Shown: positions 1 to 32,000 of the stretch, piece after piece | Numbering within the stretch: position 1 is the stretch's first letter | Layout: the number at the start of each line of letters is the position of its first letter | Assembly: GCF_000010065.1 (NCBI RefSeq) | Contig: NC_006576.1 | Location: forward strand, 720,001-752,000 | DNA length: 32,000 bases | Direction of reading: 5' to 3' | Origin: Synechococcus elongatus PCC 6301 | Lineage (GTDB): Bacteria > Cyanobacteriota > Cyanobacteriia > Synechococcales > Synechococcaceae | Notes under the pieces: model-generated | The model's database searches: none | Told to the model about the DNA's origin: nothing | The model's input: only the letters and a program-made list of their open reading frames with translations | Program-made: the position numbers and the translations under genes

Positions 1-3000
1 GATCAAAGCGGACGCCTGCTTCTGGTCGAACGATGATTTCACCACCGTTCATGCCTTTGCCGACGTAGTCATTGGCTTCGCCCACGAGGTTGAGGCTTAC
101 GCCGCTGATATTGAAAGCGCCAAAGCTCTGGCCAGCACTGCCGTTGAAGTTCAGGCTGATCTGTCCTTCAAAGCCGTAGTTGCCGTAGCGCTGCGCGATC
201 GCACCCGCGAGACGAGCCCCAACAGAACGATCCGTGTTGACGATCGCTTGCTCGATCGCAACAGAATCTTGATTGGCGATCGCGGCGGTGAGGGCTGGGT
301 TGGCAAGCAACTGGTCGTCCAGCACTGGGCCATTGTCATGAACTTCGTCATGAACCAGCCAGCTGCGATCGGAGCGCGTATCGGGCAGCTTGATCAGGCA
401 GTCGAGATTCAGAGCCGCCGTCTTGGTCAGCTTCAGATCAGGACGTGGCGCTAGTAGATCGGTGCGACCAGTGAGTTCCGTCAGGCTGCGATAGCCCAAC
501 TTCGCCAAGATGCTGCGCACTTCTTCGGCAATCAGGATGAAGAAGTTGACGACATGCTCTGGAATGCCAGTGAAGCGCTTGCGCAGTTGCTCTTGCTGCG
601 TTGCGACACCGACAGGGCAGTTATTGGTGTGGCAGACCCGTGCCATGATGCAGCCTTCCGCAATCATTGCGATCGAGCCAAAACCAAACTCTTCTGCACC
701 CATCAGCGCCGCCATGACGACGTCCCAACCAGTCTTGAGGCCGCCATCGACCCGCAGCAACACCCGCTGCCGCAGCTGATTTTCCATCAGGACGCGATGC
801 ACTTCGGTCAGGCCCAGCTCCCAAGGCCCGCCAGCATGCTTGATCGAGCTCAGCGGTGAGGCACCGGTACCGCCGTCATGGCCCGAAACTTGGATGATGT
901 CAGCATTCGCTTTAGCTACCCCAGCGGCCACGGTTCCGATCCCGATTTCCGCCACCAGCTTGACCGAGACTTGTGCCTTGGGATTGATCTGATGCAGGTC
1001 AAAGATCAGCTGAGCCAAATCTTCGATCGAGTAAATGTCGTGGTGAGGCGGTGGTGAAATTAGCAAGACACCCGCCTTCGAGTTGCGCAGGAAAGCAATG
1101 TAGGGGCTGACTTTCTTGCCCGGAAGTTGTCCCCCTTCACCCGGCTTCGCCCCCTGCGAGACCTTGATCTCGAGCTGATCAGCACTCATCAAGTACTCGG
1201 GCGTGACGCCAAAGCGACCCGAAGCAATTTGCTTGATGGCCGAGCTAGCAGTGTCGCCATTGCGCAGACCATGCAGGTGCGGCAGGGTTGGGGAGTTCCC
1301 TTCTGCGTCAACATCGCCCAGAACTTTGTAGCGAACGGGGTCTTCGCCACCTTCACCGGAGTTGGACTTACCGCCCAGCCGGTTCATGGCGATCGCGAGG
1401 GTTTCGTGGGCTTCCCGCGATAGTGCCCCCAGCGACATCCCACCAGTGCAGAAACGCTGCACGATCGCTTCTACCGATTCCACCTCATCCAGTGAGATGG
1501 CCGGGCGATCGCTGACGAATTGCAGCAAGTCCCGCAACGCTGTGACCGGCCGCTCTTCCAGGTACTTGCGATAGACCTCAAAGTGGTCGTAGTTTTTGCC
1601 TGCTACCACGGCCTTGTGCAGGGCTTTCGACATCTCGGGGCTGTTCATGTGGTACTCACCACCGGGGCGGTACTGCACGAAGCCAAAGTTCTCGAGTTTC
1701 TTCTGGTTCAACTCGGGGAAGGCACGGGTATGGAAGCTCATCACCTCGTGGGCGATGTCAGCCAAGGTCAGACCACCCAACCGCGAAGTCGTGCCGCGGA
1801 ACGCGAGGTCGACTACTTCCATGCTCAGACCAATTGCTTCAAAGATCTGCGCACCGTGATAGCTGGGTAGCAGCGAAATCCCCATCTTGGACAGGATTTT
1901 CAGCAGCCCTGCTTCGACAGCCTTACGGAAGTTTTGCTGAGCCCCTGCCAAGCTGACTTGAGCAATCTTGCCGCGCTCCATCAAGCTTTGAGTCTTAGGC
2001 GCATGCCACCAGTGGCGCACAGTTTCCAAAGCCAGCCATGGACAGACGGCACTGGCGCCATAGCCAATCAGGCAAGCGAAGTGGTGCGTGCTCCAACATT
2101 GGGCGGTATCGACCACCAAGGAGGCTTTCATGCGCAGCCCTTGGCGAATCAGATGATGGTGGACAGCCCCCACGGCCAGCAGCGGCGGAATATAGCTGAT
2201 CTGCGGCGCGAGGCCCGCCCCTGTGCGATCGCTGAGGATCAGAATCTGATGACCAGCCTGGACGGCTTGCTCAGCCTGCTGACAAAGGGCTGCGATCGCC
2301 GCTTGCAGACCATCCGGGCCTTGCTCGATCGCGTAGAGAGTCGAGAGTTCAGCCGCCTTGAGGGTTGACTGCTTGACTTGCTCTAGCTCCGCTTCATTCA
2401 AGACTGGCGAGTCTAGCTTCAGCAGCCGTGCCGACTCAGGCCCGACCTGCAGCAGGTTGTCGCGGGCCCCGAGGGTCATGCTCAGGGACATGACCAAACT
2501 TTCCCGTAGTGGGTCGATCGCGGGGTTGGTGACCTGGGCGAAGCGCTGCTTGAAGTAGTCGTAGAGCAGACGCGCTTTGCTGGACAGGACAGCCAGGGGA
2601 ATGTCATCACCCATGCAAAAGGTCGGCTCTTTGCCGTCGCTGGCCATGGCCTCAATCACCATGTCCACGTCTTCAGCGGTGTAGCCAAAGCCGGTCTGGA
2701 GGCGGAGCAGATCAAAGTCGCCGAGTTGCTGCTCGTTCCCGAAGTCTTTGTTCTCCAAAACCTGCCGCTCTTGCAGCCATTGACCGTAGGGCTGTTGGCT
2801 AGCAATCCGCTTCTTGATGTCCCAGTTTTTGATGACCTCTTTGGTTTCGAGATCGACTTCAATCATCTGGCCCGGACCAAGACGGCCTTTTTCGATGATC
2901 GTTTCAACGGGTAGGTCAACAACACCGGCTTCTGAGGCGAAGACAATGTAACCATCAGCGGTGATGCTGTAGCGGGCGGGACGGAGACCATTGCGATCGA

Positions 3001-4117
3001 GGCAAGCTCCAACCTTTTTGCCATCGCTGAACACCAACAACGCCGGACCATCCCAGGGCTCTTGCAAACCGCTATAGAACTCGTAGAAGTCGACGATTTC
3101 CGGATGATCGGCCAAGGCTGGCTGATTCTGGTAGGCTTCTGGCACCATCACCATCAGCGCTTCCTGTGGGGTCCGGCCCGAGTTGACCAACAGCTCTAGG
3201 GCGTTGTCGAGGTTGGCGGAGTCACTCCGGTTGAGGTCAACCACTGGCAGCAGATCGCCAATGCGATCGCCCCAGGCAGGGTGTTGGAGATCGGCTTGCC
3301 GCGCCATCATCCAGTTGATGTTGCCCAGCAGCGTATTGATTTCACCGTTGTGTCCCAGGAAGCGCATCGGCTGCGCCAAGGGCCACTTGGGCATGGTGTT
3401 AGTACTGAAGCGGCGGTGGTAAACACCAAAGTTGCTGGTGTATGCCGGATTAGTCAGGTCGGTGTAGAGCTGACCGAGCACTTCCGATCGCACCATGCCT
3501 TTGTAGACAACAGTGCGGCTGGAAAGCGAGCAAATGTAAAAATCTTCGCTAGCAGTGCCAAGGGCCTTTTTGACTGCAGTTTCTACCCGTTTGCGTACGA
3601 GGTAGAGCTGCCGCTCGAACTCATCGTCCCGTAGCTGTTCGCTGGCAATAAAGCACTGCTCAATTCGGGGCAGGTTTGCCCGTGCCTGTTGGCCCAAAAC
3701 CTCGGGGCGGGTGGGGACCAAGCGCCAGCCCAAGAACTGCAGGTTTTCCTCAGCAACAATTTGCTCAATCAGCTGCCGGGCGATCGTGGCTTCAGCGCCA
3801 TGTTGGGGCAGAAAAACCATCCCCAAGCCAACGCTCGACAGGTCAGCCGGAGCCGCAGCACCAAGCCAAGTTTTCAGCAGATCAGTCGGGATCGCTGTCA
3901 TCAAGCCAGCGCCATCGCCGGAATCAGAGTCAGCACTACAGCCGCCACGGTGCTCCATACAGCCCAAGGCTCGCAAGGACTTCTCAACCAAGTCGTGGCT
4001 GGCACGACCTTGTTGATCGGCCACAAAACCGACACCGCAGGCATCACGCTCTTCGACAAGCCAGCGTGGGCCTTGGTAGGTAGGGTGAGAAGACGAATGA
4101 ACAGAATGCTGATTCAT
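1..4117 (-). CDS. gltS: ferredoxin-dependent glutamate synthase (Fd-GOGAT), N-terminal ~1372 codons; 3' end lies beyond the left window edge
   Basis: Not in the ORF track because there is no in-window stop. Minus-strand ATG at 4115-4117 translates to [71 protein letters not shown], the Cys-1 Ntn amidotransferase start typical of GOGAT. Hand translation of the minus strand near 1-900 gives [25 protein letters not shown]...[19 protein letters not shown]...[13 protein letters not shown], matching the FMN/Fe-S and GXGXG domains. The frame stays open to position 2. Confidence 0.92.
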
Positions 4118-4411
4118 GCTGCGATAACCGGCCAATGGAGAAAGCAGGGGAAAGGCATGGACCCTGAGCAGCGATCGCCGGAATCGAGGCGACAAACTGA
4201 CCCCATAGTTCTGCCCAATTACTTGGTTGGAACAAAGATGAGGTCAGTGTGAGCGCAATCGTTTCGAACAGATCTGGAATTGCTGGGAATGTACTGCACA
4301 TTATAAGGAATCGTTTAGGGCCCTCTCACGATTTCTCTGGAACTCCTGAGGTTGCGGTAGGGTCGCTAAACACAGCGGCACTGTGTTGCAAGGCCCCGTA
4401 GGGATGGACTG

Positions 4412-6229
4412 ATGAAACCTGCGCTGAGACGTGGATTGGTCTGGATTGGTTGCACCGCCAGTAGTTGGGGTGGGCTTGTTCTTCCGTCAGCTTGGAGCCC
4501 TGCAGCGATCGCCCAGACACGAGCTCCCACCAATCAAACCGGGATGCAACTCCAGATCAATGGTCGGGCGATCGCCGGCCAGTGGGTCGTAGAACCAGCT
4601 TCCCAGGGCAGCTTTATCTGGATTGAAGAAGTTGCGCTGCGCAACGGCCTTGGCTTGGAACTATTACCGGGCTTGAGTACCACTCGCCAAGCGATCCGCT
4701 GGTTCTCGGATGGACGTGTGGCTGAAGGGGTGGAGCAAGTGCCCGCCCGTCGTCAAAATGGTCGGCGTTTCTTAGAAGTGTCATCGCTGGCGCGTCGCAG
4801 TGGTTGGTCCCTGGCAGTACTGGCAGACCAACTGGTGATTCAACTGCCGGCGGCGACGCTCCGGAATCTCAGGGATGGCCAACAGGGAGCTAACCGCCGC
4901 CTCGTCTTGGATTTCGATCGCCCAACCCCATGGGAGTGGGATGCAATCGGCCAACAGCTCCGCTTTGATGGTTCAGTTCCTGCTCAGTTGGTGCCCAGTT
5001 TGCAGCGCTACGGCATTCAGGCAGAGCAACAGGGCGATCGCACGAGCCTACGATTACCGGCTGGTCTGGGGGTCCGCGTCTCGAGCTTGGGATCGCCTGA
5101 TCGCATCTTTATCGACCTGCCAACTACCACCGGCCTCCTCAGCCCGCCCGCTGGTCTGGGGAGTAATCCCGCCCCCTTGACTCCCGCCCCACCTGACCTA
5201 GCGGGTACGCAACTGCAGCAGCGTCAAGTCACTGTTGACGGCGCGACCTTCCCCGTCTTTGTGATTCAGTTGGACCTGCGCCAACCTAATGTTCGTCTCG
5301 CACCGATTTGGGCAGGCAATGGCTCACTGGAGGGCACACAGGTTTTGCAAGCTGTGGCTCGCGATCGCGGGGCTGCGATCGCCATCAATGCGGGCTTTTT
5401 CAACCGCAATAATCGTCTGCCACTCGGGGCGATTCGCCGTGACAACATCTGGTATTCCGGTCCGATCCTCAACCGTGGGGCCATGGCTTGGAATGATCAG
5501 GGCGAAGTGCTGATTGACCGGCTCGGTCTGCAAGAGACCCTGCAACTCAGCTCTGGCACTCGCATTCCCCTCGTGGCGCTCAATAGTGGCTACGTTCGCG
5601 CTGGAGCCGCTCGCTACACCGAGGCTTGGGGCAACAGCTACCAGACAATCCTCGACAACGAAGTAGTGGTGACAGTCCAGGGCGATCGCGTGGTCTCCCA
5701 GTCCCAAGCGGACAAGGCTGGCAGCAATCGCTTTACGATTCCCCGCAATGGCTACCTGATCGTCTTGCGATCGGCCAATAGCCTGCGCACTTCTCTGGTG
5801 AACGGCACGACAATTCAAGTCCTACAGCAAGCGCAACCCAGCCAGTTCGATCGCTTCCCCCATGCTCTAGGAGGAGGGCCACTCCTCGTCAAATCAGGGC
5901 GAGTGGTCGTCAATCCCCAAGCCGAAGGATTTAGCCGAGCCTTTGAGATCGAAGCAGCTCCGCGCAGTGCGATCGGTCTGATGCCGGATGGCCGCTTGGT
6001 TCTAGTGGCTGCCCACGAGCAAAACCAAGGCCAAGGCCCCACCCTGCCTCAAATGGCTGCGATTATGCAGCAGCTCGGCGTCGTTGATGCCCTCAACTTT
6101 GATGGCGGCAGCTCCACTTCTCTAATCGTCAATGGTCAGCTCGTCAATCGGGCTCGAGGCAGTGCTGCCCGGGTTCACAACGGGCTCGGGGTCTTCCTGG
6201 GGCCGACTACGCCGGCCAGTCTGCGATGA
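4412..6229 (+). CDS. secreted phosphodiester glycosidase family protein (NAGPA/DUF2233-like C-terminal domain)
   Basis: 605-aa ORF with an N-terminal signal-like segment (MKPALRRGLVWIGCTASSWGGLVLPSAWSPAAIAQ). The C-terminal half carries AINAGFF...LNFDGGSSTSL...VHNGLGVF, motifs I associate with phosphodiester glycosidases. The assignment is from motif memory only. Confidence 0.7.
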   Translation: MKPALRRGLVWIGCTASSWGGLVLPSAWSPAAIAQTRAPTNQTGMQLQINGRAIAGQWVVEPASQGSFIWIEEVALRNGLGLELLPGLSTTRQAIRWFSDGRVAEGVEQVPARRQNGRRFLEVSSLARRSGWSLAVLADQLVIQLPAATLRNLRDGQQGANRRLVLDFDRPTPWEWDAIGQQLRFDGSVPAQLVPSLQRYGIQAEQQGDRTSLRLPAGLGVRVSSLGSPDRIFIDLPTTTGLLSPPAGLGSNPAPLTPAPPDLAGTQLQQRQVTVDGATFPVFVIQLDLRQPNVRLAPIWAGNGSLEGTQVLQAVARDRGAAIAINAGFFNRNNRLPLGAIRRDNIWYSGPILNRGAMAWNDQGEVLIDRLGLQETLQLSSGTRIPLVALNSGYVRAGAARYTEAWGNSYQTILDNEVVVTVQGDRVVSQSQADKAGSNRFTIPRNGYLIVLRSANSLRTSLVNGTTIQVLQQAQPSQFDRFPHALGGGPLLVKSGRVVVNPQAEGFSRAFEIEAAPRSAIGLMPDGRLVLVAAHEQNQGQGPTLPQMAAIMQQLGVVDALNFDGGSSTSLIVNGQLVNRARGSAARVHNGLGVFLGPTTPASLR

Positions 6230-6585
6230 AGGTTGGCGATCGCGATCAACGGCCTTGGGGACAGTTCGAAATTCTTGCCCAAGGCTCTGGCTATCAGGTC
6301 AAGCGTTTGGAGGTGCTGCCAGGGCAGCAGTTGAGCCTACAGCGTCACCAGCAGCGGCAGGAACATTGGCTAGTCGTGCAAGGGCTGGCACGGGTGCAAC
6401 TGGGCGATCGCCAGTTTTCTCTGCGCGTAGGGCAATCGCTCGATATCGCGATCGGGGAATGGCATCGCCTGCAAAATCCGGGGGACGAGCTTTTAGCCCT
6501 GATTGAGGTGCAAATGGGGGCCTATCTCGGCGAAGATGACATTGAGCGCCGCGCCGATGACTACGGACGCTGCCCAACGTCGTGA
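6226..6585 (+). CDS. small cupin protein, mannose-6-phosphate isomerase type II C-terminal-domain-like
   Basis: 119-aa ORF with RPWGQFEIL..GYQVKRLEVLPGQQLSLQRHQQRQEHWLVVQG...GEWHRLQNPG, a cupin two-His motif pattern. Its start overlaps the upstream stop (ATGA at 6226-6229). Confidence 0.7.
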   Translation: MKVGDRDQRPWGQFEILAQGSGYQVKRLEVLPGQQLSLQRHQQRQEHWLVVQGLARVQLGDRQFSLRVGQSLDIAIGEWHRLQNPGDELLALIEVQMGAYLGEDDIERRADDYGRCPTS

Positions 6586-6664
6586 TAATGGCTGTGGACC
6601 CAGTCTGTTGGCCGCTCGTTCCAGAGAGGCTACCTGGGGCGATCGCCTTCTCTTCAGCTGTAGC

Positions 6665-6694
6665 TTGACCAAGTGCATCAACCCTCGGTAAAGT
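6665..6694 (+). promoter_or_regulatory. candidate sigma70-type promoter of the str operon
   Basis: TTGACC at 6665-6670, an 18-nt spacer, then TAAAGT at 6689-6694, about 47 nt upstream of the rpsL ATG. This is a pattern match only. Confidence 0.3.
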
Positions 6695-6740
6695 AAGAGA
6701 TTGTTGTCTTTTCCAAGAGCAGCCGAACCGGCTTTCTGAA

Positions 6741-7115
6741 ATGCCTACAATCCAGCAGCTGATTCGCGACGAACGCGAAAAAATTACCAAGAAGACAAAA
6801 TCTCCCGCGCTGAAAAACTGCCCGCAGCGGCGTGGCGTTTGCACTCGCGTCTACACCACGACCCCGAAAAAGCCCAACTCGGCCTTGCGGAAAGTGGCAC
6901 GGGTTCGCTTGACCTCAGGTTTTGAAGTCACTGCCTATATCCCTGGCATTGGTCACAACCTGCAAGAGCACTCGGTTGTGATGATTCGCGGCGGTCGGGT
7001 CAAAGACCTACCCGGTGTGCGCTATCACATCATCCGCGGCACCCTTGATACCGCCGGTGTCAAAGACCGTCGCCAAAGCCGTTCCAAATACGGCGCGAAG
7101 CGTCCGAAGGCCTAG
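6741..7115 (+). CDS. rpsL: 30S ribosomal protein S12
   Basis: MPTIQQLIR...[36 protein letters not shown]...[14 protein letters not shown] is unmistakable S12. Confidence 0.98.
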
Positions 7116-7282
7116 GTCCCTGGGTGAGCCTTGTCTGCGTTGATCGTGGCAACGTCAACACTGCAAGCTGCTGGGCAGTTGACCTTGCTCGTTCCAGATG
7201 TGATTAACTCTCACCCCTGCGATCGCCCCTTTTTCGCTTCCTCTTTGCGTTGTAGCCCTTGCAAGACTTCTGAGATTCACTG

Positions 7283-7753
7283 ATGTCCCGTCGTACCTCT
7301 GCTCAAAAGCGTTCGGTTAACCCGGATCCAAAATTCAACAGCCGCTTGGCCTCCATGATGGTGGCTCGCCTGATGGACTCGGGCAAAAAGTCCCTGGCTT
7401 TCCGCATCCTCTACTCAGCCTTCGATCTGATCCAAGAGCGGACCGGAAACGACCCCTTGGAACTCTTCGAACAAGCCGTGCGCAATGCCACCCCCTTGGT
7501 GGAAGTGCGAGCTCGTCGGGTAGGTGGTGCAACCTACCAAGTCCCGATGGAAGTTCGCTCGGAGCGCGGTACCGCCATGGCCCTGCGCTGGTTGGTTCAG
7601 TATTCCCGTCAGCGCCCTGGCAAGTCCATGGCCATCAAGCTGGCAAACGAGCTGATGGATGCAGCCAACGAAACCGGAAGTTCAGTGCGTAAACGCGAAG
7701 AAACCCACAAAATGGCCGAAGCGAACAAGGCTTTTGCCCACTACCGCTACTAG
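7283..7753 (+). CDS. rpsG: 30S ribosomal protein S7
   Basis: MSRR...[30 protein letters not shown]...[19 protein letters not shown]...[14 protein letters not shown] is canonical S7. Confidence 0.98.
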
Positions 7754-7827
7754 TTCTAGCGACTACAAATCCCGTTACAATATTTAATACGTTCGATTTA
7801 GCGATCGACGCTTTCAAGGAGGTTCCA

Positions 7828-9912
7828 GTGGCACGTTCCGTTCCGCTCGAAAAGGTTAGAAATATCGGTATTGCTGCCCACATTGATGCGGGCAAAACCA
7901 CGACGACGGAGCGCATCCTGTTTTATTCAGGCGTCGTCCACAAAATCGGTGAAGTTCATGACGGTAACGCTGTTACCGACTGGATGGAGCAAGAGCGGGA
8001 GCGGGGTATCACGATCACCGCTGCTGCAATCAGCACCAGCTGGAAAGACTATCGCGTCAACATCATTGACACCCCCGGCCACGTGGACTTCACGATTGAA
8101 GTCGAACGTTCGATGCGGGTTCTCGACGGTGTTGTAGCTGTCTTCTGCTCGGTGGGTGGTGTACAGCCCCAGTCAGAAACCGTCTGGCGTCAAGCCGATC
8201 GCTACAGCGTGCCTCGGATCGTATTCGTCAACAAGATGGATCGTACTGGGGCTGACTTCTTCAAGGTCTATGGCCAAATCCGCGATCGCGTGAGAGCCAA
8301 CGCCGTTCCGATTCAAATTCCCATTGGTGCTGAGAGCGATTTCCAAGGCATTGTTGACCTTGTCGAAATGAAGGCTCACATCTATACCAACGATTTAGGT
8401 ACCGACATTTTAGTCACCGATATTCCCGCAGAACTGCAGGAAACGGCTGCTGAATGGCGCTCCAAAATGGTTGAAGCCGTCGCTGAAACGGATGAAGCGC
8501 TGCTCGACAAATACTTCGAAGATGGCGACCTCAGCATTGAGGACATCAAAGCCGGTCTGCGCAAGGGCGTGTTGATCCAAGGCAACGATCGCTTGGTGCC
8601 AATGCTCTGCGGTTCAGCTTTCAAAAACAAAGGGGTTCAGCTGTTGCTGGATGCGGTGGTTGAACTGCTGCCTTCGCCTCAAGACATTCCGCCGATTCAA
8701 GGCACACTGCCAGATGGCGAAGTTGCTCTGCGTCCTTCTAGCGACGAAGCACCTTTCTCCGCTTTGGCCTTCAAGATCATGGCCGATCCCTACGGCCGCT
8801 TGACCTTTGTGCGGGTCTACTCTGGCATCCTGCAAAAAGGTAGCTACGTCTACAACGCCACCAAAGGGAAGAAAGAACGGGTTTCCCGTCTGATCATCCT
8901 CAAGGCTGATGACCGGATTGAAGTCGACGAGCTGCGTGCTGGCGACCTAGGTGCTGTGCTGGGTCTCAAAGACACCTTCACGGGCGACACCCTCTGCGAT
9001 GATCAAAACCCGATCATCCTTGAGTCTCTGTTCATTCCCGAGCCGGTTATTTCGGTCGCGGTTGAGCCCAAAACCAAGAACGATATGGAAAAACTTTCGA
9101 AGGCGTTGCAAGCGCTTTCGGAAGAAGATCCGACCTTCCGTGTCTCAGTCGACTCTGAGACGAACCAAACGGTCATCGCTGGCATGGGCGAACTCCACCT
9201 CGAAATCTTGGTGGATCGGATGCTGCGGGAGTACAAAGTTGAAGCCAACATCGGTGCTCCTCAGGTTGCCTACCGTGAGACAGTTCGTAAGGCTGTCAAA
9301 GCGGAAGGTAAGTTTGTCCGCCAGAGCGGTGGTAAAGGTCAGTACGGTCACGTTGTGATCGAACTAGAGCCGGCTGAGCCTGGTACTGGTTTCGAGTTTG
9401 TCTCCAAGATCGTCGGCGGTACGGTGCCGAAAGAGTACGTCGGTCCTGCCGAGCAGGGGATGAAAGAAACCTGCGAATCGGGCGTCTTGGCGGGATACCC
9501 GCTCATCGATATCAAGGCCACCTTGGTCGATGGCTCGTATCACGACGTCGACTCGTCTGAGATGGCCTTTAAGATCGCTGGTTCCATGGCGATCAAAGAA
9601 GCCGTTCGGAAAGCCGATCCAGTTCTGCTGGAGCCGGTGATGAAGGTGGAAGTGGAAGTACCGGAAGACTTCCTCGGTTCAGTGATGGGCAACCTGATCT
9701 CCCGCCGAGGTCAAATCGAAGGCCAAGCAACCACCAATGGCACGGCCACTGTTTCGGCCAAAGTGCCCCTGGCCGAGATGTTCGGCTATGCAACTGACCT
9801 GCGGTCGATGACCCAGGGTCGGGGCATCTTCACGATGGAGTTCAGTCAGTACGAGGAAGTTCCCCGTAATGTGGCTGAAACGATCATCGCCAAAAACAAA
9901 GGGAACGCTTAA
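7828..9912 (+). CDS. fusA: translation elongation factor G
   Basis: GTG start preceded by AAGGAGG at 7816-7822. G-domain motifs are [20 protein letters not shown] and NKMD. Length is 694 aa and it sits in the expected str operon position. Confidence 0.98.
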
Positions 9913-9938
9913 GTAACCTAAAGGAAGACTGAACGCCA

Positions 9939-11168
9939 ATGGCACGCGCTAAGTTTGAACGCACCAAGCCTCACGCAAACATCGGGACCATCGGTCACGT
10001 TGACCACGGTAAAACGACGCTGACGGCAGCTATCACCACTGTGTTGGCGAAAGCTGGCATGGCTAAAGCCCGCGCTTACGCTGATATCGACGCAGCTCCG
10101 GAAGAAAAAGCTCGTGGTATCACGATCAACACGGCTCACGTTGAATACGAAACCGGCAACCGTCACTACGCTCACGTTGACTGTCCCGGTCACGCTGACT
10201 ACGTGAAAAACATGATCACGGGTGCTGCGCAGATGGACGGCGCCATCCTCGTGGTGTCGGCTGCTGACGGCCCCATGCCCCAAACTCGCGAGCACATTCT
10301 GCTGGCGAAACAGGTCGGCGTTCCCAACATCGTCGTTTTCTTGAATAAAGAAGACATGGTTGATGACGCTGAACTGTTGGAATTGGTGGAGTTGGAAGTC
10401 CGTGAGCTGCTGAGCTCCTACGATTTCCCTGGCGATGACATCCCCATCGTGGCTGGTTCGGCTCTGCAAGCCTTGGAAGCCATTCAAGGTGGCGCTTCGG
10501 GTCAGAAAGGTGACAACCCTTGGGTTGACAAAATCCTGAAGCTGATGGAAGAAGTCGACGCCTACATCCCCACTCCTGAGCGGGAAGTCGATCGCCCCTT
10601 CCTGATGGCGGTGGAAGACGTCTTCACGATTACCGGTCGTGGCACGGTGGCGACTGGCCGGATCGAGCGTGGCAGCGTCAAGGTTGGCGAAACGATCGAA
10701 ATCGTTGGTTTGCGTGACACCCGCAGCACCACCGTTACCGGTGTGGAAATGTTCCAGAAGACCCTCGACGAAGGTCTGGCTGGCGACAACGTCGGTCTGC
10801 TGCTCCGCGGTATCCAAAAAACCGATATCGAGCGCGGTATGGTCTTGGCCAAACCCGGTTCGATTACGCCTCACACCAAGTTTGAGTCTGAGGTCTACGT
10901 GCTCAAGAAAGAAGAAGGGGGTCGTCACACTCCGTTCTTCCCGGGCTATCGTCCTCAGTTCTACGTGCGGACAACCGACGTGACCGGCGCGATCTCGGAC
11001 TTCACCGCTGACGACGGTTCGGCAGCTGAAATGGTGATCCCGGGCGATCGCATCAAGATGACGGTTGAACTGATCAACCCGATCGCAATTGAGCAAGGCA
11101 TGCGCTTTGCAATCCGTGAAGGCGGCCGCACCATCGGTGCTGGTGTCGTTTCCAAAATCCTCCAGTAG
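9939..11168 (+). CDS. tufA: translation elongation factor Tu
   Basis: [33 protein letters not shown]..., with DCPGHADY and NKEDMV motifs; 409 aa. Confidence 0.99.
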
Positions 11169-11184
11169 GATTTAACCCCCTAAG

Positions 11185-11220
11185 GAGTCGGTGGTGAGTC
11201 ATCACCGACTCTGTCTTTTT
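11185..11220 (+). terminator. possible partial terminator or attenuator hairpin between tufA and rpsJ
   Basis: 9-bp stem gagtcggtg (11185-11193) pairs with caccgactc (11203-11211), followed by tgtcttttt. Confidence 0.35.
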
Positions 11221-11241
11221 GAACCTTGATAATTAACTCCC

Positions 11242-11559
11242 ATGGCTACCCTGCAGCAGCAGAAAATTCGGATTCGTCTCAAGGCCTTTGACCGTCGACT
11301 GCTGGACACCTCCTGTGATCGCATTGTCGAAACCGCCAACCGCACCAACGCCACCGCGATCGGCCCGATTCCGTTGCCGACTCGTCGTCGCATCTATTGC
11401 GTGTTGCGATCGCCCCACGTTGACAAAGACTCGCGTGAGCACTTTGAAACGCGGACGCACCGTCGGATCATCGACATCTACCAGCCGTCCTCGAAAACGA
11501 TCGATGCGTTGATGAAGCTCGATCTGCCTGCTGGGGTAGACATCGAAGTTAAGCTCTAG
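11242..11559 (+). CDS. rpsJ: 30S ribosomal protein S10
   Basis: [22 protein letters not shown]...[38 protein letters not shown] is canonical S10. Confidence 0.98.
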
Positions 11560-11570
11560 TCATCACTGGA

Positions 11571-11608
11571 AACAAGAAGCGGGAAGGAACTCCCGCTTCT
11601 TGTTTTTT
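11571..11608 (+). terminator. Rho-independent terminator of the str/rpsJ transcript
   Basis: Perfect 14-bp stem aacaagaagcggga (11571-11584) pairs with tcccgcttcttgtt (11591-11604), with a 6-nt loop and a following T run through 11608. Confidence 0.8.
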
Positions 11609-11768
11609 AGCCAATCTTCGAATCATGATTGCCTTGGTATCGTCCCCAACATTGATCAGGTAAAGTTAAGTAACAAGTTTCTGAGACTCGTTCCCACGGC
11701 AATCTTTAGGTTGTTCTCGGGAGTCGTAATCGTCTCACACCATTCCTTTAGACGGCGCGATAAGCCTC

Positions 11769-12425
11769 ATGGCAACTGACTCCCTGTCTGTGCGCGAGTT
11801 ACCTCTATTTCCTTTGCCGGAAGTTGTGTTATTCCCGGGGCGATTGTTGCCGCTACATATCTTTGAATATCGCTATCGCATTCTGATCCAAACCATTTTG
11901 GAGAGCGATCGCCGCTTTGGCGTGTTGCTTTGGGATCCGGCCAAGGATGAAGCTGCAACGATTGGTTGTTGTGCAGAGTTAATCCGCCATCAGCGGTTGC
12001 CGGACGATCGCATGAATGTTTGGACGTTGGGTCAACAGCGGTTTCGCGTATTGGACTACGTGCGCGAAAAGCCCTTTCGGGTAGGCCTTGTCGAGTGGAT
12101 TGAAGATGAACCCACCGATGAAGATCTCAAACCCTTAGCGACTGAGGTCAACACCGTCCTGCAGGATGTCGTGCAGTTGTCGGGCAAACTATCCGGCCAA
12201 GAAATTGAATTGCCGGACGATCTGCCGGACCTGCCACGGGAGTTGTCCTACTGGGTCGCAGGCCATCTCTACGGCGTCTATGAAGAGCAGCAAAGTCTGC
12301 TCGAAATGCTGAACACCCGCGATCGCCTCGATCGCGAACTAGAAATTTTGGGGTCGACCCGCAGTCACTTGGCTGCCCGTACCGTCCTCAAAGATACGCT
12401 CAACAGTTTTCAAAACCCGAGCTAG
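11769..12425 (+). CDS. Lon protease N-terminal (substrate-binding) domain protein
   Basis: LPLFPLPEVVLFPGRLLPLHIFEYRYR...RFGVLL... is the hallmark opening of the LON N-terminal domain. At 218 aa it has no AAA or protease part. Confidence 0.8.
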   Translation: MATDSLSVRELPLFPLPEVVLFPGRLLPLHIFEYRYRILIQTILESDRRFGVLLWDPAKDEAATIGCCAELIRHQRLPDDRMNVWTLGQQRFRVLDYVREKPFRVGLVEWIEDEPTDEDLKPLATEVNTVLQDVVQLSGKLSGQEIELPDDLPDLPRELSYWVAGHLYGVYEEQQSLLEMLNTRDRLDRELEILGSTRSHLAARTVLKDTLNSFQNPS

Positions 12426-12437
12426 TGCTAACTGCAG

Positions 12438-13334
12438 CTAGCGAGCCTGTGCAGGTACTAAAACAGACTGGGTAAAGTCGAGGCTGTCATAACTGCCAAG
12501 CACCCGCAGTTGTTCTGTACAGTCAGCTACGGCTTGAACGGCTGCTGCGATCGCAGGATCCCGCAGATCGGCCTTTAAGTCCAAGAAAAAGAGATATTCA
12601 CCCAGCGATCGCTTGGTTGGTCGCGACTCAATCCGGCTGAGGTTAATCCGGCGATCGGCCAAAGTCTGCAGGGGTTTGACCAGCGCACCCGGCACATTGG
12701 CGTCCAGGCTGAAGTTCAGGGACGTACAAGCCCCGCCCGGCGTAGGGCTGCGGCTAATCACCCAAAAGCGGGTGCGATTATCGGGGGAATCATTGATGGG
12801 AAAGGACTGAATTGGCATCTGATAGAGTTCTGCAGCGCGGGTCGAAGCAATGACCGCCCGCTGGGGATGGCGTTCGAGATCCTGCAGGGCCTCGGTGGTG
12901 GAATTGGCGGGGATCAATTCCGCTTGGGGCAGATGCCGCTGCAACCACTGCTGGCATTGCGCGAGGGCCTGGGGATGGGAGAGCACCTGACGGATCGCCG
13001 TGCGATCGCTCTCAAAACTAATCAGGGCATGGGCAATCGGTAGAATGAGTGCCCGCTGAATCGACAGTTGGGGCAACTGCCAAAGACTATCTAGGGTGGC
13101 GGCAACGCTGCCCTCTACCGAGTTTTCGACGGGCACAACGGCATAGTCAACAGCACCATCAGCCAAGGTCTGTAAGGTGGCTGGAATGCTCCGACAAGCA
13201 AGCAGACGGCTGGGCTGTTGATCCTGCTGGGTCAACCAAGCTTGAAAGCGCAGGGCAGCCATTTCGGCATAGGTACCCACGGGACCCAAATGGGCGATCG
13301 CCCGCTCGGACATAGCCTTTCCTTGTCGATCCAT
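12438..13334 (-). CDS. pheA: prephenate dehydratase
   Basis: IAHLGPVGTYAEMAA..., ...TRFWVI..., and a C-terminal ACT-like segment (SLNFSLDANVPGALVKPLQTLADRRINLSRIESRP). The start may instead be the internal ATG at 13311-13313 (MSERAIAHLG). Confidence 0.9.
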   Translation of the reverse strand: MDRQGKAMSERAIAHLGPVGTYAEMAALRFQAWLTQQDQQPSRLLACRSIPATLQTLADGAVDYAVVPVENSVEGSVAATLDSLWQLPQLSIQRALILPIAHALISFESDRTAIRQVLSHPQALAQCQQWLQRHLPQAELIPANSTTEALQDLERHPQRAVIASTRAAELYQMPIQSFPINDSPDNRTRFWVISRSPTPGGACTSLNFSLDANVPGALVKPLQTLADRRINLSRIESRPTKRSLGEYLFFLDLKADLRDPAIAAAVQAVADCTEQLRVLGSYDSLDFTQSVLVPAQAR

Positions 13335-13392
13335 TCGCTAGCCTTGGGCACAAACACCGTAAAATCGTCGGAAATGCTGCCCATTTCCGCGC

Positions 13393-13950
13393 ATGCTCAG
13401 TCAATTTGCCGCGAGCCAAACGGTTGACTTGGCAATCAACCAACCGACAGCTCGTGGTCTACAGGATTATCTCAGACAGTCACAGCGAATCGTTTACACG
13501 CTCTTCAACCGCGACCAGTTGCAAGTTCTGGGCGATGACGTCTATCGGTTTGAAATGCGGCCGCTGCAGTTTTTCTCGTTGCAATTACGCCCCATCGTCG
13601 ATCTTGCTGTTTGGACCGATGAGGCTGGGATTTTGCAAATTCAGTCGCGAGATTGTCAATTGCGGGGCTTAGATTTATTGGCTGCTCGGTTTCAGTTGGA
13701 TTTAGAGGGCGAGTTGCTGGCAGAATCAAGTCATCACCTGACTGGGGAAGCCCGCTTGAAAGTGGAGGTGCAAATGCCGCCCCTGTTGCGCCTGACGCCA
13801 CGCCCCATGCTGGAAGCTGCCGGTAATGCCCTCCTCAAGGGTGTCTTGCTGACGATTCGCCAGCAGATTCAGCGACGGCTGGTTGAAGATTACTTGCTCT
13901 GGAGTCAAGAGTCTTTCTGTTCTTCGGCGCTGCCACCCCAGTCCAATTGA
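13393..13950 (+). CDS. conserved hypothetical protein (possibly DUF1997 family; recalled, not verified)
   Basis: 185-aa ORF of host-like composition, divergent from pheA. The family assignment is a weak recollection. Confidence 0.5.
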   Translation: MLSQFAASQTVDLAINQPTARGLQDYLRQSQRIVYTLFNRDQLQVLGDDVYRFEMRPLQFFSLQLRPIVDLAVWTDEAGILQIQSRDCQLRGLDLLAARFQLDLEGELLAESSHHLTGEARLKVEVQMPPLLRLTPRPMLEAAGNALLKGVLLTIRQQIQRRLVEDYLLWSQESFCSSALPPQSN

Positions 13951-13972
13951 GCTCATCTTGTGCAAGCAGCGA

Positions 13973-14620
13973 TCAGAATAGGTCAATCTGTTGCGATGGT
14001 TGGCGGAGCGATCGCAGAAAGCGGATCCGATGCAGAGGTGTCGGCCCTAGTTGCAGAATCGCTTGACGATGTTGAGCCGTCCCGTAGCCCTTGTGCCGCC
14101 CAAGAGCATAACCGGGATAGCGTTCATCGAGCCGTTCGATCAGACGATCGCGCCAGACTTTAGCAAGAATGCTGGCGGCCGCGATCGTGATGCAGTGCCG
14201 ATCGCCTTGGATGACTGTCGTTTGCGGATAGGTCAGCTGAGGCACTTGCTGATTGCCGTCGATTAGGCAGCGACTGATCGGGCGATCGAGTTTGGCAATC
14301 GCTCGTCGCATGGCCAAAAAGGTCGCCTGCAGGATATTCCAACGCTCAATTTCTGCGACACTCGCTAATCCCCAACCTGTGGCAAGGGCCACCTCGCAGA
14401 TCAGGGGGTAGAGTTGCTGCCGCTGGCGTTGACTGAGTCGCTTACTATCGGTGACGCCGGCTTGCTGGAGTGGCGCGATCGCTGTTTCCGGCAAGATGAC
14501 GGCGGCGGTGACCACGGGACCGAATAGACAGCCCCGCCCGACTTCATCCACCCCAGCAACCGTTTGCCAGCGATCGCCGGGGCCGAAAAAGTCACTATCC
14601 AGCCTAGTCTTGGGACTCAC
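13973..14620 (-). CDS. rnhB: ribonuclease HII
   Basis: VAGVDEVGRGCLFGPVVTAAV... plus ...DSKRLS...ASILAKVWRD...GYG. The predicted GTG start overlaps the rne 3' end by 17 nt. Confidence 0.92.
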   Translation of the reverse strand: MSPKTRLDSDFFGPGDRWQTVAGVDEVGRGCLFGPVVTAAVILPETAIAPLQQAGVTDSKRLSQRQRQQLYPLICEVALATGWGLASVAEIERWNILQATFLAMRRAIAKLDRPISRCLIDGNQQVPQLTYPQTTVIQGDRHCITIAAASILAKVWRDRLIERLDERYPGYALGRHKGYGTAQHRQAILQLGPTPLHRIRFLRSLRQPSQQIDLF

Positions 14621-16868
14621 GTTGCGCTGAAGAACGCCGCCGCCGCCGCCCTGGGGCAGGGACTTCGCTAGCTGGAGCAGTGACTTCCGATGCTTCGCTA
14701 GCCACTGCCACTGGAGCGGGTGTTGGTTCCACGGGTGTTGGCTCCGCTGGAGTTGGCTCCGCTGGAGTCGGCTCCGCTGGAGTCGGCTCCGCTGGAGTCG
14801 GCTCTGATGCAGCGATCACTTCTGCTGTAACAGCGCTCGTTGCTCCTTCGGTTGTGATGCTGCTGGGCTGCTCAGCAGGTGTTTCAGCTGTACTGCTGGA
14901 ATCTGAACGGGATTCAGAGCTTTCAGCGCTGGCCGTCTCGCGATTCTCACGAGCGAGGGTTGGGCGACCACTGTCCCCACCGCCCCGCCGATGGCGCGAT
15001 CGCTGGTCGTAGAGTGCCTTGGCCGCCGCGATCGCAGGTTCCTTCTCACTCTCTTGGGCGTAGACCCCGACCAAAACGGGTTGGCTTGGCTCTGGCAGGG
15101 ATTCTGCCCGAATCAAGGGGGAAGCCCCCATCCAAGCGTAGAGTTCCTGCTCTTCGAGCGTCAGTTCAACGGCCACAATCACTGGTGGCTCAGGCGGTTG
15201 ACGGCGCGGCCGACGACTCATACCAGTCGATTCACTGTCGCGATCGCGCTCTGGAGCTGAATCCCGAGTGGTGGCCGCCAGCGCTTCGGCCAACCCAGGC
15301 GACGCACTGATCTCAGGATTAATGCTGGTATTGGGTAGGCTAGGGCCAGCATTCCGACCACCGCCGCGACGCCGACCCCGTCGTTGGGGCGATCGCTCTA
15401 GTAAACCTAGTCCGCTGTAGCTATCACCATTGTTTTCCAGCTCGCTAGCAGGGGTGGTTTCATTGAGGAGCGGTGGGACACCCGTCGCGCGGGCTAGGGC
15501 ACTGCGGGCGGGCGAGAGATAGCTGTCGTTGCTGGGAGCCAGATTAGTGCTGGCACTGACCGGAGTCGTTGTTGCAACTGGAGTCGTAATTGGTGGGCGA
15601 TCGGAGGTGCGGACAATCGGTTGTGCACCCACTTCACCTGGTAGATGGGCAACATGACCTAACCCGCCGCAGGTAGTACAAGGTGTGCTGAACAGTTCGT
15701 AAATATTCTGGCCTTGGCGCTTGCGCGTCAATTCCACCAAGCCCAGTTCCGACAGCTGAGAAATCTGGGGACGCGACTTGTCATGGCGCAGGGCTCGCGT
15801 GAAATGCTCCAGTACTTGGAGCTGGTCACGGCGAGAATCCATATCGATGAAATCGACGATAATCACGCCAGCAATATTGCGGAGCCGCAACTGGCGAGCA
15901 ATTTCGGCTGCCGCCTCGCAGTTAGTCCAAAGCACTGTTTCCCGTGCCGTGGCCGATCGCGTAAACGAGCCCGAGTTGACATCGACCACCGTCAGCGCTT
16001 CGGTCTTCTCGATGATCACGTAGCCGCCGGAAGGCAGGTCGACCCGAGGCTTGAGAGCCTCACGAATGGCAGCGTTGACTCGGAAGTAATCAAGGATCGA
16101 ACTGCGATCGCGGTATTGCTCAATCAATAAGCCCGGTGCAATCTCGCCCGCCCCCCAGGCACTAAGGTGTTGTTTGACGCGCTTCAACCCGGTGTGGGAG
16201 TCCACCACAATCCGGTTGACGCCCTCGTCGTACATGTCGCGTAATACCCGTTGGATGAAGTCATCATCTCGGGTTAGCAAGGCGGGGGCTGGTGTGGAAT
16301 CGGCCAGTTGCAGAGTCTGTTCCCACTGGCGCTGCAGCGACTCCAAGTCTTCGATGATCAGCTCTTCAGCGATGCCATCCGCTTCGGTGCGTACCAGCAG
16401 CCCCATACCAGCGGGTTTGATCAGCACACTCAGCGCGCGCAGTCGGTTGCGTTCGCTTTCCGACATGATCCGCCGCGACAGGCTGACGCCACTGCTGTAG
16501 GGCATCAAAACCAGATACCGCCCGGGGAGGCTGATGTTGCCGGTCAGGCGGGGCCCCTTGGAACTAGTGGGCTCCTTCATCACCTGAACCAGCACTTTTT
16601 GCTGAGGAGCCAGTAGCTCAGTAATCGCACCAGCACTGCGCCGCAAGCGCAGAGGGCCTAAATCTGTGACGTGAATAAAACCATTCTTTTCGCTGTCACC
16701 GATATTGACAAACGCCGCATCGATCCCGGGCAGGACATTCTCAACAACGCCGAGATAAATGTCGCCAATCTGATGAGTGCCTTTGGCAACAATGAATTCT
16801 TCAATCTGGTCTTCGGCAAAAACGGCTGCGATGCGGTGCTGTTCAGCAATAACGATTTGTTTGGGCAT
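14604..16868 (-). CDS. rne: ribonuclease E (compact cyanobacterial RNase E/G catalytic N-terminus plus Arg- and Pro-rich non-catalytic C-terminus)
   Basis: I place the start at the internal ATG 16866-16868 (MPKQIVIAEQHRIAAVF...). The S1 and catalytic region includes GDIYLGVVENVLPGIDAAFVNIG, VVDVNSG and GVIIVDFIDM. The C-terminus has RRGRRRGGGR, HRRGGGD and a terminal GRRRRRSSA. The track ORF extends 55 codons upstream to 17033. Confidence 0.9.
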   Translation of the reverse strand: MPKQIVIAEQHRIAAVFAEDQIEEFIVAKGTHQIGDIYLGVVENVLPGIDAAFVNIGDSEKNGFIHVTDLGPLRLRRSAGAITELLAPQQKVLVQVMKEPTSSKGPRLTGNISLPGRYLVLMPYSSGVSLSRRIMSESERNRLRALSVLIKPAGMGLLVRTEADGIAEELIIEDLESLQRQWEQTLQLADSTPAPALLTRDDDFIQRVLRDMYDEGVNRIVVDSHTGLKRVKQHLSAWGAGEIAPGLLIEQYRDRSSILDYFRVNAAIREALKPRVDLPSGGYVIIEKTEALTVVDVNSGSFTRSATARETVLWTNCEAAAEIARQLRLRNIAGVIIVDFIDMDSRRDQLQVLEHFTRALRHDKSRPQISQLSELGLVELTRKRQGQNIYELFSTPCTTCGGLGHVAHLPGEVGAQPIVRTSDRPPITTPVATTTPVSASTNLAPSNDSYLSPARSALARATGVPPLLNETTPASELENNGDSYSGLGLLERSPQRRGRRRGGGRNAGPSLPNTSINPEISASPGLAEALAATTRDSAPERDRDSESTGMSRRPRRQPPEPPVIVAVELTLEEQELYAWMGASPLIRAESLPEPSQPVLVGVYAQESEKEPAIAAAKALYDQRSRHRRGGGDSGRPTLARENRETASAESSESRSDSSSTAETPAEQPSSITTEGATSAVTAEVIAASEPTPAEPTPAEPTPAEPTPAEPTPVEPTPAPVAVASEASEVTAPASEVPAPGRRRRRSSAQRESQD
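14711..14805 (-). repeat. in-frame 15-nt tandem repeat inside rne encoding (EPTPA)n
   Basis: Plus strand shows ggctccgctggagtt (14740-14754) followed by three copies of ggctccgctggagtc (14755-14799), with degenerate units on both sides. The protein reads EPTPAEPTPAEPTPAEPTPAEPTPVEPTPA. Confidence 0.9.
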
Positions 16869-17379
16869 GCCTGAGGCTCTAGTTGTCTGGCAGTGCGAGC
16901 AGAGACGAAAGACCGACAGGAGCTGCGATGAGCAACGCAACACCCGTCTGCTGGCGCAGTCTCGAAGATCAGGCCAAAGCCCACGATCGCTCGATTGTCT
17001 GTTGGCGCTCGACACCGACAGACGCTGCATCAAAACTGGATGTTGCCCTCGCAGGACATCCCTACCGTGAGGCCGGGGAACTGAAGTCTAGTGAAAGCGA
17101 CGCTATTGAAGCGCGATCGCCATCTGTAGAGGCCTGATCGCGTCGATGGGCGTTGGGCTAGAAGACGTTGAGAAAATCCGGCAGTTAGAAAAGCCTAGGA
17201 GAAGCCCAGAAAGGTTTCCGAGCAAAACTGCACTAATCTGGCAGTAGCCACTCAGGCTTGGAACTGAGGGACTTCTCAATTACAGTCCCTGTCTTCGGCA
17301 GTCGGGCTAGGTGAAATCTTTTCACTCAGCTTAAGTGCCACATTATCACACTCGCACGACCCGTACCCTCGCAGCGGCC

Positions 17380-20019
17380 TCAGTCGAGATGCAGCGATCG
17401 CCGGTGGGCATGGCGCAACTGGAAGTTCTGACCGCTGACTTGTTGCAACAGCGTGATCACCTGCTCGGGGCGCAGCAGCGTGCCGTCATTGCGACAGGAA
17501 CCGACGTAGCGCAGCCAGAAGTCAGAGTCGCTAGCGGCGGCTTGCAAACGCTGGGGCAGGGGGCTAGGGGCTGTACTGCTCAGGGTATGGAGCCGTTCGC
17601 GCAGATTGACTTCCACCTTTTTGCCAGACTTGGTGGTCTGCTCTACTAGCACCGTCTCGGTTGTCAAAACAGACTGAATTAGTGCCTGAACCTCGGTCGA
17701 TTCTTCCGGCTCGATCCAAAGGTCATATTCCGCGCGACTGAGTAGGGCAGTTACTGCTGGACTCTTCAGCACGACCTCGGCCGTTTCATAGATCGGCAAT
17801 TCTGGATCAAGTTGAGCCGCCAGTCGTTGCTGGAACTCCGCGGGCTCGATCGCCTGAAACAGCTCAAAGTCCATCAATTCGGCTTCGCTGCTCATTCCCA
17901 AGGGCAAAGCATTGGCTGGTACGATGCGCGGGCTGGGATGGAAGCCACCGCTAAACGCCACCGGCAACTTGGCTCGCCGCACCGCGCGATCGAAGACTCG
18001 CAGCAGATCTAAGTGGCTGAGCAAGGTCATTTGGCCGAGCTTGCCAAAGCGAATCCGCAGGCGCTGGACTTTTTCGGTCGGCGGTTGGAAGTGCCCTTGG
18101 AAGTTGGGAATCGCCGGTGGTGGCACCACGACGTTATGGCCAAAATCGACGCCACAGACGCCGCAATGACTACAGCCATCAAATGAGCAATCAGGCACTA
18201 CGGCTGCTTCAAGGGCTTTCTGCAGATCCTCTTGCAGCCAGCGTTTATCGATGCCAGTGTCGAGGTGATCCCAGGGCAAGGGCGCATCTAAGGCGCGATC
18301 GCGACTGGCTTCGCCTTCGAACAGATTCCATTCGCCAGTTTCGACTTGGCGATATTTCCAGTCCAATCCGGCTTCCGCGATCGCCTGAGTCCAAGCGCCA
18401 TAGGCTTTATCGAGGCTTTCCCACCAAGCATCCATGCCCGCGCCCAGTTCCCAAGCGCGGCGAACCACGGCAGACAAACGGCGATCGCCCCGTCCCACGA
18501 AGTCCTCCATCGCCGAGATGCGCACGTCGGTGAAGTTGACCTTGAGGTTGGGGATCTGCTTAAACTCCGCCGCCAGCAATTCCTGCTTGCGCTTAAACTC
18601 CGTCGTTGAAACCGAATGCCACTGAAACGGTGTGTGCGGTTTCGGCGTGAAGTTAGAAATCGTCAGGTTAAAGCCCAGCTTTTTCTTTCGGCCTCGGCAT
18701 TCCTGCTGCAGCCAGCGCACGGTTTCGGCAATGCCCAATACATCCGCATCGGTTTCGCCGGGCAAGCCGATCATGAAGTAGAGCTTGACCCGATCCCAGC
18801 CCTGTTCGTAGGCGGTTTTGACGCCGCGCAGCAGCTCCTCGTTGGTCAGCCCTTTATTGATGATGTCGCGCAGTCGTTGGGTGCCCGCCTCCGGTGCAAA
18901 GGTCAGGCCGCCTTTGCGGGTGCCGCCGATGATGTTGGCGATGTTGTCATCAAAGCGATCGACCCGCTGACTGGGCAGCGACAGCGTGATGTTTTCGTCC
19001 TGTAGGCGGTTTTTGATTTCAATGCCGACGGCGGGTAGCGCCAGATAGTCGCTGCAGCTAAGGGAGAGTAGCGAGAACTCGTTGTAGCCGGTGGCGCGAA
19101 TCCCCGTCTCGATCGCTTCCACCACTTGCTCTGGCTCCACATCCCGCGCCGGACGGGTTAGCATCCCCGGCTGGCAGAAGCGGCACCCGCGAGTGCAGCC
19201 GCGCCGAATTTCAATCGTCAGGCGATCGTGGACGGTTTCCACGTGGGGCACGAGGCCGATCGAGTAGGCGGGAATTGGGGTCGCCACCCGCCGCAACACT
19301 TTTGCGGGCACATCCGCACGATTGGGATGGACTGAGCCATCTTCGGCCATGTCATAAAAGCGCGGCACATAAACGCCCGGCACCTGCGCCAGATCGAGCA
19401 GCAACTCTGTGCGACTCAGCTGCGATCGCTTGCCTTCCTCAACAATCAGCCCCACCTCGGGCAGCAATTCCTCGCCATCGCCCAAGACGATGAAATCGAA
19501 GAACTCCGCGTAGGGTTCCGGATTCGAAGTGGCGGTCTGACCACCGGCAAAAATTAGCGGCCAGCCGTCCAGATCACCCAAGGTGCGATCGCCGCGTTCC
19601 GCCCAAGTCAGTGGTGCGCCAATTAGCGCCAGCATTTCCAGAATGTTGGTTGCCCCCAGCTCGTAGCTGAGACTGAAGCCAAGGATGTCGAACTCCAGCA
19701 GCGATCGCTTCGATTCGACGGCAAACAAGGGGGTTTGGGTTTGGCGCAGCTTCTCGGCTAAGTCCGCCGCCGGCAGATAGGCGCGATCGCAAAGTTGACG
19801 CGGCTGGGCGTTGAGGATGCTGTAAAGGATGATGTGGCCGAGGTTGGACGCCCCCACTTCGTAGATTTCGGGGTAGGTCAGCGACCAGCGAACGCTTGCC
19901 TGTTCCCAGGGCTTGTGAACCGCTCCCAGCTCATTGCCGAGGTAACGGGCGGGCTTGAGGATTTCAGGCGAGAGCAGCGTTTCGACAGCAACAGACACAG
20001 CGGCGCGACAGCGCAACAA
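17380..20019 (-). CDS. fused radical SAM protein (recalled TIGR03960-type radical SAM N-terminal part plus TIGR03936/DUF2344-type C-terminal part)
   Basis: 879-aa ORF with ILKPARYLGNELGAVHKPW near the start and a CxxxCxxC cluster in RRGCTRGCRFCQPG. The C-terminal ~230 aa (RLRIRFGKLGQMTLLSHLDLLRVFDRAVRRAKLPVAFSGGFHPSPR) resembles DUF2344. The predicted start is TTG at 20019; GTG at 19996-19998 is an alternative. Confidence 0.85.
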   Translation of the reverse strand: MLRCRAAVSVAVETLLSPEILKPARYLGNELGAVHKPWEQASVRWSLTYPEIYEVGASNLGHIILYSILNAQPRQLCDRAYLPAADLAEKLRQTQTPLFAVESKRSLLEFDILGFSLSYELGATNILEMLALIGAPLTWAERGDRTLGDLDGWPLIFAGGQTATSNPEPYAEFFDFIVLGDGEELLPEVGLIVEEGKRSQLSRTELLLDLAQVPGVYVPRFYDMAEDGSVHPNRADVPAKVLRRVATPIPAYSIGLVPHVETVHDRLTIEIRRGCTRGCRFCQPGMLTRPARDVEPEQVVEAIETGIRATGYNEFSLLSLSCSDYLALPAVGIEIKNRLQDENITLSLPSQRVDRFDDNIANIIGGTRKGGLTFAPEAGTQRLRDIINKGLTNEELLRGVKTAYEQGWDRVKLYFMIGLPGETDADVLGIAETVRWLQQECRGRKKKLGFNLTISNFTPKPHTPFQWHSVSTTEFKRKQELLAAEFKQIPNLKVNFTDVRISAMEDFVGRGDRRLSAVVRRAWELGAGMDAWWESLDKAYGAWTQAIAEAGLDWKYRQVETGEWNLFEGEASRDRALDAPLPWDHLDTGIDKRWLQEDLQKALEAAVVPDCSFDGCSHCGVCGVDFGHNVVVPPPAIPNFQGHFQPPTEKVQRLRIRFGKLGQMTLLSHLDLLRVFDRAVRRAKLPVAFSGGFHPSPRIVPANALPLGMSSEAELMDFELFQAIEPAEFQQRLAAQLDPELPIYETAEVVLKSPAVTALLSRAEYDLWIEPEESTEVQALIQSVLTTETVLVEQTTKSGKKVEVNLRERLHTLSSTAPSPLPQRLQAAASDSDFWLRYVGSCRNDGTLLRPEQVITLLQQVSGQNFQLRHAHRRSLHLD

Positions 20020-20189
20020 CCGTTCAATTGTGGCATTTCACCTGCTTGGGCTTGGCTGAAGTCGATCAGGTCGCTAAAGACCCGACGTGCGATCTCCACC
20101 ACAAAGGGTTGTCCTCCGCGATCGCTGCTCGTCTTGAGGGAGCAGTAATCACGGAGGACATGTTTTTGAGCCGTCTGTGAGGGGTGGGC

Positions 20190-22820
20190 TTAGCTAGCGA
20201 TCGCAGTCTTGAGCTGATCGAGGGCTGCTGCGATGGCTTCTGGTAGCTTGCTGGCATCACGGCCACCGGCTTGCGCCAAGTTGGGACGACCGCCACCACC
20301 GCCACCACAGATTTTGGCAATGCCGCCGATGAACTGACCCGCTTTCAGTCCTTTGGCGATGATCGCGGGACCAAAGGCTGCGACTAGCGTTACTTTGCCT
20401 TCTTCAGGACTAGAACCGAGGACAACGGCACCGGCATCGCCGAGTTTTTGCTGGAGTCGTTCCGCTGCGGTTTGCAGAGCGGCTGCATCCACACCGGTCA
20501 GGGTTTCAACCAAGACTTGCGCGTCACCGACTGGGATCGCTTGGGACACCAGCGCATCGGATTTGGCGATCGCCAGTTCAGCTTTTAGCGCGGTTAGCTG
20601 CTTCTGATTGGCTTTCAACTCCTCTTGCAGCGCCGTAACGCGATCGCTCAGTTCCTCGGGTTTGGCCTTGAAGCGATCGCTCAAGTCGCGGACAACGGCA
20701 TCGCGGACGTTGAGGTATTCCAGCACGGCAGGGCCAGCCACCGCTTCAATCCGTCGCACGCCGGAAGCGACACCCGCTTCGCTGATGATCTTGAACAGGC
20801 CAATCTCGGCGGTATTGGCGACGTGGGTGCCGCCGCACAGCTCCATCGAGACGCCAGGCACGTCAATGACGCGGACTTCCGCACCGTATTTTTCGCCGAA
20901 CATGGCGACCGCGCCTTTGGCTTTGGCCGTCGCGATCGGCATCACCTCGACCACGGTGCCGTGAGCTTCAGCAATCCACTGGTTGATCTGGTCTTCGATT
21001 TGGCGCAGCTCTTCCGGTGTCACGGCTCGCGGACAGTTGAAGTCGAAGCGTAGGCGATCGAAAGCAACCAGCGAACCCGCTTGGGAAATGCCTTCATCGA
21101 CAATCAGCTTCAAGGCTGCTTGCAGCAGGTGCGTAGCGGTGTGATTGGCTTGGGCGCGGCGACGGCAGGCGCGATCGATTTGCGCCGTAACGCTATCGCC
21201 AACTTGCAGCAAACCCCGCTCAATCTGGCCGTAGTGGACGAAGAAACCTGATTCTTTCTGGACATCTTCGATCCGAACAATCAACGATTCGCCCGTGAGG
21301 ACACCGCGATCGCCAACTTGACCGCCGGATTCCGCATAAAACGGCGTGTGATCGAGCACGATCTGAACGCGATCGCCCGCTTCTGCGGCCTCAACACTTT
21401 GGCCTTCGCGGAGGAGCGCTGTGACTTTCGCCGTGGCAACCGCGTCGCCGTAGCCGACAAACTCAGACGGGTGAATCTGTTCCGCAAGGCGATCGAGCGA
21501 CCCTTGCACCGTCAGGTCGATCGTTTCGTGGGCAGCTTGCGATCGCTGGCGTTGGGCGGCCATCGCCGCTTCAAAACCAGCCAGATCGACGGTCAGTCCT
21601 TTTTCTTCGGCAATCTCTTGGGTCAGTTCCAGCGGGAAGCCGTAGGTGTCGTAAAGGACGAAGGCATCCTCGCCGCGAATCTGATCGGTGGCGGCAGCCA
21701 GCAGTTCCGCCAGCAGTTTTTCGCCGCGCTCCAAGGTTTCCAAAAAGCGCTGTTCTTCCCGCGTCAGTTCTGCTTTAATCGCCGCTTCCCGTTCCCGCAG
21801 GTTGGGATATTGCGCGGCCATTAAAGCGATCGCAGTTTCGGCAATCTCCGCCGTAAAGGGGCGATCGATGCCAATCAAGCGACCATGGCGCACCACGCGC
21901 CGAATCAGTCGCCGCAGCACATAGCCGCGCCCGAGGTTGGAAGCCGTGACACCATCGGCAATCAAATGAGTGACGGCACGCAGGTGATCGCCGATCACTT
22001 TCAGCGAGACTTTGACCGATTCCGACTCGCTGGCGTAGTCTCGCTGGGCGATCGCAGCCACCGCTTGAATGATCGGGAAAATCAGGTCGGTTTCGTAGTT
22101 ATTGGGCACGCCTTGCAGGACTTGAGCCATGCGCTCCAGCCCCATGCCCGTATCGATATTCTGCTTCTCCAGCGCCGTCAGATTGCCCGCTGCATCGCGG
22201 TTGTACTGCATGAACACGAGGTTGTAGACCTCGATGAAGCGGCTGTCATCTTCCAGATCCAGGCCGTCATTGCCCAGCTCGGGATGGAAGTCGTAATAGA
22301 TCTCGGAGCAGGGGCCACAGGGACCCGTCGGGCCGGAAGCCCAGAAATTATCTTTAGCGCCCAGTCGTTGGATCCGTGCTTCTGGCACACCAATTTGATC
22401 GCGCCAGATCGCAAAGGCTTCGTCGTCTTCTTCAAAGACACTAACCGCTAGCCGTTCCGCCGGCACTTGAAACACTTCCGTGACGAGTTCCCAAGCAAAG
22501 GCGATCGCTTCTTTCTTGAAATAGTCGCCGAAGCTGAAGTTGCCCAGCATTTCAAAGAAGGTGTGGTGGCGAGCCGTGCGACCCACATTCTCGATATCGT
22601 TGGTGCGAATGCACTTTTGCGACGTTGTGGCCCGTGGCACTTCCGCGACCTGCTGCCCGAGGAAGATCGGCTTGAACGGCAACATGCCTGCGATCGTCAG
22701 CAAGACCGTTGGATCTTCAGGGATCAGCGAGGCACTGGGTAGGCGACGGTGCCCCTTGCCTTCAAAGAATTTCAGAAAGGTTTCGCGGATTTGATCACCG
22801 CTAAGAGCAGGGGCAGCCAT
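20190..22820 (-). CDS. alaS: alanine--tRNA ligase
   Basis: I place the start at ATG 22818-22820 ([34 protein letters not shown]...). Motifs include [14 protein letters not shown], the editing-domain HTATHLL and C-terminal [14 protein letters not shown]. The track ORF has a 23-codon upstream extension. Confidence 0.96.
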
Positions 22821-22908
22821 GGATTGCCGAAGCGAAATAAACGACAGGGAGCAGATTAAACCCATCATGCCGTATTGCTTGGGGGGCACCGCGCCCTAAA
22901 ATCGGGAA

Positions 22909-23412
22909 ATGCGATCGCCCGTGGGGGCTGAACAGACAGGAGTCTGCGATCGCGGCTGTGCTGGGGTGTTGACCCGCATGACTCGTTCTTCCTTGAGTTT
23001 GGCTGAGCGCTGGGAATCGGCAAAAGCAGGCTTGCTGGCTTTGGCGACGGCGGTAATTCCGGCAGCAGCGTTGATTGGCCTAGAGATTCAGCGACCCTCT
23101 GCCCTGCCGGCTTGGACGACTTTGGCGGTGCATAGCGGCGCGATCGCGGTCAGTGTTTTTCTCTTTGGCGTCACTTACCGCTACGCCATTCGCAGCGACA
23201 CGAATCCCCATCTGCGCAATGGTTTGGTGGGAGCCTTTGGGTTAGTGCGCGGACTAGGACTGCTGGAAAACGGCGCAACGACCAGTCTGGATTTACCGTG
23301 GTTAACTTCGCAGTTGGGCGGTAGTCTACTGCTGTTTGCGCTTTGTGCAACTAGCTTGGATTTTGCGATCGCGCGTGGTTGGTTACGCCCCATTCCCTCT
23401 TCTCCCCAATAA
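22909..23412 (+). CDS. hypothetical small integral membrane protein
   Basis: Several hydrophobic spans (LLALATAVIPAAALIGL, AIAVSVFLFGVTY, GGSLLLFALCATSL). A more likely start is ATG 22978 (MTRSSLSLAERW). The stop is 1 nt before the helicase start codon. Confidence 0.5.
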   Translation: MRSPVGAEQTGVCDRGCAGVLTRMTRSSLSLAERWESAKAGLLALATAVIPAAALIGLEIQRPSALPAWTTLAVHSGAIAVSVFLFGVTYRYAIRSDTNPHLRNGLVGAFGLVRGLGLLENGATTSLDLPWLTSQLGGSLLLFALCATSLDFAIARGWLRPIPSSPQ

Positions 23413-23415
23413 CCC

Positions 23416-26400
23416 ATGGCAGTGCTGCACGGTGGCTGGCTCGGCGATCGCTTCTGCGTTTGGGCCGAGGCTTGGCAGGCTGGTGAGCCTCAGTCGGCAG
23501 CAGAAATTGCGATTCATCCCTACGCGATCGCGGCCACTGACTTAAATGATTGGTGCCAGAAGTACCGTCTGGGATCCCTGACGGGGACGCCAACAGAAGT
23601 CCTGCTCTCTATTCCCAGTGACCTGAAGAAAGAGGCGGTTCTACCGTTTCTGAGTGGTCAGGAAATTCCAGATGGGGCGCTGCTTTGGTCTTGGCAGATC
23701 CCCGTGCTGTCGCTAGAAGCCGCGATCGCCGGTCAATGGCTGGCGACCTTGCCGCTGGGTTCGGCGGAGGATCATCCTTGGCTGGGGCCAGATCTACGCT
23801 TTTGGAGCCACATCTACCGCTGGGCACAAAGTTTGCTGGCTCGGGGGCGCTTTTATCCGGCGCTGGAGTCGAGCGATCGCGGTTTAACGGCAGTTTGGTT
23901 GCCACTGTTTAATCAAGCGGGCGATCGCCAGCGCTTCGATCGCTATAGTCAGCAGCTGCCCTTTAGTCAGTTTTGCTATCAGGCAATCGAAACAGCGGCA
24001 GCTTGTCCTTGGCAGCCTCAACCGCAGGATCTGTTGCTGCGAGTCCTACAGACTTGGTTGACAGCACGACTACAACCGGCGATCGCGGCGGGAACTCTCG
24101 TGTCTGCTGATCTGCTGGCGGCTTGGCAGCAATCGCTAGCGAATGGAAAACCGCTAAAGCTAGAAGACAGTGAAGCCAGTCGCTTGCAAACGGCGATCGA
24201 TCGCTGGTTACTACCAGTGCAGAATGGCGCAGCTCAGGCTTGGCGGATGGTTTTGCGCCTTGTCCCGCCTACGGAGCAAGAGCAGCCCTGGCAATTGGAG
24301 TTTGGCTTACAAGCAGCGACCGATCCCGATCGCTTTCGGCCGGCCTCTCTCCTCTGGCAGGATCCGCTGCCACCTGGGCTACCAGATCAATCTCAGGAAT
24401 TGCTGTTACGCGGCTTGGGACAGGCTTGTCGGCTCTATCCCCAATTGCAAACCAGTCTGGCGACAGCCTGTCCAGAATTCCATCCACTGACCACAGCGGA
24501 GGTCTATCAGCTGCTCAAGCAGGTGATTCCTCAGTGGCAAGAGCAGGGCATTGAAGTGCAACTGCCGCCGGGCTTGCGTGGTCAAGGGCGACACCGGCTG
24601 GGAGTGGAAGTCAGCGCCACGTTGCCGAGCGATCGCCCGAGTGTGGGGCTGGAAGCACTACTGCAGTTTCGTTGGGAGCTGAGTCTGGGCGGTCAGCGGC
24701 TGACCAAAGCAGAAGTGGAACGCTTGGCAGCCCTGGAAACGCCCTTGGTGGAAATCAACGGCGACTGGATTGAGGTGCGGCCGCAGGATATTGAGTCGGC
24801 GCGAGAGTTTTTCCGTAAGCGCAAGGATCAGCCAAATTTGACCTTGGCGGATGCGATCGCGATCGCCAGTGGTGAGTCGCCGAATGTTGGTCGCCTGCCG
24901 GTGGTCAATTTTGAAGCGGCGGGCTTACTCGAAGAAGCCTTGGCCGTGTTTCAGGGGCAGCGATCGCCTGCGGCTTTGCCCGCTCCGCCCACCTTTCAGG
25001 GCGAGCTGCGACCCTATCAAGAGCGGGGGGTGGGCTGGCTCAGCTTTTTGCAGCGCTTCGGGATTGGGGCTTGCCTCGCCGACGACATGGGCTTGGGTAA
25101 GACGATTCAGCTGCTGGCCTTTTTACTGCATCTCAAACACAGCAACGAGCTGACGCGGCCGGTGCTGCTAGTCTGTCCGACTTCGGTGCTGGGCAACTGG
25201 GAACGGGAGGTGCAGAAATTTGCACCGGAGCTTCGCTGGAAGCTGCACTATGGCCCCGATCGCGCTCAGGGTAAGGCTTTGGCGACAGCGCTCAAGGACT
25301 GCGATTTGGTGCTGACCAGTTACTCCTTGGTGGCGCGAGATCAGAAAGCGATCGCGGCGATCGACTGGCAAGGCATTGTGCTGGATGAAGCCCAGAACAT
25401 CAAGAATGACCAGGCGAAACAGACGCAGGCGGTGCGAGCGATCGCCCAAAGTCCGACGCAAAAGCCCCGCTTTCGGATTGCCCTGACAGGGACGCCGGTT
25501 GAGAATCGCCTCAGTGAGTTGTGGTCGATTGTCGAGTTTTTGCAGCCGGGACATTTAGGCACCAAGCCATTCTTTCAAAAGCGCTTTGTCACGCCGATCG
25601 AGCGTTTTGGCGATGCGGATTCGCTGACAGCATTGCGGCAGCGCGTGCAACCGTTAATCCTACGGCGACTGAAAACCGATCGCAGCATTATTGCCGACTT
25701 GCCTGAGAAGCAAGAAATGACGGTCTTTTGTCCGTTGGTACAGGAGCAGGCCGATCGCTATCAGGTGCTAGTCAATGAAGCGCTAGCCAATATTGAAGCA
25801 AGTGAAGGCATTCAGCGGCGCGGCCAGATTTTGGCATTGCTAACGCGACTGAAGCAGCTCTGTAATCATCCGTCGTTGTTGCTCGAAAAGCCGAAGCTCG
25901 ATCCGAATTTTGGCGATCGCTCAGCCAAGTTGCAGCGCTTACTAGAAATGTTGGCGGAGCTAACGGATGCGGGCGATCGCGCTTTGGTGTTTACGCAGTT
26001 TGCGGGCTGGGGTAGTTTGCTGCAGCAATTTTTGCAGGAACAGCTAGGGCGAGAGGTGCTGTTTTTGTCGGGCAGTACCAAGAAGGGCGATCGCCAACAG
26101 ATGGTTGATCGCTTCCAAAATGATCCGCAGGCACCGGCAATTTTCATCCTGTCATTGAAGGCTGGCGGGGTGGGGCTCAACCTGACGAAAGCCAATCATG
26201 TCTTTCATTACGATCGCTGGTGGAATCCGGCAGTTGAAAACCAAGCGACCGATCGCGCGTTTCGGATTGGGCAACGACGCAATGTACAGGTGCACAAGTT
26301 TGTCTGCGCTGGCACTCTAGAAGAAAAAATTGATCAGATGATCGCTAGCAAGCAAGCATTAGCACAGCAGATTGTCGGTAGTGGTGAGGATTGGCTAACG

Positions 26401-26475
26401 GAACTAGACACCAATCAACTCCGGCAACTCTTGATCCTCGATCGCTCAGCTTGGGTAGAAGAGGAAGAGCCTTAG
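23416..26475 (+). CDS. SNF2-family DEAD/DEAH-box helicase with long N-terminal region and SNF2-associated domain
   Basis: LRPYQERGVGWLSFL, DDMGLGKT, DEAQNIKN, TGTPVENRL, and helicase C motifs LSLKAGGVGLNLT and WWNPAVENQATDRAFRIGQ. The segment upstream of the ATPase (GGQRLTKAEVERLAALETPLVEINGDWIEV) resembles the bacterial SNF2-associated domain. Confidence 0.9.
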   Translation: MAVLHGGWLGDRFCVWAEAWQAGEPQSAAEIAIHPYAIAATDLNDWCQKYRLGSLTGTPTEVLLSIPSDLKKEAVLPFLSGQEIPDGALLWSWQIPVLSLEAAIAGQWLATLPLGSAEDHPWLGPDLRFWSHIYRWAQSLLARGRFYPALESSDRGLTAVWLPLFNQAGDRQRFDRYSQQLPFSQFCYQAIETAAACPWQPQPQDLLLRVLQTWLTARLQPAIAAGTLVSADLLAAWQQSLANGKPLKLEDSEASRLQTAIDRWLLPVQNGAAQAWRMVLRLVPPTEQEQPWQLEFGLQAATDPDRFRPASLLWQDPLPPGLPDQSQELLLRGLGQACRLYPQLQTSLATACPEFHPLTTAEVYQLLKQVIPQWQEQGIEVQLPPGLRGQGRHRLGVEVSATLPSDRPSVGLEALLQFRWELSLGGQRLTKAEVERLAALETPLVEINGDWIEVRPQDIESAREFFRKRKDQPNLTLADAIAIASGESPNVGRLPVVNFEAAGLLEEALAVFQGQRSPAALPAPPTFQGELRPYQERGVGWLSFLQRFGIGACLADDMGLGKTIQLLAFLLHLKHSNELTRPVLLVCPTSVLGNWEREVQKFAPELRWKLHYGPDRAQGKALATALKDCDLVLTSYSLVARDQKAIAAIDWQGIVLDEAQNIKNDQAKQTQAVRAIAQSPTQKPRFRIALTGTPVENRLSELWSIVEFLQPGHLGTKPFFQKRFVTPIERFGDADSLTALRQRVQPLILRRLKTDRSIIADLPEKQEMTVFCPLVQEQADRYQVLVNEALANIEASEGIQRRGQILALLTRLKQLCNHPSLLLEKPKLDPNFGDRSAKLQRLLEMLAELTDAGDRALVFTQFAGWGSLLQQFLQEQLGREVLFLSGSTKKGDRQQMVDRFQNDPQAPAIFILSLKAGGVGLNLTKANHVFHYDRWWNPAVENQATDRAFRIGQRRNVQVHKFVCAGTLEEKIDQMIASKQALAQQIVGSGEDWLTELDTNQLRQLLILDRSAWVEEEEP

Positions 26476-26553
26476 AGAAGAAAAAATTCGATAGAAGCCA
26501 ATATCATGCATGCAGAAATAATATGAGCCGAATCTTTCAAGAATAAAAGTTTT

Positions 26554-26640
26554 TTATTCTGAGTGAACTCAGAGTGTATTGGGTTCTAGGTTTTTATTTG
26601 ACTTCCAAAAAATAAATGTTATTCTGTTGACCCCAGAGTA
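26554..26640 (+). promoter_or_regulatory. two copies of a palindrome-like motif, TTATTCTG-N8-CAGAGT and TTATTCTG-N7-CAGAGT (possible operators)
   Basis: Copy 1 is at 26554-26575 and contains the perfect inverted repeat TCTGAGT-GA-ACTCAGA at 26558-26573. Copy 2 is at 26619-26639 and overlaps the candidate -10 and the predicted transcription start. Confidence 0.35.
26598..26625 (+). promoter_or_regulatory. candidate promoter of the islet ORF
   Basis: TTGACT at 26598-26603, a 16-nt spacer, then TATTCT at 26620-26625 preceded by TGn (26617-26619), an extended -10 pattern. It lies about 44 nt upstream of the ATG at 26669. Confidence 0.35.
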
Positions 26641-26668
26641 AATTTGTAATCTTTCAGGGGCTAATATT

Positions 26669-27757
26669 ATGGAAAAACGTTATCAAATATTTATTAGCTC
26701 AACTTTTATTGACCTCAAAGACGAGCGACAAGCTGCATTAAAGGCAATTCTAGAGATCGATCATATGCCAGCAGGAATGGAGCTATTTTCTGCAACTGAT
26801 GATTCGGCATGGCAGCTTATTCAAGATGTTATAGATAGTTCTGACTACTATATTTTGATTGTTGGTGGTCGATACGGCTCCCTAGATGAGGCAGGTCTTA
26901 GCTATACAGAAAAAGAATATGATTATGCACTTTTGACCAAGAAGCCTGTAATACCGCTGCTTCACGAAAACCCAGACAATTTACCAAGGGACAAGACAGA
27001 AACTGATAGTAATGCTTGGAAAAAATTACAAGACTTCAGAAAAAAGGTACAAAAAAAGCATACATGTGTTTATTGGCGAAACGCAGATGACTTAAAGGCT
27101 AAAGTAATTGTTGGATTGACTTCAGCGATCAAGCGACATCCTGCAGTTGGGTGGGTTAGAGCTGATAAGGTTCCAACAGAAACAGCTTTAGCTGAAGTTC
27201 TCTCTCTCAAGAATAAAATTACAGAACTAGAGAAGGAGGCAGCCTTATTAAGAGACAAGCCTCCATCTGGAACTGAGTTTTTAGCACAGGGAAATGACAA
27301 ATATGAAATTCACCTCTCTTTCAAATCTCGAGGAAAGTTCTCTATCTTTTCACATGATGAGGACAAAAAGTATAATGCATCGATAAACCTAACCTGGAAT
27401 GCCATATTTGCAGCAGTTGCTCCATCAATGATTAACGAAGCTTCTGCCCATACTCTTCGTCAAGCATTTACAGATTTCTTCAAACGGGAATCATTAAAGG
27501 CTTTCCAGAGTCAAAAGAGGTTTGAGAATTATGAGTTAGTTGATTTTTCCTTTCACAAAGATGAAATTGAGACCTGTATAGTTCAGCTTAGAGCTCTTGG
27601 ACTAATAAAGGAAAACGATCGAAAACGCAGTGTTAGCGACACTAGCACCTATTGGACGCTTACTCCATATGGTAATACCCTTATGGTTCAGCTTCGTGCA
27701 ATAAAACGTGAGCCTCTCGAGGATGAAGACCTTGATGGAACTGCTGTCGAATCATAA
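26669..27757 (+). CDS. DUF4062-type (TIR / nucleoside 2-deoxyribosyltransferase-like) domain protein with central coiled coil and winged-helix-like C-terminus
   Basis: 362-aa ORF with AT-rich codon usage. N-terminus YQIFISSTFIDLKDERQAALKAILEIDHMPAGMELFSATDDSAWQLIQDVIDSSDYYILIVGGRYGS...SYTEKEYDYALLTKKPVIPLL matches the DUF4062 pattern as I remember it. LKNKITELEKEAALLRDK is coiled-coil-like. The C-terminal IVQLRALGLIKEN...STYWTLTPYGNTLM looks like a wHTH. Confidence 0.75.
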   Translation: MEKRYQIFISSTFIDLKDERQAALKAILEIDHMPAGMELFSATDDSAWQLIQDVIDSSDYYILIVGGRYGSLDEAGLSYTEKEYDYALLTKKPVIPLLHENPDNLPRDKTETDSNAWKKLQDFRKKVQKKHTCVYWRNADDLKAKVIVGLTSAIKRHPAVGWVRADKVPTETALAEVLSLKNKITELEKEAALLRDKPPSGTEFLAQGNDKYEIHLSFKSRGKFSIFSHDEDKKYNASINLTWNAIFAAVAPSMINEASAHTLRQAFTDFFKRESLKAFQSQKRFENYELVDFSFHKDEIETCIVQLRALGLIKENDRKRSVSDTSTYWTLTPYGNTLMVQLRAIKREPLEDEDLDGTAVES

Positions 27758-27924
27758 TATTAGAAGCGAAGTAGTTTTCTAGCCGACAGAAGTCATTGTT
27801 ATCGATCAGTCTAATTGTCAACTGTTTTACTCCTAGCTCTATCTAGGTAGTATTTATTAATCTGCTTTTATGAAAGCATCTAATGCTAAATATTTTTTGA
27901 TCAAAATAAAAATAAAAGCAATAT

Positions 27925-28503
27925 CTATAAAGTAAAAGGAGTCCCCCACTGCCGCCAATTCTGCTTATTGAAGGGCGATCGCCAATAATCGATCAGGATA
28001 GTTTCGAGTTGTTGGCGAGGTCGTGTTTGCGTGGGTGCATTCAGCCAAAAGCCAATGCCCACCTCACAAGCCAAACCATGCTGATGATGGAGCGACTGAT
28101 AGCGAGCCACATAATCCTTGCAATCGTGTTCCCCTTTCCATCGCTGATTCGCCTTAATCGTTTCGCCCACATAGAGCAATAGCGAACAGTGATAGTCAAT
28201 CACAAAGTAAAGCGCTGCCGTGCCTGCACTTGCTGCAGGCCAACGCCAAAACTCCAAACTGCGGCGACGTAACTGCCACGGATCAATACTGTGGGCGATC
28301 GCCTCAGCCTCAGGTACCTGTCCAAATAAATCCGTTGGTAATGGCGGAGGTTGCGATCGCAACGCCGACTGAAAATTAATAATCCGCTGCTTCCAAGCCT
28401 CCAACGACTCTGCCGATTGCTCATGCTCGGCGGGCGTACTGCCATAACGAGCCGCCTCTAACTCCCGCACCTGTGATCGGCCAAATAGCGGCAACTGTTC
28501 CAT
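27925..28503 (-). CDS. GIY-YIG nuclease superfamily protein with ~95-aa N-terminal extension
   Basis: ALYFVIDYHCSLLLYVGETIKANQRWKGEH fits GIY-x(9-11)-YIG followed by conserved Arg and His. Downstream, LETILIDYWRSPFNKQ fits the catalytic Glu and the P-x-x-N element. Composition is host-like and includes HIP1 sites. Confidence 0.65.
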   Translation of the reverse strand: MEQLPLFGRSQVRELEAARYGSTPAEHEQSAESLEAWKQRIINFQSALRSQPPPLPTDLFGQVPEAEAIAHSIDPWQLRRRSLEFWRWPAASAGTAALYFVIDYHCSLLLYVGETIKANQRWKGEHDCKDYVARYQSLHHQHGLACEVGIGFWLNAPTQTRPRQQLETILIDYWRSPFNKQNWRQWGTPFTL

Positions 28504-28549
28504 TTTGAAGGAGGTATATTGTGGATGTTCAGTAATGCAAGTTGATTAT

Positions 28550-28759
28550 ATGAAGACTCACAGCTTCACAGCGATTGTTTACAAGGAGGATGATGTTTAC
28601 ATTGCTGAGTGCCCCGAAATTGGAACAGTTGATCAAGGAGAAACGATCGAACAAGCGATCGCAGGTTTAAAGGAAGCGACAAGACTCTACTTAGAAGAAT
28701 TTCCTATGCCAAAAACATCACCTCGATTTCTCACTAATATTGAAGTGAGCTATGCCTAA
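28550..28759 (+). CDS. hicB: HicB-family (UPF0150) antitoxin, short form
   Basis: MKTHSFTAIVYKEDDVYIAECPEIGTVDQGETIEQAIAGLKEATRLYLEEF is a typical HicB fold sequence. The track begins at TTG 28505; I prefer ATG 28550 by analogy with family N-termini. ATG 28535 is also possible. Confidence 0.8.
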   Translation: MKTHSFTAIVYKEDDVYIAECPEIGTVDQGETIEQAIAGLKEATRLYLEEFPMPKTSPRFLTNIEVSYA

Positions 28760-28979
28760 ATTGCCACGCGTCTCAAGCCGAGAGGTGATTCGGGCACTGG
28801 AACGTTTAGGGTTTGTATTGATTCGACAGACAGGTAGTCATGTCGTGCTGAAGAAAGTCACAGCAGAAGGTGAAATTGGCTGTGTTGTTCCTGTCCATCG
28901 AGAGTTAAAAGTCGGCACTCTAAATAGCATCCTAAAACAGGCAAAAGTGACCATTGAGGATTTCATTGATAACCTGTAA
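28752..28979 (+). CDS. hicA: HicA-family mRNA interferase toxin
   Basis: LPRVSSREVIRALERLGFVLIRQTGSHVVLKK...VVPVHRELKVGTLNSILKQAKVTIEDF is the YcfA/HicA signature, including GSH. It overlaps hicB by 8 nt. Confidence 0.88.
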   Translation: MPKLPRVSSREVIRALERLGFVLIRQTGSHVVLKKVTAEGEIGCVVPVHRELKVGTLNSILKQAKVTIEDFIDNL

Positions 28980-29012
28980 ACAAAAAAATAATCTGTATAG
29001 CGATGAGTCTAC

Positions 29013-29603
29013 TCAGAAGCGGAGACAAGGTAGCCACTGGGCGATCGCTTCTGGAGATAGTTGTAGCCGTCGCTGAAAATCAGCGATATCTCGATAGGGA
29101 CCGCGCAGCAAACGCTGATGAATAATCTCACGGGCGATCGCTTCATTCACCCCTGGTAGAGTCTCTAGAATTTCAGGATATTTGGCTCGATTCACCCAAC
29201 AAGGAACGATCGCAACTTCAGGTTCTGCTTCGTAATAGCGAAACACCAGAATCGGCGCGATCGCTTGTAATTGGCTAACGTCTAATCCCAAGGCCTGAGC
29301 CACATCGTCCAGATCCGCAAAGAAGAAGCCTTGCTGCCGTAGCTGCACCAAAGTTGTTGTTTGCCTAGGTGTAATCTCAGGTAGCCTTAGCCAGTCTTCA
29401 GCAGCCGCACAGTTAACATCTAACCGCAGACCTAAACTCGCGGCCACTTCCACTTCCAGCGCATTCTGAAAGCGATAATTCGGGTTTTGCTGCAAGCGTT
29501 GCTGCAGGATTTGTTGCAGTTGTCGCCAAGCCGGAGAAGGGCGATCGCGCTGACTGGTCGCCCACTGTTGCAGGGGTTTGAACCAAGCTGCGATCGCCTC
29601 CAT
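29013..29603 (-). CDS. helix-hairpin-helix (ComEA-like) domain protein
   Basis: Two HhH-like segments: DWLRLPEITPRQTTTLVQLRQQGFFFADLDDVAQALGL and LETLPGVNEAIAREIIHQRLLRGPYRDIADFQRRLQLS. It starts 8 nt downstream of the ABC1 kinase stop. Confidence 0.6.
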   Translation of the reverse strand: MEAIAAWFKPLQQWATSQRDRPSPAWRQLQQILQQRLQQNPNYRFQNALEVEVAASLGLRLDVNCAAAEDWLRLPEITPRQTTTLVQLRQQGFFFADLDDVAQALGLDVSQLQAIAPILVFRYYEAEPEVAIVPCWVNRAKYPEILETLPGVNEAIAREIIHQRLLRGPYRDIADFQRRLQLSPEAIAQWLPCLRF

Positions 29604-29611
29604 AGTTACTC

Positions 29612-31360
29612 CTAGTTGTTGCTAACGTTCCCCATCCGTTCACTGCGGCGCAGACGCAATTGTGTCCGAATCAAAAGTCCCAACGGAATCAATCCCAAAC
29701 CAAACGGCGCGATCGCCAGTAGAGGTAAGGCACTCAAACTCACAATCGCTGAGCCAATCCACAGGGCTGCAGTCAGAATCGCCCAAGTCTGGCTCTGCTG
29801 CGTCAGCAGGAGGCGACGTAGGAGGCGATCGCTTTCGCTGGCACGGACACGCACGCGCAAATCGCCCTGCTCTAACTTGTCCAGCGTGTCATCCAAGCGG
29901 CGCGGCAGCCCCAAGGCTGAGTTGCCCACCGCAAGCGCTTGGCGACTGAACTCATTCAACAAACCAGCAGGATTCGGAGTGGCGTCAGACATAATCTCAA
30001 GGGCGTAGGGTTTGGCAACCGTCATGAAATTGAAATCGGGATCCAAGCCTTTGCCAACCCCTTCCAGGGTCGAAAACGCTCGCATCACAAAGGTAAAGGT
30101 AGCGGGAAAGCGAAACGGCTGGTCGTAGGCAATCTCGTAAATATCGTCGCTAATCGCACTGATCGACTGGCCTTCAAAGGGGCGATCGAGGAAGTTATCG
30201 AGCAGATATTGCACCGATCGCCGCACAGGGCCGAGATCGCCTGTGGGCAAAAGCGCTCCCAGTTCGACTAGGGCACTGACGATATCATCAGCATCTTTGC
30301 GGGCAATGCCTAAGAAGACCTGCATCAACTTACTGCGGACATCAGTGCGAATCTCGCCCATCATGCCGAAGTCGTAGAAAATCAGGCGACCCGTCGGACT
30401 AACCGCCAAGTTGCCCGGATGCGGATCAGCATGGAAGAAGCCGTGATTGAGCACTTGGCGTAGGTAGGCTTCGGCGTTGAGCTGCGAAATTTTCTGGCGA
30501 TCGAGGTTGGCCGCTTCCAGCGCCGTGTAGTCACTGATTTTGATGCCGGGCAGATATTCCAGCGTCAGCACCCTCGGACTGGCATAGCGCCAATAGACTC
30601 GCGGCACCAGCAACCAGTCGCAGTCGCGAAAATCACGCCGAAAGCGATCGGCATTGCGACCCTCGCGCAGGTAGTCGGTCTCTTGCCAAAGGATTCGGCA
30701 GCATTCTTCGTAAATGCCCACCCAATCGCGCCCTTGGCCCCAGCGGCGATGGCGCTGAAAGTATTCAGCAATGCCCCGCAGAATCGCCAAATCGACGGTA
30801 AACAGTTGCTGGAGGCCGGGGCGTTGCACCTTGACCACCACGGCTTCGCCGGTCTTCAGACGGGCGCGGTGAACTTGGCCTAGGCTGGCGGCCGCGAGAG
30901 GAACCGGATCAAAGTCACTGAACAGTTCTTCAGGACTCGCCCCCAATTCATTGCTCAGGATCTGTTGAACCTGCTCTAGATCAAAGGCTGGGACTTGATC
31001 CTGCAGCTTCGAGAGTTCTTCGACATACTCGGCTGGAAATAGATCGGCCCGCGTTGAAAAGAGCTGCCCAACTTTAATAAAGGTTGGCCCCAGATCCAGA
31101 CAGGTTTCGCGGATCCAACTCGCTAATTTGCGGCGGCGTTGGTTTTGGCGATCGCTACTGAATCCTCCGAAATACGTCCAAGGTCGCTGAATCAGCCACA
31201 GTCGAAAACTAAGCAGCAGCACAAACCGCCAGATATCGGCACTGCGCTGCCAGCGTGGATAGCGTCGCCGATCCCAGCGATAGCGACGACGGGGTGGCTG
31301 GGGCGGCGAGGGAGCCGCTGCGATCGCGGCTGACTCAACAGAGAGAGCAGTCACAGCCAC
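29612..31360 (-). CDS. ABC1/UbiB (AarF) atypical kinase family protein with C-terminal membrane segments
   Basis: LGPTFIKVGQLFSTRADLFP, AAASLGQVHRARL..GEAVVVKVQRPG, FFHADPHPGNL and LIFYDFGMMG, plus C-terminal hydrophobic spans. The predicted GTG start directly abuts the upstream stop. Confidence 0.9.
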   Translation of the reverse strand: MAVTALSVESAAIAAAPSPPQPPRRRYRWDRRRYPRWQRSADIWRFVLLLSFRLWLIQRPWTYFGGFSSDRQNQRRRKLASWIRETCLDLGPTFIKVGQLFSTRADLFPAEYVEELSKLQDQVPAFDLEQVQQILSNELGASPEELFSDFDPVPLAAASLGQVHRARLKTGEAVVVKVQRPGLQQLFTVDLAILRGIAEYFQRHRRWGQGRDWVGIYEECCRILWQETDYLREGRNADRFRRDFRDCDWLLVPRVYWRYASPRVLTLEYLPGIKISDYTALEAANLDRQKISQLNAEAYLRQVLNHGFFHADPHPGNLAVSPTGRLIFYDFGMMGEIRTDVRSKLMQVFLGIARKDADDIVSALVELGALLPTGDLGPVRRSVQYLLDNFLDRPFEGQSISAISDDIYEIAYDQPFRFPATFTFVMRAFSTLEGVGKGLDPDFNFMTVAKPYALEIMSDATPNPAGLLNEFSRQALAVGNSALGLPRRLDDTLDKLEQGDLRVRVRASESDRLLRRLLLTQQSQTWAILTAALWIGSAIVSLSALPLLAIAPFGLGLIPLGLLIRTQLRLRRSERMGNVSNN

Positions 31361-31690
31361 CTAGTCTGAAAGAGATTGGCGATACTGCTGCAGCGCAAAC
31401 CGGGTTGCAGCAATTTCCGCTCGTAGGTCATCCAACAGGGCTTGCAGATCCACATCCGTCGGACGGCTCGGTGCTGGCTCCTGCTCCAGATCCGTCTCGG
31501 CTTGCTGAATCACTTCCTGCACGAACTGCTGCAGCGTTTGCCGGTATTCTGCTTCCCAAATGCCGAAATCACTGAGGCGATCGGCAACCACTTCGCCCGA
31601 GGGCGCGCTGAAATTCACGGACGAGCGATCGCCCCAAGAAAAAGGCTTCCCGGCTGGGATCAGACGGAGCAGACAAGATAGCGTTAACAA
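31361..31690 (-). CDS. hypothetical protein
   Basis: 109-aa ORF with a TTG start (uncertain). Its stop codon directly abuts the ABC1 kinase start. It has an acidic, helical-looking C-terminal half. Confidence 0.4.
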   Translation of the reverse strand: MLTLSCLLRLIPAGKPFSWGDRSSVNFSAPSGEVVADRLSDFGIWEAEYRQTLQQFVQEVIQQAETDLEQEPAPSRPTDVDLQALLDDLRAEIAATRFALQQYRQSLSD

Positions 31691-31744
31691 ACGGCAACAG
31701 GGGCCATTATAACGATCGCCACTCGTCTGGCTCTGCTGCGATCA

Positions 31745-32000
31745 CTACTGGAGCGGCGGTGCAGTGGGGGTTGGAGCGACTGGCTCGGGTGCGGAGGGCG
31801 CGATCGGTTCGGGTGCGGGAGACGGTGTCGGTGCAACCAAGCTAGGCTCTGTAGCGCTCTCGGTGGATGGAGCCGCCCAAGCTGGTGGTTGCTCGCTCAG
31901 GCTATCTGTGGCGGCCGCGTCGGGAAACTCTTGGCTCGGCATGGGCATGACCGGCAGATCGGGTGCGATCGCTGTTGAGGGCTGGCTAGACCACTCGTCA
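31745..32000 (-). CDS. 3' end of a CDS with a Pro/Ala-rich C-terminal tail; 5' part is outside the window
   Basis: By hand translation the minus-strand frame stays open upstream of the track's Met (31946-31948) to the window edge (...DEWSSQPSTAIAPDLPVMPMPSQ...). The tail reads PSPAPEPIAPSAPEPVAPTPTAPPLQ. Confidence 0.4.
   Translation of the reverse strand, partial: DEWSSQPSTAIAPDLPVMPMPSQEFPDAAATDSLSEQPPAWAAPSTESATEPSLVAPTPSPAPEPIAPSAPEPVAPTPTAPPLQ

Follow-up and report, generated by a model that had tools for sequence, protein, structure and literature searches.

Composition of the islet

Between a helicase gene and a GIY-YIG-like gene of Synechococcus elongatus PCC 6301 lies a short AT-rich islet without HIP1 sites, which raises the question of whether this DNA is foreign, what it encodes and how it came to be there. 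The locus was studied within a window of 32,000 nucleotides (contig NC_006576.1, positions 720,001–752,000; assembly GCF_000010065.1), to which all coordinates refer (Table 1). Taken together, the results make it likely that the islet came in by horizontal transfer, as a single-gene cassette that varies between strains and encodes a Swarozyc-family defence protein, with a mechanism like that of KpSwz from Klebsiella pneumoniae and with recombination as the route of entry. The cargo of 1449 bp holds only one gene, here called swz.

Table 1. Features of the islet and its surroundings (positions in the 32,000-nucleotide window).
Feature	Position	Strand	Evidence or remarks
SNF2/DUF3670 helicase, left flank (inferred Synpcc7942_0874)	23416..26475	+	core gene; G+C 0.57, many HIP1 sites
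Islet (slot-1 cargo)	26476..27924	.	strain-specific; SNF2 helicase gene on the left and 192-aa GIY-YIG-like gene on the right, with convergent stop codons
Terminator-like hairpin and T-run 3' of helicase, within cargo	26565..26586	+	consensus match only
Promoter-like site TTGACT, 16 nt, TATTCT with TG	26598..26625	+	44 nt 5' of ATG; weak consensus match
Possible ribosome-binding site AGGGG	-13 to -9 of swz ATG	+	weak
swz, Swarozyc-family DUF4062 predicted NADase gene, 362 aa (ABB56903.1; Synpcc7942_0873 inferred)	26669..27757	+	Pfam, PDB and PHROG matches
TIR-like DUF4062 catalytic domain, residues 1-165	26669..27163	+	48% identity to KpSwz; AF2 beta-alpha-beta core 5-163
E83 codon GAA, counterpart of KpSwz catalytic E97	26915..26917	+	pairs with A84 in the alignment to the E97A chain (PDB)
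Predicted stalk helix, residues 171-194, effector-sensor linker	27179..27250	+	AF2 helix; aligns with KpSwz stalk
AUX sensor domain, residues 201-347	27269..27709	+	27% identity to KpSwz AUX, E = 3e-16; AF2 model
Weak terminator-like hairpin 3' of swz	27832..27847	+	consensus match only
192-aa GIY-YIG-like gene, right flank (ABB56902.1, inferred Synpcc7942_0872)	27925..28503	-	core gene; G+C 0.525, 3 HIP1 sites
Slot-2 cargo, HicB/HicA toxin-antitoxin pair (Synpcc7942_0871/0870)	28505..28979	+	HicA_toxin E = 4e-20; G+C 0.40-0.45

The G+C content of the islet is 36.9%, compared with 56.0% for the whole window. In windows of 1449 bp, the mean G+C content is 55.9% (sd 4.6%) and the lowest value (~37%) is found at position 26501, while the 100-bp profile drops at ~26500 and recovers at ~28000. 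The islet ORF has a GC3 of 0.309, as opposed to 0.59-0.69 in the other 11 long ORFs of the window. Both the low G+C content relative to the flanks and the A/T-ending codon usage reported in a preliminary description of this DNA were thereby borne out.

In total, 89 HIP1 sites (GCGATCGC) are present in the window, against 1.6 expected from shuffling. The absence of such sites within 26095-27974, as described earlier, was confirmed: the bounding sites occupy 26087-26094 and 27975-27982, and the gap between them measures 1888 bp. It is the second largest in the window, with ~0.47 gaps of this size expected under a Poisson model, and at the core rate of 2.85 sites/kb the probability of finding 0 sites in 1449 bp is 0.016. 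The HIP1 gap alone is not diagnostic, because the largest gap (8282-11044, 2762 bp) spans fusA and tuf at normal G+C content; what is diagnostic is the gap combined with G+C content and GC3. The sliding composition check proposed in the preliminary description thus showed a clearly atypical G+C content and GC3, together with a HIP1 gap that is a weak marker of acquisition by itself and counts in that combination. A strong HIP1 signal emerges only after pooling of the cargo that six lineages carry in this slot (3 sites found and 22 expected in 7767 bp; P = 5e-7). Since HIP1 deserts are found in highly expressed core genes as well, HIP1-based scans call for caution and must add G+C and GC3.

A variable slot between two core genes

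Close relatives were reached through the 90% cluster of the 192-aa protein encoded to the right of the islet. The swz gene is absent in UTEX 3055, PCC 11801, CP144288, CP143871 and IITB4, all five of which keep both flanking genes (87-98% nucleotide identity). Homology to these lineages is lost at 26468-26483 and regained at 27924-27932; in UTEX 3055 it ends at 26477 and restarts at 27924, in agreement with the islet bounds proposed from the sequence. The same slot is filled in each of the five by unrelated cargo, equally AT-rich and HIP1-poor, and the six lineages carry six different cargos, each enclosed by this one pair of convergent stop codons. An empty slot, with the helicase and the GIY-YIG-like gene directly adjacent, was not observed in any strain examined. 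The earlier expectation about relatives was therefore correct in that both genes are retained without the islet gene, and incorrect as to their adjacency, other cargo lying between them. As the foreign cargo differs in each strain, a cassette-exchange hotspot describes the locus better than one insertion event at an unoccupied site would, and the slot, on which the 3' ends of two core genes converge, would have been repeatedly overwritten by unrelated AT-rich cargo in S. elongatus.

These observations support the view that the islet gene was acquired horizontally and is strain-specific. The preliminary description had named as its counter-case the same gene at the same position in all relatives; five S. 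elongatus lineages turned out to lack it. That swz is an old resident whose odd composition stems from functional constraint or selection is largely refuted and can be considered extremely improbable. HIP1-free stretches do occur in fusA and tuf, which are undoubted core genes, and swz homologues elsewhere also lie somewhat below the G+C content of their own hosts (0.44 versus 0.50; 0.51 versus 0.63). However, one of the five lineages without swz, UTEX 3055, has ~98.5% ANI to PCC 7942 (PMC9239245), the swz GC3 of 0.31 lies well apart from the values of resident genes, and the nearest relatives of Swz are not cyanobacterial. In addition, a scan of the contigs of 80 other cyanobacterial helicase loci detected neither Swz nor the 192-aa gene near the helicase. 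As a test for an empty site, these distant loci (helicase identity 46-53%) were uninformative, since synteny is not conserved.

The 192-aa GIY-YIG-like gene sits between two variable slots. Slot 2 is a second AT-rich variable cassette, which varies independently of slot 1: the place of HicB/HicA is taken in other lineages by a GNAT gene or by a DUF4145 gene together with a 149-aa ORF, and hicA is deleted in UTEX 3055. Locus tags in this region were inferred from gene order, with the Synpcc7942_0870 HicA peptide as an anchor.

The neighbourhood could also be read as a multi-gene defence island in which the islet belongs together with a ZorD/DpdE-like SNF2 helicase, a GIY-YIG nuclease and HicAB. 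The helicase matches the PADLOC models for ZorD (E = 6e-140) and DpdE (E = 1e-129), the 192-aa gene is named GIY-YIG nuclease by NCBI, and HicAB lies 600 bp from the islet; nevertheless, such an island is very unlikely. Both flanking genes have native G+C content and HIP1 density, are kept in strains without Swz, and are widespread in cyanobacteria without Swz nearby, the helicase being conserved throughout the S. elongatus lineages examined and at the 80 other loci, and the 192-aa gene having >1000 cyanobacterial homologues. Neither Zorya nor Dpd partner genes are present, HicAB occupies its own independently varying slot, and KpSwz functions as a single gene. The Zorya/Dpd reading of the helicase was rejected as generic SNF2 similarity of a core gene, which would serve as a recombination anchor outside the cargo.

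The swz gene product

Bioinformatics analysis of the Swz protein revealed only two Pfam matches: DUF4062 (PF13271; E = 4.9e-30; 104 bits versus a 24.7-bit cut-off; full profile, 1-82) and a weak, sub-threshold TIR_2 match (18.9 versus 28 bits). Residues 2-347 match residues 3-324 (of 326) of KpSwz (PDB 10wc/11cq/11cv; E = 2e-67), and PHROG 15411 is matched over its full length (E = 2e-100). Identity to KpSwz amounts to 37% overall, 48% in the DUF4062 domain (164 aa) and 27% in the AUX domain. Defence, NAD+ depletion and activation by the phage portal have been established experimentally for KpSwz (Osinski et al., bioRxiv 10.64898/2026.05.01.722283), and the NADase activity and defence role of DUF4062 are independently supported by two further studies (10.64898/2026.09.04.749371 and 10.64898/2026.06.25.731849). 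Demonstrations of phage-triggered NAD+ hydrolysis and abortive infection are confined to KpSwz and a small number of homologues (10.64898/2026.05.01.722283).

The N-terminal domain has Foldseek matches to SPARTA TIR-APAZ, AbTir, SARM1, BcmB and DNPH1. Its residue E83, aligned with the catalytic glutamate of KpSwz by means of a PDB chain offset of +13 (set from W163=W176 and W225/Y226=W238/Y239 according to the PDB alignment and the Swarozyc preprint), is invariant across 24 homologues. According to the AF2 model, the AUX domain consists of a beta-hairpin (211-242), variable helices and a winged-helix core (297-343). Within the family, AUX blocks 221-240 and 261-300 vary most and the winged-helix core is conserved; searched alone, the AUX domain matched 706 cluster representatives.

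By homology to KpSwz, the Swz protein would be held as an auto-inhibited oligomer until its C-terminal winged-helix AUX domain binds a phage-made trigger, which in KpSwz is the portal dodecamer. Once bound, the trigger would bring the stalk helices into a new alignment and activate the N-terminal TIR-like domain, and the resulting destruction of NAD+ would kill the phage-infected cell.

The hairpin with which KpSwz anchors itself to the portal (W238/Y239) is not conserved in Swz, where the aligned segment (...RGKFSIFSHDED...) has a 5-residue insertion and no Trp-Tyr. Thus, the trigger may differ from that of KpSwz. The hairpin tip probably determines specificity and does not define the family. 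A true Swarozyc-type NADase with a non-portal trigger, either a virion or replication protein or a nucleic acid bound by the winged helix, to which the KpSwz mechanism would apply for the effector half only, is possible, although we regard it as rather unlikely. Such a trigger would be consistent with the altered hairpin, with the location of the most variable parts of the family in the hairpin (221-240) and in region 261-300, and with the different triggers of other DUF4062 systems (terminase, lambdap79, replication proteins). On the other hand, the AUX domains of Swz and KpSwz are homologous over the whole length, and the published KpSwz interface is flexible and heterogeneous, so that anchor residues may co-vary with the portal of the cognate phage.

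No model matching the Swz protein was found in PADLOC (2023) or NCBIfam (2026), so its assignment as a putative Swarozyc protein rests on homology to one characterised protein, KpSwz. The current annotation is only 'DUF4062 domain-containing protein', a literature search for Synpcc7942_0873 returned no mention, and cyanobacterial chromosomal copies are not discussed in the three DUF4062 preprints. The neighbours of swz homologues are unrelated to one another, and no obligatory partner is apparent. With regard to expression signals, a promoter consensus scan yielded 8 sites versus 5.9 expected in shuffles, i.e. no enrichment, and the promoter and terminator calls given in Table 1 are no better than chance.

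Relatives of Swz and the search for a donor

The nearest relatives of the Swz protein are found in Proteobacteria, Actinobacteria and Acidobacteria, not in cyanobacteria. Homologues with 60-82% identity come from Nitrosomonas, Pusillimonas, Hydrogenophaga, Neptunomonas, Gaiellales and Acidobacteria, the best match (82%) being metagenomic. The donor search suggested earlier consequently returned relatives at this level of protein identity and no donor lineage, the closest CDS homologues sharing only ~71% nucleotide identity. Contigs of the closest homologues have 50-63% G+C and show no HIP1 enrichment. Next to one homologue, 79% identical, lie a 123-aa ORF and a fragment matching Acetyltransf_3, neither with blastp similarity to S. 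elongatus cargo. A single ancestral larger island for Swz and the GNAT/123-aa cargo was rejected, as there was no blastp similarity and there were no tblastn remnants in the islet.

Probable route of exchange

In line with the preliminary description, no integrase, transposase, tRNA, terminal inverted repeat or target-site duplication was found: the scans covered the window for tRNA, the neighbouring genes for integrase and transposase, the ends of the islet for inverted repeats and duplications, and the ends of the six cargos for a common motif. It is accordingly highly improbable that the segment was inserted by a self-mobile element that later lost its machinery, be it an IS, a MITE-like cassette, an integrative element or a prophage remnant. 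Mobile carriage is seen among related swz copies, which occur on a Mu-like prophage, on 8 IMG/VR contigs, on plasmids and in PHROG 15411, and an exact 13-nt repeat (AGAAGAAAAAATT) is present at 26319 and as the first 13 nt of the cargo, at 26476. However, the first copy lies inside the helicase gene and the pair does not bracket the islet; it was rejected as a terminal repeat, and the repeats found are at chance level. Moreover, the six cargos share gene-end breakpoints and no end sequence, and no remnant of phage genes or of other strains' cargo was detected in the islet.

A comparison of PCC 7942 with UTEX 3055 revealed ~80% identity in the 400 bp beside the slot and 97-100% further out. Within the 192-aa gene, the 3' 380 bp are ~80% identical and the 5' 200 bp 97.5% identical. 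This divergence spike points to cassette exchange by homologous recombination; the footprint is that of the UTEX 3055 cargo rather than of Swz. S. elongatus is naturally competent (PMC9239245), and the most likely route would be uptake of DNA that then recombines with the conserved flanks by homology, rather than self-encoded mobility. As UTEX 3055 is the outlier for the slot-adjacent flank, Swz may be ancestral to the PCC 7942/UTEX 3055 group and overwritten in UTEX 3055. Of the recent horizontal acquisition originally proposed, acquisition is upheld by the absence of the gene in five lineages and by its odd composition, while its recency is weakened by this outlier flank.

A more far-reaching proposal, which must be viewed as unlikely, is that the two slots around the 192-aa GIY-YIG-like gene form a machinery-free cassette-exchange site that continually swaps defence and toxin-antitoxin cargo between S. 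elongatus lineages through natural transformation and flank homology, possibly aided by DNA breaks that the GIY-YIG-like protein makes, and that PCC 7942 Swz, with its remodelled hairpin and a 60-82% subfamily in several phyla, senses a trigger other than the portal of enterobacterial phages. If true, this would provide a tractable native host for the study of Swarozyc sensing and of defence-cassette turnover by transformation.

Comparison with known systems

Among the known systems, KpSwz is similar to the islet protein in being a single-gene system with a DUF4062 TIR-like domain and its catalytic Glu, a helical stalk and an HTH/winged-helix AUX domain, in aligning end to end and in having a patchy, horizontally spread distribution. 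The islet protein differs in its 37% identity (AUX, 27%), in a hairpin tip that is replaced and lengthened and in its cyanobacterial host, and its gene stands alone between core genes instead of in a multi-system defence island.

Evangelion Eva01 of Staphylococcus aureus pMW2 (10.64898/2026.06.25.731849) likewise combines a DUF4062 core and an auxiliary region in one gene, with abortive NAD+-linked defence published for Eva01 and carriage on mobile DNA. Similarity to staphylococcal plasmid proteins of this type is limited to the DUF4062 core (residues 4-165, ~39-41%). The AUX region of Eva01 is short and unrelated to that of Swz, no such short region is present in the islet protein, and the Eva01 trigger is linked to phage replication proteins. 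Swarozyc has been placed in a lineage separate from Eva (bioRxiv 10.64898/2026.06.25.731849). In the NIR systems Avs2-NIR, Vulcan and Vesta, the effector DUF4062 (= NIR) also has a catalytic Glu, and NAD+ is depleted on a phage cue (10.64898/2026.09.04.749371). Neither the STAND NTPase/TPR (Avs) or HEAT repeats (Vulcan) nor the alkaline-phosphatase partner (Vesta) was detected by Pfam in the Swz protein or its neighbours. Swz resembles the canonical TIR NADase defence effectors (Thoeris ThsB/ThsA, SPARTA TIR-APAZ, AbTir, SARM1) in the fold of its N-terminal domain and may share their Glu-dependent NAD+ glycohydrolase mechanism, although it belongs to a distinct sequence family and the published dimer interface and autoinhibition of DUF4062 differ.

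Defence and accessory hotspots, known from pan-immune-system work, are fixed slots between core genes with varying cargo. The S. elongatus slot corresponds to this concept in being bounded by core genes and in holding AT-rich accessory, toxin-antitoxin or defence cargo that differs by strain. Unlike such hotspots, it is very small (one to three genes), is delimited by convergent stop codons, has no integrase or tRNA, and is accompanied by a second independent slot across the same 192-aa gene.

Significance

S. elongatus PCC 7942 is a leading cyanobacterial model, and the present analysis adds a predicted NAD+-depleting abortive-infection system to its immune repertoire, which is of relevance for cyanophage work and strain engineering. 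Swarozyc, characterised only in enterobacterial proteins, is extended by this prediction to cyanobacteria and to a naturally transformable host. The six lineages, with six cargos at identical breakpoints, represent a natural experiment on the turnover of small defence and toxin-antitoxin cassettes without mobility genes.

Composition of the Islet

The segment between the stop codons of the SNF2 helicase gene and the 192-aa GIY-YIG-like gene has a G+C content of 36.9%, compared with 56.0% for the whole window, and the 1449-bp window with the lowest G+C content of all 32 kb lies within it (37.1% at 26501; mean 55.9%, sd 4.6%). The window has 89 HIP1 sites (GCGATCGC), where 1.6 would be expected; those at 26087 and 27975 are consecutive and enclose the islet. 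The enclosed ORF, swz, has a GC3 of 0.309, compared with 0.59–0.69 for the 11 other stop-to-stop ORFs of ≥250 codons in the window. The AT-rich composition, HIP1-free gap and A/T-ending codon use reported in the preliminary description were thus confirmed. As the sole argument for a foreign islet, however, the gap is weak: at 1888 bp it is the second largest in the window, where about 0.47 such gaps are expected by chance, and the probability of no site in 1449 bp is 0.016 at the core rate. The largest gap (2762 bp) has a normal G+C content and spans fusA and tuf, so HIP1 deserts are also found in highly expressed core genes. The pooled cargo of the same site in six S. elongatus lineages contains 3 HIP1 sites in 7767 bp, while 22 are expected (P = 5e-7). 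A local dip in G+C content (0.488) was also observed at 11501–12000, where a HIP1 site is still present at 11905.

Coordinates of features in the window
Feature	Position	Strand	Remarks
fusA (EF-G)	7828-9912		inside/overlapping longest HIP1-free stretch
Longest HIP1 gap	8282-11044
tuf (EF-Tu)	9939-11168		inside/overlapping longest HIP1-free stretch
SNF2/DUF3670 helicase	23416-26475		core gene
13-nt repeat, copy 1	26319-26331		in helicase gene
Islet (slot 1 cargo)	26476-27924
13-nt repeat, copy 2	26476-26488		first 13 nt of cargo
swz	26669-27757	+	Pfam DUF4062, full profile, E = 5e-30
E83 codon (GAA)	26915-26917		counterpart of KpSwz E97
192-aa gene	27925-28503	-	GIY-YIG-like
HicB/HicA (slot 2; Synpcc7942_0871/0870)	28505-28979		AT-rich, G+C ~0.40-0.45, one HIP1
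196-aa gene	29013-29603		HHH_3 motifs

Identity of the swz Product

An identical 362-aa product (Swz) is encoded on the PCC 7942 chromosome (CP000100.1, ~867–880 kb, reverse orientation), and the product is also found in the PCC 6301 resequence (CP085785.1). Based on gene order and the consecutive accessions ABB56902.1 and ABB56903.1, the 192-aa gene, swz and the helicase gene correspond to Synpcc7942_0872, 0873 and 0874, respectively; no mention of Synpcc7942_0873 was found in the papers searched. Besides DUF4062, Pfam gave a sub-threshold TIR_2 match, and no PADLOC 2023 or NCBIfam 2026 model matched Swz.

A search of PDB chain sequences returned a single strong match (10wc, 11cq, 11cv; E-value, 2.1e-67), Klebsiella pneumoniae KpSwz, the founding member of Swarozyc, an anti-phage system of one gene reported in a preprint of May 2026 (10.64898/2026.05.01.722283). 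Residues 2–347 of Swz align to 3–324 of the 326-residue chain. Overall identity to KpSwz is 37%, with a higher value for the DUF4062 domain (48%) and a lower one for the C-terminal sensor domain, AUX (27%), which alone matches KpSwz with an E-value of 3e-16. The published W176 and W238/Y239 of KpSwz are W163 and W225/Y226 of the chain (offset +13), and thus E97 is chain position 84, aligned with Swz E83; the deposited structure, being an E97A mutant, has Ala there. E83 shows no variation among 24 aligned homologues.

Predicted Structure and Comparison with DUF4062 Systems

The AlphaFold2 model of Swz (mean pLDDT 76.6) comprises a beta-alpha-beta core (5–163), a long helix (171–194), a beta-hairpin (211–242) and helices with a wing (297–343). 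Foldseek, run against a library older than the KpSwz release, matched the predicted core to SPARTA TIR-APAZ, AbTir, SARM1, plant TIRs, the CMP N-glycosidase BcmB and DNPH1, which is the pattern published for DUF4062.

Inactive KpSwz is a head-to-head oligomer, activated when its HTH/winged-helix AUX domain binds the phage portal, with the W238/Y239 hairpin tip as anchor (10.64898/2026.05.01.722283). In Swz, by contrast, this tip aligns to ...KFSIFSH..., where the Trp-Tyr pair is replaced and the hairpin is 5 residues longer. Across the family, sequence conservation is lowest at residues 221–240 and 261–300 but extends over the winged-helix core, which matches the published rigid core with flexible recognition modules. 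In a separate 4490-aa protein (P0326), 32 stretches match the winged-helix end of AUX (query residues 118–158), which suggests a giant protein composed of repeats of this motif.

Swz does not match the other named DUF4062 systems. Staphylococcal Eva01 proteins share only residues 4–165 of Swz, and their authors assign Swarozyc and Eva to separate lineages. In Swz and the neighbouring genes, Pfam found none of the features required by Avs2-NIR, Vulcan and Vesta (respectively STAND/TPR, HEAT repeats and a phosphatase partner). We infer the mechanism, trigger and activity of Swz in S. elongatus from homology.

Two Cassette Slots in S. elongatus

Close relatives were reached via the 90%-identity cluster of the 192-aa gene. 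This cluster also includes a 90-aa partial protein (P0246) from a 271-bp contig labelled K. pneumoniae, which is probably contamination of that assembly. The five other S. elongatus lineages thus found keep YajQ, DUF6825, ABC1 kinase, the HHH protein, the 192-aa gene and the SNF2 helicase, and four keep AlaRS in the neighbourhood. The lineages differ in slot 1, which is bounded by the stop codons of the converging helicase and 192-aa genes: in all five comparisons, homology ends at 26468–26483 and restarts at 27924–27932. The alignment to close strains suggested in the preliminary description thus found the flanks kept and the islet gene absent, but other cargo in its place; an empty slot was seen in none of the six lineages compared.

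Slot 1 cargo in S. elongatus lineages
Lineage	Cargo	Length (bp)	G+C	HIP1
PCC 7942 / 6301	Swz	1449	0.369	0
UTEX 3055 (CP033061; PMC9239245)	KTSC + DUF2188	603	0.426	0
PCC 11801	GNAT + 185-aa ORF	1812	0.363	1
CP144288	GNAT + 123-aa + 189-aa ORFs	2048	0.393	1
CP143871	DUF2806	1196	0.401	0
IITB4	GNAT only	659	0.384	1

The UTEX 3055 DUF2188 gene (7817–8068 of its locus, L089) adjoins the 44-aa KTSC-domain ORF and matches the PADLOC defence candidate PDC-S16 (E-value, 3e-18). Slot 2, between the start codon of the 192-aa gene and the stop codon of the HHH gene, behaves like slot 1. Its cargo in PCC 7942 is HicB/HicA, whereas in UTEX 3055 hicA is deleted and a HicB remnant is left; three other lineages carry a GNAT gene there, and IITB4 carries DUF4145 with a 149-aa ORF. 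The peptide QTGSHVVLK, assigned to Synpcc7942_0870 ('YcfA-like') in a proteomics supplement, is present in the HicA ORF of the window, and the description of Synpcc7942_0871 in the literature as an essential TA-system protein fits a HicB antitoxin. The 196-aa gene beside slot 2 encodes tandem helix-hairpin-helix motifs of ComEA/T2SSK type, and a link to DNA uptake is possible.

The helicase gene has very strong PADLOC ZorD and DpdE scores (E-values down to 6e-140). It is a core cyanobacterial gene of native composition with no Zorya or Dpd partner genes beside it, and is likely a false positive for automated defence finders.

Relatives and Probable Route of Acquisition

The nearest full-length Swz homologues (60–82% identical) come from metagenomes, Nitrosomonas, Pusillimonas, Hydrogenophaga, Neptunomonas, Gaiellales and Acidobacteria, with no cyanobacteria among those named to organism. 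Together with the different cargo between conserved flanks in five relatives, this upholds the horizontal acquisition proposed from composition. In Nitrosomonas sp. Nm58 (FNPQ01000004.1; L097 520–10866), a 76% identical homologue lies inside a Mu-like prophage, flanked by a 480-aa ORF and a lysis/terminase/Portal_Mu/Mu_F block, and looks like a prophage-carried defence 'moron'. Relatives are also encoded on 8 IMG/VR contigs and, at full length, on plasmids of Acinetobacter, Vibrio, Tenacibaculum and Paenarthrobacter; PHROG 15411 covers the whole protein (E-value, 2e-100). Prophages, viruses and plasmids are therefore possible vehicles outside S. elongatus. The donor search was unsuccessful, because the best nucleotide identity is only ~71%.

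In agreement with the preliminary description, no integrase or transposase was found among the genes near the islet, the window lacks tRNA genes, and slot 1 shows neither terminal inverted repeats nor a target duplication. The cargo ends also share no motif. An exact 13-nt direct repeat, AGAAGAAAAAATT, has its second copy directly after the helicase stop codon, and the two copies do not bracket the islet.

PCC 7942 and UTEX 3055 are 97–100% identical over most of the flank sequence, compared with ~80% over ~400 bp of the 192-aa gene beside the slot (3' 380 bp, 27925–28300; L089 7200–7579); its 5' 200 bp are 97.5% identical. In the slot-adjacent segment UTEX 3055 is ~81% identical to every other lineage, while PCC 7942 is 92–94% identical to PCC 11801-type strains. 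The divergence, with UTEX 3055 as the outlier, looks like a recombination footprint. In the simplest reading, the UTEX 3055 cargo would have been delivered on a fragment of a divergent relative by homologous recombination, with one crossover in the 192-aa gene. Since S. elongatus is naturally competent (PMC9239245), the same route is likeliest for swz. With the UTEX 3055 cargo as a later arrival, Swz could have been the earlier occupant of the slot in the PCC 7942/UTEX 3055 group. Only two things therefore limit how old the acquisition may be, namely the divergence from the PCC 11801/11802 clade and the lack of compositional amelioration. Apart from this and the weight given to HIP1, the composition and horizontal-transfer reading was right. 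Slot 1 is a small cassette slot, probably driven by recombination, and its cargo in PCC 6301 adds a new member from cyanobacteria to a defence family known since 2026.

Follow-up and report, generated by a model that had tools for sequence, protein, structure and literature searches.

What does an unannotated gene of strongly atypical composition do in the chromosome of the model cyanobacterium Synechococcus elongatus? The gene lies in a 32,000-nt stretch of PCC 6301 (NC_006576.1, positions 720,001 to 752,000), hereafter referred to as the window, and is an intact open reading frame in the ORF list, with an ATG start and 362 codons plus stop (26669..27757, + strand). An earlier reading based on the sequence alone had regarded its product as an orphan protein, composed of a DUF4062 domain, a coiled coil and a winged-helix-like tail, with no experimental function known for this architecture. 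Our analysis indicates that the gene is most probably a Swarozyc-family single-protein anti-phage system (Swz) that was acquired horizontally by S. elongatus. This assignment offers a specific and testable role for a gene that had lacked annotation in a major model cyanobacterium (PCC 7942 / PCC 6301).

An exact-sequence look-up returned the same 362-aa protein from PCC 6301 (BAD78857.1) and PCC 7942 (ABB56903.1) and placed it on 241 contigs. Since the adjacent SNF2 gene is Synpcc7942_0874, the locus tag of the Swz gene is probably Synpcc7942_0873, and a literature search that included this tag found no paper mentioning the gene. All motifs quoted in the sequence-only reading were located in the protein, namely FISSTFIDLKDER (residues 8-20), PAGMELF (34-40), GGRYGS (66-71), SYTEKEYDYA (78-87), LKNKITELEKEAALLRDK (180-197), LRALGLIKEN (307-316), and YWTLTPYG (328-335). 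The protein had no match in PADLOC 2023 or NCBIfam, as these libraries are older than the Swarozyc family, and the family assignment thus stands without confirmation by a curated classifier.

Full-length homology to the Swarozyc protein KpSwz

KpSwz of Klebsiella pneumoniae is a TIR-like NADase that is activated by binding of the phage portal to its winged-helix tail, leading to abortive infection, and its structures are available as PDB 10wc, 11cq, and 11cv (Osinski et al., bioRxiv 10.64898/2026.05.01.722283). The S. elongatus protein matched KpSwz over nearly its whole length (10wc_A, E = 2.1e-67, query 2-347 vs chain 3-324 of 326; BLASTP, 37% identity over 346 aa, E = 1e-81), so the protein is no orphan but a full-length homologue of a characterized one. 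The earlier idea that an NAD-processing head joined to a sensing tail is the logic of single-protein abortive infection agrees well with the experiments on KpSwz (bioRxiv 10.64898/2026.05.01.722283). The experimental basis for the family consists of 2026 preprints that precede peer review, and as both architecture and mechanism were described in that year, the S. elongatus gene opens no new class of system.

The two proteins are alike in being encoded by one gene, in the order of their parts (DUF4062 head, short strand, helical stalk, and AUX), and in the order within AUX (hairpin, alpha-loop-beta module, and winged-helix core), with each half independently homologous. Moreover, the S. elongatus protein begins where the active KpSwz 15/16-C construct begins. 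The Swarozyc features found in it thus comprise the DUF4062 head, the glutamate equivalent to KpSwz E97, the strand and stalk, and a homologous AUX, and the gene shares the family's single-gene, patchy, and horizontally spread occurrence in mobile or defence contexts. The differences include identity of 37% overall and 27% in AUX, a cyanobacterial host, and a small two-slot hotspot on the chromosome instead of an enterobacterial defence island. From these likenesses we infer that the S. elongatus protein would act as KpSwz does, as a portal-binding NADase that defends by abortive infection.

A TIR-like head and its predicted catalytic glutamate

Residues 1-158 (26669..27142, +) form the predicted TIR-like NADase head (DUF4062, alias NIR), as judged by Pfam, Foldseek, the AF2 model, and homology to KpSwz. 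The HMM search suggested earlier upheld the DUF4062 assignment, with PF13271 matching residues 6-87 along its entire profile (1-82/82; E = 4.9e-30, 104 bits vs a cut-off of 24.7 bits), and the N-terminal half matched only KpSwz in PDB (E = 2.7e-54). In the full-length AF2 model, whose confidence in the head is moderate (pLDDT 50-86), strands and helices alternate. Foldseek aligned the head with TIR domains (AbTir 7uxu, TMt 0.61; SPARTA TIR-APAZ 8isy; RPP1; BtpA) as well as with NDT-like enzymes (BcmB 4jen, TMt 0.64; DNPH1), in line with the TIR/NDT-like fold that had been proposed. The likeness to canonical TIR is at fold level only, and the Pfam TIR_2 score falls below its gathering threshold (18.9 vs 28 bits). 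Pfam detected no NTPase or repeat domain in the 362 aa, in keeping with the reported lack of a STAND NTPase.

The glutamate of the MELF motif (E38) had been put forward as catalytic, whereas the alignment with KpSwz points to E83. The chain deposited in PDB is an E97A mutant whose numbering runs 13 behind that of KpSwz (chain n, KpSwz n+13), an offset that we checked on the residues named in the paper (D16, R18, D71, W176, and W238/Y239). Chain A84, equivalent to KpSwz E97, aligned without gaps with E83 in the TEKEY motif (T80-E81-K82-E83-Y84), and the E83 codon, which was checked, lies at 26915..26917 (+). E83 is invariant among 32 homologues, and the surrounding region fits the 'SYT...E-Y' catalytic motif of Eva01 (E87-Y88). 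E83 is therefore the predicted catalytic glutamate on alignment grounds and the residue to mutate, while a control mutant of the MELF glutamate would probably have misled. Other positions of the head have diverged, with KpSwz D71 replaced by S57 and the 'Q/W/E' motif described for Evangelion reading A-W-Q in the S. elongatus protein, where W48 alone is retained.

A conserved connector and a variable sensor domain

In the AF2 model, the head is followed by a short beta-strand, AVGWVR (residues 159-164), and a helical stalk predicted at residues 171-194 (27143..27253, +), which corresponds to the coiled-coil connector noticed before. These elements align with the strand and alphaF stalk that intertwine in the KpSwz dimer (bioRxiv 10.64898/2026.05.01.722283), and the dimer-interface pair is kept as R4 (KpSwz R18) and W162 (KpSwz W176; invariant among 32 homologues).

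The AUX sensor domain, predicted from KpSwz homology and an AUX-only model of good quality (pLDDT 84, pTM 0.79), spans residues 196-347 (27254..27709, +) and is composed of a beta-hairpin (211-242), an alpha-loop-beta module (260-295), and a winged-helix core (296-345). Searched alone against PDB, AUX gave KpSwz as its sole significant match (chain 205-324, E = 6.1e-07), and the pairwise comparison of the two AUX domains yielded 27% identity (E = 1e-17). AUX-bearing proteins with short N-termini were considered as carriers of alternative effectors and rejected, as they were mostly truncated gene calls beginning at an internal MEYxYA motif.

Homologue alignment revealed an uneven distribution of variation along the protein. 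The hairpin (27299..27394, +; tip KFSIFSHDED), counterpart of the portal 'hairpin anchor' of KpSwz, is hypervariable, with a tip identity of 0.24 compared with 0.83 in the DUF4062 core (32 close homologues). Similarly, the alpha-loop-beta module (27446..27553, +), which corresponds to the second module with which KpSwz contacts the portal, has a mean identity of 0.31-0.49 among close homologues, compared with 0.76 in the adjoining winged-helix core. The highest variability (0.24-0.39 identity, compared with 0.76-0.83 in the cores) thus falls in the two modules matching the KpSwz portal contacts, a pattern to be anticipated if diversifying pressure acts on a sensor surface. Its concentration there, in the parts predicted to touch the phage, is a small independent point favouring the Swarozyc sensor model.

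Proposed mechanism and identity of the trigger

By homology with KpSwz, the DUF4062 heads would pair head to head in the uninfected cell, with the loop after the MELF strand blocking the active site, and the AVGWVR strand and helical stalk would tie the two chains together. Upon infection, the C-terminal winged-helix AUX domains may be arrayed next to one another on a phage protein in its assembled form, which for KpSwz is the dodecameric portal. Such binding would realign the stalks and repack the heads into an active NADase, and the ensuing depletion of NAD+ would halt both the infected cell and the phage (abortive infection). In KpSwz, the purified portal alone activates the NADase in vitro, and AUX in the cryo-EM complex makes contact with the portal protein as well as with its own neighbours (bioRxiv 10.64898/2026.05.01.722283).

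The identity of the trigger is the least secure step of this mechanism. Given that AUX is only 27% identical to that of KpSwz, and that its tip is five residues longer and lacks the W238/Y239 anchor, the trigger may differ. The same enzyme could cause abortive infection in response to a different phage protein or assembly, such as a cyanophage structural protein that is not the portal, and we regard this as the strongest competing explanation, possible but clearly the less probable one. It is favoured by the replacement of W238/Y239 with S227/H228 beside the five-residue insertion, and by the range of loci sensed by other DUF4062 systems (terminase, lambdap79, nuclease A1, and RecA/UvsX-like loci). 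However, the winged-helix core, through which the domains pack side by side around the ring, is well conserved (0.76, as above), and the whole of AUX is homologous to its KpSwz counterpart. KpSwz is described as contacting the portal in a plastic and heterogeneous manner (bioRxiv 10.64898/2026.05.01.722283), so a variable tip is also compatible with portal sensing. A narrower proposal, that the S. elongatus clade (~37% identity to KpSwz, with a longer hairpin without Trp-Tyr and a rewritten alpha-loop-beta module) senses something other than a coliphage-type portal, such as a cyanophage-specific structural assembly, seems a little more doubtful still.

On that narrower proposal, the gene would encode the first functional system of abortive infection through NAD+ depletion in a model cyanobacterium amenable to genetic work.

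A foreign-looking gene in a strain-variable slot

The Swz gene is the sole occupant of a 1.45-kb slot (26477..27930) delimited by blastn borders, GC content, and HIP1 sites, with the stop codon of the SNF2 helicase gene on one side and a conserved 192-aa gene, its 3' end facing the slot, on the other. Comparison with S. elongatus PCC 11801 and PCC 11802 (blastn) showed that homology of 86-91% stops at 26468/26476 and restarts at 27931/27932. Both strains lack the Swz gene and hold different low-GC cargo in the slot. The GC content of the slot is 0.369, compared with 0.573 in the remaining window, and HIP1 sites are absent (0 vs 4.2 expected; Poisson, P = 0.014). These results agree with the earlier description of a single gene in a foreign-looking islet. 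A search of the slot borders for flanking direct or inverted repeats, tRNA genes, and integrase remnants found nothing convincing. Elsewhere in the window, the other HIP1-poor stretch is fusA/tuf (8282-11044).

This foreign character raises an improbable alternative, namely that the gene is an intact but idle passenger from a low-GC donor, either unexpressed or without a cognate phage in S. elongatus. Its codon composition is strongly atypical (GC3 0.31 vs 0.62 in the SNF2 gene), and the consensus scan found only a weak promoter match (TTGACT, 16 nt, TG-TATTCT; 26598..26625, +; 9/12 matches plus the TG of an extended -10), located 44 nt before the start codon. The protein is also not among the listed entries of a deep proteome data set, but this absence is uninformative. 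Against an idle gene stand the intact frame, the retention of all invariant residues, the identical sequence in PCC 6301 and PCC 7942, and its occurrence on the 241 contigs. The same scan returned two weak terminator-like hairpins. One, with a T-run (26565..26586, +), lies downstream of SNF2 and might shield the Swz gene from SNF2 read-through, for which the evidence is weak because the count of such sites is not above shuffle expectation. The other lies 75 nt past the Swz stop codon (27832..27847, +).

Portal or nucleic acid as the ligand of the tail

The sequence-only reading had expected a winged-helix tail, and both the AUX model and Foldseek agree, as all Foldseek matches of the model were winged-helix proteins (TubR, PadR, MarR, and Sso10a, the last at TMt 0.70). 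It had also considered the tail a nucleic-acid binder, and the tail could in principle bind nucleic acid of the phage (DNA or RNA) or an operator, thereby activating or regulating the head. This reading, which draws on matches to DNA-binding winged-helix proteins (PadR, MarR, TubR, Sso10a, and ORC), appears slightly less probable even than an idle gene. The Foldseek E-values are weak (>=7e-3), and a common fold does not imply a common ligand, while in KpSwz the corresponding domain is bound to the portal protein and to its neighbours, and the portal suffices for activation in vitro.

Distribution and mobility of homologues

Returning to the Swarozyc reading, proteins with 60-82% identity were found in Nitrosomonas, Pusillimonas, Hydrogenophaga, Neptunomonas, Gaiellales, and Acidobacteria. 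We sampled eight contexts, set against roughly 700 AUX-bearing clusters, and found them unrelated and non-syntenic, with toxin-antitoxin (TA), Abi, integrase, or prophage genes nearby in 7/8. The protein is also a full-length member of the phage family phrog_15411 (E = 1.6e-100), and four full-length homologues are plasmid-borne, while the matches on 201 Staphylococcus plasmids are confined to residues 4-165. The gene is accessory and mobile in character.

The distribution already largely refutes a housekeeping role in nucleotide or NAD salvage, as an enzyme of the nucleoside 2-deoxyribosyltransferase type, which is very unlikely despite the fold likeness to BcmB and DNPH1 and one JGI record labelling a homologue 'nucleoside 2-deoxyribosyltransferase', as the gene is missing in sister strains of the same species, has foreign composition and no conserved synteny in the eight contexts or beside SNF2 in at least 80 cyanobacterial loci, and has in KpSwz a homologue that is experimentally an NADase in defence. 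In this respect the earlier expectation that the gene is no syntenic housekeeping gene was borne out.

The sister strains without the gene, PCC 11801 and PCC 11802, offer a natural comparison for cyanophage susceptibility. On the narrower proposal of a cyanophage-specific trigger, they would be natural strains devoid of the system, the interval from SNF2 to HHH would form a small hotspot of defence genes, and the other cargoes found there (a DUF2806 protein and an unknown protein of 185 aa) would become candidates for defence functions.

Neighbouring genes

The sequence-only reading had placed the gene beside a nuclease and a toxin-antitoxin pair. The pair is partly sustained, with a solid HicA match (E = 3.9e-20) and a weak HicB (sub-threshold in Pfam; PHROG HicB-like, 2.3e-06), while the nuclease amounts to a sub-threshold GIY-YIG match of the 192-aa neighbour (E = 0.007, 17.1 vs 22.6 bits). 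As this neighbour is a core S. elongatus gene, with 90-91% DNA identity in strains without the DUF4062 gene, it was rejected as a part of the module or islet. The SNF2 helicase was likewise rejected as a partner system. It matches PADLOC ZorD/DpdE (E = 5.8e-140), but more than 80 cyanobacteria retain it with no conservation of its neighbours, and strains without Swz also carry it, at 86-88% DNA identity. Among the matches listed in a search of genome contigs for the helicase, only distant cyanobacteria appeared (45-53% identity), none of them sharing neighbours.

Relation to other DUF4062 and TIR systems

DUF4062 defence is treated in two further 2026 preprints (bioRxiv 10.64898/2026.06.25.731849; bioRxiv 10.64898/2026.09.04.749371). 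The Evangelion paper sets Swarozyc in a lineage apart from Eva01-04, and reports for Eva01 (S. aureus plasmid pMW2) a trigger that maps to phage recombination and replication genes, with NAD+ depletion and abortive infection proposed (bioRxiv 10.64898/2026.06.25.731849). Like Eva01, the S. elongatus protein combines, in a single gene, a DUF4062 core bearing the 'SYT...E-Y' motif with an AUX region. Only the core is homologous, however, the AUX regions being unrelated, and the Q/W/E motif differs. No Eva01-type AUX was found in the S. elongatus protein, with which the Staphylococcus plasmid homologues align at residues 4-165 only.

The NIR domain, which is DUF4062 under another name, acts as an NADase in Avs2, Vulcan, and Vesta (bioRxiv 10.64898/2026.09.04.749371), and the S. 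elongatus protein shares with these systems the effector domain and its catalytic Glu. Unlike Avs2, it has neither a STAND NTPase nor TPR, and in its 362 aa Pfam found no central STAND/NACHT NTPase with C-terminal repeats as in Avs or NLR-like proteins. The direct fusion of NIR to HEAT repeats present in Vulcan was not seen either, as the tail is a winged-helix domain of mixed strands and helices without a HEAT solenoid. No alkaline phosphatase gene, as in the Vesta operon with its small NIR protein, lies nearby, the neighbours being SNF2, the 192-aa core gene, and HicBA.

With canonical TIR NADases (Thoeris ThsB, SPARTA TIR-APAZ, AbTir, and SARM1), the protein shares the fold and the catalytic Glu, along with oligomerization-dependent activation and NAD+ consumption as predicted from KpSwz. 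It differs in its sub-threshold TIR_2 match, and the family differs in that the KpSwz dimer interface is AB, not AE, and its product is ADP-ribose only, with no cyclic signalling products (bioRxiv 10.64898/2026.05.01.722283). DUF4062 also clusters apart from TIR (bioRxiv 10.64898/2026.05.01.722283; bioRxiv 10.64898/2026.09.04.749371).

A Swarozyc-family gene in S. elongatus

The window carries an intact ORF of 362 codons with an ATG start (26669..27757, + strand), hereafter referred to as the Swz gene, whose product was identified by exact-sequence look-up as ABB56903.1 / BAD78857.1 of S. elongatus PCC 7942 / PCC 6301. The SNF2 helicase next door was identified in the same way as BAD78856.1 (PCC 6301) and is Synpcc7942_0874 in a proteomics supplement; thus, the Swz gene is probably Synpcc7942_0873, and a literature search found no mention of it. 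All motifs quoted in the sequence-only reading were found in place, and the DUF4062 head proposed there was recovered by Pfam at residues 6-87 across the whole profile (E = 4.9e-30; 104 bits, cut-off 24.7). The Pfam scan revealed no other domain in the protein and, as had been claimed, no NTPase, with TIR_2 below threshold (18.9 vs 28 bits).

Among all PDB sequences, phmmer found one strong match, the Klebsiella pneumoniae Swarozyc protein KpSwz ('KpSwz TIR/DUF4062'; 10wc, 11cq, 11cv; E = 2.1e-67), in which residues 2-347 aligned with positions 3-324 of the 326-residue chain (BLASTP, 37% identity over 346 residues, E = 1e-81). On these alignments both halves are homologous to KpSwz, each independently: the N-terminal half matched with E = 2.7e-54, and the last 168 residues, for which KpSwz was the sole PDB match, covered its whole auxiliary (AUX) domain (E = 6.1e-07 in the full database; 1e-17 pairwise). 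With KpSwz as its founding member, Swarozyc was described as a system of one gene that defends E. coli from many BASEL phages (Osinski et al., bioRxiv 10.64898/2026.05.01.722283). Protection needs E97 and the AUX domain; without infection the protein forms autoinhibited head-to-head oligomers joined via an intertwined strand and helical stalk, and it is bound and activated by the phage portal, with NAD+ depletion upon infection and abortive infection as the outcome (bioRxiv 10.64898/2026.05.01.722283). The same DUF4062 enzymology is described in other architectures by two further 2026 preprints, one naming the domain NIR (Avs2, Vulcan, Vesta; bioRxiv 10.64898/2026.09.04.749371) and the other describing Evangelion (bioRxiv 10.64898/2026.06.25.731849). 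All three sources await peer review, with structures deposited.

Every defining feature of Swarozyc within reach of sequence analysis is present in the window protein, which on this basis is an additional member and not a new class. It differs from its relatives in that it has neither the AUX of Eva01 (Evangelion), nor an Avs-type STAND NTPase, nor HEAT repeats as in Vulcan, nor the alkaline phosphatase that partners Vesta. The architecture, earlier called uncharacterised, is already known through the 2026 preprints, which overtook that claim; what the analysis adds is a useful annotation in a model cyanobacterium that lends itself to experiment, together with a corrected catalytic residue (E83) and natural strains without the gene (PCC 11801 and PCC 11802).

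Predicted fold and catalytic residue

The full-length AlphaFold2 model (pLDDT 76) predicted an alternating strand-helix head up to about residue 158, a strand at residues 159-164 and a long stalk helix at residues 171-194, the last being the proposed coiled coil. The best domain-sized Foldseek matches of the head were TIR domains (AbTir 7uxu, TMt 0.61; SPARTA TIR-APAZ; RPP1; BtpA) and NDT-like enzymes (BcmB, TMt 0.64; DNPH1), in agreement with the suggested TIR/NDT-like fold. Residues 195-362 modelled alone gave a confident structure (pLDDT 84, pTM 0.79) that matched winged-helix proteins only, namely TubR, PadR, MarR, Sso10a (TMt 0.70) and ORC winged-helix domains, with probabilities near 1 and weak E-values (>=7e-3). 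The wHTH-like tail is supported because these fold matches are joined by homology to the solved winged-helix domain of KpSwz, and both the structural reading and the functional logic of the sequence-only reading were largely right.

One residue assignment did not hold. The deposited KpSwz chain is the E97A mutant, in which position n corresponds to KpSwz residue n+13, an offset checked on D16, R18, D71, W176 and W238/Y239 (residues named in bioRxiv 10.64898/2026.05.01.722283). Chain A84 (KpSwz E97) aligned gap-free to E83, in T80-E81-K82-E83-Y84, a context that also fits the Eva01 catalytic motif 'acidic-SYT ... E-Y' (E87-Y88; bioRxiv 10.64898/2026.06.25.731849). The glutamate of MELF (E38) had been put forward as catalytic, and E83, E81 and E38 are each invariant among 32 homologues; by alignment, the equivalent of the experimentally defined catalytic residue is E83, not E38. 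The KpSwz dimer-contact pair R18/W176 is retained as R4/W162, and D71 is replaced by S57.

Sensor variation and proposed mechanism

The best-supported account, which we regard as likely, is that the window protein is a phage-triggered NADase of the Swarozyc family, its mechanism transferred from KpSwz by homology. The resting protein would form autoinhibited oligomers; binding of an assembled phage protein by the AUX domains would realign the stalks and repack the heads, and the end result would be aborted infection.

Mean identity to the window protein across the 32 homologues (59-82% identical) was 0.83 in the DUF4062 core and 0.76 in the winged-helix core, falling to 0.24 at the hairpin tip (residues 223-232) and 0.31-0.49 in the alpha-loop-beta region (residues 260-295). 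These two most variable regions are the modules through which KpSwz contacts the portal (bioRxiv 10.64898/2026.05.01.722283), a pattern consistent with a sensor surface diversifying along with phage targets. The tip residues W238/Y239 of KpSwz are S227/H228 here, beside a 5-residue insertion. Because the contact modules differ, the portal as trigger is much less certain than the NADase-family account, the case being about evenly balanced. The same enzyme answering to a different trigger, which is nested inside the main account, is a tentative alternative.

A strain-variable slot holds the Swz gene

The backbone of PCC 11801 and PCC 11802 (contigs L082 and L085; AlaRS, membrane protein, SNF2, 192-aa gene, HHH protein and ABC1 kinase) is 86-91% identical in DNA to the window, and homology stops at 26468/26476 and restarts at 27931/27932. 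In PCC 6301/7942 the Swz gene is the sole occupant of the resulting slot between SNF2 and the 192-aa core gene (26477-27930; L082:13065-14876; L085:13057-14252); PCC 11801 has there a 185-aa protein without family match and a GNAT acetyltransferase (Acetyltransf_3), and PCC 11802 a DUF2806 protein of 335 aa. GC is low in all three versions (0.36-0.40), and a PADLOC 2023 scan of the cargoes gave no match in any version; the 185-aa and DUF2806 proteins could be candidate defence genes. The Swz region forms a sharp compositional trough (GC ~0.38 vs ~0.58), and of the window's 89 HIP1 sites the slot itself (GC 0.369; GC3 0.31 vs 0.62 in SNF2) has not one, against 4.2 expected (P = 0.014). Composition and strain distribution mark the gene as accessory and horizontally acquired, and no tRNA, integrase or convincing terminal repeats were found at the slot borders. 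Weak consensus matches suggest an autonomous transcription unit: terminator-like hairpins follow both SNF2 and the Swz stop codon, and a promoter-like site lies 44 nt upstream of the Swz ATG. An idle passenger, as acquired DNA might be, is improbable for a gene whose ORF is intact and whose invariant residues are all kept. Separately, the longest HIP1-free stretch of the window (8282-11044, 2.76 kb) was rejected as foreign DNA, being the highly conserved fusA and tuf (EF-G, EF-Tu).

A second small variable slot (28505-29002) carries HicB (28505-28759) and HicA (28752-28979) at GC 0.42, replaced in both sister strains by a 162-aa GNAT acetyltransferase. Synpcc7942_0871, probably HicB, is termed an 'essential' toxin-antitoxin component in a proteomics paper, as an antitoxin would be. 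The 192-aa gene between the slots (27925-28503, - strand) had been taken for a nuclease beside the islet; its GIY-YIG match (E = 0.007, residues 99-143) falls below threshold. The gene belongs to the core and not to an islet, its DNA being 90-91% identical among S. elongatus lineages.

The SNF2/DUF3670 helicase (23416-26475, + strand) matched PADLOC ZorD and DpdE (E down to 5.8e-140). It is kept in >80 cyanobacterial genomes (45-53% identity); its neighbours were not conserved across these loci, and neither Zorya nor Dpd partners were found; among the matches listed, 0 of 80 cyanobacterial SNF2 loci had an adjacent Swz homologue. Conserved this widely and without such partners, the helicase likely has a housekeeping role, and an automated defence call on it would probably be a false positive. 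Another nearby strain-variable site lies between the AlaRS and 167-aa membrane-protein genes, where PCC 11801 has ~4 kb (window 22882-22885 vs L082:5427-9470; SBF transporter, DUF302, pyridine-nucleotide oxidoreductase, ArsR-type HTH and CMD) absent from the window and PCC 11802.

Distribution and contexts of homologues

The window protein has >6,500 matching proteins and belongs over its full length to phage family phrog_15411 (E = 1.6e-100). Full-length homologues occur on four plasmids, and 201 Staphylococcus plasmids of the Eva01 lineage match residues 4-165 only. Searched alone against 1.84 billion proteins, the AUX domain matched 709 representative clusters, of which nearly all have the Swarozyc layout. 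A tail that binds nucleic acid, as a winged helix might, is improbable, as the homologous KpSwz domain binds the portal protein (bioRxiv 10.64898/2026.05.01.722283). In two of the 709 clusters, AUX is joined to a canonical TIR-like domain (P0248, 418 aa; TIR_2, 26 bits, slightly sub-threshold) or follows an unrelated N-terminus of ~125 residues without family match (P0162, 276 aa), pointing to shuffling of the sensor module among effectors.

The closest homologues are full length, 60-82% identical and from unrelated phyla (Nitrosomonas, Pusillimonas, Hydrogenophaga, Neptunomonas, Gaiellales, Acidobacteria), and no synteny was shared between any two of eight contexts compared, S. elongatus included. 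A housekeeping NDT-like enzyme, for which the head fold would serve, is very improbable given such scatter. The Pusillimonas homologue adjoins a Gp49/HTH toxin-antitoxin pair and three integrases, that of Neptunomonas is near BrnT/BrnA, and that of Hydrogenophaga is immediately 3' of a HEPN_AbiV gene. Two metagenomic homologues lie, respectively, alone among metabolic genes and next to BrnT/BrnA and a PIN gene. The Nitrosomonas homologue sits beside Mu-like prophage late genes; in Nitrosomonas sp. Nm58 (L086:2055-3161, 76% identical) it is directly 5' of lysozyme, TraR-like, Portal_Mu, Mu_F and protease genes, apparently a portal-sensing-type defence gene within or adjoining a prophage with a portal of its own. 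A further metagenomic homologue (L090:1484-3553, 66% identical) lies beside integrase fragments and about 4.4 kb from a ThiF (E1-like) and a Multi_ubiq / Prok-E2_E gene, in what looks like an island of ubiquitin-like conjugation genes and Swz.
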